Assembly: GCA_963664325.2 (NCBI GenBank) | Contig: CAXXDQ010000007.1 | Span: forward strand, 973,749-1,037,748 | DNA: 64,000 bases | Direction of reading: 5' to 3' | Source of the DNA: Desulfomonilia bacterium | Lineage (GTDB): Bacteria > Desulfobacterota > Desulfomonilia > UBA1062 | Shown: positions 1 through 64,000 of the stretch, in pieces | How the letters are laid out: the number at the start of each line of letters is the position of its first letter | Numbering within the stretch: the stretch's first letter is position 1 | The notes under the pieces: generated by a model | Database searches by the model: none | What the model saw: only the letters and a program-made list of their open reading frames with translations | Told to the model about the DNA's origin: nothing | Translations under genes and position numbers: made by a program

Positions 1-1383
1 AATGGCGACCAGAACTGCAATATGTTGCGGCACATTGTTGATCGTCTGCAGGTTATCCCAGTTCGCGGCCTTTGCGTTGTCCTTGTAAATAATCCTGTCG
101 TCGGTCGTGTTGTTTCCGATCACGTCCTTGTAGCTGTAGGTTTCGGAGAACCCGTCAATGCCTGTCATGAACGATTTTTCCTCCCAGCTGAAATTCGTCG
201 GATATTTTATAAGTATGGGCAACCATGCCGCCTGATAGAGGTCAATCGGTATGCCGTCACCTGTTTCCCCGGACATCCCTGTCGCGAACATTTCACTGGG
301 GACATACTCTGACTGAGGATGCTGTCTCAAAGACGTAACCGAATCCTTGGATACGAAAAAGCCCGCCCCGAGTATCGTATGCTGACCTGTAACACTTGCA
401 TTAGAAACCGGATCCGGGGCATTGAAAAAGTCATACCTGTGGCTGTGCTCTATCACTATCTCGGGACGTCCGTCAGGGGCATACGAACCCAACCCCGAAT
501 TTACGCCGCCTACATCATCCCTTGCATTGTTGATTCCCGGGAACCTTTCGTCCATATCGGCTTTTGTCACGAGCATGTCATGGTTTCCGGGAATATATGT
601 CACCTTTATGTTTCCATCCAGGATTATGTTGTTGAGCGCATCGACTATGCCCTCATTGGCGTCGCAAATGTCATTGAAAAAGCCGTTTTCGTCTTTGCCG
701 CCAAACGTGTCATATTCCATAGGGCAAATCCATTCGTCAAACATGTCTCCGGCTATGACAAGTTCCTTCACCGTGGGATTCGTCTTCAGCATCAGGAGGA
801 AATTCTCCAGATGTAACCTGTTCGCGATCTGCCAGCCGTAATTCTCATCCTGAGCCCTCTCGTCTCCCAGGTGCAGGTCGCTTATTACGACGATCTGTTT
901 CCTTTCTGCTCCCAGTTCGAGACTGCCTGTCTGGATGTCGAAAGAAAGCTCTGGCGTAAAATAGCCTGCATAGTCCTGAGCCGTTGTCTTGCCCGAGGCG
1001 GACGCGGCGCCGGCTTTCACTATAATCACGTATTCATTGCCGGAAATGAAATTTTCCCCGTCTGTAAGAGAGACCCTTGCAATGTCAGGCGAGAGGCTGG
1101 TTACTTCAGGATCAAGGAGCACCGGTTCGCCGGTACCGTTAATAAGATAAAGATATATTTTTCCGCCTATCGAACTGATATCCGGTTCTTCGCTGAACAC
1201 GAGGTCTATATAGTCCGTTTTTTCCAATATTTCCGGGTTGTCTGCATATGAAGACGCAGATATGCCGCCTATAAGCGCCGTTACGGTAAACGGAGTGCTG
1301 CTTGCATTATCCGAACTGGTGGAGCACCCAGCAAATAGAAGGGGGGCCCACAGCAAAAAAGACAAAAAGAATAGTTTTCTCAT
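1..1383 (-). CDS. Lipoprotein metallophosphoesterase (calcineurin-like), 3' end runs off the window
   Basis: Not in the ORF track; manual translation from ATG at 1383 stays open to base 1. MRKLFFLSFLLWAPLLFAG-C lipobox, then ISDLHLG, AGDMFD, PGNHD and EHSH metallophosphoesterase motifs. Confidence 0.85.
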   Translation of the reverse strand, partial: MRKLFFLSFLLWAPLLFAGCSTSSDNASSTPFTVTALIGGISASSYADNPEILEKTDYIDLVFSEEPDISSIGGKIYLYLINGTGEPVLLDPEVTSLSPDIARVSLTDGENFISGNEYVIIVKAGAASASGKTTAQDYAGYFTPELSFDIQTGSLELGAERKQIVVISDLHLGDERAQDENYGWQIANRLHLENFLLMLKTNPTVKELVIAGDMFDEWICPMEYDTFGGKDENGFFNDICDANEGIVDALNNIILDGNIKVTYIPGNHDMLVTKADMDERFPGINNARDDVGGVNSGLGSYAPDGRPEIVIEHSHRYDFFNAPDPVSNASVTGQHTILGAGFFVSKDSVTSLRQHPQSEYVPSEMFATGMSGETGDGIPIDLYQAAWLPILIKYPTNFSWEEKSFMTGIDGFSETYSYKDVIGNNTTDDRIIYKDNAKAANWDNLQTINNVPQHIAVLVAI

Positions 1384-1579
1384 GGGGAATACCTCTTTTT
1401 TTCAGTTTTGTTATTTATACAATCGGCTGTTTTCAATGATAACATGAACATTTACAGTCATTGCTGATTGGTTAGGAAAGTATTGGTCTCAGGCCCTTTT
1501 CCTGATCAATGAGGAAGCGACGCAGGCAGAAATATCTAATTCAATCGCGACATGGCGTTAGAACATCAAACGACTTCTT

Positions 1580-1703
1580 TTCCGCTTTGCATTCAAGATG
1601 ATACCGAGGAGTCAAGGAGGAAGCGACGCAGGCATACTTCTAACGTATGTCGAGGAGAATTCCGACGCGGACGACAAAGGTAGCGCATGAATGCGAAGCG
1701 GAA
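1580..1703. repeat. About 125-bp imperfect palindromic element (ERIC/RPE-like), copy 1
   Basis: Terminal inverted repeat TTCCGCTTTGCATTCA...TGAATGCGAAGCGGAA, central hairpin GGCATAC-TTCTAAC-GTATGTC; abuts the purB stop codon. Confidence 0.6.
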
Positions 1704-2999
1704 TTATGTGTCGAAGACGCGTTTGAATATCGTGTCTATATATTTCATGTGATGAGACAGGTCGAAGAGATCTTCTATCTTTTCCCTGCTCAGCTTTGCT
1801 GTTACTTCAGGGTCATTCAAGAGCGCTTCCTTAAAATCCCCCTTCCCTTCCCAGACCGGCAGCGCGTTCCTCTGCACAACCGCATAGGCGTCGTCGCGGA
1901 GCATACCGGCGTCGGTAAGCGCCAGCAGGACATTCTGCGAATGCCACAGTCCTTTGGTAAGTTCCAGGTTCTTTTTCACATTCTCGGGAAATACGACGAG
2001 GCCTTCGATGAGGCCCTTGAGCCTCTTGAGCGCGAAATCCAGGATGTTAGTAGCGTCCGGGCCGATCACGCGCTCCACGCTGGAATGGCTGATGTCGCGC
2101 TCGTGCCAGAGTGCCACGTTCTCCATGGCCGAGAGCGCATAGCCACGCAGGAGTCTCGACATGCCGGTCAGATTTTCGGAAAGTATCGGGTTCTTCTTGT
2201 GCGGCATGGCCGATGAGCCCTTCTGCCCCTTGCCGAAAGGCTCCATGGCCTCCAACACTTCCGAGCGCTGCAGATGCCTTATCTCGACTGCGATCTTTTC
2301 AATGGTACAGCCGACTAGTGCGATGGTCGTAAAGAATTGCGCATGGCGGTCACGCTGCACTATCTGCGTGCTGAGCGGTTCTGCCGTGAGTCCGAGCTTT
2401 TTGCAGACATAGTCCTCGACCTCGGGCGGCACATTGGCGAAGGTGCCGACCGCGCCCGAAATCTTGCCGCATGCGATCACGTCTACGGCGTCTTCCATGC
2501 GCTTCAGATTGCGCCCCATCTCTGCATAGAAGAGCGCAAACTTGGAGCCGAAAGAAACAGGTTCGGCGTGTATGCCGTGGGAGCGTCCCATCGCGGGCAG
2601 GTCCTTGAACTCGTAGGCGCGCTTCTTGAGGGCCTCCATCAGAATCTTTATATCCTCTATGATGACTGCTCCGGCCTCTTTGCACTGAAGCGCATATGCA
2701 GTGTCAAGCACATCGGAACTGGTAAGCCCCATATGTACATACCTGGCGTCATCGCCGATGTATTCGGCCACGCAGCTCACGAACGCGATTACGTCGTGGC
2801 GCGTTATGTTCTCTATCTCCTCGATCCGAGCGACCTCGAACCTGGAGTTCTTCTGTATGTTTTCAAGGCTATTCTGCGGGACCTTGCCGAGCTTGGCCCA
2901 GGCTTCGCAGGCCGCAATCTCGACATCGAGCCACTTCTGGTACCTGTTCTGATCCGACCAGATTCCGTTCATAACCTTTGTGGAGTATCGGGGAATCAT
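1704..2999 (-). CDS. purB: Adenylosuccinate lyase
   Basis: MIPRYS start after GGAAGAGGTG RBS; RHDVIAF, HMGLTSSD, GRSHGIHAEP and GSSAMPHKKNP signature. Confidence 0.97.
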   Translation of the reverse strand: MIPRYSTKVMNGIWSDQNRYQKWLDVEIAACEAWAKLGKVPQNSLENIQKNSRFEVARIEEIENITRHDVIAFVSCVAEYIGDDARYVHMGLTSSDVLDTAYALQCKEAGAVIIEDIKILMEALKKRAYEFKDLPAMGRSHGIHAEPVSFGSKFALFYAEMGRNLKRMEDAVDVIACGKISGAVGTFANVPPEVEDYVCKKLGLTAEPLSTQIVQRDRHAQFFTTIALVGCTIEKIAVEIRHLQRSEVLEAMEPFGKGQKGSSAMPHKKNPILSENLTGMSRLLRGYALSAMENVALWHERDISHSSVERVIGPDATNILDFALKRLKGLIEGLVVFPENVKKNLELTKGLWHSQNVLLALTDAGMLRDDAYAVVQRNALPVWEGKGDFKEALLNDPEVTAKLSREKIEDLFDLSHHMKYIDTIFKRVFDT

Positions 3000-3016
3000 A
3001 CGCTCACCTCTTCCTA

Positions 3017-3140
3017 TACAGGGCGTCATAACTTTGCATACCGGCGTCGCTCCTTATCCCGTCATTACGGCGTACGCTTAAAGTACGCCTCATTCCTCGA
3101 TTTCCTCGCTCCCAGGTCTGCTTTGTTCTTACGCCCTGTA
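3017..3140. repeat. About 125-bp palindromic element, copy 2 (opposite orientation)
   Basis: Perfect 10-bp terminal inverted repeat TACAGGGCGT...ACGCCCTGTA; central hairpin GGCGTAC-GCTTAAA-GTACGCC; aligns end to end with the reverse complement of 47592-47717. Confidence 0.7.
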
Positions 3141-3272
3141 AATGTTTTATAGTTTAATCAATCGCTACAGTTGCTAATTTCATATCCGCCCAAAGAGGAT
3201 GGGAAATCTTTTGTTCAATGTAAAACAAAACTCCTCTTTGATCGGAATAATAAAAATAACTATAAAAGATAT

Positions 3273-5177
3273 CTACCTTATCCTTGCGCCCACTCTGGCA
3301 TTCCTGTCGAAACCTATCAGGGACAGACCACCCTCTTCCGTGTCCGTGGCCAGGAGCATGCCGAAGCTCTCGATGCCCATGAGTTTTGCAGGCTTCAGGT
3401 TGGTCACCACCGCGATTTTTTTGCCGGTGAGCTCTTCCGGCGTATAGGCCTTGCCTATGCCGGCCACGATCTGCCTTTCCTCTCCGGTGTCAACCTTCAT
3501 CAGGATCAGCTTGTCGCTCTTGGGCACGCGTTCGGCGCTCATAATTTTGCCCACCCTGATCTCGGCCCTGGCGAATTCGGAGATGTCTATCAGGTTCAGG
3601 GGCTCTTTCTTTTCCTCTGTTTTTGCCGCTTCCGCCACGACCTCCAGAGTTTCCAGCTTTTCCACGCGCGGGAAGAGAACCTTGGGTTCCCGGGTCTTGA
3701 CGCCAGCCCTGATGGACCCGAACACGTTGAGGCTGTCCATATCAAAGCTGCCTTCGGAGCCGATCATGGCAAGAACCCTTTTTGACGCGTCCGGCATTAC
3801 CGGGTATGTCATTACGGCAATGAACCTCAAGCCTTCCATAATGTTGTACATCACGGACCCGAGACGCTTCCTGTCGGTTTTTGCAAGCGTCCACGGCGCG
3901 GATTTGTCTATGTATTTGTTGAGCCCTGAGACCAGCGTCCATGTGGCGGCCAGGGCATTCTGCATCTCTATGGACTTCATCCTAGAACGGTAGTGGATGG
4001 CCGAGCTGAGTGCGAGGTCCCTCAACTGGATGTCTTCCTCGTTATCGGATTCATCGGCATCCGGTATGACGCCTCCGTAATACTTATTCAGCATGCCGAG
4101 GCTCCTGTTGACCAGGTTGCCGAGGTCGTTTGCAAGGTCTGCATTGTAGCGGTCGATCATGGCGTCTTCGGAGAAATTCGAATCGAGCCCGAACACCATG
4201 TCGCGCACAAGATAATAGCGGAAGGCGTCCAGTCCGTATTTTTCCTTCAAATCGAGCGGGTTGATGACATTGCCCAGGCTCTTGCTCATCTTCGCCATCT
4301 CTATGTTCCAGTAGCCGTGTACATTGAGGTGTTTATAAGGTTCAAGCCCGGCGGCCTTGAGCATTGTGGGCCAGTAAACGCCGTGGGGCTTCAGGATGTC
4401 CTTCGCTATCAGGTGCTGCGCCGCACCCCAGTATTCGCTGAAATGCCCGCCGCCAGGATAGCCGATGCCGGTTACATAGTTTATAAGGGCGTCGAACCAG
4501 ACATAGCATACATAGTCATTGTCGAAAGGCAAATCTATGCCCCATGACAGGCGCTTTTTGGGCCGGGAGATGCACAGGTCGTCAAGAGGCTCGCGAAGCA
4601 TCCCGAGCACCTCGTTCCTGTAGCGCTGCGGCCTTATGAAATCCGGGTTGGCGTTAATATGATCTATCAGCCATCCCCGGTATTTTTCCATTTTAAAGAA
4701 ATAGTTCTGTTCCTTGATGTGGGTCGGCTCAGTCCGATGCTGGGGGCATTTCCCGTCTTCAAGCTCGCTGTCGGTTAAAAAGCGTTCGCATCCCAGGCAG
4801 TAGTTGCCGCCGTATTCACCGAAATAGATGTCGCCGGAATCGTACACCTTTTGCAGAATGGACTGCACGACTTTTACATGCTCGGGGTCGGTGGTCCTTA
4901 TAAAGCGGTCCGGCTCCACCGACATTTCGGGAAGTATGGCCCTGAAAAGCGCGCTGTTCTCGTCCGCCAGCTCCTTTGCCGTTTTGCCCAGTTTTTTCGC
5001 CGACTGCACTATCTTGTCGCCGTGTTCGTCGGTGCCGGTCAGGAAAAAGACGTTTTTCCCGGATATCCTGTTGAACCGCGCAAGCACGTCGGCGACTATG
5101 GATGTATAGACATGGCCGATATGCGGCTTGGAGTTAACATAGTAGATTGGGGTGGTTATATAAAAATAGTTCATCAT
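3273..5177 (-). CDS. metG: Methionyl-tRNA synthetase with C-terminal tRNA-binding domain
   Basis: ITTPIYYVN..PHIGH, GTDEHG, KMSKS, C-terminal RQIVAGI/NLKPAKLMG OB fold. Confidence 0.97.
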   Translation of the reverse strand: MMNYFYITTPIYYVNSKPHIGHVYTSIVADVLARFNRISGKNVFFLTGTDEHGDKIVQSAKKLGKTAKELADENSALFRAILPEMSVEPDRFIRTTDPEHVKVVQSILQKVYDSGDIYFGEYGGNYCLGCERFLTDSELEDGKCPQHRTEPTHIKEQNYFFKMEKYRGWLIDHINANPDFIRPQRYRNEVLGMLREPLDDLCISRPKKRLSWGIDLPFDNDYVCYVWFDALINYVTGIGYPGGGHFSEYWGAAQHLIAKDILKPHGVYWPTMLKAAGLEPYKHLNVHGYWNIEMAKMSKSLGNVINPLDLKEKYGLDAFRYYLVRDMVFGLDSNFSEDAMIDRYNADLANDLGNLVNRSLGMLNKYYGGVIPDADESDNEEDIQLRDLALSSAIHYRSRMKSIEMQNALAATWTLVSGLNKYIDKSAPWTLAKTDRKRLGSVMYNIMEGLRFIAVMTYPVMPDASKRVLAMIGSEGSFDMDSLNVFGSIRAGVKTREPKVLFPRVEKLETLEVVAEAAKTEEKKEPLNLIDISEFARAEIRVGKIMSAERVPKSDKLILMKVDTGEERQIVAGIGKAYTPEELTGKKIAVVTNLKPAKLMGIESFGMLLATDTEEGGLSLIGFDRNARVGARIR

Positions 5178-6211
5178 TGTCCGGGTTTCCTCCTGGATCT
5201 GTTACGCCGGTTCCTGTTATGGCGCCTGTGCTTGTTCTTCTTATCATCGTTCTGCGCATCCGTTTTCGCCTCCGGCGGTTTGACCTGTGCAGCAATTGGC
5301 GCAGGCTCGGGAAGTTTCTGCTGGGCCTGGTGCTTCTGGTCGGACACCTTGTGAAATTCTTCTTCCGTAAGGATGTCTGAGACCTTTGCCTTGACGAACT
5401 TCCTGTCGGCCAGCTTGGCAATAAACGTCTGGTTGATGACGTTGATGCTTATTACGGTCGCCTCTCCCTGCTCAAGGAAAACCGTCTTCCCGGCCTTGGG
5501 CAGGTTGTCGATCAGGTTTGCATAGGATTCCTTTTCATAGGCAAGACAGCATTTAAGTTTGCCGCAGATACCGGATATCTTTGTGGGATTAAGGGTCATG
5601 TTCTGATTCTTTGCCATCTTGACCGATATGCGCTGGAAATTGGTCAGAAAGCTCGCACAGCACAGCTCCCTTCCGCAGCTCCCTATGCCGCCCAGTATGC
5701 AGGTTTCCTGACGGGCCCCTATCTGTCTTAACTCTATCCTCGTCCTGTATTTTTCAACGAGGTCTTTCAGCAGTTCCCTGAAATCCACCCTGCCTTCGGA
5801 TACGAAGAAGAATGTAATCTTGTTGCCGTCGAACGACTGCTCGACAAGGATGAGTTTCATTAGGAGTTTCCTTGCGATTATCCGTTCCTTGCAGAAGTTA
5901 AAGGCCGTCTTTTCCTTTGTTTTTATATCGCTTAACTTCTTTTTGTCAGAATCACTGAGCAACCTGAGTACAGGTTTGATTTCATCGAGTCCGGACGCGT
6001 CCTCTTCCGTCGTAAAGGCAAGTACCTTGCCGGCGGCAAGACCAAGCTCGGTTTCGACTACAGCCATCATGCCTGGTTTTAAATCAAGATCGCCAGCATT
6101 GAAAATATATGGTGTGAGCATGCTGGAAAACCTTATATAAACAAGCTTTCTGGGTTTAGTCCCCTGCAGATCATCATTTTGTACAGATTCAGAATTTTCC
6201 ATAAAAGTCAT
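5174..6211 (-). CDS. PSP1/RicT (YaaT) family Fe-S protein
   Basis: GRVDFRELLKDL, GGIGSCGRELCC, ISGICGKLKCCLAYE; usual position upstream of metG; exact start uncertain. Confidence 0.9.
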   Translation of the reverse strand: MTFMENSESVQNDDLQGTKPRKLVYIRFSSMLTPYIFNAGDLDLKPGMMAVVETELGLAAGKVLAFTTEEDASGLDEIKPVLRLLSDSDKKKLSDIKTKEKTAFNFCKERIIARKLLMKLILVEQSFDGNKITFFFVSEGRVDFRELLKDLVEKYRTRIELRQIGARQETCILGGIGSCGRELCCASFLTNFQRISVKMAKNQNMTLNPTKISGICGKLKCCLAYEKESYANLIDNLPKAGKTVFLEQGEATVISINVINQTFIAKLADRKFVKAKVSDILTEEEFHKVSDQKHQAQQKLPEPAPIAAQVKPPEAKTDAQNDDKKNKHRRHNRNRRNRSRRKPGQ

Positions 6212-6429
6212 GTTATCAATCTTAAAACATATTTTGCAAGCCCATCTTTTCTAACGCGGCCGAGGGCATCATCAAAGGTGCTGACGGTTACGTTATCGTA
6301 ATCGCGATTACGCACAATCTGTAACGGTCCGCCGTGTGCTTTTTATAATATCTTTAAATTTATCGGTTTTTTAAATGGCTCACCGATTGCTCCCTTATAT
6401 CACAGATAAAAGATTTGGAGGCACCGACG

Positions 6430-8829
6430 ATGAAGAAATATTTTATTCTGTTATCACTAATCATGGCTGCAGCGATTTTATACCCTGTCCAACTGCTGGC
6501 TGTTTCTATTGAGGTAAGCTGGAATGCGAATACCGAAACGGACCTTGCGGGATACAAGGTTTATTACGGAACCCAGTCAGGGACATACGCTTCAACTTTA
6601 AACACAGGCAAAACGACTACCGCTACCATTGACAATCTACAAACCGGCAAGACCTATTACGTGACCATGAGCGCTTATGATACTTCAGGCAATGAATCCG
6701 AAAAATCAGCTGAAGTCAGCATATCAATCCCTGTTCCCGACACAACGCCTCCGACTGGAAGTATCACTATAAATTCAGGAGCGGCAACCGCCTCTTCAAG
6801 AACTGTAACCTTAAGCCTTACCGCAACCGATACCGAAGGAACTGTTGCAGCGATGAAGATAAGCAGCGACGGTACGACATGGTCCGCCGAGGCGCCGTTC
6901 AGCGCCTCACAGGCGTGGGTACTGCCCGAGGGTGACGGTACCAAAACCGTATATGCAGTTTTCAAGGACAACAGCGGCAACTGGATGACAACCCCGGCAA
7001 GCGACACGATTCAGCTTGTGCTTGACTCCGACAGCGACGGGCTGCCGGATGTCTGGGAAATCGCCAACGGACTCAATCCCAACGACCCCGCCGACGCGGG
7101 CCTTGACAGCGACGGCGACGGTTACAACAACATGGAGGAATATGCCAACAAAACAAACCCGAATTACAGGTATGATTACGCGCCGATAGCCGAAGCCGGC
7201 ACCGGCCAGCAGAGCGATCCTACAAGGATATATCTTGACGGTTCAGCCTCTTATGACCCCAACGGCGATGCCATTGCCTATTCTTGGACTCAGGTTTCCG
7301 GCCCGCAGGTCGCGATAGAAAACTCCACAACCAGCAGGGCGAGCTTCATGGGCGTAAAGGCCGGAACCTACAGACTCATGTTAAGCTGTTCGGACCTAAG
7401 GGCCACATCCACCGATTATGTTGATATAATCATCAACAATGTTGCACCGAGCGTAAACGCAGGAAGCGACATGACTGTTGACTCGGGCACTGTAATAACG
7501 CTTCATTCTTCGGGATCGGACCCTAATGGCGATGCGCTGACATACACATGGTCGCTCGTTGAGGGCCCGGGCATTGCGCTTCCGGCAATGACCACGCAGG
7601 ATATAACGCTAACGCCGCAGATCGGCGGACTGTACAAGTTTGCAGTCGTCTGCTCTGACGGAGCCAATATCAGCCCTGCTGATGAGATCCTTCTTACCGT
7701 AAATGCAATAAACCACGCACCGACGGCCGAAGCCGGCGCTGATGTCGATGTCCAGTCAGGCACCCTTGTAACCCTGGATGGAAGCGGTTCAACCGATCCC
7801 GACAATGACAGGCTCAGCTACTCGTGGACCCAGGTTTCCGGTCCCCAGGTGCAGCTGTCAAATACGGGCATCGACAAACCGACGTTTACCGCCTCCACAA
7901 CAGACACGTATGTATTTGAATTGACAGTTGCCGATGCAAAAGTCAGTTCGACACCTGACACCGTTACGGTAAGGGTGCTCAGGCAGAATACGGCACCGGT
8001 AGCTGATGCCGGGAATGACCAGGTCACCGGGGCCGGCTCAACCGTAACCCTCGATGCAGGCGCCTCTTACGATCCGGATGCAGACGCCATAACTTATGCA
8101 TGGTTGCAGACCGGCGGCGCATCGGTTGAAATGTCGGGAGTCAACATGGCCCGTGTGACATTCACCCCGACCGTATCCGGTGTCCTGGAGTTCAAGGTGA
8201 CCGTATCCGACGGCCAGGCACAGGCTGAAGACACCGTCAAGGTAACCGTTGAAAGCGTCAATACGGTTCCTGTAGCAGAAGCCGGAGACCCTCAGACCGT
8301 CACACTGACCCCTACGCTGGGTCAGAGGATAACCCTTGACGGCAGAAACAGCCTGGATCCAGACGGAGATGCCCTTTCTTACATCTGGTCTCAGATTTCG
8401 GGGCCCAGCACATCCCTGACAGGCTCTAATACGGCAACCCCATGGTTCGCTCCCGGAGCGGCCGGAACCTATGTCTTCGAACTCAAGGTGTATGACGGCA
8501 AAGATACAAGCCTTGCCGATACGGTGACGGTCACGGTCCTGAGCATGCAGAGCAATATAACCCTTATCGCTCCGCTTAACGGGTCGCAGGTATCAAGCAA
8601 TCCCACCATGAAATGGAGCGGCGTCAACATGACGGGCTATACGCTCTATCTGGCTCTCGACGGCAAGAATTACACAAAGATGTACTCCGGAAGCTGGACA
8701 TCATATACCGTTCACTCTGCGCACTGGTACTGGTTCATTCCCAAAAAGACAACCATAAGCTGGTATGTGATCGGACAGAAAGGCTCCACTCAGGTCAAAA
8801 GCAGCGTCTATACATTCATCAAGTCATAG
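6430..8829 (+). CDS. Secreted surface protein: FN3 domain, Ca-binding DxDxDG repeats and several PKD/Ig-like repeats
   Basis: Signal peptide; VSWNAN..DLAGYKVYYG (FN3); DSDSDGLPDVWE; repeated PxAxAGxD...LDGSxSxDPxGDxLxYxWxQxSGP units. Confidence 0.85.
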   Translation: MKKYFILLSLIMAAAILYPVQLLAVSIEVSWNANTETDLAGYKVYYGTQSGTYASTLNTGKTTTATIDNLQTGKTYYVTMSAYDTSGNESEKSAEVSISIPVPDTTPPTGSITINSGAATASSRTVTLSLTATDTEGTVAAMKISSDGTTWSAEAPFSASQAWVLPEGDGTKTVYAVFKDNSGNWMTTPASDTIQLVLDSDSDGLPDVWEIANGLNPNDPADAGLDSDGDGYNNMEEYANKTNPNYRYDYAPIAEAGTGQQSDPTRIYLDGSASYDPNGDAIAYSWTQVSGPQVAIENSTTSRASFMGVKAGTYRLMLSCSDLRATSTDYVDIIINNVAPSVNAGSDMTVDSGTVITLHSSGSDPNGDALTYTWSLVEGPGIALPAMTTQDITLTPQIGGLYKFAVVCSDGANISPADEILLTVNAINHAPTAEAGADVDVQSGTLVTLDGSGSTDPDNDRLSYSWTQVSGPQVQLSNTGIDKPTFTASTTDTYVFELTVADAKVSSTPDTVTVRVLRQNTAPVADAGNDQVTGAGSTVTLDAGASYDPDADAITYAWLQTGGASVEMSGVNMARVTFTPTVSGVLEFKVTVSDGQAQAEDTVKVTVESVNTVPVAEAGDPQTVTLTPTLGQRITLDGRNSLDPDGDALSYIWSQISGPSTSLTGSNTATPWFAPGAAGTYVFELKVYDGKDTSLADTVTVTVLSMQSNITLIAPLNGSQVSSNPTMKWSGVNMTGYTLYLALDGKNYTKMYSGSWTSYTVHSAHWYWFIPKKTTISWYVIGQKGSTQVKSSVYTFIKS

Positions 8830-8844
8830 CCGGAAATGCGGCGT

Positions 8845-8882
8845 AAAAAATAAAGGGGCCGCATGGCCCCTTTATTTTTTTC
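8845..8882. terminator. Intrinsic terminator (bidirectional type)
   Basis: AAAAAATAAAGGGGCC-GCAT-GGCCCCTTTATTTTTT. Confidence 0.85.
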
Positions 8883-8950
8883 TGTTAATATCTTGATAAT
8901 TCGGGCAAGTGGCATATTATTGGCACAATATTTTTCCCGGAGGTATCATA

Positions 8951-9226
8951 ATGAAAAAGGCATTCTGGTTATTAATGATGATCGGTTCCCTTTGCGGCTG
9001 GGCGTTTGCAATCACCGGACTTGTAAAACCCTTTGAAGATGAAAAGCTGAAAAAGATATGGAAAGGGGTTTTCTGCACATGGGTATACGGGCACCCGCTC
9101 GAGCTCGCCTTGTCTCTCTGGATAGGTAAGAAGGCCGGCCTTTCCGGATTAAGAACCATATTTAAAACACTCGCCTTCGGATTTACATGGTGGGTCCCCC
9201 TGAAGCTGGGAATTATAAAAAAATAA
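8951..9226 (+). CDS. Small membrane protein, unknown function
   Basis: GGAGG RBS, hydrophobic segments, HPLEL and TLAFGFTWWVP motifs. Confidence 0.7.
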   Translation: MKKAFWLLMMIGSLCGWAFAITGLVKPFEDEKLKKIWKGVFCTWVYGHPLELALSLWIGKKAGLSGLRTIFKTLAFGFTWWVPLKLGIIKK

Positions 9227-9246
9227 CCTATTCAAGGGAAACCGGG

Positions 9247-9699
9247 ATGATAAAAGTCAGAGATATCATGACAACCGGGCCGGTAACGTTTTCCCCGGAT
9301 GACGAGATCGCCAAGGCCACGCAAATCCTGCTGGAAAACAGGTTCAACGGAGCGCCGGTGGTCGATTCAACGGGAAAACTGGTTGGGATTTTATGCCAGA
9401 GCGACCTTATTGCCCAGCAGAAAAATCTCCCCATTCCATCCATATTCACATTCCTTGACGGTTTTATCCCTTTGACTTCCATGAAACACCTGGAAAAAGA
9501 AATCGAAAAAATAGCGGCAACCCTGGTATCCCAGGCAATGACCCCGAATCCCGTTACCGTAAGCCCTGAAACGGAAATCGAAGAGGTCGCCAGGCTGATG
9601 GTAGATAAAAAATTTCATACACTTCCGGTTGTGGATGACAAAGGCTGTGTCATCGGAATAATAGGCAAACATGATATTTTGAAAACCCTGCTCAAGTAA
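9247..9699 (+). CDS. CBS-domain pair protein
   Basis: KVRDIMT, GAPVVD..GKLVGIL, AMTPNPVTVSP, LPVVD. Confidence 0.9.
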   Translation: MIKVRDIMTTGPVTFSPDDEIAKATQILLENRFNGAPVVDSTGKLVGILCQSDLIAQQKNLPIPSIFTFLDGFIPLTSMKHLEKEIEKIAATLVSQAMTPNPVTVSPETEIEEVARLMVDKKFHTLPVVDDKGCVIGIIGKHDILKTLLK

Positions 9700-9957
9700 A
9701 GAAAGCCGGCTGATTTTCTAAAAATATCTTCAGGCCCGGGCTTTCCGCTTTAAACGTAAAACACAGTGCCATCTGGTACTAAGCAAGGGCCGAAACCTTT
9801 TAAATCAATAATGCCGGTTTCGATGGATTTTCATTGTAAAATCGTTTTGCTTGACGCCTGCTTCCATATTGCTCCCACCCAACTGTCATTAAAGCCCTGT
9901 TTCCAATGAAACTCAGGCTTGCCATCTTGCTCAAAAGGATATAAATATTATTATTCT

Positions 9958-11406
9958 ATGAAAATTGGATTGCGCGAAAGACTTGCAATGACCTTTGTGG
10001 TCTATCTGGTAGTAATATTGGGTTTATGTCTATTGCTACTCTATGTCTCCTCAAGCCTTGGGGGAATGACCGCCGAGGTATACAGCCTGGACTACAAGAA
10101 AAAGGACACAAGCGAAACATTAATCCAGAACCTTATTAATATTGACGAAGCGTCACGAAAGTATATCCTGCTTCAAGATACCGCATATATGGACACCATC
10201 AGGGAAAGCGCCGCGGAGATATCCAAGGCCTTTGCATATTTGAAAAAAGGCAACGTCACCTATAACAAGAAGGAAGCCGAATTAATAAATCTCTCTGAAG
10301 CCAAATGGCATGATTTCATCAAGACTTACTATTTTGAGGCCCAGAACATCCCTGCAGAATCCAAGGCATTAGAAACCATGTTTGAAAAAAACGGCAAGTC
10401 CATTGACGAGCTTGTTGAGAATGCAAAGATCCTCAGACAGAATTCGATAAATTCAATTGACGAAAAGATTTTTAAGCTTAAAGCCCTTGGAGAACAGGTG
10501 GTATCGATAACATGGTGGTCATTCATCATCGCCCTTGCTGTTGGACTGTTTATTCCCCTGATAATCTATATCGGCATATCAAAAGACATAGGCCTCATAA
10601 ACACAGGGACAAGGCACATATCCCAGGGTGATTTCTCCTACAGGATACCAATTGATTCTAAAGATGAACTCGGTAACCTTGCAGGATCTTTCAACAGGAT
10701 GGCCATGCGCCTGAAAGAACTCGACGACATGAAATCCGAATTTATTTCAGTAGTCTCGCACGAACTGAAAACACCGCTTACATCGATGAAGGAAGCAGCC
10801 AACCTCCTCATGGACGGCATCGGAGGAGAACTCGACGGAAAACAGAAAAGGCTCATCTCCATAATGGACCAGGGCATAAACAGGCTTCTTCAGATAATAA
10901 ATGAACTGCTTGACATGTCCCGGCTTGAAGCAGGCCTGCTAAGGCTTGACCTGGTTCAGAATGACCTGAGGGTTATCATAGCCGAATTCGTCACGGAGAT
11001 CATGCCGTACTCGCAGAACAAAGGCATCAATCTGATATTCAAGAATCCCGATTCACCATGCATGGCGAGTGTTGACAAAAACAAGATTTTGCAGGTGTTG
11101 ACAAATCTGACTCATAATGCAATCAAATATTCGGAAGAAGGCGGAGAGGTTGAAATAAGACTAAGCCGTCAGGGAAACGATTTTATCATTGAAGTCCAGG
11201 ATCATGGAAAGGGTATTCCCGAGGAAGACATACCTCTCATTTTTGAAAAGTTTTATCAATCCAGGGCCACCAGAGGTCACAGTGGAATAGGTCTTGGGCT
11301 TGCAATCGCCAAACATATTGTGGAGGCCCACGGAGGAAAGATACATGCGCAGAGCAGGGTTGGAAAAGGCAGCGTGTTTTATTTCAGCATTCCTGTTGGT
11401 GCTTGA
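9958..11406 (+). CDS. HAMP-domain sensor histidine kinase (GlrK/QseE-like)
   Basis: Two TM segments, HAMP (DELGNLAGSFNRM), H-box SHELKTPL, N box NAIKY, G boxes DHGKGI and GIGLGL. Confidence 0.93.
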   Translation: MKIGLRERLAMTFVVYLVVILGLCLLLLYVSSSLGGMTAEVYSLDYKKKDTSETLIQNLINIDEASRKYILLQDTAYMDTIRESAAEISKAFAYLKKGNVTYNKKEAELINLSEAKWHDFIKTYYFEAQNIPAESKALETMFEKNGKSIDELVENAKILRQNSINSIDEKIFKLKALGEQVVSITWWSFIIALAVGLFIPLIIYIGISKDIGLINTGTRHISQGDFSYRIPIDSKDELGNLAGSFNRMAMRLKELDDMKSEFISVVSHELKTPLTSMKEAANLLMDGIGGELDGKQKRLISIMDQGINRLLQIINELLDMSRLEAGLLRLDLVQNDLRVIIAEFVTEIMPYSQNKGINLIFKNPDSPCMASVDKNKILQVLTNLTHNAIKYSEEGGEVEIRLSRQGNDFIIEVQDHGKGIPEEDIPLIFEKFYQSRATRGHSGIGLGLAIAKHIVEAHGGKIHAQSRVGKGSVFYFSIPVGA

Positions 11407-11920
11407 AATAACAATCGCCGGTTGTGCTCCGTGGATACCCCCGGAGATAATGTCAGCCGAAGACAGTGTCGCTGCGGGCAATGGGCTTAAATCGACGTCT
11501 TCCATGGATACACCGATCGATAATCCCGACATCGCAGCAAGGAAGAAAATACTCCTGATAGTCAACTCGATAATAACCGAGGAATACTCCACCGAAGAAA
11601 CAACGGAGACGCTTAGGGCCATCCAGAATAACCCTGAAGTCTCAAGAGATCTGAGGATAGAAGCCGGATACATAATTTCCATGGTTGAAAAAATCAGTAG
11701 CAGAAACAAAGATATCGACCGCCTTCAGAATAAAAACACAAAATGCATGAATGATAAATCGGATCTGGAGAAGTCCCTGAAAGAAGACGAGCTGTTATTG
11801 AAAGAAAAAGAAGAACTGATCACCGTACTTGTCGTAGAAAAGCAGGATCTGAAGTTCAAATTACAGAAGCTCGAAGAAATATACCAGAAGTCGGAGAAAA
11901 GAAGAGGCCTCAGAAAGTGA
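11345..11920 (+). CDS. Lipoprotein with C-terminal coiled coil (QseG/YfhG-like position)
   Basis: IAG-C lipobox, coiled coil ending KLEEI...EKRR; lies between the kinase and the sigma-54 regulator. Confidence 0.65.
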   Translation: MRRAGLEKAACFISAFLLVLEITIAGCAPWIPPEIMSAEDSVAAGNGLKSTSSMDTPIDNPDIAARKKILLIVNSIITEEYSTEETTETLRAIQNNPEVSRDLRIEAGYIISMVEKISSRNKDIDRLQNKNTKCMNDKSDLEKSLKEDELLLKEKEELITVLVVEKQDLKFKLQKLEEIYQKSEKRRGLRK

Positions 11921-13272
11921 ACCCCGAAATTATCATTCTTGATGATGAGCCTAATATTGTAGAAGTCTTGATAACCCGCCTTGAAACCAAGGGCTACAAT
12001 GTAATCGGATTCACAAAACCGGACAAGGCGCTTGATGCAATAAGAAACGGCAATGCCTGCGTTCTGCTGACAGATATGAAAATGCCTGAAAAAGACGGGA
12101 TAGCCGTCCTCAACGAGGCCAAGGAACTGGACCCGGACATAGAGGTAATCATACTTACTGCTTATGGAACGGTTTCCAGTGCCGTTGAAGCAATGAAGCA
12201 GGGTGCATATGACTATATCCTCAAACCGTTCAACCCGGCGGAACTTATCGCCAAACTGAACAGGGCGCTTGATAAACGGGAACTCAAGCAAAGGGTGCGC
12301 GCCCTGGAGAAGAAAGTAGAATCATCAACCGATAATATGATATACGCCGTCAGCCGTGCGATGAACCATGTCATACAGCTTGCAAAACAGGTAAGCTCAA
12401 CAGATGCCACAGTGTTGATTACGGGTGAATCGGGAACCGGCAAAGAGCTTATCGCCCGGCTTATCCATCGTGAAAGCAACCGCTCAAATAAAAATTTCGT
12501 GATCATGGACTGCGGCGCGACACCTTCGGGACTTATCGAATCCGAGATGTTCGGTTATGTTAAAGGGGCTTTCACGGGAGCGATAAAAGACAAGACCGGG
12601 ATAATAGAAGAGGCTGATAAAGGCACCCTGTTCCTGGATGAGATAGGCAATATATCTTCCGAACTGCAGAATCGCCTGCTCAGGGTTATAGAGTCAGGCG
12701 AATTCCGCCGCGTTGGAGATGTCGCGCAAAAGCATTCTGATATCAGGGTCATTGCCGCCACGAATGCAGATCTTCTCTCCCTTGTTAAGAACGGCACTTT
12801 CAGAGAAGACCTCTATTACAGGCTCAGGGTAATAAATATCGACATTCCTCCGTTGAGAGAAAGGATTGAGGACATCCCTGGATTGGTCCAAATATTTGTC
12901 AATGAATTCTCCCAGAAAACCGGCAAGCACATCCTTGGCATATCAAAAGACGTCCTTGAAATCATGAGAAAACATACATGGCCGGGTAATGTCAGGGAAC
13001 TCAGAAATACGGTGCAATCGGCAGTGGTTCTGTGCAGCAGCGACATAATTACAAGAGATGACCTGCTCATTTCGGGAATCTGTGAACCGGAAGAAGTCTT
13101 TGATGAAAGTCTCAACAAACTCGAGGAAACGGAAAAGGATATGGTTATAGACGCCTTGAAAAAGTCCAAATGGGTTCAGAACGAGGCGGCCAAAACGCTG
13201 GGCATATCAAGGCGGGTAATGCATTATAAAATCAAGAAGTATAATATAAATATCAACGAAAAACCTGTCTGA
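11917..13272 (+). CDS. Sigma-54-dependent response regulator (NtrC family)
   Basis: Receiver LDDE/TDMKMP, GESGTGKE, GAFTGA, WPGNVREL, Fis-type HTH. Confidence 0.95.
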   Translation: MNPEIIILDDEPNIVEVLITRLETKGYNVIGFTKPDKALDAIRNGNACVLLTDMKMPEKDGIAVLNEAKELDPDIEVIILTAYGTVSSAVEAMKQGAYDYILKPFNPAELIAKLNRALDKRELKQRVRALEKKVESSTDNMIYAVSRAMNHVIQLAKQVSSTDATVLITGESGTGKELIARLIHRESNRSNKNFVIMDCGATPSGLIESEMFGYVKGAFTGAIKDKTGIIEEADKGTLFLDEIGNISSELQNRLLRVIESGEFRRVGDVAQKHSDIRVIAATNADLLSLVKNGTFREDLYYRLRVINIDIPPLRERIEDIPGLVQIFVNEFSQKTGKHILGISKDVLEIMRKHTWPGNVRELRNTVQSAVVLCSSDIITRDDLLISGICEPEEVFDESLNKLEETEKDMVIDALKKSKWVQNEAAKTLGISRRVMHYKIKKYNININEKPV

Positions 13273-13283
13273 AAGAAAGACTA

Positions 13284-15428
13284 TTACAGTTCCATTCCGG
13301 GCAGCCTCGTACCTAGAAAGCATCTGTCCGCGCCATATAAGCCGGAATAATCGTACTCATGGACTTTCATTTCATAACTGGAGAAAACAAGCCTTTTGCC
13401 CTTCGTATCGATATAAGGACCGAACAGCCTTCCGTTGCAGATGAATTCTTTCGAAAGGCAAGTCCCCGTCTTTGAATCATACACACTCATATATGAACGT
13501 CCTGTGTCAATTCCTCCGCAGGGGCTTCCCTCGGAAAAGTGGACAACATAAACATTGCCGTCCATTATCAGCATTTGTATGATTTGAGGGCTTTCAATCC
13601 TCTGCGACCATATAAGCCTTTGTAAATCGGTACAGAAAACCTGATCTTTTGTATAACCGCAGAGAAAAAGCCCCTTTCTGAATGTATATGCATGTATATC
13701 AATGATATCATCCATAATCCCGGTTACGATCGTTGTATTAAGAATAAGCCCTCTGTTTAATACAAATATTTTTCCCTCCGAGGACCCTGCATAAATAAAG
13801 GCTTCAGCAGGGTCAAGGTTGAGTGAAGTGATTTTTTCTGACAGCCCGATAGTGGAAATTTCTTTGCCTGAAGACAGTTCAATTGCTTTTATGATATTGC
13901 TTTTCACAAGGAAGGCCGTTGAATTTGATACATCAAACATATCTGCGTCCGATCCCCAGACGAGCTCCGGGGTATTTGTAAAGCAGAATATTCTCCCTTC
14001 GGAAGAAGGACCTGCAACAATATGACCGTTTATACTCTTTATTCTTCCGCCCGGACCCTTGATGGACCATTTCAGGTTCCCTGATGCCATGTCTACAAGG
14101 CTTACTGAATTGCCCGAAGTTGAGATGTAAAGGTTATCTCCTTCACTGTATACCGATTCTGCAGGTCCCGGATATGCAAACGCCTGGCATTGAGCCAATG
14201 CACCTTTTGAGTTCACCTTAAAATATTTTGCTCCCGCATTGTCGGTCCATGAAGGGCTGAACCGGCCGAACCTGTTTTCAATGAACATGGTTTTATCTTC
14301 TCTCATCACCGGCATGGTGCTGGAAAATGGTGTTTCCAGCAGCAGATCATCGGAGCCGGGCATTTGTTTGCCTTTTCCTTTAATGACAACTGATTTTAAA
14401 AAATCCGTTTTCGGACCCAGCACATGTACAGAAACGCCCTCCGACGCCGCATAAGAACTTACATCATCCAGACAGTGAGAGCCTGTTGAGGCGATATGCG
14501 TATCATTCAAATTTAAATCCCTGTCGTAGTCCTTTAACCATGACGGGACATTGCCGTCATCTTTTGCCAGCCCATCGGTTAAAAAAATGATGTGCTTCAT
14601 TGTTGCACACTCATCAGGATATTTATCTACAAGCTCATAAAGGGATTTTGCCAGGCTGGCCTTTTCCTCAACAAAATCGATATTGCCAAGCATTTCAATG
14701 AGCTTATTTCTTTTGGACCCATAGGGCATGATTATTCCCTTTGAGACAGATGCAAGTGCTGCTTCTGCAATACTTACAGAACCAGCAATTTCATGGACAG
14801 CCTGCATATAAAGTGTTGATGACGGCATTGCACCTGAATATCCGCTTAAATCGGAGGCCGGCGCTTTCATATGGGAATTTCCATATGAACCCTTGAAATA
14901 TGTACCTTCAGCGGCAGTCACATAATCCTCCTCCCCAATTGCAAAATCGGAAATAGATATTTCCCCTTTTACATTTTTCAGATAAACTGAATTATCATCA
15001 TAATCTCGATCACCTGCCTGTCTCAGGCTTTCCGAGTCCTGGATAAGAAATAAAATGTATGGCCTGTTGCTGGAAATTTTTATATCATTTTTCATATAGC
15101 AACTATTATTTGCTGTTTCAGAGCGCCAGTAGATTTCATTTTTTCCACCCGGACACTTCTTTTCTATAAGATCGGTCTGAAAAGCCATATGATCCCATTT
15201 TTCCGGCACCGGCAGCTTAAAATGACTGACTGTGCAATCATTGTTTCCAGTCCCGGTAGTTTTAAGAATGTGCTCGAATCCCCTGCCGGAAACCATCCTG
15301 AATCTTGTGACGGTAAACGCCGATATGGATATTGAAAAGATCAGCAGCAGGAAAACCAGGGTGTATACAAGAACCCAGCCTTTATTATCCGAGATTGTAG
15401 TTATAACTGATTTCTTTGGTTGTTCCAT
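13284..15428 (-). CDS. PilX/PilY1-like protein (pilin-like N-terminus, vWA-like segment, beta-propeller)
   Basis: KG-WVLVYTLVFLLL N-terminus, IIFLTDG vWA-like strand, C-terminal PQQ-type propeller repeats; downstream of a PilW-like gene. Confidence 0.55.
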   Translation of the reverse strand: MEQPKKSVITTISDNKGWVLVYTLVFLLLIFSISISAFTVTRFRMVSGRGFEHILKTTGTGNNDCTVSHFKLPVPEKWDHMAFQTDLIEKKCPGGKNEIYWRSETANNSCYMKNDIKISSNRPYILFLIQDSESLRQAGDRDYDDNSVYLKNVKGEISISDFAIGEEDYVTAAEGTYFKGSYGNSHMKAPASDLSGYSGAMPSSTLYMQAVHEIAGSVSIAEAALASVSKGIIMPYGSKRNKLIEMLGNIDFVEEKASLAKSLYELVDKYPDECATMKHIIFLTDGLAKDDGNVPSWLKDYDRDLNLNDTHIASTGSHCLDDVSSYAASEGVSVHVLGPKTDFLKSVVIKGKGKQMPGSDDLLLETPFSSTMPVMREDKTMFIENRFGRFSPSWTDNAGAKYFKVNSKGALAQCQAFAYPGPAESVYSEGDNLYISTSGNSVSLVDMASGNLKWSIKGPGGRIKSINGHIVAGPSSEGRIFCFTNTPELVWGSDADMFDVSNSTAFLVKSNIIKAIELSSGKEISTIGLSEKITSLNLDPAEAFIYAGSSEGKIFVLNRGLILNTTIVTGIMDDIIDIHAYTFRKGLFLCGYTKDQVFCTDLQRLIWSQRIESPQIIQMLIMDGNVYVVHFSEGSPCGGIDTGRSYMSVYDSKTGTCLSKEFICNGRLFGPYIDTKGKRLVFSSYEMKVHEYDYSGLYGADRCFLGTRLPGMEL

Positions 15429-16068
15429 TTCTACTCACCCTTAAGTTGATATTCAGTTCATTGCCTGACTTTACGGCAGAAAAACCTGTAATATTTTCTG
15501 CTACAAGCTGACCGTTCCTGTACAGACCGTCTTCCTTCATCTGATATACGATTGCCGGTACTGTCCTGTCTCCTTCTTTTGGAGCTCCTCCCTTCAGCGC
15601 TACCGGCATGTTGCCTTTCGAGTAATAATGCATGATTTCATATGCCCCGCTGTCGCTGATGATACCGTAATCAGCCCTGTAATCAGCCTTGCCGTCAGTA
15701 TCAATATCAAGAGTGTCCAGGACTATCGAATCACCATATTGAGAGGACACCACCGAAAAATATGGCGGCGTATATAAGGAATTAAAGGTAAGACCCCCGT
15801 TATCTGCAGTAACAGGAAACCCTGCTATAAACAATTTACCGTCACTGCATGATATTTTCAAATCCTGAGGGAGCAAATAGGCACATTCTACAATGTCCCT
15901 GTTAAGCATAAGCATTGCTGTTCTTAATGACTGCATGCACAACCAGTCGGACCTTTGCGAACTGGAAGCCCAACCGACAGCAATATATACGCTTGATACA
16001 GAAAGCATTATAAGCGAACCCAGAAGTAATCCGATCATAAACTCAATCAGGGTCATACCTTTGGACAT
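15385..16068 (-). CDS. Type IV minor pilin (PilW-like)
   Basis: Class III signal KG-MTLIEFMIGLLLG; LVAENITGF C-terminal motif. Confidence 0.8.
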   Translation of the reverse strand: MSKGMTLIEFMIGLLLGSLIMLSVSSVYIAVGWASSSQRSDWLCMQSLRTAMLMLNRDIVECAYLLPQDLKISCSDGKLFIAGFPVTADNGGLTFNSLYTPPYFSVVSSQYGDSIVLDTLDIDTDGKADYRADYGIISDSGAYEIMHYYSKGNMPVALKGGAPKEGDRTVPAIVYQMKEDGLYRNGQLVAENITGFSAVKSGNELNINLRVSRNGTTKEISYNYNLG

Positions 16069-16362
16069 TTTTCCCTCCCCAATAATATTGAATTCCAAAA
16101 AACCATAAAAACCGCTTTTAATTGCCTGCAGATTGCAGCGGCTTGCATTAATATTCTATATCATACCAGTATTATTTTATATTGTCAATTTGTTTTATGA
16201 CTAATATTACTATTATTCACTATGAAATTACTGCAGGGAAAATATCTGGCTGTTGCCCTTACAGGGAATTACACATCAATTAATATCTGGATCCTTACGG
16301 CTGCGATTGCTTTTAGGATTTGCTTATTGCTGTTTTATACAGTTCAGCGCGTTACCTGTTTT

Positions 16363-17655
16363 TCATATATCCCTGTTATCAATTACGCGTATTGCCTTGC
16401 CTGTATCATTATATGGCAGACTGTCTGGTTCACAGAGTTCAACCTCCGGGGTAAGAAGTATTTCATCGTGGAGCTCCCTCACAATCCGGTTTCTTAATGA
16501 TGCAAGCACTGTCGGATCCCCGACAAAAAATGCCGAATCAACTTCCACCTTAACTATCATGTGGTCGTTATGGCCCTTGCTGAGGAGGATGATCTGATAG
16601 TTCCGCCTTACTCCCTCTATACCGATAAGCACCTCTTCGATCTGCACCGGGAATATATTGACGCCTTTAAGAATAATCATGTCATCCGATCTTCCTGTAA
16701 TCCTTCTGATCCTGTGGTGAGTCCTGCCGCATTCGCATTGATCCTCAATAAGACTGGTAAGGTCCTTTGTGCGGTATCTCAAAATAGGCATCGCCTCTCG
16801 AGTAAGAGTCGTGAGTACAAGCTCTCCCGTCTCACCGGGTTTAACCGGTTCGAGCGTGATAGGATCCAGTATCTCGACAAGGAATGAATCCTCCCATATG
16901 TGCATACCGTTTTTAAAAGGACATTCGAAGGCGACCCCGGGGCCGCACATCTCCGAAAGGCCGTATGAATTGAAGCAGTCCATGCCGAAGAATTCTTCTA
17001 TTTTTTTTCGGGTTTCCTCGGAGTATGGCTCGGCGCCGACAAATGCATATTTCAGATCAGGAAATTCCTTTTTAGGATCGATTCCCATCCTTTCCAGGGT
17101 ATCGGCAAGGTGAAGTGCATAACTGGGAATAATATGGATTGCAGTCACATTGTAATCTTTCATGAATTTCAGCTGGCGCTTTGTATTTCCCGGACCAGAC
17201 GGTATTGTCAGGCAGCCTATTTTTTCCGCACCGTAGTGAAGACCAAGTCCTCCGGTAAAAAGACCGTAGCCTATCATGTTTTGAAAGACATCGCTCGCAC
17301 GGACACCTGCCATGTACATACAGCGTGCAACGAGCCCGGCCCATAAATCGATGTCGGATTTGCTGTGGTAGACGACTGTCGGGATGCCGGTAGTGCCCGA
17401 TGAAGAATGAAGTCTGATCACTTTTTCAATAGGCAACGAAAGCATCCTGTATGGATAGGAATCCCTCAAATCCTGTTTGATGGTAAAAGGCAGTCTGGAT
17501 ATATCTTCAAGGCTCTCAATTCTAATATCTGCCAGTCCCCGGTCCTTATAAAAAGGGGCATTCGTAGCTGCTTTAAGAGTTTTTTTAAGCCTTTTCAGCT
17601 GCAAACCGGCAAGGTCGGCTCTCGACATGGTTTCGCTTGTCTTGTCCCAGTACAC
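16363..17655 (-). CDS. paaK: Phenylacetate--CoA ligase family protein
   Basis: RLHSSSGTTG, YGLFTGGLGLHYG, SYGLSE, RYRTKD, GRSDDM; GTG start after AGGAG. Confidence 0.9.
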   Translation of the reverse strand: MYWDKTSETMSRADLAGLQLKRLKKTLKAATNAPFYKDRGLADIRIESLEDISRLPFTIKQDLRDSYPYRMLSLPIEKVIRLHSSSGTTGIPTVVYHSKSDIDLWAGLVARCMYMAGVRASDVFQNMIGYGLFTGGLGLHYGAEKIGCLTIPSGPGNTKRQLKFMKDYNVTAIHIIPSYALHLADTLERMGIDPKKEFPDLKYAFVGAEPYSEETRKKIEEFFGMDCFNSYGLSEMCGPGVAFECPFKNGMHIWEDSFLVEILDPITLEPVKPGETGELVLTTLTREAMPILRYRTKDLTSLIEDQCECGRTHHRIRRITGRSDDMIILKGVNIFPVQIEEVLIGIEGVRRNYQIILLSKGHNDHMIVKVEVDSAFFVGDPTVLASLRNRIVRELHDEILLTPEVELCEPDSLPYNDTGKAIRVIDNRDI

Positions 17656-17742
17656 TTTAAAACTCCTTGAAATATATTTGAAAAACCATGTAAAGGAATA
17701 CAGAAAAAAGATAGTCAAGTCAAACCTTGCGGGGAGAAATAT

Positions 17743-19062
17743 ATGAAAATCTGCATGATCGGATCAGGATATGTCGGCCTTGTAACTGGTGCCTGTCTTG
17801 CCGAAATGGGTAATGATATACTCTGTGTTGATGAAGACAAGACAAAGATAGATATGCTGGAAAAGGGTGATATACCGATTTATGAACCCGGCCTGAAAGA
17901 CATGGTTATAAGAAACAGGGATGAGGGCAGGCTGAAATTTACTCTCGACCTCGCTGAAGGAGTCAACGGCAGTCTTTTATGTTTTATCTGCGTAGGCACC
18001 CCCCAGGACAGGGACGGCTCCGCAGACCTGTCTTATGTGCTCCGTGTGGCCAAGCAGATAGGCGAAATCATGACAGAGTATAAGATAATCGTGGACAAAT
18101 CGACCGTGCCTGTAGGTACAGGTGACAAAGTCAGGGAGATCATCAGGGGCAGCCTTAATGAAAGAGGTTTGAACAATGTCGAGTTTGACGTAGTATCAAA
18201 CCCTGAGTTTCTTAAAGAAGGCAATGCCGTGCAGGATTTCATGAGGCCGGACCGTGTTGTAATCGGAACCGATAATGTCAGGACTGCGGCAATATTAAAA
18301 GAGCTTTACATCCCCTTTGTAAGAACGACAAACAATCCCATGCTCGTAATGGACATCAGGAGTGCGGAACTTTCTAAATACGCTGCAAATGCCTTCCTTG
18401 CCACAAAGGTCTCATTCATAAACGAGCTTTCCATGCTGTGCGACAAAATGGGAGCCGATATATCACACGTGAGGGACGGCATGGGTACCGATGACCGGAT
18501 AGGACCCCGCTTCCTGCTGGCAGGCCCGGGATTCGGCGGTTCCTGTTTCCCCAAGGACGTGCAGGCCCTTATTGCCACATCGCGCAGTTATGACCACGTT
18601 CTTGAAATCACTGAGGCGACATGGCGTGCAAACCAGCGCCAGATGAGATATTTTGCTGACAAGATACTTTCATACTATATCGATCCCGCTCATAAGACTC
18701 TGGCGGTCTGGGGACTCACTTTCAAGCCGAAGACCGATGATGTCCGGGAATCACCCGCCCTTTACATAATACAAATGCTTCTTGAAAAGGGCATGAAGGT
18801 CAGGGCATTCGACCCCAAAGGAATCGAGAATACGAAAAAGATGCTTGGCGATAAAATATTTTATGCAAAGGATGCTTATGATACGCTTGATGGGGCTGAC
18901 GGGCTGGCAATCATTACGGAGTGGAACATGTTCAAGAGCCCGGACTTTGACAGGATTAAAGAGACGCTCAAGACTCCTGTTATTTTTGACGGAAGAAACC
19001 TTTTTGACCCGGATGAGATCAGGGACAAGGGGTTTGAATATTTCGGGATAGGCAGGGGCTGA
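17743..19062 (+). CDS. ugd: UDP-glucose 6-dehydrogenase
   Basis: GSGYVG, KSTVPVG, NPEFLKEG, GFGGSCFPKD. Confidence 0.95.
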   Translation: MKICMIGSGYVGLVTGACLAEMGNDILCVDEDKTKIDMLEKGDIPIYEPGLKDMVIRNRDEGRLKFTLDLAEGVNGSLLCFICVGTPQDRDGSADLSYVLRVAKQIGEIMTEYKIIVDKSTVPVGTGDKVREIIRGSLNERGLNNVEFDVVSNPEFLKEGNAVQDFMRPDRVVIGTDNVRTAAILKELYIPFVRTTNNPMLVMDIRSAELSKYAANAFLATKVSFINELSMLCDKMGADISHVRDGMGTDDRIGPRFLLAGPGFGGSCFPKDVQALIATSRSYDHVLEITEATWRANQRQMRYFADKILSYYIDPAHKTLAVWGLTFKPKTDDVRESPALYIIQMLLEKGMKVRAFDPKGIENTKKMLGDKIFYAKDAYDTLDGADGLAIITEWNMFKSPDFDRIKETLKTPVIFDGRNLFDPDEIRDKGFEYFGIGRG

Positions 19063-19131
19063 TCGCAATTCCAAATCAAGCGCGCCCCTTGATTCGGGCC
19101 ATCCACGGCCGTCTTCTGCAGGCGCATACAG

Positions 19132-19473
19132 GATGTTCATGATCCCTTTGTCTCTGCGCCTCCGGCTTGAGGAGTTGAACAATGATGCTCAAGATCCCTT
19201 TGTCTCTGCGCCTCCGGCTTGAGGAGTTGAACAATGATGCTCAAGATCCCTTTGTCTCTGCGCCTCCGGCTTGAGGAGCTGAACAAAGATGCTCATGATC
19301 CCTTTGTCTCTGCGCCTCCGGCTTGAGGAGTTGAACAATGATGCTCATGATCCCTTTGTCTCTGCGCCTCCGGCTTGAGGAGCTGAACAAAGATGCTCAT
19401 GATCCATTTGTCTCTGCGCCTCCGGCTTGAGGAGTTGAACAATGATGCTCATGATCCCTTTGTCTCTGCGCCT
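19132..19473. repeat. 52-bp tandem repeat, 6 full copies plus partial copies at both ends
   Basis: Unit GATCCCTTTGTCTCTGCGCCTCCGGCTTGAGGAG(T/C)TGAACAA(T/A)GATGCTCA(A/T) starting at 19141, 19193, 19245, 19297, 19349, 19401 and 19453 (partial). Confidence 0.95.
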
Positions 19474-19586
19474 TTTCGGTATCAACCTGAATGCAAAACT
19501 GAACGGATATATTTTATGTGCCGAAAGTCAGGATAAATTGATGTCATCCCGGCTCCGGCCAGTTGAATTCCTATTCCTGTCTTCTG

Positions 19587-20327
19587 TTACTTATTATTCA
19601 CCGCCAGCCTGAGTGTTTTCTCAATATAATCAATATGCTCAATAGTAGCGAGTCTGGCGGCATCGGGATCCCGCTTTTCAATTGCATTCCATATCTTGCC
19701 CAGTTGTGTGAATATCTTGCGGGAACTTCCTCCAACGTTTGTAAGCTTCTTCCTGCTGTAAGGGAAAGCCCCTTTGAGTATTCCGGCAATCGTCTGCCTT
19801 ATATGCATAAATACTGTGTTTTTCGTAGATTCAGCCAGAAGGTCAAAAAATCTTGTATAAATCAGGCCTCCGTCCTTAGTTACAAGCAGGGTGTCGAGTC
19901 CGGCCTTTTCAGCCCTTTCGGACAGGCTTTTCATCTCTGCGATCTGTTCCGGTGTTGCATTTTTAGCGGCAAGATATGCGGCTTCAGCCTCAATAAACCT
20001 TCTGACATAAAGCAATTCCCAGATCTTTCCCTGGTCAATCAATATCAATTCTTCAATAGTCGATATCATGGAATCGGCAATAGACTTGACGAATTTGCCC
20101 CTCCTGTCGAGGGATTCGATATAACCTCTTGCCTCAAGAAGTTTCATGGCCTCACGAAGAGATATCCTGCTTATACCGAACATCTGCGTCATTTTATGCT
20201 CGCTTGGCAGTTTATCTCCAGGCTTCAGCTTTCCTTCCGAAATAAGGTCTATTATCTGCTTCGATACAAGGTTTGGAATATCAGGAGATTTTTCTATGCG
20301 GGAAAGACCAAACGGCTTTGTCTCCAT
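19587..20327 (-). CDS. GntR/FadR family transcriptional regulator
   Basis: LKPGDKLPSE...FGISRISLREA winged HTH, FCD C-terminal domain. Confidence 0.93.
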   Translation of the reverse strand: METKPFGLSRIEKSPDIPNLVSKQIIDLISEGKLKPGDKLPSEHKMTQMFGISRISLREAMKLLEARGYIESLDRRGKFVKSIADSMISTIEELILIDQGKIWELLYVRRFIEAEAAYLAAKNATPEQIAEMKSLSERAEKAGLDTLLVTKDGGLIYTRFFDLLAESTKNTVFMHIRQTIAGILKGAFPYSRKKLTNVGGSSRKIFTQLGKIWNAIEKRDPDAARLATIEHIDYIEKTLRLAVNNK

Positions 20328-20357
20328 TATTCACCTCATCTGTATTTTATTGTGTTG

Positions 20358-20376
20358 TTGTATGATAATCATACAA
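20358..20376. promoter_or_regulatory. Palindromic operator, probably for the adjacent GntR
   Basis: TTGTATGAT-A-ATCATACAA, 31 bp upstream of the GntR start. Confidence 0.6.
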
Positions 20377-20426
20377 TCATAAACAGCTCAAGCACTATCT
20401 TGCAAGCACTTGTTCGGGACTTGCCG

Positions 20427-21122
20427 TCATAAGATCCTGACAGGCCTGAAACCTACACAATCGGCCGAAGTGAAAACAAAGCGGGTGCTTCCAATTGTTG
20501 TATTGAATCCGGAATAGTCGTTGCCATCTATATGCATGTGGCCGAAAACCCATGTGTGTACATCAAACCCCTTCAGAGTCTCGACTGCCCTTCCCGTCCT
20601 GTTATCAGGCGAAATCGGCGGGAAATGCGTCATAACGATAATCTTCTCAGTTTTTCCTGAAAGTGATTCAATGGAATTTTTAAGCCTGCCCAATTCTCTC
20701 TCAAAAAGCTTCCCGTCTTCGTCCGTTGCCTTTTCAAGGTTAAGGCCGGGGTCGATCCATAATCTCGTCCCGGCAATACCTATACCCTGCGTTTCATATG
20801 AAGTGTTATGCAACGGTAAAATTGAATCCGGAACAATATCCCTGACTTTTTTCAGCCCCTGCCACCAGTAATCATGATTTCCTTTTATAATGATTTTTTT
20901 ACCGGGAAGCCCGTCAAGAAATGCCAGGTCTGCCTTTGCCCCCATCGGCTTCATTGCCCAGGATATATCCCCGGCTACAAGGACAATATCATCACCGGAA
21001 ACCGTATTGGTCCATTCCTGACTGATTCGTTCATGATGCAACTCCCAGTGCGGACCGAAAATATCCATAGGCTTATCTGAATCAAAGCCGAGATGAAGGT
21101 CTGATAAAGCAAAGATTTTCAT
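20427..21122 (-). CDS. Metallophosphoesterase
   Basis: SDLH, AGDISWA, KGNHDYWW, THFPP, FGHMH. Confidence 0.9.
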   Translation of the reverse strand: MKIFALSDLHLGFDSDKPMDIFGPHWELHHERISQEWTNTVSGDDIVLVAGDISWAMKPMGAKADLAFLDGLPGKKIIIKGNHDYWWQGLKKVRDIVPDSILPLHNTSYETQGIGIAGTRLWIDPGLNLEKATDEDGKLFERELGRLKNSIESLSGKTEKIIVMTHFPPISPDNRTGRAVETLKGFDVHTWVFGHMHIDGNDYSGFNTTIGSTRFVFTSADCVGFRPVRIL

Positions 21123-21148
21123 TATGTTTGCTTTTTATGCTGCTCCGT

Positions 21149-22090
21149 TTACCGGTTTTTGCTGTTGAACCTGTTTAATATTTCGCCGGCCTTTCTGCAG
21201 TCTTTATCGATCTGTTTAGTCAGCTGCTCCTTGCTTTCGAACTTGATTTCGGTTCTCAGGCGATCAATAAACTCTATTGTCATAGACCTGCCGTACAGGT
21301 CGCCATCAAAATCGAAAAGGAAGGCCTCAATTGACGTTCCTTCATCACCGAATGTCGGGTTGTCACCTATGTTGGTTGCCCCTGTATAGCGTTTGCCGTC
21401 CAGATATATGTTTGTCGCATAAACACCGTAAAAGGGGATCAAGGATTTGTCAGGCTTGATATTTGCCGTCGGAAAACCGAGCAGTCTACCCCGCGCCATA
21501 CCGTGAACGACGGTGCCGGGAAGCCTGTATGGCCTTGACAGGAGCCCGGCCGCAGTACTTACATCCCCTGCTTTTATCATGGCCCTTATCAGTGTGCTGG
21601 AAACGACTATCCCGTCCTTGATCACGGCAGGAACGCTTTCTACAAAAAACCCGAGTTTATCCCCCTTTTTTTTTAAAAAGGGTATATCTCCCATCGCCCT
21701 GCGGCCGAAAACAAAATCATAACCCACAACGATACCTTTCGCCTTAATCCCGCTTACAAGCACCTCGTCAACGAACCTCTCAGGATGAGTATCTGCAAAC
21801 TCTCTCGTGAAAGGAACGACAACCATGAAATCCATTCCCAACGAATCAATCGCTTCTATCTTTTCATTAAGCGTATATATGGTACTGGGTTCATTCTCAT
21901 GAATCACCGATGCGGGATGCGGATTGAATGTATAGACGACTGATGATCCGCCCAGGGCGGCAGCATGCTTTCTTACCCTTCTGAATATTTCCTGATGCCC
22001 GACATGACATCCGTCGAAGTTGCCTATGGTGACAACCGGATTCTTTATTTTCCCGGCATCAATTTTATCGTTTCCCCAGAAAATTTTCAT
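21149..22090 (-). CDS. ribF: Bifunctional riboflavin kinase/FAD synthetase
   Basis: IGNFDGCHVGH, VSSTLIR, GRLLGFPTAN. Confidence 0.96.
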   Translation of the reverse strand: MKIFWGNDKIDAGKIKNPVVTIGNFDGCHVGHQEIFRRVRKHAAALGGSSVVYTFNPHPASVIHENEPSTIYTLNEKIEAIDSLGMDFMVVVPFTREFADTHPERFVDEVLVSGIKAKGIVVGYDFVFGRRAMGDIPFLKKKGDKLGFFVESVPAVIKDGIVVSSTLIRAMIKAGDVSTAAGLLSRPYRLPGTVVHGMARGRLLGFPTANIKPDKSLIPFYGVYATNIYLDGKRYTGATNIGDNPTFGDEGTSIEAFLFDFDGDLYGRSMTIEFIDRLRTEIKFESKEQLTKQIDKDCRKAGEILNRFNSKNR

Positions 22091-22159
22091 GTCCTCAATC
22101 CTTGACTTTTTTAAGGTTCAAAAGTATAGGGGAAAAGCTCTTGCATTGCAAGGGCATGT

Positions 22160-22246
22160 GCCGGGGTGGCGGAACTGGCAGACGCGCTAGGTTCAGGGTC
22201 TAGTGTCCGAACGGACATCAGGGTTCAAGTCCCTGTCCCGGCACCA
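22160..22246 (+). tRNA. tRNA-Leu (anticodon CAG)
   Basis: GCCGGGG acceptor stem, D-arm GGCGGAACTGGCAGACGC, anticodon loop TT-CAG-GG, long variable arm, GTTCAAGTC T-loop, encoded CCA. Confidence 0.95.
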
Positions 22247-22403
22247 ATCTAAAAACCATAAGGTTTTGACAGTGCCTCATGTGTAATGACATTACAATTC
22301 TACAGGAGGCATAAAACAATCCGATATCTCAGCAGCCAGTCATGCCTCCTGACATCAAGTTAAAGTATTGATCCGTGTTGCCAGATCAAACTGGACTCAG
22401 CAA

Positions 22404-24044
22404 TCAGATTGCTGAAATGTATGTCATATAGCCGCCGCTCAGGTTAAATACGTTATAGCCTTTCTGCATGAGTATCCTGCTTGCCAGGTATCCTCTCAGG
22501 CCTATTGCGCAATATATGATGATCCGCTTTTCTTTCGGAAATTCCCCTAGCCTCCCCCGCAGTTCATCAACCGGGATATTTACAGCACCATCGATTGACC
22601 CTGCTCTGAATTCAAACGGCGTCCTTACATCGACAATTAACGAATCATCTCTATAATTTTCGACATCATCCCAGTAAATTATCCTTACTTTCCCGCTCAG
22701 GATGTTCTCTGCGACAAAACCGGCCATATTGACAGGGTCTTTTGCCGAGGAAAACGGCGGCGCATAGGCATGTTCGATCCGGGTCAGATCATAAATGGTT
22801 CCTTTTCTCCCTATCACGGAGGCTATCAGGTCGATCCTCTTGTCGACGCCTTCCTGACCGATTATCTGAGCACCTAGAACAAGGCCATTATCCGGAGAAT
22901 ACATAAGCTTGATCGACAGCATGGAAGCCCCGGGATAATACCCCGCATGCGAGGCCCCGTGAGTGATGGATGAGACAAAATCGATACCTGATGATTTAAG
23001 CAGGCGTCCCGACGCGCCTGTTATTGCACAGTTGAGCCCGAACACCTTGACTATGGCGGTCCCGATTGAGCCCTGATAGCTGCTGACATCTCCCAGTACG
23101 ATATTGTCTGCAACGATCCTGGCCTGCTTGTTGGCAGGGCCTGCCAGAGGTACAGCCACAGGCCTGCCAAGTACCGGATGCATCATTTCGACTGCGTCTC
23201 CGAGCGCATATATATCGGGATCGGACGTGCGCATGTATTCATCCACAATTATGCCGCCTCCGGCCCCTATATCGAGTCCTGCCTTTTTTGCCAGGGATGA
23301 ATCCGGCCGTACACCGATAGACAGAATAATCATGTCGGCAACTATCTCTTTCCCGCTCTTTAGCGAGACTGCAAGATTCTTTCCCTGTCTTGAAACCGAA
23401 ACAAGAGAGTCATTCAGAATAAGATCAACCATTTTTTTCTTCAGATGTTCCCCAACAAGAGCGGCCATTTCATAATCAAAAGGCGGAAGTACTTGGCCCT
23501 GCATCTCCACGATGCTTACATCTATCCCAAGGTTGATCAGATTTTCGGCCGCCTCAAGACCTATGAATCCCCCTCCTGCAACAAGGGCTTTTTGAGGCTT
23601 ATTCTCCTGGATAAAGGACTTCAACCTGTCCGAGTCGCCGACTGAACGGATCGTGAATACAGCTTCATCGTCAATTCCGCTAACAGAGGGCCTGAACGGG
23701 TATGCTCCCGGCGACAGAACAAGTTTGTCGTATCGTTCAGAATATTCTTTGCCGCTTTTTAGGTCCCTTGCCTTAACCGTTTTCGAAGTCCTGTCCACTT
23801 CCGTCACTTCATTCTTTACTCGGACATCCAGGTTATATCTCTGGCGGAGACCTGATGCGCTTTGTACAAAAAGGCTGTCTCTTTTGGGTATGACGCCGCC
23901 TACATAATACGGCAATCCGCAGTTCGCATATGAGACATAATCGTCTCTCTCGAAAACTATTATCTCTGCATTTTCATCAAGCCGCCTTAGTCTGGCCGCA
24001 GTCGAAGCACCTCCGGCCACTCCACCGACAATAATATACCGCAT
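22404..24044 (-). CDS. CoA-disulfide/persulfide reductase with rhodanese domain (CoADR-RHD family)
   Basis: GGVAGG, SYANCGLPY, YAPPFS, rhodanese IYCAIGLRG. Confidence 0.92.
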   Translation of the reverse strand: MRYIIVGGVAGGASTAARLRRLDENAEIIVFERDDYVSYANCGLPYYVGGVIPKRDSLFVQSASGLRQRYNLDVRVKNEVTEVDRTSKTVKARDLKSGKEYSERYDKLVLSPGAYPFRPSVSGIDDEAVFTIRSVGDSDRLKSFIQENKPQKALVAGGGFIGLEAAENLINLGIDVSIVEMQGQVLPPFDYEMAALVGEHLKKKMVDLILNDSLVSVSRQGKNLAVSLKSGKEIVADMIILSIGVRPDSSLAKKAGLDIGAGGGIIVDEYMRTSDPDIYALGDAVEMMHPVLGRPVAVPLAGPANKQARIVADNIVLGDVSSYQGSIGTAIVKVFGLNCAITGASGRLLKSSGIDFVSSITHGASHAGYYPGASMLSIKLMYSPDNGLVLGAQIIGQEGVDKRIDLIASVIGRKGTIYDLTRIEHAYAPPFSSAKDPVNMAGFVAENILSGKVRIIYWDDVENYRDDSLIVDVRTPFEFRAGSIDGAVNIPVDELRGRLGEFPKEKRIIIYCAIGLRGYLASRILMQKGYNVFNLSGGYMTYISAI

Positions 24045-24066
24045 AGACAAATGCTCCTTTTGCTTG

Positions 24067-24648
24067 TTATTTGGTAAGCATACCCCCGCAGCCGCCCACT
24101 GGCATGCCTCCACCACATGATACCTGAAATTGAGTTGTTTGTGATCCCCCTTTGGCAATAATTTCAAGAGCCTTGCCAGCTGCTTTTCCAACAACTCCCG
24201 AACAATGATCGGACATGCCCTGTTCAAATGCGCTATTCATGTCATCAGGGTTTCTCAAGTCGAAGCTTCGCCCCATTAACCTCTTCTGAATATCGGCGCA
24301 CCGGCATGTCCCGTATTCCGAGATGAAATATTCGTGAAGCTCCTTTGCAAGGTCATATGATTTTATGGCTGCCAGAGGGTCTTTGAAGTTTGAGGCATCA
24401 CGGCCAAAGAGAAGCCCCATCACCATTGCCCCGCCTGTCAGCGCACCGCAGCTGCCGTCGCTGCTGAGTCCAATACCGTCGGCCATGCCGCTTGACGCCT
24501 TGAACACGTCTTCGTTATTTATCTCAAGGATTTCAAGAAGCGCTGCAACCGTGCTTTGTGCACAGCCAGTGCACGTCTTCTCATATTCTTTGCCAAGCGC
24601 TTCAACCCTTTTAATATCCGATTCCTTTATCTTTTGTAAATCCTTCAT
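24067..24648 (-). CDS. C_GCAxxG_C_C family redox protein
   Basis: CTGCAQ, CGALTG, CRC, HC; Cys/Gly-rich C-terminal tail. Confidence 0.85.
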   Translation of the reverse strand: MKDLQKIKESDIKRVEALGKEYEKTCTGCAQSTVAALLEILEINNEDVFKASSGMADGIGLSSDGSCGALTGGAMVMGLLFGRDASNFKDPLAAIKSYDLAKELHEYFISEYGTCRCADIQKRLMGRSFDLRNPDDMNSAFEQGMSDHCSGVVGKAAGKALEIIAKGGSQTTQFQVSCGGGMPVGGCGGMLTK

Positions 24649-24664
24649 GGCTTACTCCTTCAGA

Positions 24665-25963
24665 TCAGACCAGATGCCACGGTTGCCGGAGCGAGAACAG
24701 TATCTTGCTGCCCGATATACGCTTTTGATAACCATTCTCGTCCAGTATCCTCGTCACAAGAACCTTGGGACGGGATGGAAACGGGAAGCATTTTTTAAAT
24801 TTCATCTCAGGGGTTTCCAGTTTGAACATCTCTTCAACAATATCCTCTATGGTCGCTTCGCCTATCTTTGAGTGGACCTCAAGCACGTCACGCTTCAGTC
24901 CTAGATAAAATTTTTCAAAGGTGGAGAAAAACGTAATGCATTCATCTTCGCCCCTTGCGCAGTCTTCAAGCTCTATGGGACTAAGCGGTGTAATGTTCAA
25001 AAGATGCATGGCATCAACAAGGAAGGTCTTGCTCCTGTGCGCGTCCGATGCAAGAGCGATAAAGCCCTGCTCAGCCATGCGCCTGAACCCCCTGGCGGCG
25101 CCTATACATTTTTCAAAACAGCTGTCAAAAAAAGGCGGATTTATCTCGACAGTAACATCGCCGCTTAAGAGGAGTCGGTTTTCGGGATCATACAGACATA
25201 CATGACCCGGGCTATGCGAACCGTCATGAATAATAAAAAAGCGCCCCACCTGCCAGCCATGGAATTCCGTATCGCCGAAGACCCGTTTTTCGCGTCCGGA
25301 AAGCTTCAGGACTTCGGCCCTTTCGGCAAGGCTGCGTTTGTTTCCGACAAGTACCCGGTCAATGAGAAGCTTCAGGGCTGTCCGGTAGCCTTCATAGCTT
25401 GAATCAGGTTCGAGCATGGCAAGGCTTCTCCACACATCTGCATATTGAGGTTCGCTGTATTCTCTGAAATTCCTGGCATACCTTTCTATCTCCTGAAGAA
25501 GATCCCTCCAGGCGGTATAGGGGTTGAAAAATGCTTCCAGCTTTCTGAAATCGCCAAGCCAGTGGTACGCAGAGTCGATGACCGGCACTTCCGGCTCCGG
25601 TAAAAGGAAACGCACGGTTTCAAAGCCCGCATCAAGCACCACATCATTGTTGAGGGCATGGTCCCAGTGGCCCTGGGTATCCATGAGAACAAGCCTCTTG
25701 CAGCCGGCAGCCGAATACCTGCGAAGGACATCAAGGATTCTCTGCCTGTAGAAAGGCTGCATGCCGGTATCCAGAACGAACACAAGGTCTTTGTCCCTGA
25801 GGACGTAGACATTGCTGGACGGCGGAGCGAGGAAAAAAGAGAAACCGACAAAACCTTCAATCTGCCAGACATCAGGGGCTATTTCCCGAACAGCCGATTT
25901 CGAATAGGTGTCATCCATATCCGGAAAACAGAACGGATGCAGTTTTAACTGATGCTTATCCAT
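24665..25963 (-). CDS. Metallo-beta-lactamase fold protein
   Basis: LDTG, TQGHWDH (variant of HxHxDH), HSPGH, SGD. Confidence 0.8.
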   Translation of the reverse strand: MDKHQLKLHPFCFPDMDDTYSKSAVREIAPDVWQIEGFVGFSFFLAPPSSNVYVLRDKDLVFVLDTGMQPFYRQRILDVLRRYSAAGCKRLVLMDTQGHWDHALNNDVVLDAGFETVRFLLPEPEVPVIDSAYHWLGDFRKLEAFFNPYTAWRDLLQEIERYARNFREYSEPQYADVWRSLAMLEPDSSYEGYRTALKLLIDRVLVGNKRSLAERAEVLKLSGREKRVFGDTEFHGWQVGRFFIIHDGSHSPGHVCLYDPENRLLLSGDVTVEINPPFFDSCFEKCIGAARGFRRMAEQGFIALASDAHRSKTFLVDAMHLLNITPLSPIELEDCARGEDECITFFSTFEKFYLGLKRDVLEVHSKIGEATIEDIVEEMFKLETPEMKFKKCFPFPSRPKVLVTRILDENGYQKRISGSKILFSLRQPWHLV

Positions 25964-26001
25964 AATATACCTCCTTATTTTTTTGTGCTCATGGTTTAGC
26001 C

Positions 26002-26017
26002 AGCAATACCCATGCCT
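26002..26017 (-). promoter_or_regulatory. Sigma-54 -24/-12 promoter for the MBL operon
   Basis: Minus strand AGGCATGGGTATTGCT, GG-N10-GC, 39 bp upstream of the start codon. Confidence 0.7.
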
Positions 26018-26090
26018 TACGCAGTATTATTTGTTAGTATTCGTTTTTATTGACTATTTGGCTTGTTTGTCTTACTAATCATGATATAAT

Positions 26091-26128
26091 AGACCATATT
26101 GGGTCATTATAGTGACCTTATACGGTCA
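26091..26128. promoter_or_regulatory. Tandem upstream activator sites
   Basis: AGACC-N6-GGTCA (26091-26106) and TGACC-N6-GGTCA (26113-26128), between the sigma-54 promoter and the divergent activator gene. Confidence 0.6.
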
Positions 26129-26190
26129 TTTATTTGATATAGGTCCTTTCTGGTGATACCAGGTCACGGAAAGCAGGGAAAGGAGAGACG

Positions 26191-29100
26191 ATGAAAAAGG
26201 ACATCCTCAAGTTTACGCCCGAGCAATGGCAATTGCTGGCCTTTATGCACATAGCCGCTGCACCTGTGCATATAGATTCGGCCGCTACGATTATACCGAT
26301 AAAGCCCGGCCCCTTGATCAACCTGATAAATCAGGGAATGCAATCAGGTTATATATTTCAGATGCAGGAAAATAAATATTCCCTCTCAAAGGAGCTTACC
26401 AATGAACTGGATCTGGGCATAAAGAAGATTGTCACACGGAAATTTCTTATATCCATTCTTGAATCGATTGAAGAGAGACATCTGGAAGAGCAGCTTCCCC
26501 GGGAGTCAATGGCTGCAGTTCTCGAAGGTGCCGGAAGGATGTATGAGGCGGCATATGCTTACCATGAGATTGCATCAAAAGATTTTTTAGCCGGTAAAGC
26601 CGGCTCGGCGCTCAAATATGAGATTTCGGCAATAAACATCCTTAAAGGCGAAAAGGCGTCAAGGGACAGGGATAAGCTTTTTGTCTCCGCCGTTCTAGGG
26701 CTTTCAGAGATATATATAGGAATCTCACAGGCCCACAGCGAGATAATCACGCTTTTAAAAGTCGCAAAAAAAATTGCGGCAAGGATGGGCGACAGGCGCT
26801 CATCGTTACTTATAGACTTTCATCTGGGCCGCTATTATTTCATGGCCAACAAATTGTCAGGCACACTCGATGCCCTGCATAAGGCCATAGAAGAATTAAA
26901 TGAGTTCAGCGATGCCGACATCAGGGACAGGACAGAACAATTTGTAGGTCTTTATTATTATCTCCAGGGCATGTACGGCAAGGCCGCAGTCCATCTTGAA
27001 AAGACCCTGCATTCGCGATCTAATTTTTTTATGGGGCAGACGGACTATATTCTTCTTCTTTACTATGCATTCAGTTGCGCCTGCACCGGACAATTCCATA
27101 AGGCGATAGGTGTTCTTGATGCAAACTGGAGACGTGCATTCAAACGCTCGGAGTATGAGCAGGCTTTCCATACCCGGGCCGTGCTCGGATATATTTTGCT
27201 TATGAGTGGAAGGACGGACGAGTCTCTTGAACATCTGAACGCTTCAAAAGAATATGCGTGGAAGGACTCTAATGCATTCGGCAAGTTGATTACCGAGGCA
27301 GGATTTGCTTTCGAGGCTTTCAGGTCAGGACGCATAAAGGAATCCTACAATATACTCAAGGATTTTCTCTCCGGGGGATTTTATGTCAGACAATATCCAG
27401 TTTCCGCTTTTCTGGAAATGCTTTCAGAGTACAACAGGAGAAAATATCCGCCTGTAGTATCCGGCTATGTCTTTGATGAGGAGTCAAACCGAATCATCAA
27501 AGGTCCGAACATTCATTTAAAAGGCGCTGCTCTTAGAATAATGGCACATGATGCAATTACCGCGTCACCCAAAAGCCCGCTGATTCCAAGATACCTTGCT
27601 GAAAGCGAGAAGCTTCTCCTTGAATCAGGCGATCCTGTTGAACTTGCCAGGACATATGTCGAATTCTCGAGATATTTATTAAACAGGGGGGAAAAGGAAA
27701 AGGCCTCGGAATACGCAATGAAGGCCTGGGAAAACTTCTCGGGTCTTGGAGATCTATACTGCCCTGCGGATATAAAACACCTACTGACTGATGACACGAA
27801 AGAGGGATTAATACTCAGGGAGCGCGGCAATCTTACGGCGCGTCTTATGAAAATGGTGGGTGGTATCATTCCATCCCATGATACACAGAACCTTTTTGAT
27901 CAGATACTTGAAGCAGTGGCCGGCTTTCTGAAGGCTGAAAAGGCGGCGCTACTATTCTTTGACAAAAAAAAGGGTAATGCGCCGCTTGTTAAAGCGTCAC
28001 GCTCAATAGCCGAGGAAGAAATATATGCAGGCTCATTCCGCAATTCCCTCTCATTGATATTCACGGCCAGGAAGGAGAAAAAAACTGGTTATAAGGACAT
28101 TCAAAGATGAAGACGGGACCGCACACAACACAATGTGCCTACCTGTTGATGCCGGTCCTGATTTCGACAGCGTCATGTTCTTTGAATCCGTTTATAATGA
28201 CAGTGAGTTAACAAAATTAGAACAGGCCGTCCCTGATCTTATCATGAATATGGCCAAAGATGCTTTTGCAAAGATATTGAGATTCGAAAGCATAAGGCAA
28301 GAGATGGACTTGCCACCGGCAAGAGACATGCATCAACAAGACATCGGCAGCAACGACGAAATTATTTCCAAAAACTCCCTCATGACCGGGCTTCTATCCC
28401 GGATTGACAAGGCGGCGGTTACGGACGCTTCGATACTTGTGACAGGAGAAACAGGCGTCGGCAAAGAACTTGTCGCCAGACGCATTCATGCAAAAAGCAA
28501 AAGGGCGAAAGGGCCCTTTGTCACCGTGAACATTGCGGGCATACCGGAGACACTTATAGAAAGCGAGCTGTTCGGCCACGAAAAGGGCGCGTTTACCGGA
28601 GCAGCTGCACAGCGCAAGGGTAGGATAGAACTTGCCCATAACGGGACCCTTTTCATTGACGAATTTGGAGATATCCCGTTCTCCATTCAGGTAAAGCTCC
28701 TGCGCGTATTGCAGGACAAGACATTCTCAAGGCTGGGCGGCGCCAGAAACATCCTGTCCGACTTCAGGCTTGTTACAGCCACCAACAAAGACCTCGAAAG
28801 TGAAGTTGAGTCAGGGAGATTCCGCAGAGATCTTTTTTACCGTGTCAATACGATTCAGGTTCATGTGCCGCCTTTGAGGGAGAGGAAAACCGACATCGTA
28901 CTGATTGCCAGGAATTTTTTGAAACGCTTCATAAAGGAATTCGGCAAACCGGAACTTAAATTTACACCGGAACAGGAGCAATCACTCATGGACTATGCAT
29001 GGCCCGGCAATGTCAGGGAACTTAGAAATGTAATTGAGCGCAGCATCCTTGTATCTGCCGGAAGTTCCATGGAACTGAGCCTTCCCGACCATAAAGAACC

Positions 29101-29287
29101 CGGGCAGGATAATATCTGTTCGGACATTCCAACACTTGATGAACTCGAAAGGCGCTATATAAGACATATTATCAAGATGACTGGCGGGAAAATATCCGGA
29201 AAAAGCGGTGCCTGCCTAATACTTGGCATGAAAAGGACGACCCTGAACGGGAGGATGAAAAAACTGGGAATTGCCCACAGACAATAA
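26191..29287 (+). CDS. Large sigma-54 activator (TPR-like/GAF/AAA+/HTH) split by a +1 frameshift
   Basis: Removing one A from the A7 run at 28078-28084 joins 26191-28110 to 28133-29287 (EKKLVIRTF...TMCLPV); GETGVGKE, GAFTGA, WPGNVREL. Confidence 0.8.
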
Positions 29288-29521
29288 TTCACCTGAAATA
29301 CTTTTTGCTCCGTCCATTGGGACAAGAGGATTGGCGTACACACGGCGCCGGCCGTCAAAAAACCATTGTGTCAAAGTCAATTGTTGAGGTCAGCCTTCTC
29401 CTCTTCCATATGGCATTCTGGCAGCATAGAAATTGAAGCCATATTTATTAGGGCATGTTGTACCAAACTCCCTTAATACCTAAGACCAGACCATCATTTA
29501 TTGAGCTATCCGGCTGACGCC

Positions 29522-30508
29522 TCAATCTGCCGCCGGAAAATCCTCCTTGTAAAAAACCTCTTCCTTTTTCTCCATCCACCTGCGGTAATACTCCTTGTCT
29601 AAAACTGTCATACACAGCGGAGGATAACCCTTGACCTGGCTTACATGGGCATTCAGCGCCTGCGACTTTATATCGCCCAGGTCGCTGATATCAAAAGTAA
29701 GGTCCCATTTGGGAGGCCTGGGACGCTGTATTGAATTGGCCAGTGCGCAATAATTAAGACTGGGTCCTTTGTTAGGCCAGAAGAGATCTCCCAGGCAGCA
29801 GAAACCGAGATCAATGATAAACTCATCATGAACTATGGAGCTGAGCAGGGTCACAGGGATATTGAGGTTGGAGCTTACGGCAAGCGCGGCCGATTTTGCT
29901 GCGTAGTAGTCAACGCGATGGTCCGGGTGGCCGTCCCATCCTGAACCCGAAATTATTGTAAGGTGTTCGGTGCCTGCAGGCACAAGGTCCTGGACAAGAG
30001 CAGTTATTTCATTGATTGCCTCTGTTCCGTCAGCATTAAGGGTGTCAACACGCTTGCCCTTGACCAGTTTTGTGTTTGATACCACGCCCTTATCCGGATA
30101 TCTCAGGAAGTGAATGAAAGACGGATCAAGACCGAGTACATTCCATGCATTTCTTGTTTCATTTTCCCTCAGGGCAACGATCTTTTCCTTTCTTACCTCC
30201 GCGCTCGTCTCATGGCATTTTCCCTTGCCGCCGGCGGCGTCGCCCGAAGATAAATAAATTGCCTGGACTGATGTGTCAGGGTCCAAACATGCTCTGTGAA
30301 TAGTGCCCGCGGCCATTATGCTTTCATCATCGGGATGCGGGGAAACGACTATCAGGGCTTCCTTTCTGACGGTTCCGTCGGTTGTAAGCATATCTGCGGT
30401 ATACATCGAAGACTGAGTCGTATCATCTTTCATCTCCCCCCCGCAGCCGTAAATGGATGTGACAATCATCAAAAGAAAAACTGCTTTCATCAAATTCGAA
30501 TTCTTCAT
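29522..30508 (-). CDS. PIG-L/LmbE family deacetylase, lipoprotein
   Basis: IYG-C lipobox, SPHPDDE, HPDH, HVSQ. Confidence 0.85.
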   Translation of the reverse strand: MKNSNLMKAVFLLMIVTSIYGCGGEMKDDTTQSSMYTADMLTTDGTVRKEALIVVSPHPDDESIMAAGTIHRACLDPDTSVQAIYLSSGDAAGGKGKCHETSAEVRKEKIVALRENETRNAWNVLGLDPSFIHFLRYPDKGVVSNTKLVKGKRVDTLNADGTEAINEITALVQDLVPAGTEHLTIISGSGWDGHPDHRVDYYAAKSAALAVSSNLNIPVTLLSSIVHDEFIIDLGFCCLGDLFWPNKGPSLNYCALANSIQRPRPPKWDLTFDISDLGDIKSQALNAHVSQVKGYPPLCMTVLDKEYYRRWMEKKEEVFYKEDFPAAD

Positions 30509-30700
30509 GGACCTCCTTATAACTTGCTACCCTTCAGTTTATATCTATCAAGAATCATCATTATCAGACTTTGGGCTACCCGCACTTCAGGAGTCAAGCG
30601 GCTACCTCATAATGTTTAATTGAAAGTCCACAAAACTTCTGTAAAAGCTAACTGCTTTAATTATAATATCGAAGGCATTATTTTGCAAGTTGACACAGGA

Positions 30701-30920
30701 TTACGGTTTATCAGGCACCAGGCCTTCAAGGGTAAAGTCATAACCGGCTTTGCCGTAAATTTCCCGTATACGCAAAAGATCCTCCACCTTATCTTCTCCG
30801 GGAAAGATTTCGCCCAGCCATCGGGTGATTTTATTCCCGTTATCCAGATACCGGCAGATAATGGAAATATCTGCTGCCTTGGCAATTTGCCAGAAACCGG
30901 TTTTTATTGTTTTTGTCCCT
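30701..30920 (-). pseudogene. Possible 3' remnant of a PlsC-type acyltransferase
   Basis: Manual translation GTKTIKTGFWQIAKAADISIICRYLDN resembles the PlsC KTGFxxIA block; no N-terminal HxxxxD and no clear start. Confidence 0.35.
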
Positions 30921-31026
30921 AATGCAGTAATATCCGAAAGATTGATCAGTTTCGGCTCTTTTCCCAGCCAAGGCTGCTCCTATCTCCCTCACCCGCGTGG
31001 TTTTCAGTGCAGCCGTTGATCTCCTG

Positions 31027-31590
31027 CTAAAGGATCTTCAATATTTCCGGTGCATGACGCTCTGAGGCCTCAGGTATATTTGCAGGATAGCCCAATATTA
31101 TCGGGGCGACAATCCTGCAGTCTTCCGGAAGGCTGATCTCCTCAAGCATTTTTCTATCCCTGATATTAGCCCCCAGGGCAATCCAGCAGGTACCAAGCCC
31201 CCTGTCGGCTGCGGAAAGCATTAAGTAGGAAACAGTCAGACTGCAGTCAATATCAAGCGACCAGATGTGCTTAGGACCGACCACTAAGACAAGGCACGGC
31301 GCATTGTAAAAGGCATTAAAACTTTCATCGGCCAGAGCCGCCTTGTAATTATTCAACGGAGATTCGGGATTCAGCTCGCAGTCGGCCAGCAGATTCTTTT
31401 TACTTTCATCTGAAAGCTTTTTTATCATTTTCTTGTCCTGAACAATGATAAATTTGCATGGCTGGCCGTTGCTTGCAGTCGGGGCCAGGCTTGAATCCTG
31501 TAATACAGCCTTAACGACCTCCAATGGAACCTGTTTATCCATGAAATCCCTTATGGCACGCCTTTTTTTCAATAGTTCCTGAAATTCCAT
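31027..31590 (-). CDS. Nitroreductase family protein
   Basis: KRRAIRDF, APTASNGQP, YNAP, GLGTCWI. Confidence 0.92.
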   Translation of the reverse strand: MEFQELLKKRRAIRDFMDKQVPLEVVKAVLQDSSLAPTASNGQPCKFIIVQDKKMIKKLSDESKKNLLADCELNPESPLNNYKAALADESFNAFYNAPCLVLVVGPKHIWSLDIDCSLTVSYLMLSAADRGLGTCWIALGANIRDRKMLEEISLPEDCRIVAPIILGYPANIPEASERHAPEILKIL

Positions 31591-32060
31591 AATCAGTCCT
31601 CCTGTCAGTTATATATGGGGAAGTAACCTATCCCGATATGTCCTTCATTCTTGTTTTTAACAACAGCTGCTATATTTACTGTGCATCGGTATCAAAATGT
31701 TCAATAATGCCGAGCAGAACCTGCGGAGCAACCGGCTGTTCAAAAAGCGTTTTCTTTGATTACTCCCCTAGATTTGAACCTGTTGAAATAATGAATAGGT
31801 GTCAATAACCATTTATTCAAGGGGGCATCCGGGAATATATTTTAATGTTGGAGAACCATCCTGCTTATTTTTGCTGTTTGATAAATAGACCCTTGAAGTT
31901 GTCTTTTTTAAGGATATGCCTGTTTTTGATATTCAAGATTTAGGTTGATGAAACCGTAATTTCAATAATATATTATTTCTAATGTTGAACTTGGGAGCAG
32001 GCTGGTTTTAGGTTCAATCCAATGCATCATCTATGATCAGATAATACAAAAGGGGGTGGT

Positions 32061-32894
32061 ATGGACAATACAAAAAAAACGGTCTTGATTACCGGAACAG
32101 CAAGCGGCATAGGCATGGAAACCGCACTGTACTTCTTCGATAAAGGCTTCAATGTCATCGCCACCATGCGCAATCCCGGACAGCGTAAAACCACTCTTCA
32201 TGAAAAGGGCCTGCCCGACCTGGTGCATCTTGATGTTACGGACGCAGCATCCATAAATGCGGCTGTTCAATACGCTCTGGATAAATATGGTAAAATAGAC
32301 GTGCTGGTGAACAATGCCGGTTATGCGGTTTTCGGCCCGTTCGAGGCTGCTACGAAAGAACAGGAAAAGCGCGAATTCGACACAAACCTATTCGGGCTCA
32401 TTGAAGTGGTTCGAGGAATTCTACCGGTTTTCCGAAATCAAAAGACCGGGATTATAATAAACGTGACCTCCATGGGCGGCCGCATCGGGTTTCCTCTTTA
32501 CGCCCTGTATAATGCCACCAAATGGGCCGTAGAGGGGTTTACCGAGGCGCTCATGTATGAATTGAAGCCGCTGGACATAAAAGTCAAACTGATTGAACCC
32601 GGGGTCATCAAGACCGATTTTTACGACCGCTCGCTTGACAAGACGGACTGTTCGGCCCTGACGGACGCCTACGGCGCTGTAATGAAGCGTGCGGAAAAGC
32701 TGACAGATGAAAGTTCTATAAAAAAGGGCAGCGAGCCTAAGCTGGTGGCTGAAATTATCTACCGTGCCGCTACCGATGGCAGCTCCCGGCTGCGATATCC
32801 TGCCGGAAGCGATGCAAAGCTTGTTTGGATGCTGCGCCGTATTCTTCCTGAAAGCCTGTTCTTCCGGGTGCTGGAAAAGGCAGTCCTGGATTGA
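32061..32894 (+). CDS. Short-chain dehydrogenase/reductase
   Basis: ITGTASGIG, NNAG, YNATK. Confidence 0.93.
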   Translation: MDNTKKTVLITGTASGIGMETALYFFDKGFNVIATMRNPGQRKTTLHEKGLPDLVHLDVTDAASINAAVQYALDKYGKIDVLVNNAGYAVFGPFEAATKEQEKREFDTNLFGLIEVVRGILPVFRNQKTGIIINVTSMGGRIGFPLYALYNATKWAVEGFTEALMYELKPLDIKVKLIEPGVIKTDFYDRSLDKTDCSALTDAYGAVMKRAEKLTDESSIKKGSEPKLVAEIIYRAATDGSSRLRYPAGSDAKLVWMLRRILPESLFFRVLEKAVLD

Positions 32895-33005
32895 GCATGC
32901 AGTACTGACCGGCCAGCAGCATAATAAAAAGAACTGGAACAACAGACCTTACACCTTGATGTTTCATACATTAAACATTCAAATGGCCGGGCGGTTAATG
33001 CTTTA

Positions 33006-33449
33006 TCAAGATATGAATCCCCTCAGGTTTCTTTCAAGCTCTTCCTTGGGCCGGGCGCCAACAAGGCTTTTAACCACTTCTCCGTTTTTGAATACCAGCA
33101 GTGCGGGAATCCCCTGAATGGAATATTTTGAAGGAATGATGCGGTTTTCATCGACGTTCATCTTTGCAAATTTGATCTTTCCTGCATATTGAGCTGAAAG
33201 TTCATCTATAATCGGGCTCATCATCTTGCAGGGGGCGCACCATGATGCCCAGAAGTCTACCACTACAGCGCCGGGAAAGCCCAGAACCTCTTCGGAAAAT
33301 GTTGAATCGGTAACTGTCACCGGTTTTTTTAATGCGGGTTTATCAAGAGGTTCATGGCATTTCCCGCATTTTGCACCAGACCTTGATTTTTCAGAAGGTA
33401 CCCTGTTTTTGGTCCCGCATTGCTGGCACTGGTATATTTTATAATTCAT
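33006..33449 (-). CDS. trxC: Thioredoxin 2 (zinc-finger thioredoxin)
   Basis: CQQC...CGKC zinc ribbon and WCAPC active site. Confidence 0.88.
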   Translation of the reverse strand: MNYKIYQCQQCGTKNRVPSEKSRSGAKCGKCHEPLDKPALKKPVTVTDSTFSEEVLGFPGAVVVDFWASWCAPCKMMSPIIDELSAQYAGKIKFAKMNVDENRIIPSKYSIQGIPALLVFKNGEVVKSLVGARPKEELERNLRGFIS

Positions 33450-33607
33450 CAAGACTTCTCCTTTCACTATATTACGGTCAAACAATTATATAGGGGGTCG
33501 ATTATGCTTTTTCCAGTAGGTGGCAATAAATATGAATGGGCCGGCAGGGAAAAGGCACAGGCCTTTTCCTTTATCTGATTTCCGCCTGCAGCAATTTTAT
33601 TTGGATT

Positions 33608-34363
33608 TTATCTTTTGCGCCTCTCGTCAAAAAGCGCCCCCTGAATTATCGGCGTTATATACATGCCCTGATCCAGATTGAAATATGTACCCCTGACTCC
33701 CCTGTTTTCCCTTCTGAATTTTCTTGCATGTTCTTCCGACCGGAAGAATACCGAGCGTCTTCAGAACGAGTTTATGATACTGGGTTCATTCAACTTGTCA
33801 AAATCGACTATGGGCGCAAATGCGACCGGTGCGGCATCATTTGAAATAACCCTGTATCTCATTGAGCTTTCGATCTCGATAACAAGAGGTTCTTTACAGC
33901 ATGCGCATTCGGTATCAACCGTTACCTTAAGTCCGGTGTTTTTCAAAAGCCCTTGCACGAAGGGCGCCGCAAGCGCGTCAACCGCTCAGGCGGCATAAAT
34001 GTGCTCTCCCGTGCTGAAAGTAAGCCTGTGAGGGGTCTTCTCGACGGTGACCGGATAGGCCCATGTAACCTCCCCGTCAGGATTCCTGTAGAGAAAGGTC
34101 ATGTTTTTTTCAAGCTCGTCAAGTATTTCAATAACCCGGCCGGTTTCGATCTGCAGGGCCTGCGAGATATGAACGGGCGTTAACGGAACACCTTTAGCAG
34201 CGATCTCGGTTACAACAAAATCCCTCACTTTATGGTGGTCATCAGTCATGAAGGCAAGCCTTGCGGCATTAAGCTTTGACATGTCGCCGATCTGAGCCTT
34301 CCATGCAAAGCCGGGTATTCTTAAAAGATATTTCCAAACACCGAGAAGAAGGGCGTCTTTCAT
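33608..34363 (-). CDS. MerB-like organometallic lyase, predicted selenoprotein with two Sec (U126, U201), 251 aa
   Basis: One frame read through UGA at 33986-33988 (IYAA-U-AVDAL) and 33761-33763 (INSF-U-RRSVFFRSEEHA) to TAA at 33608; WAYPVT..TPH MerB-type motif upstream. Confidence 0.85.
33731..33748 (-). promoter_or_regulatory. SECIS-like hairpin after the second UGA
   Basis: mRNA UUCUUCC-GGUC-GGAAGAA beginning 13 nt after UGA. Confidence 0.7.
33949..33965 (-). promoter_or_regulatory. SECIS-like hairpin after the first UGA
   Basis: mRNA GCCCUU-CGUGC-AAGGGC beginning 21 nt after UGA. Confidence 0.7.
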
Positions 34364-34580
34364 GCCAAACCTCCATATTTATTTTATAATTAACCCTATT
34401 TGGAAAAAAGAAAAGTTATTTCATAACAATAATAAAAAAACATGCCGTATCTCATGATTCAACATGCTGACGATATTTGACGGTCTGAGTTCTCCATCGG
34501 CTGAGCATACGTTGTACCGTCATATGCACATTGACAAAACCTTATTCGGCTTTATTATCAGAAACACGAGGTGGTGAACG

Positions 34581-35081
34581 ATGTACAAAAAATTCATGGA
34601 ACTTATTGAGATCAATTCCGAGGATCTCGCCAGAAACATATTGCGTGAAATAAGCGACATAAAGGAATTCCGGCAATACCGGGGGATACCGGAAGACGTC
34701 CTGCTGGAGCGTATTTACCAGGTAATGCGAAACGTGCATGAACGGCTTGGGAACTGGCTCGATAAAAACAAGTCGAAGAACACATTGTTTGCCTATTATT
34801 CCGATCTGGGCGCGCAGCGGATGCGTGAGGGCATACCTCTTGATGAGGTTATCAAGCTTTATCTGCTTATCAAGCGGGAGATATGGCATATGTTCAGAGA
34901 GCAGCTGACGGTGAACGACGAATCCGAACTCAAACGGCTCATGGAAATCGATTTTTACGTGAACCTGTTCTTTGACAGGATTGTCACCTCCATAATCTCC
35001 GGATACCAGGCCGAACTGGGTAAGATTTGGGAAAAAACAGGTCTTGATAACCCGCTTGCAACAGAGATCTTCAATAAATAG
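34581..35081 (+). CDS. Helical hypothetical protein (RsbRD-N/sensor globin-like)
   Basis: GAGGTGG RBS; LGAQRMREGIPLDEV and FFDR motifs. Confidence 0.65.
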   Translation: MYKKFMELIEINSEDLARNILREISDIKEFRQYRGIPEDVLLERIYQVMRNVHERLGNWLDKNKSKNTLFAYYSDLGAQRMREGIPLDEVIKLYLLIKREIWHMFREQLTVNDESELKRLMEIDFYVNLFFDRIVTSIISGYQAELGKIWEKTGLDNPLATEIFNK

Positions 35082-35307
35082 CAGGAAAAGAACAGGCCAG
35101 AGCATGGCAATAGTGCTTAATCTTATTTTCTAATATGTCTTCCCTCGCTTTGCTGCTGTGCCGAAATGCACCTTGACTCCACGGCATCATCCCGGACTCA
35201 GAGAATTCCCGAGTATCATCATGCAAAAAATGCACTTCTGGCTATGTTAAAAGACAATGCCGGCAGCAGAACGTCAAACCATTTTGAAATAATCTCTTTT
35301 TGAGCAT

Positions 35308-36450
35308 TTAAGATATCCTTGAGAAATCCCGGCCGCGTTCCCTGAGCATACGGCTTCCTGCTTCGGTCCTGGTTTCCGGAATATCTTCGCCTGTCTCATT
35401 TCTTCTTTGAAGTTTGCGGGACTGCATCGGGCATTTGTGGGCGCATACACCGCAGCCTATGCACTTTTCCCGGTCATATTCAAAGACCTTTCCGGCATCC
35501 TGTATTTTACATATTGACCCGTTTGAAGGTGGAATCTTTTTGATTTTTACAGCTTCGACCGGGCATCGTTTTTCACACAGCCCGCATAGTTTGCACGTTT
35601 CGGCATTATGCACAACCACATAGTTCGAGCGCTGGTGTCCGCGTAAGATCGACGGCAACACTGCAGCCCGTTCAAGGAAAAGACAGCAGCATGAGCAGCA
35701 GTTGCAGATTGTGTCAATCTTCGTCTTATAGTTGCTGATGCCGTGAACCAGACCTGCATCCGCAGCGTCCTTCAATATTTCAAGCGTCTGCTGCTTTGAT
35801 ATCTCCTTACCCATGCCGTATTTGAGCATATACCTTCCGAGACTGCCGAAATGCAGGCAGTTCATGGTAACGTGACTGCATTTCTCAAAGTCCGGGTCAA
35901 GATTGTGCCTGTGTCTGCAATCGCAGGTTGAAACTATGAAAAAGTCTTCTTTGTCGATGAATGCGAGTATATCCTCATAGGGCAGTATCTGTTTTGTATC
36001 TTTGATTGTTTCCGCAATCGGGATGGCGCGCAGTCCTTTTGTTGGATGTTTCATCATTTCATGCGACATATGGTTGATGTAATACCGATGGGCCAGCGAT
36101 GCATACTCCCTGTTCAACTCATCATTGATTCCCACCCATCCCGGTACCTGGAAGTTCGCAAAGTTGTTGTCATTAAGGAAATATCCTGGCCCGGACTTTC
36201 CCTGAGCCTCGAAAATAAAACCTTTTTTTATCAGCGGTTCCATCTTCGCTATCAATTCGTCTGCAGACATATGGAATTTTTCCTTAAGCTGCTCCATCGT
36301 ATGCGGCATGAAAGGAAAGGCCGAGAGAAAGGCGGCTTCGTCCGGAGTACACCTCAATTTGAGCAGCCGCGTGAAATCTTCAGGGGCGGGCACATCGTAA
36401 ATCCACGTTTTATATCTCTCAATCAGCGAATCATATGGTCTGTTTTCCAT
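35308..36450 (-). CDS. 4Fe-4S dicluster protein with N-terminal HTH
   Basis: CDCR, ICNCCSCCC, two CxxCxxCxxxCP motifs. Confidence 0.85.
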   Translation of the reverse strand: MENRPYDSLIERYKTWIYDVPAPEDFTRLLKLRCTPDEAAFLSAFPFMPHTMEQLKEKFHMSADELIAKMEPLIKKGFIFEAQGKSGPGYFLNDNNFANFQVPGWVGINDELNREYASLAHRYYINHMSHEMMKHPTKGLRAIPIAETIKDTKQILPYEDILAFIDKEDFFIVSTCDCRHRHNLDPDFEKCSHVTMNCLHFGSLGRYMLKYGMGKEISKQQTLEILKDAADAGLVHGISNYKTKIDTICNCCSCCCLFLERAAVLPSILRGHQRSNYVVVHNAETCKLCGLCEKRCPVEAVKIKKIPPSNGSICKIQDAGKVFEYDREKCIGCGVCAHKCPMQSRKLQRRNETGEDIPETRTEAGSRMLRERGRDFSRIS

Positions 36451-36470
36451 TTTTCCCCCTTTATACAGGG

Positions 36471-37241
36471 CTACCCCAGGCATGCGGGACAAACGCCTAT
36501 GCATTTGAAGCAGTGGTATTCGAAGCCTATGAAATTCGCCTGATAAAGGCTCAGGATAGCCGGGTCTTTTAAAAGCGCCTTTTTACCCTCAAGGTCCGCC
36601 TTGATGAAATTCCTCAAATAGCCTATCAGTCCTCCGATTCCGTTGGGCTGAGAGACCTTCAGACACTTGAACATGTCGGTTTTGCCCTCCTCGTCAAGGG
36701 CCCGGCCTGGGCAAGATTCTACGCACAGGCCGCAACCATTGCACAGGTCATCCGTTACGCGCTCATCCGATTCAAGCGGCAGAGAGGTAAGTACGGCGGT
36801 AAATATAATGCGGCTGCCGAACCTGGGATTGATGACCAGATTGTGCCTTCCGAAAACTCCCAGCCCGGCTGCGACGGCCGCGTGCCTCAGCGAGATGTCG
36901 CCCGTAAGCCCCATGACCGGCGGCTTCATATCAAGTGGATATGACGGAGCAACAGGAGCCGCCTTTGTCCTGAAAGCATCTTCAACAAAGCGCGAGATGA
37001 GATAGCTGTTTTTTCTCATCAAATCCATCATGCCCAGGCGCGCAGCCATGCTTGTTCGGTTGTTCGGGCTTTCGATGGCCCCGTCAATCTCCCTGTAGCC
37101 GGTCACGATAATCGATCTGACGCCGGGTAAAATCGCATCCGGCGCCATCGCCCCTTTCAGCTCATAATCGCCGACCGAGGCAAACCCCACGACATCGGCC
37201 CCGAGACCCAGGCAGAAACTGCTGATTTTTTCTTTCTCCAT
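36471..37241 (-). CDS. Epoxyqueuosine reductase (QueG)/reductive dehalogenase-like Fe-S cobalamin protein
   Basis: GADVVGFA, SLRHAAVAAGLG..G, PRFGS, CNGCGLCVESCP, CFKCIGVCP. Confidence 0.8.
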   Translation of the reverse strand: MEKEKISSFCLGLGADVVGFASVGDYELKGAMAPDAILPGVRSIIVTGYREIDGAIESPNNRTSMAARLGMMDLMRKNSYLISRFVEDAFRTKAAPVAPSYPLDMKPPVMGLTGDISLRHAAVAAGLGVFGRHNLVINPRFGSRIIFTAVLTSLPLESDERVTDDLCNGCGLCVESCPGRALDEEGKTDMFKCLKVSQPNGIGGLIGYLRNFIKADLEGKKALLKDPAILSLYQANFIGFEYHCFKCIGVCPACLG

Positions 37242-37270
37242 ATCATCTCCTTTTCCCTTCCGGTAATAAT

Positions 37271-37288
37271 ATATACCGGACGGTATAT
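37271..37288. promoter_or_regulatory. TetR operator, site upstream of the QueG-like gene
   Basis: ATATACCG-GA-CGGTATAT; same motif as 37911-37928. Confidence 0.75.
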
Positions 37289-37304
37289 TTTAATCGAAAA
37301 AAAT

Positions 37305-37898
37305 TTATTCCCTCAGTTCGTCTATAATTTTTGATTTAAGAATGGATACGTTTCTATCAAGATGAGACCTGTCACCCGTGACTTTCGAGAGCATGATGCC
37401 GCCTTCGATAAGAGAGACGAAAAAGGATGCAAAAATTTCGGGATCAACGCCTTTTCTGATCTCGCCATTTTTGACCCCCCTTTTCATGATATTTTTTATA
37501 GAGCCGGTCCAATTATCCAGCGACTTTACCACGACGTCCCGTAACGGAAGATCGCTGTTGTCAGAGTCGACAGCGGCATTCAGGATAGGACATCCGCCGG
37601 ACTGCGAAAGCCTGTCAAAGGCATTGGAATAGTATTCGGCCATGGCGATGAGCTTATCGCATGAATCGGATTTCTGAGAGACTTTTACAGCTATTTCTTC
37701 GGCAATCCTTCTGATGTTGTATTTAAGTGCCGCAACAGCTATGTCGTCCTTGTTCCTGAAATTGCCGTACAGGGCTCCTTTGGTAAGTCCGACTGCCTCG
37801 GTCAGGTCAGACAGGGAGGTCCCTTCATAGCCATGCTTGTTGAAAAGCGGAGCCACTTTTTCTATTATTATCCTTTTCGTTTCTTCGGACTTTTTCAT
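37305..37898 (-). CDS. TetR/AcrR family regulator
   Basis: LFNKHGYEGTSLSDL...TKGALYGNF HTH, GGCPI. Confidence 0.93.
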   Translation of the reverse strand: MKKSEETKRIIIEKVAPLFNKHGYEGTSLSDLTEAVGLTKGALYGNFRNKDDIAVAALKYNIRRIAEEIAVKVSQKSDSCDKLIAMAEYYSNAFDRLSQSGGCPILNAAVDSDNSDLPLRDVVVKSLDNWTGSIKNIMKRGVKNGEIRKGVDPEIFASFFVSLIEGGIMLSKVTGDRSHLDRNVSILKSKIIDELRE

Positions 37899-37910
37899 TT
37901 GAGTTCTATA

Positions 37911-37935
37911 TTATACCGTTCGGTATATTTGTCAA
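37911..37935 (-). promoter_or_regulatory. TetR operator overlapping the TetR promoter
   Basis: TATACCG-TT-CGGTATA immediately downstream of a minus-strand TTGACA. Confidence 0.7.
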
Positions 37936-37992
37936 CATCCAAAATATACATATCAGGTTCTCTTTAAGGGATAGCCGAAAACTATTTAACGC

Positions 37993-38940
37993 TTATCGCA
38001 GTATTCTGTCTTTCAGGCTTGCAAGGTAAGGCATGTCAACACCCAGGTCTAAGCCGGTTTCAAAAACAATCCGATAAACGTCTTTCATCTCTTCGGGATG
38101 TGTATCCAGATGACTGTGTTTTCTTGTACGCTCATAATGGGGGGAACTCAAAATCCCCTGTCTCAGAACCTGCGCCGCCTCTTCATCGTTTTCCATCATA
38201 AAGACCCTGACATCAGGGTATTTGCGGTAGTCCACTCCACGCTTTTCAAGCACCTTCAGAGCATCCTTTACCGCCCTGAGGGTAAATATCCATTCGTCAA
38301 GAGGTGTCTGAGATCCAGGCATTCTTCCTTCAGCAAGCGCCTCACCCATTATACCGGCAACGATGGCCATATGGACCCAGAGCCATTCTATGATATTCTC
38401 CTTGATTTCAGGCATGATCCCGGCCTTCGAAAATGTCTCGATTACTTTTTGCAGCAGTTCCTCCGGACTTCCGGGAAGAGCGCCTATTCTGAATATTTTT
38501 TGAATATTGGCATACAGGGTTCCGTCATTGCCGTTTGCGCCGCTGAATACGGAGTAGCCCCAGAGATAGCGGTCCCTGGGCAGCAGCGCGTCTATCTCTG
38601 CGGGACCGCTCCAGTTGGCGCAGAATATCAGAAAATCCGACGTCGGCAGGGCGTCTTTATACTGTCTTACGGCCTCTACAGCCTGCAAATGATTTGTCGC
38701 CACGATCACAAGGTCATAATCGTCTGAAGGAGTAACTGTATCGACAACCTTCGGTCTGTAAACAGCCGGATAGCAGTCCGGAGAGCCCTTTCGCATATCC
38801 ATTACATCCATCCGGATGTCGCCAGAATGTTTCGCAAGGGAGCCTTTTCTTACAACATGAGTAATGTCGACACCGCCATCGGATAAAACCCATCCGTGCA
38901 TAAGCCCGACATTTCCCATTCCGATTATAAGAACCTTCAT
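37993..38940 (-). CDS. Ketopantoate reductase family protein
   Basis: IIGMGNVG Rossmann motif, YDLVIVAT, WLWVH. Confidence 0.75.
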   Translation of the reverse strand: MKVLIIGMGNVGLMHGWVLSDGGVDITHVVRKGSLAKHSGDIRMDVMDMRKGSPDCYPAVYRPKVVDTVTPSDDYDLVIVATNHLQAVEAVRQYKDALPTSDFLIFCANWSGPAEIDALLPRDRYLWGYSVFSGANGNDGTLYANIQKIFRIGALPGSPEELLQKVIETFSKAGIMPEIKENIIEWLWVHMAIVAGIMGEALAEGRMPGSQTPLDEWIFTLRAVKDALKVLEKRGVDYRKYPDVRVFMMENDEEAAQVLRQGILSSPHYERTRKHSHLDTHPEEMKDVYRIVFETGLDLGVDMPYLASLKDRILR

Positions 38941-39159
38941 GAATGCCCTCCTGTATTCGTTGAATCGTTAGATCCTTAATCGGTAAGCAGCAGGCAACCC
39001 TTTAAAAAGTATAATATCGGAATCAGTCTCCAACATTCTTCAGAGATGTATTAACACAATAAATATGGCTTCACGGCTTAATGGGGTTACTGACAAACAA
39101 CTGCACTTATGATATTCAGGACCAATGAATACAAATTTTCTTATCAAAAGCGGCTTCTT

Positions 39160-39723
39160 ATGGATGATCTGAAAAGAGAAAAAACAAAAGGCCTGAGCCG
39201 CTGGTATCTCAAGGATGTCCTGTTAAAGCGCCGGATTATCGGAAAAGCGCACCACACCCCGGGTTTTGGTTTTGCCGCCCTGATTTTTTCCGTGATGAGC
39301 AGACTTATCATGGAAAAACTGGGTAAAGCTGAAGGAGAGGAGCTGATCGCCAGGGCGGTCAGGACCTTCGGACTTGAAAGAGGAAAGCGTATCGCCTCTG
39401 TCGTTGCCGGCCTTGGCAAGCCTCTCAGCTTTAAAAACTGGCTCATCTATACCGACATTGAAAGCTCTAATTTTGAAGCCTCCCCTTCGATTGACAGGGA
39501 TGACCTTGTAGCCGAAGTCCACAATTGCAGCTTCATGGCTGCGGCCAAAAAATGGGGGCTCGAAGATTACGCATCGCTTTACTGCAAATATGCCGACTAT
39601 GCCATATTGGAAGGATACAACCCGGATATCAGACTCAAGCTTGAAACAAGACATGAAACAGGCAGGGACTACTGCCTGTTCAGATACATCATGAAGGAAT
39701 CAAATAAGCAGAACTTGCAGTAG
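39160..39723 (+). CDS. L-2-amino-thiazoline-4-carboxylic acid hydrolase family protein
   Basis: FGLERG, VHNCSF..KWG, LYCKYAD..ILEGYNP, C-terminal CLF; start uncertain. Confidence 0.7.
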   Translation: MDDLKREKTKGLSRWYLKDVLLKRRIIGKAHHTPGFGFAALIFSVMSRLIMEKLGKAEGEELIARAVRTFGLERGKRIASVVAGLGKPLSFKNWLIYTDIESSNFEASPSIDRDDLVAEVHNCSFMAAAKKWGLEDYASLYCKYADYAILEGYNPDIRLKLETRHETGRDYCLFRYIMKESNKQNLQ

Positions 39724-39776
39724 AAGTATAGGCCGATATCCCATTCTGCACGCACCTGATGATGAAGGAGGTTACC

Positions 39777-40430
39777 ATGACAGCTGCATCCGAACTTGCA
39801 ATCAAGGGACTCAGAGATCTTTCGAGTCTTCAATGGTATGTCATCCCGCTGCTTGCAATTGTTTTTTACATCTACACCTTTGAAATAAAGAAGGCCCGTG
39901 AATCGGGAAACTGGGATGCCGTTTTTGCAGGCCTGACGCTTTTCGGCACGGACTTTTTCTTCGAAACCATAAACGGCTGGATTTTCCACTTCACGCAACA
40001 CGCAGCCTTGTGGACCACCCCGGGGGTCACTGCATTGCGTACGACTGTCGGATGGAATATCGAGATCATGTTCATGTTCTCCATTGCAGGGATCATCTAT
40101 TACAACACGCTGTCCCGTGACAGGCATGCCAAAATTCTGGGTATTCCGAACCGCCTGTTCTGGGCCATCTGCTATGCGGCCTTTTGCGTGTTCGTAGAAT
40201 GCCTGCTTAACAAAGGCGGGCATCTGGTGTGGGAATATTCCTTCTGGAAGCTTACTCCTCTGGGGGTATTGCCCATCTTTTTTGCGGCCTACTTTCCTCT
40301 CTTTCTGAGCCCCATGCTGGTTATCGGTTTGAACAGCAACAGAGCCAAGGTGAAAGCCGTTGCGGCAATATACGCAATTGCTATTGTTATGAATATTCTG
40401 GCTTTCGGTTTTATGGGCTGGAGCTATTAA
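39777..40430 (+). CDS. Multi-pass membrane protein, unknown function
   Basis: AAGGAGG RBS, about six hydrophobic segments, GWNIEI motif. Confidence 0.75.
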   Translation: MTAASELAIKGLRDLSSLQWYVIPLLAIVFYIYTFEIKKARESGNWDAVFAGLTLFGTDFFFETINGWIFHFTQHAALWTTPGVTALRTTVGWNIEIMFMFSIAGIIYYNTLSRDRHAKILGIPNRLFWAICYAAFCVFVECLLNKGGHLVWEYSFWKLTPLGVLPIFFAAYFPLFLSPMLVIGLNSNRAKVKAVAAIYAIAIVMNILAFGFMGWSY

Positions 40431-40486
40431 GGATCACAAAACCAGCCGTAAGTGTAAGGGTCGGCTTAATCTCCTGTTCAGGCCGA

Positions 40487-41176
40487 TCAGGTTTCCGGGT
40501 TTCCGATAAGCCGGTAAATCAGCGCACCAAGGAGGGCGCCTGCGATTGGGGCCACCCAGAAAAGCCATAGCTGAGAAACAGCCCAACCTCCGGCAAACAA
40601 GGCAACTCCGGTGCTGCGGGCGGGATTTACCGAGGTGTTGGTCACAGGAATGCTGATCAGGTGAATCAGAGTAAGACCCAGGCCGATTGCGATGGGCGCG
40701 AAACCCTGGGGTGCACGCTTGTCTGTTGAACCGAGGATAATCAGCAAAAACATCATTGTCATAACCACTTCAGTTATCAGTGCGGCCAGCAGGGAATACC
40801 CGCCAGGCGAATGATCGCCATAACCGTTTGAAGCAAAGCCCGCGGATACATCAAATCCGGCCTTGCCGCTTGCAATGAGATAGAGGACTCCTCCAGCGAC
40901 AATCGCACCCAGAACCTGCGCCACTATGTAAGGTACAAGATCTTTCGCGGGGAAACGGCCACCGGCCCAGAGCCCTACAGAAACAGCCGGATTGAGGTGA
41001 CAGCCGGATATGTGCCCGATGGCAAAGGCCATCGTCATTACGGTCAGACCAAAAGCCAGCGCAACGCCGAGCAGGCCGATGCCCACGTTAGGAAATGCGG
41101 CGGCCAGCACGGCGCTGCCGCACCCGCCAAGAACCAGCCAGAAAGTACCGATAAATTCTGCACCGTATTTTTTCAT
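40487..41176 (-). CDS. aqpZ: Aquaporin Z
   Basis: [29 protein letters not shown]. Confidence 0.96.
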
Positions 41177-41538
41177 GCTCCCCTCCTTTACGTTAATGGT
41201 GTAACACCCTTCAATTGATTATACTGCATGCGCTATATTTTAGAAAGCCCTGGATAAACGGCAGGGTCATTCCTTTACTATTCCGTATAATTAGTAACTC
41301 CATGACTGGAAATGTGATAAAATGCCCTTGTTGACAAGGAATCCGCTAAAGTACTAAAGGATACCCCATTGTGAGCGGTTGTCATTCGGGCTGGATTCAT
41401 TTTTGTTCCAATTTTTATTATATGCTTTTCTTTCCGGTTGAATACTTCACTTATCATTGAACGGCCTGGGAATGCAGACTAATTCACAAATAGAACACGA
41501 ATACAAAACGATCGTCATGAGAGACAGGAGGCACAGGA

Positions 41539-43434
41539 ATGGATAAGCATATTGGGCAGGTATGGAAGAATCGTTTTTTCAATTTGTTCACAGTACTTTG
41601 TTTGTTGCTGACACCGATACTGCCGGGATGTGGTAGCGGTGGCGGTGGCGGCGGTGGAGACGGCACAGGCTCAGCTGAAGAAGGAACCGGCGAGGTGGCT
41701 ATCAGCCTTACCGACGCACCTTCGGACTTCGCCAGCTATACGGTGGATGTAGTCTCGATAAGTCTGAAGAAGTTAAGCGGTGCCGAGGTTGAAACACTGC
41801 CGCTTACCCAGCGGGTAGATTTCAGCCAGTATGCGGAGATGACCGAGTTTGTAACGTCCTGCACCATCCCTTCCGGGGTATATACCGAGGTAGCCCTTAC
41901 ACTGGATTATTCCAATGCCGATATCAGGGTGGAGGACAATGCAGGGATAATCAAGCAGATTTCACAAGGGAATCTCATCATCCTGGATGATGAGGACAAT
42001 CCCGTCACCGACAAAACCCGTGTCAGGGTATCCGTAAACCTGGGCACGCCGGCTCTCACCATCCTCCCCGGTGTGGCCGCACATCTTGCCCTGGACTTCA
42101 ACCTAAAGGCCACCAACTCCGTGGATCTCAGCGGCAGCGCCCCGGTCTTGACCGTGAGCCCCATGTTGCTGGCCGACCTTGAACTCCAGGCCAAAACCCT
42201 CCGCGTGCGGGGTACGCTGGCTGATGTTCATCTCGCGGATGCCAAACAAGCTGACAACTTTTATGTCCTGATCAAGCCGTTCATCTACGCCATCCTCGGA
42301 GACCAGTACTATTTCGGAAAGCTCATGGTTAGCCCGGACGACAACACGGTGTATGTGTTCGATGACGGGCAGAAAACAGGAAGCGTAGGCCTTTCCCAAC
42401 TGGCTAGCATGCCTGCCAATACCCCGGTATTGGCGCTGGGCAGCTTCGCTGCAGGCCCCAACCGGCTGGAGGCAGAGGAAGTGTATGTGGGTTCGAGAGT
42501 TCCCGGGTTGGACACGGATGTCGTAAACGGCAGTGTTATTGCCCGCAGTGGGGATACCCTCACCATAACAGGAGCGAGCCTGGTGAATTCGTCCGGTCAG
42601 CTCAAGTTCTGCAAAACTGCGGTGGTAACACTGAATGGAAACACCCAGGTCAGCCGGCAGTTCACCAAAGATACATTTTCAAAAGACGACATATCCGTTG
42701 GACAGCACATTGTGGTCTTTGGAAATAATGCGGTCTTCAATGAATCTACCGAACAGCTCTTTATGACAGCATCCGCTGCACGCATGCTCGTCACACATCT
42801 ACGGGGCACGGTGAAAAGCGTATCCAGCAGCACCATCGTGGTTAATCTAAGCGCCATTGACGGCAGGAAACCCTCGGTCTTTAATTTTACCGGCACAGGG
42901 GCAGATCCCGCCAATTATAAAATCGACAGGACAGGGCTTACTCTTTCTAAAATCGCCACGAACACGCGCGTCAAGGTATGGGGCTTTGTCAATCAATTCG
43001 GGCCCTCAACTACTCCTGATTTCAATGCCCGGACAGTCATCGACATCTCCACCATGCTCGGCCTGATGCAGGTCAATTGGAATCCGGCTTATAATGGGGC
43101 CTTCAGCATATCGAACCAGAGCCTGGTCCTGAACTTCAATGAAGACCTCGGACGGTTCCATTTCCTGCTCCGTGATGGCATGGTCGATGACCTCGTGACG
43201 GATTTTGGTTCTCAGCAGGTTGTCATTAAAGACGGCAAGGGCCTCTTCTTGATCGCACAAGGCCTTTTCTTCTGGCCCTATATAGATTTCGGCAATTATG
43301 TTAACGAGCTTGATAATTACCAGTATAAAGGCGCGAAGGTGCGCGGCATCACTGCAATAGGAACGTTCGATGATGATACAGCCACCATGACGCCTGGCTA
43401 CCAGGTCGTTCGCTTCCAGGGCGTTTTGTTTTAG
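41539..43434 (+). CDS. DUF4382-like lipoprotein
   Basis: LPG-C lipobox, poly-Gly linker, ISLTDAP, LDFNL. Confidence 0.75.
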   Translation: MDKHIGQVWKNRFFNLFTVLCLLLTPILPGCGSGGGGGGGDGTGSAEEGTGEVAISLTDAPSDFASYTVDVVSISLKKLSGAEVETLPLTQRVDFSQYAEMTEFVTSCTIPSGVYTEVALTLDYSNADIRVEDNAGIIKQISQGNLIILDDEDNPVTDKTRVRVSVNLGTPALTILPGVAAHLALDFNLKATNSVDLSGSAPVLTVSPMLLADLELQAKTLRVRGTLADVHLADAKQADNFYVLIKPFIYAILGDQYYFGKLMVSPDDNTVYVFDDGQKTGSVGLSQLASMPANTPVLALGSFAAGPNRLEAEEVYVGSRVPGLDTDVVNGSVIARSGDTLTITGASLVNSSGQLKFCKTAVVTLNGNTQVSRQFTKDTFSKDDISVGQHIVVFGNNAVFNESTEQLFMTASAARMLVTHLRGTVKSVSSSTIVVNLSAIDGRKPSVFNFTGTGADPANYKIDRTGLTLSKIATNTRVKVWGFVNQFGPSTTPDFNARTVIDISTMLGLMQVNWNPAYNGAFSISNQSLVLNFNEDLGRFHFLLRDGMVDDLVTDFGSQQVVIKDGKGLFLIAQGLFFWPYIDFGNYVNELDNYQYKGAKVRGITAIGTFDDDTATMTPGYQVVRFQGVLF

Positions 43435-43442
43435 GATCCAAT

Positions 43443-43471
43443 CCGGGACGGCGGGCATGTCGCCGTCCCGG
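43443..43471. terminator. GC-rich hairpin between convergent genes
   Basis: CCGGGACGGCG-GGCATGT-CGCCGTCCCGG. Confidence 0.6.
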
Positions 43472-43497
43472 CCTTGATGGTATTTCGTATGGAATTA

Positions 43498-45078
43498 TTA
43501 CTTTACAAACGGGATTTTCAGCACGGGCCTGTCATCATAATGGAACCTGACCGTGTAAGCAGGCCTGTCAGGAAATCCGCAGCGTCTTTCATAGGTATCG
43601 AAGACAACGGCCAGTCTGTGGTTTTTCTTGAGCCGCCACGCAATGGCATGGAAGTCAAAGGACAGCCTCTTCCTCTCGCCGGGATTTACATTCCAGAGAG
43701 TCCATGCGCTGTGGCTGATAAGTTCGCCGTAGCCGAGCGGGTTTACATCGTAGAGGTGGGCAATCACCTGTGCATCCTTCTGCGATGGAGTGACGCTCAG
43801 GTCAAGAACCGGGATGCCTGCAATAATGCCCTCGCTTGCTGACGGGGCCGAAATATGAGTCAAGGCATAATCCTTATCGAGCAGAAAAATATTCAGCCCG
43901 GTATCGACATTGAGCATCTGGGAAACGGTATCGTCCGGCCCGAAGGATGCCATTGAACCCTTGCCGCTCTTAATTTCCCGGAAAAACAGGGTGAATTCGG
44001 GCGAGCTGTCAAGGCTGCCCCGGCCGGTGGCAGAGCTTTTCAGTCTGTCCAGGTTGAGATAATAGTTCCGGTATTTTATCTGTTCGGTCGGCCATGATGA
44101 AAAATAAAGCCTCGTCTTTTCGTCCTTGAGCCCGAAGCTTACCGGTGTTTTGGTGAGCCTGTCCGAAATGCCCGCGTCAATGCCTTTGAGGTAATAGTCG
44201 AACCATTTGTAAACCGTATCCCAGGTGACCTCCGGCATGTCCAGGCAGCCGTATCCCACCGGAAAGGCGTGCATGCCGTCATTCATGTCGATTACCTTGT
44301 CAGGAACATCAAGCAGCGAGTAAAAATCCATAACGCTGTTCGGAGAAAAAAGCGGGTCGGCATAATAGTTGGAGATATAAACGCTCAGCCTGCCGTTGGT
44401 CCTGGCATAAGCATCCAGAAGCCTGAATGGGGAGATGTCATCAAGCCATTTAAGGATCTCGGAAACATTGCGGCCCTGCTCCAGGTCATTGACCCTGTCG
44501 CTGATCATGTTTGAATCTCCGCCTGTCTGGGTCGAGGCCCAGGATTTGTTGGGCGTATCCTGGGGGAACAAGGCGTCATGCATTATCGCCGTGCCGCTCA
44601 TTGCAGCGACCGCCTTTATGCGTGTATCGAATATTCCGGCCTCCAGCGACCGGCAGGCGCCCATTGAAATGCCGGCCATGCCGATATTTTTGACATCAAC
44701 GGGATAATTTTTAATCACGAAATCAATGATGGTTGAGACGTCTTTCAGGTCATTTTCCTCACCGACATTGATCTTGCCGGTCGAGCCGAACCATCCTCTT
44801 GCCGAATATGAAACTGCTATGTAACCTTCGGCAGCCATTTTTCTGGCAGGGAAAAGGTACTCTATCTTCGGCAGTCCCCAGCTTGGCGAGAAAACGACAA
44901 GAGGCAGGTTGATGCCGTACTGGGGGGCATAAACATCGCAATCGAGCTTGAACCCGTCATAGGTGGTCACCCAATGCTGAGTCACCTTGATCGGGTATTT
45001 TGCGGCGTGCACGGGCGAAACCAGGGAAAGGACAATGATACAAAACAATGACATGATGAATATCTTCCTGATGCTCAT
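43498..45078 (-). CDS. Secreted CocE/NonD (peptidase S15-like) hydrolase
   Basis: Signal peptide, YSARGW..STG, nucleophile GISMG, WFDYYLKG. Confidence 0.85.
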   Translation of the reverse strand: MSIRKIFIMSLFCIIVLSLVSPVHAAKYPIKVTQHWVTTYDGFKLDCDVYAPQYGINLPLVVFSPSWGLPKIEYLFPARKMAAEGYIAVSYSARGWFGSTGKINVGEENDLKDVSTIIDFVIKNYPVDVKNIGMAGISMGACRSLEAGIFDTRIKAVAAMSGTAIMHDALFPQDTPNKSWASTQTGGDSNMISDRVNDLEQGRNVSEILKWLDDISPFRLLDAYARTNGRLSVYISNYYADPLFSPNSVMDFYSLLDVPDKVIDMNDGMHAFPVGYGCLDMPEVTWDTVYKWFDYYLKGIDAGISDRLTKTPVSFGLKDEKTRLYFSSWPTEQIKYRNYYLNLDRLKSSATGRGSLDSSPEFTLFFREIKSGKGSMASFGPDDTVSQMLNVDTGLNIFLLDKDYALTHISAPSASEGIIAGIPVLDLSVTPSQKDAQVIAHLYDVNPLGYGELISHSAWTLWNVNPGERKRLSFDFHAIAWRLKKNHRLAVVFDTYERRCGFPDRPAYTVRFHYDDRPVLKIPFVK

Positions 45079-45609
45079 AAAACCCCCTCATAAAAATATT
45101 AACGTAATGACATAATATAACCATTTAAACAACTGAAGTAAAGCAAAAGAGTCACAGCAAACAAAAGAGCTGTACTTTCCGGGTTTCAATGTCTTACAAC
45201 GACCTGCTGCCCTTCGGATTATGGCTATCGGAGCGGTTTCTTACAGATATCCATGGTCCAGTGTTCAGCTACGGGAAGCAAAGGTTTTGCGGACATATAT
45301 TCAGGTCAGTCTGAGTTCCGGGAATGTCTTTTTACGTCAGGAATACTAACTTTTACAGAAAGGCTTGGAACTCGGGAAGAATGCCGGTTTTGTTTACATT
45401 GGACAATTTTTCCATGATATACCCGCCGGGCTTTTTGTCTTTATTACCTTTAAATACCCGCTGGTGAAAGTTTGATTCTTCTGATCTTATGACATATTTT
45501 TCTTTTCATTTCTTCGTTAAATACAGTACTATTTCACAAAATATTCCCAAAAAGGATTTAGGGTATATTAATTGTTGGGGTAAATACATAATAGAAAGGA
45601 AAGTAGAAT

Positions 45610-45948
45610 ATGAACGCTGGGAAAAAGGCTCTTATTAAATACTTGAAAAATAATAAAGATAAGTTGGCAAATTATTTCAAAACAACAAAAGATTTGGAAA
45701 ACTTTATAACCTTATTGGAAGGTGAATTAATAAATAAGAATATTAGAGTGATTTATTTTACTGAATGTATGGCCGACATCAATGGTGGCCGCGCTGGAAA
45801 GCAATTTGAATATTGGTATGAGTCTCTTGAGAAGGCGAAGTCTGCGCCATTGCCAGAAGGTTGTGTATCCGGATGTATTTTTGCTGAAGAAGGTACTTAT
45901 TATTTTAACAAACATAATGGATGGGAGTTCTACAAAAAAAAGATATAA
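45610..45948 (+). CDS. Cassette-borne hypothetical protein (112 aa)
   Basis: AAGGA RBS, AT-rich, stop codon 3 bp before attC1. Confidence 0.7.
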   Translation: MNAGKKALIKYLKNNKDKLANYFKTTKDLENFITLLEGELINKNIRVIYFTECMADINGGRAGKQFEYWYESLEKAKSAPLPEGCVSGCIFAEEGTYYFNKHNGWEFYKKKI

Positions 45949-45951
45949 TAC

Positions 45952-46012
45952 CCCCAACCAGTCGCTAAAGCCGATCGCCGTTTCACGGCTCCGGCTTAGC
46001 TTTTCGTTAGTG
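45952..46012 (+). other. attC site 1 (61 bp)
   Basis: R'' CCCCAAC, inner arms GCTAAAGCCGA / CCGGCTTAGC with an unpaired base, R' GTTAGTG. Confidence 0.8.
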
Positions 46013-46029
46013 CACAAGAGGTCGAAGCT

Positions 46030-47298
46030 GTGAATCAAGCGATTATCGATGAAGTCACAAGGCATTATCTGGAGTCGGGTGATTTCAATGGTTATCCTGT
46101 TTACACCTTAAAGAAGCAGTTTGATGTCGATGACGAAACCGTAAAAGCACTTCTTCGGGAGCTAATCGTCACTCGAAAGATCGATGTTGTATTTGGAAAC
46201 ATTCACCCAAACCCGCATATAAAAGCATTTTCCGATACGTCAGCAGAACAACAAGTCGAGTTTCTCAGTCAACTTGAGTTTAATGACCACTTTTGCTTAT
46301 ACCCCTCCAAGGAAACTCTTGGCGATCTTTCACAAAGACCAAATTTCAGCAATGAGCCGTACACTGAGCAACTAGCGCTTGGTGATGGGCAGTTGGACTT
46401 TCGGGTATTCGATCTCTCCGTTCTCGAGCACTACCGGAATGACCCAAGGTATTACTATCAAACAGATTTTATTAACGGCCAGATTTCCGTAATAGATGAA
46501 TATTTCGAGTCTGAATCCATGCCTGAACATGATCAGGTATTGCTGCAAACCTTCGGGTTTGCTCATGACAAAGAGTTAAATAGGGCAGTTGCTGTTTTCT
46601 TGCGTTATCTATCAGATCTCAGTCCGGAGCATCAAAAGATTTGGAAGTCCAAAGAGTTACAGGGCGATTTTCAACTTCACCCGGATTATTTAAGAAATAG
46701 TATGGGTCATTGGGGTACGAGAATGTCCATCTTTGAAGCATTCAATCAGGAAATGATCACAATAAATGAGATGGCAGTCTTGATGGATAAGCCACCTCTT
46801 TTTCGCAAAACCTACGAGCATGATTATCCCCGCAACTTTGGGTTTCTTCTTCGGCCTACCCTCGCGGAATTTAATGCCTTTGTCCTGTTGCTAGACAAGC
46901 TAATGTCCGATAACTTAAACAAGAATTTTTTCTCGCCGGAATTGGAGCTTGAAGAAGATCACTTGCGGAACGATGAGAGAGTAGAGGTAAGGCAGAAAGG
47001 AACAATCGCTCTACTTGATGAATGGGTACATCGCTATTTCAGGCCTCAAGAACCTGAGCCGCTAGACCGGATGATAGCTACGTTTCGGAAAGTTCGTTCT
47101 TTGCGGCAAACGCCAGCGCATTCGATTAAAGAAGATGAATTCTACCAAAAATATTTCCACGAACAGCGGTCTTTAATGATTGACGCGTACGGTGCGATTC
47201 GAACTCTCCGGTTGGTACTTGCGAATCACCCCAATGTCAAAGCAAACCCGCCAGAGATTAACGAATTAATTTACGAAGGAAAAATATGGACAGTATAG
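46030..47298 (+). CDS. Cassette-borne 422-aa protein with C-terminal HEPN-like RxxxxH motif
   Basis: GTG start after GAGG; LRQTPAH near the C-terminus; no Walker A motif seen. Confidence 0.75.
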   Translation: MNQAIIDEVTRHYLESGDFNGYPVYTLKKQFDVDDETVKALLRELIVTRKIDVVFGNIHPNPHIKAFSDTSAEQQVEFLSQLEFNDHFCLYPSKETLGDLSQRPNFSNEPYTEQLALGDGQLDFRVFDLSVLEHYRNDPRYYYQTDFINGQISVIDEYFESESMPEHDQVLLQTFGFAHDKELNRAVAVFLRYLSDLSPEHQKIWKSKELQGDFQLHPDYLRNSMGHWGTRMSIFEAFNQEMITINEMAVLMDKPPLFRKTYEHDYPRNFGFLLRPTLAEFNAFVLLLDKLMSDNLNKNFFSPELELEEDHLRNDERVEVRQKGTIALLDEWVHRYFRPQEPEPLDRMIATFRKVRSLRQTPAHSIKEDEFYQKYFHEQRSLMIDAYGAIRTLRLVLANHPNVKANPPEINELIYEGKIWTV

Positions 47299-47379
47299 GC
47301 GCTAACAATGTCGTAAACTCGGACGCATTTTTCGTTTGCTACGCTCACTACAAATGCGCCGGTTACGCCTGCGTTTGCA
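47299..47379 (+). other. attC site 2 (about 80 bp)
   Basis: R'' GCGCTAAC directly after the stop; arms CGTAAACTCGGACGCATTT / AAATGCGCCGGTTACG; ends GCG-TTTGCA. Confidence 0.8.
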
Positions 47380-47591
47380 TCTCCCGCGAAGACATTTAAT
47401 TCTTAAAGCCTGTAAAAATCAGGGTCTTCGTAAGTTATATGTAGTTAAAATATCAAAAGCAAAAGTCCATGTCTTGGCACGTTATGGTTAGAAAAGACCT
47501 TTTTTTACCGAGGGGGATTAGATATGCGAAGTTATAGCGCCTTATAATTTCCGCTCTTCATTCAACATGATGCATATAAATCAACATCAGG

Positions 47592-47717
47592 TGTAAGGCG
47601 TTAGAACAAAGCATACCGCGAAGTGACGCAGGCGAGAAATGAGACATACTTTTAACGTATGTCGCAGTGACGAGCCAAGGATGCGACAAAGGTATGTAAA
47701 GTTATAACGTCTTACAC
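47592..47717. repeat. About 125-bp palindromic element, copy 3
   Basis: Terminal inverted repeat GTGTAAGGCGTTAGAAC...GTTATAACGTCTTACAC; central GACATAC-TTTTAAC-GTATGTC; ends 1 bp from the symporter stop codon. Confidence 0.7.
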
Positions 47718-47718
47718 A

Positions 47719-49473
47719 TCACCAGAAGATTATGTTCAGTGCTATTGCACAGATCAGCACTATTACAGCCAGCAGTACAGGCTTCTTATACCAGGGAAGG
47801 CCAGTTTCCCTGATCTTTTCGGTCAGAGAATATACAAGTCCTTTAAGGTCTTCATCGGATTTCCTGCGCGTTGTCAGCAGGGAAATTATGACTGTCATTG
47901 TCAGGCATACTATAAAGGCATAGATCGCTGTCCAGAAATTCTGGGCCATCTCGCTGTGATATTCGGTGACGACGGTCCCAAGCCACCCGCCCTTTATTCC
48001 CGGATAGGAATTCATGGGCAGCGAGAGTCCGTGGTTTATGGCCGCGGCAACCGTGCCTGAAAGCAGCCCGAAGAAGGCCCCGTGGCCCGTTGTCCTTTTC
48101 CAGAACATGCCCAGCATGAAGGTTGCAAAAAGCGGCGCATTGACAAAGGCGCAGACAAGCTGGAGCATATCGTTGATATTGTTGAAGCTCGCCGCCATAT
48201 AGGCAGCCCCCATGCTGAGCAGGATTCCCGCAACCGTTGAGGCGCGCCCCATCATGAAATAATGCCTGTCTGACTTTCCGGGCCTGATGTAGCTCTGGTA
48301 GATATCATAGGTCCAGACCGTGTTGAATGCAGTGACATTGCCTGCCATGCCCGACATGAAGGAGGCCATCAATGCGGTAAGCCCGAGCCCAAGAAGTCCT
48401 GGCGGGAAATAGTGGCCTATCATGACAGGTATGACCATATTGTAATTAAGCGTGCCGTCTTTGAGAACCGGCAGAAAGTTTTGCCCCAACCCTATGGCCT
48501 CATGCGTGGGTATGAACCTGTGCATGCCGCTTGTGTAATTAAGGGCGATCGCGATCATGCCCGGCAGGATGACGATAAACGGGAAAAGCATCTTGGGAAA
48601 GGCCGCGATAAGCGGAGTCCTTCTTGCCGCATTCATGGAGTTTGCGGCCAGGGCCCTCTGTACGACAAGAAAATCGGTGCACCAGTATCCGAACGAAAGG
48701 ACAAAACCGAGGCCGAATACCATGCCGAACCATTCGACCCCCATGGGGTTGCTTGATGAGGAGGCCATCGGACGCCATGACTCCGACCATGTGCCCGGGG
48801 CAAAACCGTGCAGTGTGCTTACCGTATTAAGCCTCTCGACAAGCCCGTGCCAGCCCCCTATGTCGATCAGGCCGATAACGACCAGCGGCAGGAAACCCAG
48901 GACAATAAGAAAGAACTGCAGGACCTCGTTATAGATGGCGGACGTAAGCCCGCCCAGGAATATATAGGCAAGGACAAAAAGCCCGGAGACGACAATGCTG
49001 AAATTAAAATTCCAGCCAAGCAGCAGTTCCAGCAGAACGGCAAGCGCATACATGGAAATCCCCGAAGAGAATATGGTCATGAATGCGAAAGATATCGCGT
49101 TGAAGCCCCTTGTCTTCTCGTCAAACCTGAGCTTGAGGTATTCGGGGACCGACCGGACCTTGGAGCCGTAATAAAAAGGCATCATGAACACGCCCATGAA
49201 CACCATGGCCGGTATCGCCCCGACCCAGTAGAACTGGCTGGTCATGATGCCGTATTTTGCGCCCGAGGCCGCCATGCCCAGGAGCTCCTGGGCCCCCAGG
49301 TTGGCCGATATAAAGGCAAGGCCTGTTATCCATGCGGGAATTGAGCGCCCCGAGAGGAAGAAGTCCTCGCTTGTTTTCATGTTTCTTTTGAGCATCCACC
49401 CTATTCCGAGGACAAATACGAAATAGGTGCAGAGCAGTACGTAATCTACCGTCGCGAGCTCGATGGCCCTCAT
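47719..49473 (-). CDS. Sodium:solute symporter (SSS/SLC5 family), paralogue 2
   Basis: DFFLSGRS, SANLGA, SVPEYL..RF, GYWCTDF..QR. Confidence 0.93.
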   Translation of the reverse strand: MRAIELATVDYVLLCTYFVFVLGIGWMLKRNMKTSEDFFLSGRSIPAWITGLAFISANLGAQELLGMAASGAKYGIMTSQFYWVGAIPAMVFMGVFMMPFYYGSKVRSVPEYLKLRFDEKTRGFNAISFAFMTIFSSGISMYALAVLLELLLGWNFNFSIVVSGLFVLAYIFLGGLTSAIYNEVLQFFLIVLGFLPLVVIGLIDIGGWHGLVERLNTVSTLHGFAPGTWSESWRPMASSSSNPMGVEWFGMVFGLGFVLSFGYWCTDFLVVQRALAANSMNAARRTPLIAAFPKMLFPFIVILPGMIAIALNYTSGMHRFIPTHEAIGLGQNFLPVLKDGTLNYNMVIPVMIGHYFPPGLLGLGLTALMASFMSGMAGNVTAFNTVWTYDIYQSYIRPGKSDRHYFMMGRASTVAGILLSMGAAYMAASFNNINDMLQLVCAFVNAPLFATFMLGMFWKRTTGHGAFFGLLSGTVAAAINHGLSLPMNSYPGIKGGWLGTVVTEYHSEMAQNFWTAIYAFIVCLTMTVIISLLTTRRKSDEDLKGLVYSLTEKIRETGLPWYKKPVLLAVIVLICAIALNIIFW

Positions 49474-49477
49474 GAGC

Positions 49478-49678
49478 TTAATCCTTCTTCTTGGAAGCCT
49501 TCCAGGCCATGCCCGTCATAATGGAACCGAAGGCTACAAGCACGAAACCCCACAGGAGGTTGACGTTTATGTCAAGAGAGCGGAAATAGATCTCGGGGTT
49601 TGATATGAAACCCCAGGCGACAAGGATAAGCCCCATTATCAGAAACATCAGACCGATCGGTGTTCTAATATCCAGCAT
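49478..49678 (-). CDS. Small two-TM protein associated with the symporters
   Basis: MLDIRTPIG..., NVNLLWG; GGAGG RBS; tightly packed between the two symporters. Confidence 0.8.
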   Translation of the reverse strand: MLDIRTPIGLMFLIMGLILVAWGFISNPEIYFRSLDINVNLLWGFVLVAFGSIMTGMAWKASKKKD

Positions 49679-49690
49679 AGCGTGCCTCCA

Positions 49691-51406
49691 TTACCAGAAG
49701 ATTATATTAAGGGCCAGGGCGCAGCCGAGCACTATCACAGCGAGAAGCGCAGGACGCCGGTACCATGGTATGCCTTCCTCGGTCACGCGGCCGGTCAGGG
49801 AATACACAAGCCCCTTCAGTTCTTCGTCGGATTTTTTGCGGGCTGTAAACATTGAAATTGCAGCCGTCACAACAAAGCAGGTCGTCCAGGCATAAATGGC
49901 GGTCCAGAAATTCTGCGCCATTTCGCTCGGGTAATTGTGTGCTATCGTTCCCAGCCATCCGCCGTGAATCCCTATTCTGGCAGCATCTGCCGGGAGGGTA
50001 AGCCCGTGATGTATGGCCGCCGCGAGCGTACCTGTAAGCAGCCCGAAGAAGGCCCCGTGGCCGGTTGTCCTTTTCCAGAACATCCCCAGCATGAAAGTTG
50101 CGAACAGGGGCGCATTCACGAATGCAAACACCAGCTGCAGCATGTCCATGATATTGTTGAAGCGCGTGGCCAGATAGGCAGTGCCTATGCTGAGCGCAAT
50201 TCCGACGACGGTGGTGGCCCTTCCGACCCTCAGATAGTGGGTGTCCGGCTTGCCCGGCCGTATGTAGCTCTGATAAATGTCATAAGTGAATACCGTGTTG
50301 AATGCCGTGACATTGCCGGCCATGCCGGACATGAACGATGCGATCAGCGCCGTCATGCCAAGGCCGAGCAGGCCCGTAGGAAAATAATGCCCCAGCATGA
50401 CGGGTATCGTCATGTTGTAGTTGAGTGTACCGTCGGCAGCCTTGGGCAGGAAACCCCCGGGTAAGGAATACTGAAGCGCGATCGCGATCATGCCCGGCAG
50501 GATGACAAGAGCGGGATAAAGCATTTTGGGAAATGCGGCTATGATCGGCGTCTTGCGGGCCGATGTCATCGAGTTGGCCGCCATCGCCCTTTGAATCACC
50601 AGGAAGTCCGTACACCAGTAACCGAAGGACAGCACGAACCCCAGCCCCATAACCATTCCGAACCATTCGACGCCCATCGGGTTTGCGGATGCCGATTGCA
50701 GATGGCTCCAGGAATTCGACCATGTGCCGGCAGCGAACCCGTGTGAAGTTGCAACGACATCCAGCTTGGCAACTAGCCCGCTCCAGCCGCCCACATCTTT
50801 TAATCCCAGAAATACCAGCGGCAGGAAACCGAGCACGATGAGAAAGAACTGGAGTACCTCATTGTAAATTGCGGAAGTGAGCCCGCCCAGGAAAATGTAG
50901 GCAAGGACTATCATGGCGGAAACGAATATGCTCATGTTGAAGTTCCAGCCGAGCAGGAGTTCGAAAAGGGCCGCAAGGGCATACATGGATATTCCTGAAG
51001 AGAAGAGCGTCATTATGGCGAAACTGAATGCATTGAAGGCCCTGGTCTTTTCGTCATACCTCAGCTTCAGGTACTCCGGCACGGATCTGGCTTTGGAACC
51101 GTAATAAAAAGGCATCATGAATATGCCGACAAAAACCATTGCGGGGATTGCGCCCACCCAGTAGAAATGGCTCGTCATGATCCCGTATTTTGCACCCGAG
51201 GCCGCCATACCCAGCAGCTCCTGGGCCCCGAGGTTTGCGGAAAGGAATGCAATGCCTGTTATCCATGCAGGGATGGACCTGCCGGAAAGGAAGAAATCCT
51301 CGCTGGATTTCATGTTCCTCTTGAGCATCCAGCCGATTCCGAGGACAAACAGGAAATAAACGATCAAAAGGATATAATCAACCGCCCCCATGGCAATAGT
51401 CTGCAT
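49691..51406 (-). CDS. Sodium:solute symporter (SSS/SLC5 family), paralogue 1
   Basis: Same motifs as 47719-49473. Confidence 0.93.
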   Translation of the reverse strand: MQTIAMGAVDYILLIVYFLFVLGIGWMLKRNMKSSEDFFLSGRSIPAWITGIAFLSANLGAQELLGMAASGAKYGIMTSHFYWVGAIPAMVFVGIFMMPFYYGSKARSVPEYLKLRYDEKTRAFNAFSFAIMTLFSSGISMYALAALFELLLGWNFNMSIFVSAMIVLAYIFLGGLTSAIYNEVLQFFLIVLGFLPLVFLGLKDVGGWSGLVAKLDVVATSHGFAAGTWSNSWSHLQSASANPMGVEWFGMVMGLGFVLSFGYWCTDFLVIQRAMAANSMTSARKTPIIAAFPKMLYPALVILPGMIAIALQYSLPGGFLPKAADGTLNYNMTIPVMLGHYFPTGLLGLGMTALIASFMSGMAGNVTAFNTVFTYDIYQSYIRPGKPDTHYLRVGRATTVVGIALSIGTAYLATRFNNIMDMLQLVFAFVNAPLFATFMLGMFWKRTTGHGAFFGLLTGTLAAAIHHGLTLPADAARIGIHGGWLGTIAHNYPSEMAQNFWTAIYAWTTCFVVTAAISMFTARKKSDEELKGLVYSLTGRVTEEGIPWYRRPALLAVIVLGCALALNIIFW

Positions 51407-51546
51407 AGGCCCCTCCGGAATTATTTAAATATTATGAATACCCATTTCGGAATAATATTCTAATAATATAAAAATTTTTTCTGGCTCTTGCATCACCGGC
51501 AATCTATATTATTAAGATTTATATGATATATTTTCAGGAGGTATAT

Positions 51547-53250
51547 ATGCAGACAAGGCTTTTGCAGAAAGTTTGGGCAATATTTCTGATCGCCCTTATA
51601 GCTGGCTGTTCTTCGACAGGCAGCGACAGCGGCGATTCAACCGGTGAAACCGCTGCCCTTTCATCGGCTGCTGCCGATTACCAGTCAATCCTTGATGCAC
51701 AGGGTTATAAGGTCATTGATTCGGTTACAATAGGTACCGACACCGGCTATCTGGCGGAGAATGCCGACGGCAAAAGGTGCATCGTCCTCAAGGGGAGCTC
51801 ATTCAATATGGGATACCAGTTCGGCAGGCTTCTTCCTGAAGCCACCTATAAAATGACCACGGAATACCCTTTTAACATGGTTGCCGATTTTGTCGGTTTC
51901 AGCAAAGAGTCTGCACCCGGGCTGTTTTACCTGATATTCAAGGCCGCCAACGCACTGTGCAAAGGCGCCGTGGAGGTCGAAAAAGCGGTCCCTCCCTATC
52001 TTGTTGAAGAAATGAAGGGCATGGCGGCAGGAGCAACAGACGGCGGGTATGACGTCAGATACGAGGATGTCCTTCTTGTCAATGAAGGAATAGACGCACT
52101 CTACTCGATCATACTTTCCGGGATAATCCCGGCGCTCAATGAGGCCAACAGCATTCTGAAAGACAACGAATCGACCGGCCTGGTAAAGCTTATCGGCGGC
52201 AGAGTGCTTTTCCCCACGGCGAACCTGAACGCCCTGGGATGCAACGGGTTTGTCGTTTCAGGCAAGGCGACATTGGGCGGCAATGTATACCATGGCCGCG
52301 ATTTCATGTTTCCGACCGGCGGATATTACCACAAGACGGCCCTCATGGCCGTCTATCTGCCTGATGACGGGCTGCCTTTCGTAACGCTCGCAGCCCCCGG
52401 GTTTGTCGGGCTTACCACCGGCCTCAATGCCGGAGGAGTGTCGATGGGAGTCGACGTTGTTTTCGGCGGCGCCACGAGGGCGACCCCGGGAACCGGATGC
52501 CTGCTGGTAGTAAGGGATATCATACAGAACAGCGCGAGCCTGGATGATGCGGTCGCCCGCATGAAATCGCTCAACAGAGGGGTTTCGTGGCTTTATGTCC
52601 TGGCGGACAGGGACCGGAGCGCGAAATATACGAACGGGATCGTCTGTGAAACGGGTATGAAAGAGGATAATGACGGCAACGAATTCACCTATGCCCCGGA
52701 TCTGTTTAAAGACCTGGAAAGGCTGCTCTATTCAGGACTTATAAGCAAGCTCGACAAGCTGCCCGATGCCAGGGCCGAAGACGGCGTTATGGTGCGTGAC
52801 CAGAACTGGATCTACCCCCAGGCCTTTTTAAACGTGCCGGGTTTTGACGCTCAGGGTGAAGCCAGGGAAGACCTTGTCATAGCCACAAACCATTACATAA
52901 TCCCGAACATGGTGTTTACGACATTCACGCCCTGGATGAGGCTGATGGCGGGCGCCGAGAAGGAAACTTCGGAAAGCGTAGCCCGATATGACGAGTTCAT
53001 AAAAGGCCTTACTTCTGATGACGTATACGGCAAGATCAACTACGATTTCGCAAAGAATATGATCGATTTTTTGAACCCCAACAGGCACCTTGATGCTGAC
53101 GACCCGTGGAACGGCTATTATACGGTAAACGGCAGGATAGGAGGCCATCATGACATATTCGATAATACAGCGCTTACCATGGAATGCCTTTACGGCTTTT
53201 ACCATCCGGATGAACCATGGGCGAAGGTGGACCTGAAGCCTTTTCTTTAA
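51547..53250 (+). CDS. Peptidase C45/Ntn-hydrolase lipoprotein
   Basis: IAG-C lipobox; EEMKGMA; G-CNGF autoprocessing Cys; HGRDFMF; ATNHY. Confidence 0.8.
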   Translation: MQTRLLQKVWAIFLIALIAGCSSTGSDSGDSTGETAALSSAAADYQSILDAQGYKVIDSVTIGTDTGYLAENADGKRCIVLKGSSFNMGYQFGRLLPEATYKMTTEYPFNMVADFVGFSKESAPGLFYLIFKAANALCKGAVEVEKAVPPYLVEEMKGMAAGATDGGYDVRYEDVLLVNEGIDALYSIILSGIIPALNEANSILKDNESTGLVKLIGGRVLFPTANLNALGCNGFVVSGKATLGGNVYHGRDFMFPTGGYYHKTALMAVYLPDDGLPFVTLAAPGFVGLTTGLNAGGVSMGVDVVFGGATRATPGTGCLLVVRDIIQNSASLDDAVARMKSLNRGVSWLYVLADRDRSAKYTNGIVCETGMKEDNDGNEFTYAPDLFKDLERLLYSGLISKLDKLPDARAEDGVMVRDQNWIYPQAFLNVPGFDAQGEAREDLVIATNHYIIPNMVFTTFTPWMRLMAGAEKETSESVARYDEFIKGLTSDDVYGKINYDFAKNMIDFLNPNRHLDADDPWNGYYTVNGRIGGHHDIFDNTALTMECLYGFYHPDEPWAKVDLKPFL

Positions 53251-53382
53251 ACGGACAGTTGAGGTTCAAGGCAAGTATCATTTAAAATTTCTGCCGCTTG
53301 TCAATAAAGGGAGGTTTCAATAAAGCTTGCGTGTTTTCCAATTATATCCGGGCCATTTTATTAATCGGAACGGCTCGAATGC

Positions 53383-53994
53383 TCAAGCCCCGAGCGCCGC
53401 ATCCGAAAGCCTGAGCGCATAATCCCTTACATCGGCCGGCCATGCCGCAACCAGAACATTGAAGCGGCCCCGATCCCCTGCAAACAAAGCCCTTGTCGCC
53501 TCTTCGTATCCGGGCAGGTCACCCGCCATTGCGGTCATGAACCTGTAAGCCACCTCCTGGGAATGCCGCACCTTATCCCGATTGCTGTTAACCCGCCTTG
53601 CCTCTTCGACAAGCTTGCGCAGTGCTACGGAGGCCCCTCCCGGCTGGCTGTTAAGCCAGTCCCAGTGCCTGGGAAGCAAAGTCACTTCACGGGAGACAAC
53701 ACCTATCCTGGGGCGACCCGGCCCGCGTGAGATGCCCTGATCCTGATTACAGGAAGGCTTATCCGAACCATCGCTACCCGGAGATTTTTCCAGCCTCTTC
53801 AAGACCTCTTTTACCGTGCCTCGGAAGTCCACCTCTACAAGTTCACCGGTTAAGTCGTCAAATATCAGGATTGCCTTGTATTCATCATGGCCAATTGCTT
53901 CCTTAGCCTTTTTAACGACCTCAGCAAGGCCCCCTGAGGCAATAAGGCGGCTGTCTTCAAACGCCGTGAACCGCTGCAAATCTTTTTTGTCCAT
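53383..53994 (-). CDS. DUF2239 family protein
   Basis: IFDD.TG...DFRG, GPGRPRIGVVSREVTLLPRHWDWL..QPGGAS. Confidence 0.88.
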   Translation of the reverse strand: MDKKDLQRFTAFEDSRLIASGGLAEVVKKAKEAIGHDEYKAILIFDDLTGELVEVDFRGTVKEVLKRLEKSPGSDGSDKPSCNQDQGISRGPGRPRIGVVSREVTLLPRHWDWLNSQPGGASVALRKLVEEARRVNSNRDKVRHSQEVAYRFMTAMAGDLPGYEEATRALFAGDRGRFNVLVAAWPADVRDYALRLSDAALGA

Positions 53995-54030
53995 TTCTTC
54001 AATCCCCCCTTGAATTCAATTTGCGCATAT

Positions 54031-54071
54031 ATACCCGGGTAAAATCAGCTTGTCAATATTACCCGGGTGAT
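54031..54071. promoter_or_regulatory. Paired palindromes around a minus-strand -35 box upstream of DUF2239
   Basis: TACCCGGGTA at 54032 and TACCCGGGTG at 54060, with TGTCAA (TTGACA on the minus strand) between them. Confidence 0.6.
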
Positions 54072-54135
54072 ATTATCGCTATCTGTTGCGGGAGGGAGGT
54101 TCAATAATCACATGGACGGATTCAGGTAAACCCTA

Positions 54136-56313
54136 TCAACGGGCCGGACTGTTCAGCCTTTCTTTCAGCAGGCTCAGCCGGCTGCCGGTATTTGCATTCT
54201 TTACGGCGAGGGCGACGGCCCTGGCACTGCCGACAACCGCAACAAATTTCCTGCCCCTTGTTATGGCGGTATACAGAAGATTGCGCTGCAGCATCACATA
54301 ATGCTGAGTATGCATGGCAATAATCACTGCGGGATACTCGCTCCCCTGGGCCTTGTGAATCGAACAGGCGTAGGCCAGCGTTATATCGTCAAGGTCGGCA
54401 GTCATCAGGGGCACGATCCGGCCGTCGAAATCCGCCTCGATTTCCCCTGTTTCGGTTTCGATTGCGGTTATAATCCCGATATCCCCGTTGAAAACTCCCA
54501 GGTCATAGTTGTTCCGGACCTGCATGATTTTATCTCCCCTGCAGAACCTGTATCCGCTCCTGAAAACACCTTCCTGCTTCGGGTTCAGTACGGACTGAAG
54601 GGCCAGGTTGAGGCTGAATACGCCCAGCACCCCCTTGTGCATCGGGGTCAGCACCTGTATGTCGTTCACAGGGTCGAATCCGAACCTTGAAGGGAGCTCC
54701 CGCGTGACAAGCTGCCTGATGTCATCAAGGGCCTCTGTCGCATCCTCTTTTTTTATGAACTCATAATCATTCCGGCCGTAGCTCGAGTTCGGATAGGGCA
54801 TCTCCCCGTTGTTCACCCTGTGCGCATTCACCACGATCAGGCTCTGTCTGGCCTGACGGAATATCTTTGTCAGGTGGATGGTTTTGATCCTCATCGAACC
54901 GATCAGGTCATTCAGGACATTTCCGGGTCCCACCGACGGGAGCTGGTCCGCATCGCCCACAAGTATGAGTTTAGCCGAGGCAGGCAAAGCCTTCATGATA
55001 TGATAGAAAAGCACGATGTCCACCATCGAGACCTCGTCCAGAATGAGCAGATCGGTTTTCAGCGGTTTTTCCTGGTTCCTTTCGAACTGCATGCTCGCGG
55101 GATTGAATTCAAGCAGACGGTGAATTGTCCTGGAAGTCCTTCTTGTCGCCTCGAACATCCTCTTGGCGGCCCTCCCGGTCGGCGCAGCCAGTTGAATCGC
55201 CAGGCCTTTTTTTTCAAGAATCTCAATTATAGACCTTATTATGGTGGTCTTGCCGGTACCCGGACCGCCCGTTATTATCATGGCCTTTTCATTAACCGCC
55301 GAGGCTATCGCGTCACGCTGTTCAGGTGCAAGCTCCATCTTATGGCCTGCCTCGAACCATGCAACAGCCCTGGCAATATCAATCGGTATCTTCTTTTGTG
55401 GAAAACCGATAAATGTTTCAAAAAGCCTTTTAACGCCTGTCTCGGAAATGTGCAGAGACTTGAGATAGACATAGCTATTATCATTCCTGCTCTCGACAAC
55501 GGCTGAACCCTCCCTGACAAGATTTTCCAGGGCCTCATTAAGAATTGCCCCGGATATCAGCAGTTCGTCTTTTGCCAGGTCGATAAGACCCTCAACGGGG
55601 TAGCATACATGGCCTTTTTCCGATAATTGCCCGAGCACATAGAGCATGCCGGCCATGGCCCTCTTGGGAGAATCGTGTCCGATGCCCAGCTTCCCGGCTA
55701 TCCTGTCGGCCGTTTTAAAACCGATTCCCCATACATCGGTAGCGATCCTGTATGGTTCTTCCCTGACCACTCTTATGGAATCGTTCCCGTAATTCCTGTA
55801 TATCCTCGAGGCATAGGCCGGAGAAATGTCCAGCGATTGCAGGAATATCATGACCTCTTTGATGTCCTTGTGCTTTTGCCAGCCCTGGGTGATGGAGTTA
55901 AGCCTGTGTTCGCCGATTCCGTTTACACGCATAAGGCTCTTGGGATGATTTTCAATGGCATCTATGACATTGACGCCAAAGGCCTTTACCATCCTTTTTG
56001 CCATTTCCCTGCCGATGCCATGGATCATGCCGGAACCCAGGAATTTCTCAATCCCTGTTATCGTGTTGGGAAGGATATTGAAACAAGTGTCGAAATGAAA
56101 TTCCGGGCCGTACTGCTTGTTCTGAACCCACCTGCCGCTCAGCTTAAGGCTTTCTCCGGGCTGAACTGCAGTCAGTATGCCGACGGCGGTTACCGCCTGC
56201 TTCCTCTTGGATGTAAGCCTTATTACACTCCAGCCGCTTTCTTCATTATGGTAGACAAATCTTTCAAGCGTCCCCTCGATATCGTAAACCGGGTTGTTGT
56301 TTCCTTCTGGCAT
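54136..56313 (-). CDS. recD2: ATP-dependent RecD2 helicase
   Basis: HhH N-terminus, TGGPGTGKTT, APTGRAA, DEVSM, SIHKAQGSE, LYTAITRG. Confidence 0.93.
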   Translation of the reverse strand: MPEGNNNPVYDIEGTLERFVYHNEESGWSVIRLTSKRKQAVTAVGILTAVQPGESLKLSGRWVQNKQYGPEFHFDTCFNILPNTITGIEKFLGSGMIHGIGREMAKRMVKAFGVNVIDAIENHPKSLMRVNGIGEHRLNSITQGWQKHKDIKEVMIFLQSLDISPAYASRIYRNYGNDSIRVVREEPYRIATDVWGIGFKTADRIAGKLGIGHDSPKRAMAGMLYVLGQLSEKGHVCYPVEGLIDLAKDELLISGAILNEALENLVREGSAVVESRNDNSYVYLKSLHISETGVKRLFETFIGFPQKKIPIDIARAVAWFEAGHKMELAPEQRDAIASAVNEKAMIITGGPGTGKTTIIRSIIEILEKKGLAIQLAAPTGRAAKRMFEATRRTSRTIHRLLEFNPASMQFERNQEKPLKTDLLILDEVSMVDIVLFYHIMKALPASAKLILVGDADQLPSVGPGNVLNDLIGSMRIKTIHLTKIFRQARQSLIVVNAHRVNNGEMPYPNSSYGRNDYEFIKKEDATEALDDIRQLVTRELPSRFGFDPVNDIQVLTPMHKGVLGVFSLNLALQSVLNPKQEGVFRSGYRFCRGDKIMQVRNNYDLGVFNGDIGIITAIETETGEIEADFDGRIVPLMTADLDDITLAYACSIHKAQGSEYPAVIIAMHTQHYVMLQRNLLYTAITRGRKFVAVVGSARAVALAVKNANTGSRLSLLKERLNSPAR

Positions 56314-56316
56314 GAT

Positions 56317-56670
56317 TTAGAAAAGGGCCTCGGACGACCCTTTATCGGTCATGAAAATCACCTGTGTGACATTTTCGGACAGTTTCAGGGCATCCGCCAC
56401 ATCAGGCCGTTCATCCTTCTCAACAGCCGATACCTCAGAAACCCTGCTTCCCTGTTCGTCATATTCAATATCGCAATCATTCAGAACATACCCCGGGACA
56501 TAGGCGTATATACATCCCCCGACCCCGCAGCATGAAGTGTCGACCGAGCCCAGCCCCACAAAATATAAAACCCTCCTGTTCTTAATAAAAAGCGTCCCTT
56601 CCCTGACAAAGGTATAATGTCCGCCTATTGCAGTAACATTTTCGAAAAGTACGGGGTGGACATATTTCAT
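56317..56670 (-). CDS. Conserved hypothetical protein
   Basis: YVHP, IGGHY, DTSCCGVGGC..A.VPG; ends 3 bp before the recD2 start. Confidence 0.7.
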   Translation of the reverse strand: MKYVHPVLFENVTAIGGHYTFVREGTLFIKNRRVLYFVGLGSVDTSCCGVGGCIYAYVPGYVLNDCDIEYDEQGSRVSEVSAVEKDERPDVADALKLSENVTQVIFMTDKGSSEALF

Positions 56671-56839
56671 TGCCAGCCATGTTAATGATTTTTATTCATT
56701 CATGCAAGCAACTGATTGGCTTTAAGGGAAACCCCTTATCTGTCTTATTTTACAGATATTAAAGATTCCAAAGATAAAAATATTTCTAAAGTTTAATCTT
56801 TTCTTCACCGATTAGCCCTAATACAGACATGTTATTTAA

Positions 56840-57877
56840 ATGAAAGGTGCAGAAAAGATGGGTTTTTTTGATTCTCTTTTCGGAAAAAAGAGGCCTTCAA
56901 GGGAAATAGAAGAGTGCCAGACAGCACTTGAGAGCCGCCCCAATGACCCTAATCTTCTTAAGAAGCTCGGAGATTTATATCTGAAATCGAATGATACGGC
57001 CAACGCCTCGGACATATATTTGAAGCTGGGCGACCTGTACAAGTCGAAAGGTTTTTACCCGAAATCCATTGCCCTCTACAAACAGGCTGAAAAAATAAAT
57101 CCCGAATGGGAAAAACCTCTGGAAAAGCTTGCAGAACTATACAAGGTGCAGGGATTCCCCAGGGAGGCTTCCGCCCAGTACGTAAAGCTTTCCGAATACT
57201 TTGAAAAAAAAGGGCAGAGTGAAAGGGCGATGGCCTACCTTCAGAGCGCTGCCGAAATTTCTCCAGCACATGCTGATTTGCATAAAAAAGTCGAGACATT
57301 CGATGTCAAGGAAAAGGCCATGAATGAACCCATGCCTGCTTCCAATGCCCCTGATATGAAGCCCAAGGCCGATTTCTTCGATCTCAACAAGGAGCTGGAC
57401 AAGGAAATCGAGGAGCTTAATATCGATGAAACGACCCAGGTTCAGGAAGATGTAGATGTCAGTTCTGTCATGAAAGCAATCAAGGATAATGCATCGGATG
57501 AAGGCAAGGGAGACGCCTTTTTCCTTTATAATATGGGCCTGGCGTACAGAGAAACTGGACTAACCGACGAGGCGATCGAGGCCTTTCAGAAGGTTATAGA
57601 AAAGGGCGAAAAGCTTTTTGATTCATACGTCATGCTCGGCATATGCCTGAGGGATGCCGGCCGCTTTGAGGAATCGCTCAAGTCGCTTCATGACGGCGGC
57701 ACGATTGAAGACCTGACGATGTCGATGAAGGTGGGCATTCTGTACGAAGTGGCCCAGACATACAAGGTCATGGGAGATACAAAGAAGGCACTGGCAATAT
57801 TCAAGGAAATTCATAAAGAACGGCAGGACTTCAAGAACGTGGAGATTGAGATTCAGAAACTGTCGGGTGGAGGTTGA
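56840..57877 (+). CDS. TPR protein
   Basis: N- and C-terminal TPR motifs joined by an acidic linker (FFDLNKEL); start may be 56858. Confidence 0.85.
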   Translation: MKGAEKMGFFDSLFGKKRPSREIEECQTALESRPNDPNLLKKLGDLYLKSNDTANASDIYLKLGDLYKSKGFYPKSIALYKQAEKINPEWEKPLEKLAELYKVQGFPREASAQYVKLSEYFEKKGQSERAMAYLQSAAEISPAHADLHKKVETFDVKEKAMNEPMPASNAPDMKPKADFFDLNKELDKEIEELNIDETTQVQEDVDVSSVMKAIKDNASDEGKGDAFFLYNMGLAYRETGLTDEAIEAFQKVIEKGEKLFDSYVMLGICLRDAGRFEESLKSLHDGGTIEDLTMSMKVGILYEVAQTYKVMGDTKKALAIFKEIHKERQDFKNVEIEIQKLSGGG

Positions 57878-57880
57878 TTT

Positions 57881-58816
57881 ATGGCTGTAATTAATTACCT
57901 CAAGAAGGAGATTTCGGCAAAAATTGTTTATTACGGGCCATCGCTCTGTGGAAAGACAACCAACATCCAGTCCATATATACAGGGATCACACCGGAGCAG
58001 AAAGGCAAGCTCGTTTCTCTTGCCACAGAGGCGGACAGGACGCTGTTTTTTGATTTTCTGCCAATAGAGATCGCCAATGTAAGGGGCTTCAAGACCCGGC
58101 TTCATTTCTATACGGTCCCCGGGCAGGTATACTACAATTCCACGAGGAGAGCGGTCCTGACGGGTGTTGACGGGCTTGTGTTCGTTGCGGACTCTCAAAG
58201 GGACAAGATGGAGGAAAACATAGAAAGCCTGAACAACCTTGAAGAGAACCTCAACTACTACGGCAAGACGATAAAGACGCTTCCGCTGGTTATACAATAC
58301 AACAAGCGTGATCTTCAGGACGTCATATCCATAGCGGAAATGAACCAGATGCTTAACCCCGATGGATACCCCTCTACAGAGGCGGTGGCAACATCGGGAA
58401 CTGGCGTACTGGAAACGCTTACGCTGATTACGAAAATGGTTCTCCAGAATATTGAAAAAGGGGCAAGCCATCAACAACAGAGGCTTCAGCCCGGTTTCCA
58501 GGCCGCCCGGCCGGAATTCGCCGAACCCGTCAGAGAACCCGCCGCAGCCGCTGAACCATCTGACAGGACCGAACCGGGAACCGCTGCAGCCGGAAAAACG
58601 ATTCCCGAGGATTTAGCCGATCATGCACCTGAACCTCAGGCCCAGCCTTCACAGGCATTCACAGGCGGGAGGGTGCGGATCGTAAGCACCGGGACACCAA
58701 GCATAATTTCGGCAAATGCATTCAGTCTGCCTGTTAAGCTAAAAATTGAAAATGACGATAAGATATACATCATGGATATGGCTATCAAACTGGATAAAAT
58801 TATACCAGAAGGTTGA
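57881..58816 (+). CDS. mglA: MglA-family small GTPase with C-terminal extension
   Basis: KIVYYGPSLCGKTTN, DRTLFFDF, TVPGQ, FVADSQ, QYNKRD. Confidence 0.85.
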   Translation: MAVINYLKKEISAKIVYYGPSLCGKTTNIQSIYTGITPEQKGKLVSLATEADRTLFFDFLPIEIANVRGFKTRLHFYTVPGQVYYNSTRRAVLTGVDGLVFVADSQRDKMEENIESLNNLEENLNYYGKTIKTLPLVIQYNKRDLQDVISIAEMNQMLNPDGYPSTEAVATSGTGVLETLTLITKMVLQNIEKGASHQQQRLQPGFQAARPEFAEPVREPAAAAEPSDRTEPGTAAAGKTIPEDLADHAPEPQAQPSQAFTGGRVRIVSTGTPSIISANAFSLPVKLKIENDDKIYIMDMAIKLDKIIPEG

Positions 58817-60306
58817 AGATGCAACAGGGCCCTATCATATCGACATTTAAGGCCCTGTCCTTCAGCGATCCATCATGGATTCTCTGGCCTGACGCGGCGG
58901 CACTGTTCGGCAATCTGTATTTTTTCTTTTTGGTAACCGTTATACTTGCATTCTTTCTCATCGGATTATGCATAACCATCAAATATGCCGCATATCTTCT
59001 AAACGATTTTAAAACAATTTCAGACAGCAATCTTCCGGACATAGCCATAAAGCTGTGGTTCGCCATGATACTTTCCCTGCCTTTATTCCTTTATGCAGGT
59101 CCCCTGTGGTTCACGATATGGTGGGCGATCATATTCAGCGGCTACATAAATAGGGCTGAAAAAACTCTGATTATTATTTTATTTGTCCTGTTCATCCTGT
59201 CGGGCTGGATTTCAGACATCGGAGGAAAGCTGATAACATATACATCCACCCAGGCCGATAAAGAGATATTCCTTGTTGAAGAAGGCCTGGAAACACCCAG
59301 TGACATAGCAAATCTTTCGAGTTGGGTTAACAGATACCCGGATGATCCTTCTCCGGCCAATGCCCTGGCTATCTCAAAAATCAGGATTGGAGAATATGAG
59401 GAGGCTATAACCCTGCTGATCCGCTGTATAGCGAGCGCTCCGGATTACCCGATATATTACAACACGATGGGCATAGTGCTGGCCGCACAGCAGAAACAAA
59501 AAGAGGCTGTGACCGCATTTGAAAACGCATCGAAACTGGATCCCGGTGAAATAGTCTATTACTTCAATCTGAGCAGGGCCTATCTTGATGTCTTTAATCT
59601 CTTTGAGGCCGACAAGCAGGTTGAAATAATGACAGGCATAGACCCCAGAGAAGCGAGCAGGCTCCTTTCGCGCAACACGTACCCTATGTACGTCTATAAA
59701 AAAACGCCGCTTGTTGATATGTTCACCAGACAGATGCGTTCTTCTGCAGAAGCCGCCACGGCATCGGAGGAACTGTGGCGTTCGGCAATAGGCATACTCA
59801 GGCCGGCATGGGCGCCTCTGGCCGGTATAATAATGCTGATCATTTTTATTTTGCTCGGTTATGTGCCGAGGGACAAATTCACTAAAAAATGCTCACGGTG
59901 CGGCAACGGTTTTTATGTCGGAGCCGAAACAGTCGGTGGTTACCCCATATGCCTTCAGTGCAACATGATTGAGACCAGGAGCAAGAAGCAGAACAGGATT
60001 GTAGTCCACCACAAGCTCCAGGAGATTAAAGATTTCAGAACCCTGAACAGACGGAAAACCTCAAGGTTTGAAATGATATTGCCAGGCCTTGGATCTCTGA
60101 TTGCCAACAGAACCGCGAGAGCGGTCGTCATGCTACTCATTTTCAGTTTCGGGGTAGTCCTTGCTATATCAGGCGGAAGTTTCATATATTCATTCATGCC
60201 TTCGGGCTCACATTATACCCTTCACTTCCGTATAGCCGGTATCCTGGCGTTACTCATATTGTATCTGATCGCCTTAAGATACCCTCCTGTAAAGAAAGGA
60301 ACATGA
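58813..60306 (+). CDS. Membrane protein with TPRs and a CxxC...CxxC zinc finger
   Basis: Several TM segments, TPRs, CSRCG...CLQC, LPGLG. Confidence 0.8.
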   Translation: MKMQQGPIISTFKALSFSDPSWILWPDAAALFGNLYFFFLVTVILAFFLIGLCITIKYAAYLLNDFKTISDSNLPDIAIKLWFAMILSLPLFLYAGPLWFTIWWAIIFSGYINRAEKTLIIILFVLFILSGWISDIGGKLITYTSTQADKEIFLVEEGLETPSDIANLSSWVNRYPDDPSPANALAISKIRIGEYEEAITLLIRCIASAPDYPIYYNTMGIVLAAQQKQKEAVTAFENASKLDPGEIVYYFNLSRAYLDVFNLFEADKQVEIMTGIDPREASRLLSRNTYPMYVYKKTPLVDMFTRQMRSSAEAATASEELWRSAIGILRPAWAPLAGIIMLIIFILLGYVPRDKFTKKCSRCGNGFYVGAETVGGYPICLQCNMIETRSKKQNRIVVHHKLQEIKDFRTLNRRKTSRFEMILPGLGSLIANRTARAVVMLLIFSFGVVLAISGGSFIYSFMPSGSHYTLHFRIAGILALLILYLIALRYPPVKKGT

Positions 60307-60307
60307 T

Positions 60308-61281
60308 ATGGCGCTTATCGGCACATTGAAAGGATTTGGAGTAACCGATATATTTCAGCTTATATCGCAGCAGATAAAAACCGGTCTCCTTATTCTCAGT
60401 ACCAGCAGGGAGACCATTACAGTTGCATTCAGGGACGGGATAATTCAGGGCATCTCTTCAGACAAATGGGAGTTAGATCCTAGAACGGAAATCCTTTCAA
60501 AAGGCAAGTTTGTAAATGAGAAAGACCTGAGAGCCGCTATTGAAAACCAGAAAAAAGGCCAGGGCAACTGGTATGACTACCTTATATCGAGGGGAAAAAC
60601 TCAGAGAAAACATCCTTGATAAGGCGTCAATTATCATTTTCAGGAATACAATGCTGGATGTCTTCCAGTGGGAAGAGGGAAATTACAGATTTGAAGACCT
60701 CGATGTCAACACCGAAAACATGCTGGCCTGTAACCTGCCGACAGAAGGGGTGGTACTGGATACATTGAGGATTATTGACGAATATCCGCTTATAAAACCC
60801 AAGACACCCCCCTTTGGATTACTGCCCTGTAGCCATATTGCCCCTTACGCAGGAATCAGCCGCAAGACATGACCTGAACAGTATAGATGTTGACATCTAT
60901 AACCTGATTGACGGCGAAAAAACCGTTCAGGATGTAATAAATCAGTCTCTCGAACTGCCCTTTGATGCAATAGCATCCATTGTAAAACTAATTGAATCCG
61001 GAATTGTCGAGGTGTTTCCAGTAGGTTCGGTGGAAAAAAGGGTTCAGACCATCGCCAGGGAAGAAACCTTCCGCAAGGTGAAAATAGCCGCACTTTATAT
61101 AAGCCTTCTTATCTGCATCATTTTGCTGATATTAATCGGAAAACCAAGGATTCTTGAGGGTCCCCTGGACATAGGCCCCGTCGTTTCATCACAGATTAAC
61201 GAACAGAAATCAATTGCTGAAAGAATCGCTAAGCAGGTGAAAGCGCCTTCAAGGACAGGTAAAGATAATTATGGCCATTAA
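60308..61281 (+). CDS. DUF4388 domain protein split by two +1 frameshifts
   Basis: MALIGTLKGFGVTDIFQLI..KTG, FQWEEGNYRFE; joins after removing one base at A5 60595-60599 and one at C6 60807-60812. Confidence 0.8.
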
Positions 61282-62914
61282 AACGCCTCTGCACAGGGGA
61301 AAAGGCAATATCAAGTTTTTTTGACAGGCTGTTTCCGTTACCGTTTACCGTGTATCCCAGCGTATGAAACACCCGGCCCGAATGCTGTAACATAAGCTTG
61401 ACCTGTGAACCTTCAAGCTTCTTGGTATTGAGAACCTCCATACCCGACATCATGAAGATCGGCTCAGGATTGCCTTCTCCATAAGGAGAAAGCATTTCAA
61501 GCTCTTTAAGCAGCCCCGGCGTAATATCGGAAGGAAATATTTTCATATCGACTTCAACCCTCGATTCGGAAGGCCTGATTTTCGAGACAGTCATTTCAAG
61601 TGAACTTGCAAACTGGATTATTTTGTCGGCCTCAATAGTCAGACCGACCGCCATTTTATGACCTCCGCATCCTATCAGAAGATGGGAGCATTCATTAATG
61701 GCCGCGTGAAGGTCAATCCCTTCCACCGATCTCCCTGAGCCTTTGCCGGTATTGTTGGTGATTGATATTACCACTGTCGGCCTCAGGTAGCGTTCTGAAA
61801 GACGGGAGGCTACTATGCCCACAACACCGGTATGCCAGTTTGTCCCTGCAACGACTATAACCTTTGGCAGATGCGGCCTGGCCTCGACCATTGATATGGC
61901 CTCTTTCAATACCTTCAGTTCCTCGGCCTGCCTTCTCTGGTTCAGGAGATGCAGTTCGGATGCAATCCGGCTGGCAGTGATCTCGTCATCCGTTGTAAGA
62001 AGCTCAAAGGCCTTCCTCGCATCCGAAATCCTGCCCGCCGCATTAATCCGCGGGCCAAGGATATAGCCGAGATCATGGGCAAAGACTTCACGATTGATAC
62101 CTGACACCTTTGCCAGGGCGGCTATGCCCGCGCGTCCCTGGGAATTCAGGACCAGGAGCCCTTCTTTTATCAATATCCTGTTTACGCCGGACAGCGATAC
62201 AACATCGGCTACGGTGGCCATCGCCACAAGATCCAGGTCTTCACGCAGATTGGGAAGATTTTCAAAACCGAGTTTTCTCAAATACGCCCTGAGTGCGATT
62301 ATCAGGTGAAACACGACGCCGGTACCGCAAAGGTCTTCACCGTAAAACGGGCAGTTTTCCTGCTTCGGATTTATAATGCTCAAGGTCTCAGGCAGCTTTC
62401 CTTCGGGCTCATGGTGATCCGTTATTATCACATCGATGCCCAGACTCTTTGCATAATTCACCTCAGAGCATGAATTAATACCGCAATCCGACGTAATGAT
62501 CAGAGTCGCACCCTGGCTGTGAAGGATATCTATCCCCCTTGTGTTAAGCCCGTATCCGTCAAAAGACCTGTCAGGAATGAATACCAGCGGTGCGGAGACA
62601 CCGAGTTTTGTAAAAAACCGGTACAGCAGTGCGGCACTGCATACACCGTCAACATCATAATCGGTAAAAACCCCTATTCTCTCTTTTTTGATGATGGCAT
62701 CAGCGATTCTCGCGCAGGCAGTCTCAATCCCCGTCATTGAAGCAGGGTCTTTCATATCATTCAGCCTTGGAGATATGAACCTCATCGCATCATCGGACGT
62801 ACTCATTCCCCTGAGCTTCAGAAGTGAGGTAAAAACAGGCGAAAAGTTAAGCCCGGGGATGGCGTTGTTTTCAACGTTCCCCCTGATTCGCCATGAAGAA
62901 GAATGAGTGATCAT
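61229..62914 (-). CDS. recJ: Single-stranded DNA exonuclease RecJ
   Basis: DYDVDG, DCG, TDHH, ATVADV, PRINAAGR, GSGRS, GGH. Confidence 0.95.
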   Translation of the reverse strand: MITHSSSWRIRGNVENNAIPGLNFSPVFTSLLKLRGMSTSDDAMRFISPRLNDMKDPASMTGIETACARIADAIIKKERIGVFTDYDVDGVCSAALLYRFFTKLGVSAPLVFIPDRSFDGYGLNTRGIDILHSQGATLIITSDCGINSCSEVNYAKSLGIDVIITDHHEPEGKLPETLSIINPKQENCPFYGEDLCGTGVVFHLIIALRAYLRKLGFENLPNLREDLDLVAMATVADVVSLSGVNRILIKEGLLVLNSQGRAGIAALAKVSGINREVFAHDLGYILGPRINAAGRISDARKAFELLTTDDEITASRIASELHLLNQRRQAEELKVLKEAISMVEARPHLPKVIVVAGTNWHTGVVGIVASRLSERYLRPTVVISITNNTGKGSGRSVEGIDLHAAINECSHLLIGCGGHKMAVGLTIEADKIIQFASSLEMTVSKIRPSESRVEVDMKIFPSDITPGLLKELEMLSPYGEGNPEPIFMMSGMEVLNTKKLEGSQVKLMLQHSGRVFHTLGYTVNGNGNSLSKKLDIAFSPVQRRFNGHNYLYLSLKALSPA

Positions 62915-62940
62915 AATTTTCTTTCCTGAATAATAGAGAC

Positions 62941-63282
62941 CTATCTGAATTTATTTATTTCACTGATAAGCATGGCCTCCGGCATGGCTCCGACTATATC
63001 ACCTGCCTTTATGCCGTTTTTAAAAATGAGCAGGTTCGGTATAGTGCGAATTTCGTATTTGGCTGACGTTGCCGGGTTTGTATCGACATCTAGCTTGCCG
63101 AATACGATGTCCCCCTGATGTTTCTTGGCGAGGCTTTCAATGATCGGTCCGAGCATGCGGCACGGGCCGCACCATTGCGCCCAGCAGTCTACAACCAGGA
63201 AGGGATACTTGCTTATGGCCACGTCAATATCTGCGTCAGTTAAAACAAGGGGCGTGTCGGGCATTTCATTTTTGCTGTCCAT
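62941..63282 (-). CDS. trxA: Thioredoxin
   Basis: WCGPC active site, GGAGG RBS. Confidence 0.93.
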   Translation of the reverse strand: MDSKNEMPDTPLVLTDADIDVAISKYPFLVVDCWAQWCGPCRMLGPIIESLAKKHQGDIVFGKLDVDTNPATSAKYEIRTIPNLLIFKNGIKAGDIVGAMPEAMLISEINKFR

Positions 63283-63299
63283 CTCTTCCTCCAAAATGA

Positions 63300-64000
<701 letters not shown>

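Follow-up and report, generated by a model that had tools for sequence, protein, structure and literature searches.

Can a gene that is interrupted by two in-frame UGA codons encode a single protein, and if so, what might that protein do? This question is raised by a locus in a 64,000-nucleotide stretch of the genome of a Desulfomonilia bacterium (assembly GCA_963664325.2, contig CAXXDQ010000007.1), the whole of which is referred to here as the window. An earlier note, made from the letters of the sequence, had proposed that the locus encodes a MerB-like lyase with selenocysteine (Sec, U) at both catalytic positions. Translation of the minus strand with TGA read as U produced the predicted single open reading frame of 251 aa, with U126, U201 and the peptide strings quoted in the note all in place (Table 1). 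Apart from the two TGA codons, the window copy has no stop or frameshift in this frame. With translation table 11 the same frame yields separate pieces of 125 aa (33986–34363) and 65 aa (33761–33958). The expectation that standard annotation would miss the gene was also correct, as public gene calls of the family are either truncated, mostly at the first UGA, or have tryptophan (W) at both sites. We infer rather than observe that these W residues represent TGA read under another code, because none of the database proteins with W at both sites was closer than 86% to the loci whose DNA was compared. A check for TGC or TGT at the two sites found no letters other than TGA in contigs from one sample, sequenced in three runs and perhaps the very sample from which the window came; the run listing showed no RNA run that contains the stretch.

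Table 1. Features of the two-UGA locus and its surroundings, in positions of the window.
Feature	Positions	Strand	Remarks
Putative two-Sec MerB-like CDS	33608..34363	-	ATG 34363-34361, TAA 33610-33608; open with TGA read as U
Shine-Dalgarno-like GGAGG	34370..34374	-	6 nt 5' of the ATG; read from the sequence
UGA codon 126 (predicted Sec)	33986..33988	-	Aligns with MerB Cys96; U-x-x-D with Asp129
UGA codon 201 (predicted Sec)	33761..33763	-	Aligns with MerB Cys159 and with the Sec of the SaoL CU motif; preceded by an invariant Phe
SECIS-like hairpin 1	33949..33965	-	6-bp stem GCCCUU/AAGGGC, loop CGUGC; over the PFVQG codons
SECIS-like hairpin 2	33731..33748	-	7-bp stem UUCUUCC/GGAAGAA, loop GGUC; over the FF(R/W)SEE codons
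Thioredoxin 2 type gene (zinc ribbon and WCAPC)	33006..33485	-	122-158 nt downstream, same strand

Comparison with related genes revealed that both UGA codons are conserved far beyond the window. In a sample of 401 genomes from the phylum there were 26 holders of the gene (the window's genome and 25 others, whose full-length orthologues have 43–55% identity) and 375 non-holders, and TGA occupies the same two columns in 26/26 aligned genes. Relatives are encoded at no fewer than 249 loci in species-representative genomes, and 80 further loci drawn from these, representing about ten phyla, all have TGA at both sites (80/80). The 26 aligned genes and the 80 further loci form the 106-locus set used below, of which 98 are distinct. 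The proposed search for homologues with UGA or Cys at these positions therefore gave UGA at both sites in 106/106, together with five metagenome homologues that have Cys at site 1, all of which end at site 2 and are scattered within the two-Sec clade of the tree. Cys at site 2 was not found within the family, only in more distant MerB-like proteins and in MerB itself. Protein conservation runs on past each TGA, the residues that follow being among the best conserved; D129, PFVQG, F200, F207, S209 and E210 are invariant in the 26 aligned genes, and Asp129 is also present in all 80 further loci. The family is widespread: its hosts, anaerobes of sediment and groundwater, account for at least 249 genomes at the species level, and gene callers cut it short.

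Bacterial SECIS hairpins have a usual spacing from the UGA and a G/U loop rule. As had been claimed, a hairpin lies 3' of each UGA. The 6-bp stem begins after 20 nt (UGA1) and the 7-bp stem after 12 nt (UGA2), and the second hairpin has a weaker lower stem out to about 33724–33755. The single-sequence folding energies were no better than those of shuffles (z of +0.94/+0.56 for UGA1 and −0.82/−1.23 for UGA2), so the hairpins alone do not exceed chance expectation. The conservation of the UGAs and the hairpins does. The loop and the inner five pairs of hairpin 1 are intact in 106/106 loci, a pattern of invariance only, as covariation was not found for it in the comparative alignment. Hairpin 2 keeps its full set of seven pairs in 102/106 loci, and its loop reads GGUC in 105/106. 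Its closing pair (22–27) covaries, being U-A in 15 and C-G in 11 of the aligned set (n = 26, none unpaired), and U-A in 87 and C-G in 19 of the full set (n = 106, none mismatched). The contexts of that pair were UGG/UCA in 86 loci, CGG/UCG in 19 and UGU/UCA in one, where position 22 is still U, and the C-G state occurs in at least four separate clades of the tree. Synonymous sites are frozen within the hairpins (CCC 25/26, TTC 26/26, GTG 26/26, CAA 25/26 and GGG 26/26; further TTC codons 25/25 and 26/26, GAA 26/26), whereas conserved residues elsewhere use two to five synonymous codons. In the sample sequenced in three runs, it is just at the two hairpins that orthologues from other organisms agree with the window. 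The two hairpins overlie the codons of the best-conserved peptide motifs in the family, PFVQG and FF(W/R)SEE. From these patterns we infer that each UGA is served by its own SECIS hairpin, and that UGA126 and UGA201 are both decoded as Sec. Such a gene would be of wider relevance to selenoprotein biology, as it would place two Sec on one metal site and two different SECIS elements within one short gene, and it would show plainly how one set of codons can be constrained both by an RNA structure and by a protein motif.

The Sec machinery that the note had listed for confirmation (selA, selB, selC and selD) was found over the cut-offs for all four components: selA at 507 bits, selB at 275 bits, selD at 380 bits with an in-frame TGA of its own, and a tRNA-Sec at 67.5 bits whose anticodon was given as tca by ARAGORN. 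The confirmation was incomplete for selB, which in this assembly is split over two frames by a 1-nt frameshift near codon 45. If real, this frameshift would mean that the strain could not decode Sec. Together with the broken frame under table 11 and the public gene calls, which mostly end at the first UGA, it is consistent with the UGAs being stops, or no longer being decoded in this strain, and with a decaying gene that yields a 125-aa N-terminal fragment or nothing. We regard this as extremely improbable. The TGAs, the protein downstream of them and the hairpins are kept across the 106 loci (98 distinct) in about ten phyla, the window copy is otherwise free of stops and frameshifts, and selD in the same genome likewise keeps its in-frame TGA. 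Moreover, the shift in selB is of one base and may be an assembly error.

Based on its sequence and its predicted structure, the window protein belongs to the MerB superfamily. Residues 106–234 matched Pfam MerB (PF03243) with 55.3 bits against a cut-off of 27, and a profile search of PDB sequences matched MerB2 and MerB with E values of 2e-8 to 8e-6. An AlphaFold model (pLDDT 87.6, pTM 0.88) submitted to Foldseek had MerB or MerB2 as all of its top 11 matches, with E values down to 2.5e-12 and TM scores of 0.62–0.81 (target-normalised); the fold is common to MerB (PDB 3F0O, 3F0P, 1S6L) and MerB2 (5C17), with TM up to 0.81. In the profile alignment U126 falls on C96, D129 on D99, C153 on C117 (a structural residue) and U201 on C159, so that Sec126, Asp129 and Sec201 are placed by alignment where MerB has Cys96, Asp99 and Cys159. 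The ligand-x-x-Asp and Phe-ligand motifs correspond at every residue. The assignment made in the note, MerB-like with Sec at both catalytic positions, is thus well founded at the level of superfamily. The protein is not, however, a canonical MerB: it scored 46.9 bits against a cut-off of 200 and 53.7 against 193 with the canonical models (NF033555 / NF009710), has 17–20% identity to MerB and about 35 additional N-terminal residues, and retains the positions of the catalytic Cys96 and Cys159 as UGA/Sec, with the Asp kept.

A second MerB relative with Sec is SaoL, which is described in the available text of a preprint by Haft and Gwadz (bioRxiv 10.1101/2022.07.06.499078) as the MerB-like organometallic lyase selenoprotein of the SAO system (NF040728). 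Whether the two-Sec form belongs with SaoL had been left open in the note, and the model scores, tree and motif indicate that it does not. SaoL and the two-Sec family have in common the MerB fold, Sec at the Cys159 position, an Asp three residues after the first metal ligand, anaerobic hosts and truncation by standard gene callers. The SaoL of that text carries its only Sec in a CU dipeptide and retains Cys where MerB has Cys96, and it is encoded in a nine-gene SAO locus (saoDTECXBPAL) with an ABC transporter; the two-Sec family, in contrast, has U at site 1 and FU at site 2 (106/106), and its gene stands alone. The two form separate groups in the tree. Against the SaoL model cut-off of 140 bits, the window protein scored 50.1 (44 in the genome search) and other members 43–56, in comparison to 148–176 for true SaoL. 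An SAO-type neighbourhood was not found in the 106 loci, as judged from the identities of the neighbours, and no ABC importer recurred, only an ABC-F type (7/106). SaoL was consequently rejected as an identity for the window protein, based on the score below cut-off, the FU instead of CU motif, the two Sec and the neighbourhood.

The genes around the two-Sec gene in the window encode a thioredoxin, an SDR, Fe-S proteins and a TetR, and an 11-bp hairpin (33546–33571) lies between the two-Sec and thioredoxin genes. The thioredoxin is a possible reductant for the two-Sec protein. Its presence would suit a redox enzyme in which a diselenide/diselenol cycle, reduced by thioredoxin, acts on an unspecified oxidised substrate and the MerB fold is a scaffold only. 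Two further points are in keeping with such an enzyme: the MerB alignment places the two Sec so that they would touch, and most bacterial selenoproteins are redox proteins according to the part of PMC9312934 available to us. We consider a redox role very unlikely. The neighbour clusters listed as recurrent, 18 in number and each present in at least 3/106 loci, include no thioredoxin; the two Sec are 75 residues apart, with no CxxC/UxxC-type motif; and the invariant Asp and the MerB pocket would be left unexplained.

MerB, the demethylase already known, is a mer operon enzyme, whereas the window gene has no adjacent merA, merT, merP or merR. The statement in the note that merA, merR and merT are lacking nearby was confirmed and extended: merA, merT, merP and Hg-type merR were not found within ~8 kb upstream or downstream in the window, and none is recurrent in the 106 loci. 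In the genome, the best MerA score was 346.5, below the cut-off of 454.45, and no MerB was over its cut-off in the 401 sampled genomes of the phylum. The only genes that recur close to the two-Sec gene encode MarR (11 loci) and MerR-family (10 loci) regulators, 21/106 in all, and these are generic by NCBIfam rather than Hg-MerR. A 390-aa Fe-S protein is a neighbour in 5/106 loci, and a small SAM methyltransferase is directly upstream in 3/106, its best sub-threshold matches being arsenite methyltransferases (50–73 bits vs cut-offs of 263–575). Neither is frequent enough to define a system. Beside the gene, metal transporters and reductases do not recur in the 106 loci.

Methylmercury in food webs reflects the balance of microbial methylation, which depends on hgcAB, and demethylation. 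To our knowledge, it is still unclear which enzymes account for the loss of methylmercury from anoxic sediments. The window's genome has hgcA (403.8 bits vs a cut-off of 275), and hgcB adjoins it. The HgcA helix reads NVWCAAGR, and a six-frame translation searched with a cap-helix motif missed this hgcA, a false negative. In the phylum sample, hgcA was over the cut-off in 14/26 holders of the two-Sec gene vs 105/375 non-holders (Fisher p 0.008), and it was found in 8/26 Chloroflexota-labelled holders vs 2/161 in a sample of that phylum. Holders of the two-Sec gene are thus enriched for hgcA, in an association that is partial: 12/26 holders in the phylum sample, and 33/50 named holder genomes (the search took in 50 of the 72 distinct ones), had no hgcA over the cut-off. 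The association is also confounded, because related genomes are not independent, both traits are anaerobe-linked and 105/375 non-holders have hgcA. In an unbiased order-level sample, 4/86 genomes hold the two-Sec gene, with hgcA in none, and these are too few holders for a test.

The most likely function of the protein, by analogy with MerB, appears to be that of a diselenol carbon-metal lyase with methylmercury as the leading candidate substrate. We judge the chances to be somewhat better than even that the gene encodes a genuine two-Sec MerB-fold selenoprotein and that it acts as such a lyase on methylmercury or another organomercurial. The ribosome would decode UGA126 and UGA201 as Sec, each by means of its own hairpin, and the two selenolates would then bind the metal of the organometal compound as the cysteines of MerB do. 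Asp129 would give the proton that frees the carbon group, which would be methane in the case of methylmercury, and the metal ion would stay between the two selenium atoms until thiols, sulfide or a partner encoded elsewhere took it away. The suggestion of methylmercury or another organomercurial as substrate comes from a stand-alone gene, often behind a MarR/MerR-family regulator, in hgcA-enriched genomes. Selone mimics of organomercurial lyase cleave Hg-C bonds faster than thiones, as stated in the available part of a review (PMC11639659). We also noted that release of a tightly held Hg-diselenolate is without explanation, there being no merA over the cut-off in the genome and no recurrent metal transporter or reductase beside the gene.

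That tight hold raises the prospect that the protein binds metal and is not an enzyme, serving instead to trap, chaperone or sense soft metal ions (Hg(II), Cu(I), Cd and Ag, for example) with high affinity through its diselenol pair. Two adjacent selenolates would hold Hg(II) very tightly, no acceptor is encoded nearby, and in 21/106 loci the gene is alone behind MarR/MerR-family regulators, as small detoxification genes are. A pure binding site, however, would have no need of Asp129, the counterpart of the proton donor, which is conserved in 26/26 and 80/80 genes. The whole MerB catalytic core is also kept, including the Phe before the second Sec. The stoichiometric use of two costly Sec would also seem wasteful. 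A binding role is in our view quite unlikely.

A lyase of the same fold, with the same two Sec, could have as its physiological substrate an organometal(loid) without mercury (a methylated form of arsenic, tin, lead, tellurium or selenium, for instance), the link to mercury being incidental; we consider this unlikely. In the available text of the SaoL preprint (bioRxiv 10.1101/2022.07.06.499078), the authors consider an organomercurial substrate uncertain given Sec at the metal site, and point out that MerB binds other metals. The neighbourhood without mer genes, the genome without merA over cut-off and the many holders without hgcA point the same way, as does the arsenite-methyltransferase-like SAM enzyme, although that link is rare (3/106) and its scores are far under the cut-offs. 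The hgcA enrichment, on the other hand, points to mercury, and Hg-C cleavage is the reaction for which the Cys-x-x-Asp...Cys geometry is known. As a separate matter, a selenium pair could favour another metal(loid) over mercury.

Does the putative organomercurial lyase represent the long-sought methylmercury-degrading enzyme of anaerobes without a mer operon? We think this rather doubtful. If it were true, a diselenol lyase would let mercury methylators and their neighbours demethylate methylmercury in a sulfidic cytoplasm, where winning the metal from thiols and sulfide would call for selenium, and the abundance of the family in sediments would help to set net methylmercury production. A stand-alone MerB fold with a predicted diselenol site, present in at least 249 genomes, enriched among hgcA carriers and missed by standard annotation, makes the family a concrete, testable demethylase candidate for anaerobes. 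For the family to be counted in metagenome surveys of mercury cycling, gene callers and family libraries need a model of it.

In the papers covered by our literature search, SaoL was the sole MerB-like selenoprotein found. The two-Sec family was not found described there; its novelty may be affected by two papers of 2025, one by Haft and Tolstoy (mSystems) and one by Xiao and Zhang (deep-Sep). During this work we noted that single-Sec MerB-like proteins also occur in the phylum (in the genomes labelled G380, G164, G356 and G036), and no description of these was found in the same search. They resemble the two-Sec family in having Sec at the Cys159 position and differ from it in having Cys at the first site (CALDA...SLU or CAVDG...YTU), and in the tree they lie apart from it. 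In G380 the single-Sec copy adjoins HMA-domain and MerA-like genes.

Under the standard bacterial code, the reverse-strand interval that we studied is broken up, giving a 125-aa ORF at 33986-34363 and a 65-aa ORF at 33761-33958. Translation with TGA as selenocysteine (U) gave a single 251-aa ORF in which just two codons, U126 and U201, are odd, in agreement with the earlier note, and all of the peptides quoted there were present. Recoding of TGA throughout the genome was considered as another explanation of the open frame and was ruled out, because TGA is also an ordinary stop codon in these genomes: it terminates the thioredoxin gene beside the two-Sec gene and several of the two-Sec orthologues (...FGW-TGA). 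The third TGA of the orthologue in genome G169 is its stop codon.

Features of the two-Sec gene, its surroundings and related loci (G000, the window's own genome; other G numbers, sampled genomes; C, contigs; L numbers, fetched loci)
Feature	Position	Strand	Evidence or remark
Two-Sec MerB-like CDS	33608-34363	-	open frame with TGA=U
UGA1 codon (U126)	33988-33986	-	translation
UGA2 codon (U201)	33763-33761	-	translation
GGAGG	6 nt upstream of ATG	-	read from sequence
Hairpin 1	20 nt after UGA1	-	stem GCCCUU/AAGGGC, loop CGUGC
Hairpin 2	12 nt after UGA2	-	stem UUCUUCC/GGAAGAA, loop GGUC
Thioredoxin 2 type gene, zinc ribbon	33006-33485	-	downstream, same strand as two-Sec gene
4Fe-4S protein, 398 aa	35308-36504	-	upstream; C-terminal 2x[4Fe-4S] domain, unassigned N-terminal part
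QueG/reductive-dehalogenase-like Fe-S protein	36471-37241		upstream; follows the 4Fe-4S protein, as does a TetR regulator
selD	G000:C3:477478-478392		380 bits; one in-frame TGA
Split selB	G000:C4:883195-885037 (L011 about 3116-3352)	-	frame comparison
hgcA	G000:C6:130316-131293 (hgcA/hgcB pair in L164 1124-3033)	-	403.8 bits vs cut-off 275
Other MerB-like forms	L149, L151, L153, L148, L147 (G380, G164, G356, G036, G381)		
G169 two-Sec paralogue	L143 (G169:C44:30495-30878)		U-x-x-Glu, not U-x-x-Asp

Standard annotation misses the gene, as had been anticipated, with public calls that stop early or show W at both sites. Among 29 homologous database proteins, 24, from short metagenome contigs, had W at both Sec sites (positions of U126 and U201) and most likely result from gene calling with TGA=Trp, the nearest DNA-verified relative being 86% identical; the other five had Cys at site 1 and ended exactly before site 2. 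Many further matches spanned the first half of the query only. Family alignments could take up false Trp-containing entries from these W-at-both-sites proteins (among database proteins P0002-P0027).

Of 401 genomes of the window's phylum searched in six frames, 34 gave a match at E <= 1e-5, and 25 of these, besides the window's own, encode full-length orthologues with two in-frame TGA codons (43-55% identity). In the alignment of these 26 sequences both U columns were invariant (52 of 52 codons TGA), as were Asp129, Cys153, the WAYPVT and PFVQG motifs, Phe200 and, in the FF(W/R)SEE stretch, Phe207, Ser209 and Glu210. Since invariant residues lie on both sides of each UGA, conservation spans and outlasts both codons. 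When one genome per species was scanned by pattern, 249 loci encoding a relative emerged, and the best 80, all from MAGs, were fetched. Labels among these best 80 of 249 were Chloroflexota (Anaerolineae, Dehalococcoidia), Thermodesulfobacteriota or "delta proteobacterium", Bacteroidota, Acidobacteriota, Spirochaetales, Gemmatimonadota, Rokuibacteriota, Nitrospirota, Margulisiibacteriota, Binatia and others. Homologues with UGA at both positions, which the earlier note had proposed seeking, made up 26 of 26 phylum genes and 80 of 80 fetched loci (75 by regular expression, 5 by eye); eight fetched loci were identical to phylum-search loci, so that these 106 loci represent 98 distinct genes.

The hairpins described previously, with GU-containing loops, are present after each UGA (loops CGUGC and GGUC). 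In bacterial SECIS elements the loop is found some 16-37 nt downstream of the UGA and has a conserved G/U; the loop of the E. coli fdhF SECIS also reads GGUC. Hairpins of a single sequence taken alone prove nothing, and over 65 nt the folding stability was not above that of shuffled sequence (z +0.94 for UGA1, -0.82 for UGA2). Across the 26 orthologues, conserved residues outside the hairpins were encoded by 2-5 synonymous codons each (Ala102 four, Pro104 three, Val105 four, Thr106 four). Codons within hairpin 1 were fixed at Pro134 (CCC, 25/26), Phe135 (TTC, 26/26), Val136 (GTG, 26/26), Gln137 (CAA, 25/26) and Gly138 (GGG, 26/26), and the two exceptions change a Watson-Crick pair to G-U; those fixed in hairpin 2 were Phe206 (TTC, 25/25), Phe207 (TTC, 26/26), Glu210 (GAA, 26/26) and Glu211 (GAA, 22/25). 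Covariation was seen at the pair that closes hairpin 2, with residue 208 being Trp (UGG) or Arg (CGG), matched by A or G as third base of the next Ser codon. This pair was U-A in 15 and C-G in 11 of the 26 genes, none unpaired, and U-A in 87 and C-G in 19 of the 106 loci, none mismatched; the C-G state occurred in at least four separate tree clades. Hairpin 1 displayed invariance only, with no covariation. All of the 106 loci have CGUGC as loop 1 and intact inner five pairs in hairpin 1; GGUC is loop 2 in 105, and hairpin 2 has its seven pairs intact in 102. An unplanned control came from same-sample contigs of other organisms, covered 10-40 times more deeply, which matched the window only at 33718-33748 and 33945-33979 (both hairpins), with 193-197 unrelated letters between. 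Overall, these comparisons indicate that selection acts on the hairpins as RNA. The same contigs revealed that several holders of the two-Sec family share the window's habitat.

Of the MerB and SaoL HMMs named in the earlier note, Pfam MerB (PF03243) matched residues 106-234 above its cut-off (55.3 vs 27 bits), and the NCBIfam models for MerB (53.7 vs 193 and 46.9 vs 200) and SaoL (50.1 vs 140) were below theirs; no model of the NCBIfam library claims the protein. A profile of the 26 sequences matched PDB sequences of MerB2 (5C17, E 1.9e-8) and MerB (3F2G and 1S6L, E about 3e-7). Counted along the printed alignment, Sec126 corresponds to Cys96, Asp129 to Asp99, Cys153 to Cys117, and Phe200-Sec201 to Phe158-Cys159, and so both catalytic columns of MerB, where selenocysteines had been proposed, are UGA. 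The metal site is thus equivalent to that of MerB residue for residue, and it retains the proton-donor Asp. The AlphaFold model made from this alignment (pLDDT 87.6, pTM 0.88) predicts a MerB fold: its 11 best PDB matches were all MerB or MerB2 (E 2.5e-12 to 1e-7, target-normalised TM 0.62-0.81), and the next were winged-helix regulators, matching only the N-terminal domain, at E > 0.02. The conserved UGAs, the hairpins, the fold and the metal-site alignment support the earlier reading of a two-Sec MerB-like gene, and this is very probably a real family of two-Sec selenoproteins.

We propose that Sec would be inserted at both UGAs in a SelB-dependent manner, that the two selenolates would bind an organometal cation, and that Asp129 would bring about protonolysis of the carbon-metal bond, after which the hydrocarbon would be released. 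Carbon-metal lyase is a reasonably probable candidate activity; methylmercury is a tentative, rather doubtful candidate for the physiological substrate. The diselenolate should hold metal very tightly, and selenium may plausibly be used because its pKa is lower and because, as a softer ligand, it could hold its own against thiols and sulfide. According to a review (PMC11639659), selone mimics of organomercurial lyase cleave Hg-C faster than thiones.

SaoL, the known MerB-like selenoprotein of the SAO system, and the two-Sec family are both selenoproteins of the MerB superfamily. As described in the available texts, the only Sec of SaoL sits in a CU dipeptide aligned to Cys159; SaoL retains Cys99 and Asp102 and is the marker of a SAO locus of nine genes. 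The two-Sec family differs in its diselenol metal site, its own pair of SECIS elements, its genomic setting and its much wider distribution. Over the 401 phylum genomes the SaoL model found three true SaoL proteins at 148-176 bits, whereas members of the two-Sec family scored 43-56; it found no SaoL in the window's own genome, and the canonical MerB model was over cut-off in 0 of the 401. A quick maximum-likelihood tree (122 rows) placed the five site-1-Cys forms together with the 106 two-Sec genes in a single long-branched group (SH-aLRT 94), and the SaoL forms in a separate one (SH-aLRT 97). The scores and tree groups answer in the negative the question, previously left open, of whether the two families are the same. 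The site-1-Cys forms were scattered (5 changes), a pattern that repeated exchange of Sec and Cys would produce; this tree, from a quick search, with long outgroup branches and an arbitrary root, does not fix the order of events. The window's copy grouped with two MAGs labelled Bacteriovoracaceae (71-73% identity), next to Chloroflexota and not with its own phylum (loci L052, L053, L058), and the gene was found in 0 of 6 other genomes of its own family, which hints at horizontal transfer.

The main texts of the literature searched yielded SaoL as the sole MerB-like selenoprotein: a 2026 review of 119 selenoprotein families or subfamilies lists it there as "CU, 1 Sec", a 2022 review lists one MerB-like family, and the main text of the BSepDB paper does not mention MerB. 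Within that literature, a MerB-like selenoprotein was already known and the new part is the diselenol variant.

Other MerB-like proteins of the phylum had Cys at site 1 with ...SLU at site 2 (G380, G164, G356) or ...YTU (G036), or were Cys/Cys (G381). Genome G169 holds, alongside its main-family copy, a second, distant two-Sec paralogue with U-G-I-E, in which Glu replaces Asp, and ...RAU. Sec-containing MerB homologues may exist inside mer-like loci, because the G380 copy adjoins HMA-domain and MerA-like genes, and the neighbours of the G380 and G381 copies, taken together, are HMA-domain and MerA-like or MerR genes.

The window's own genome (4.3 Mb, 9 contigs, 95.6% complete) was found to contain all four Sec genes that the earlier note had listed for checking: selA (507 bits), selB (275 bits), selD and a tRNA-Sec (67.5 bits vs cut-off 47; tRNA-SeC with anticodon tca by ARAGORN). 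SelD is itself Sec-containing. The reservation concerns selB, which is in two frames in the assembly, split by a 1-nt shift at ...GFASL/LPSGERVG... (residues 1-45 in one frame, 45-579 in another). Either the assembly is wrong here or the lesion is real, in which case Sec decoding in this strain would be disabled.

The same genome has hgcA with hgcB downstream and an ArsR-type regulator gene upstream, and its HgcA cap helix reads NVWCAAGR, which a common K-ending motif misses; the organism is a putative mercury methylator on this basis. In the phylum sample, 14 of 26 holders had hgcA over cut-off, vs 105 of 375 genomes without the two-Sec gene (Fisher p 0.008, odds ratio 3.0); the holders number 15 if two contig-end fragments in G297 count. 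It was over cut-off in 17 of 50 named holder genomes, and the Chloroflexota-labelled holders among them had it in 8 of 26 vs 2 of 161 in an even phylum sample (p 2e-6); across 86 evenly sampled genomes from a single Chloroflexota order it was present in 0 of 4 holders and 0 of 82 non-holders. A strict link is disfavoured, because about three fifths of the examined holders had no hgcA over cut-off (12/26, 33/50), the order-level sample had none in either group, holders were picked as best matches, related genomes are not independent, and both traits belong to anaerobes, a confounder. The association is suggestive and not proof of function.

In the window, an 11-bp hairpin lies in the spacer between the two-Sec and thioredoxin genes, and a 166-aa ORF without assigned family lies upstream on the other strand. 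Neither merA, merT nor merP was seen in the neighbourhoods of the window and the 106 loci, and the best MerA-model match in the own genome was below cut-off (346.5 vs 454.45); the earlier observation that merA, merR and merT are lacking nearby held for the window, with merR taken as the Hg type. The only close recurrent neighbours over the 106 loci were MarR-family genes, in 11 loci and in each case upstream and codirectional with the two-Sec gene, and MerR-family genes, in 10 loci and with this placement in 8, others being rare or generic, and by NCBIfam these were not equivalogs of Hg-MerR or any named regulator. A 2x[4Fe-4S] protein of about 390 aa was observed near the two-Sec gene in 5 of the 106 loci (also L040:126-1292 and L043:2447-3607).
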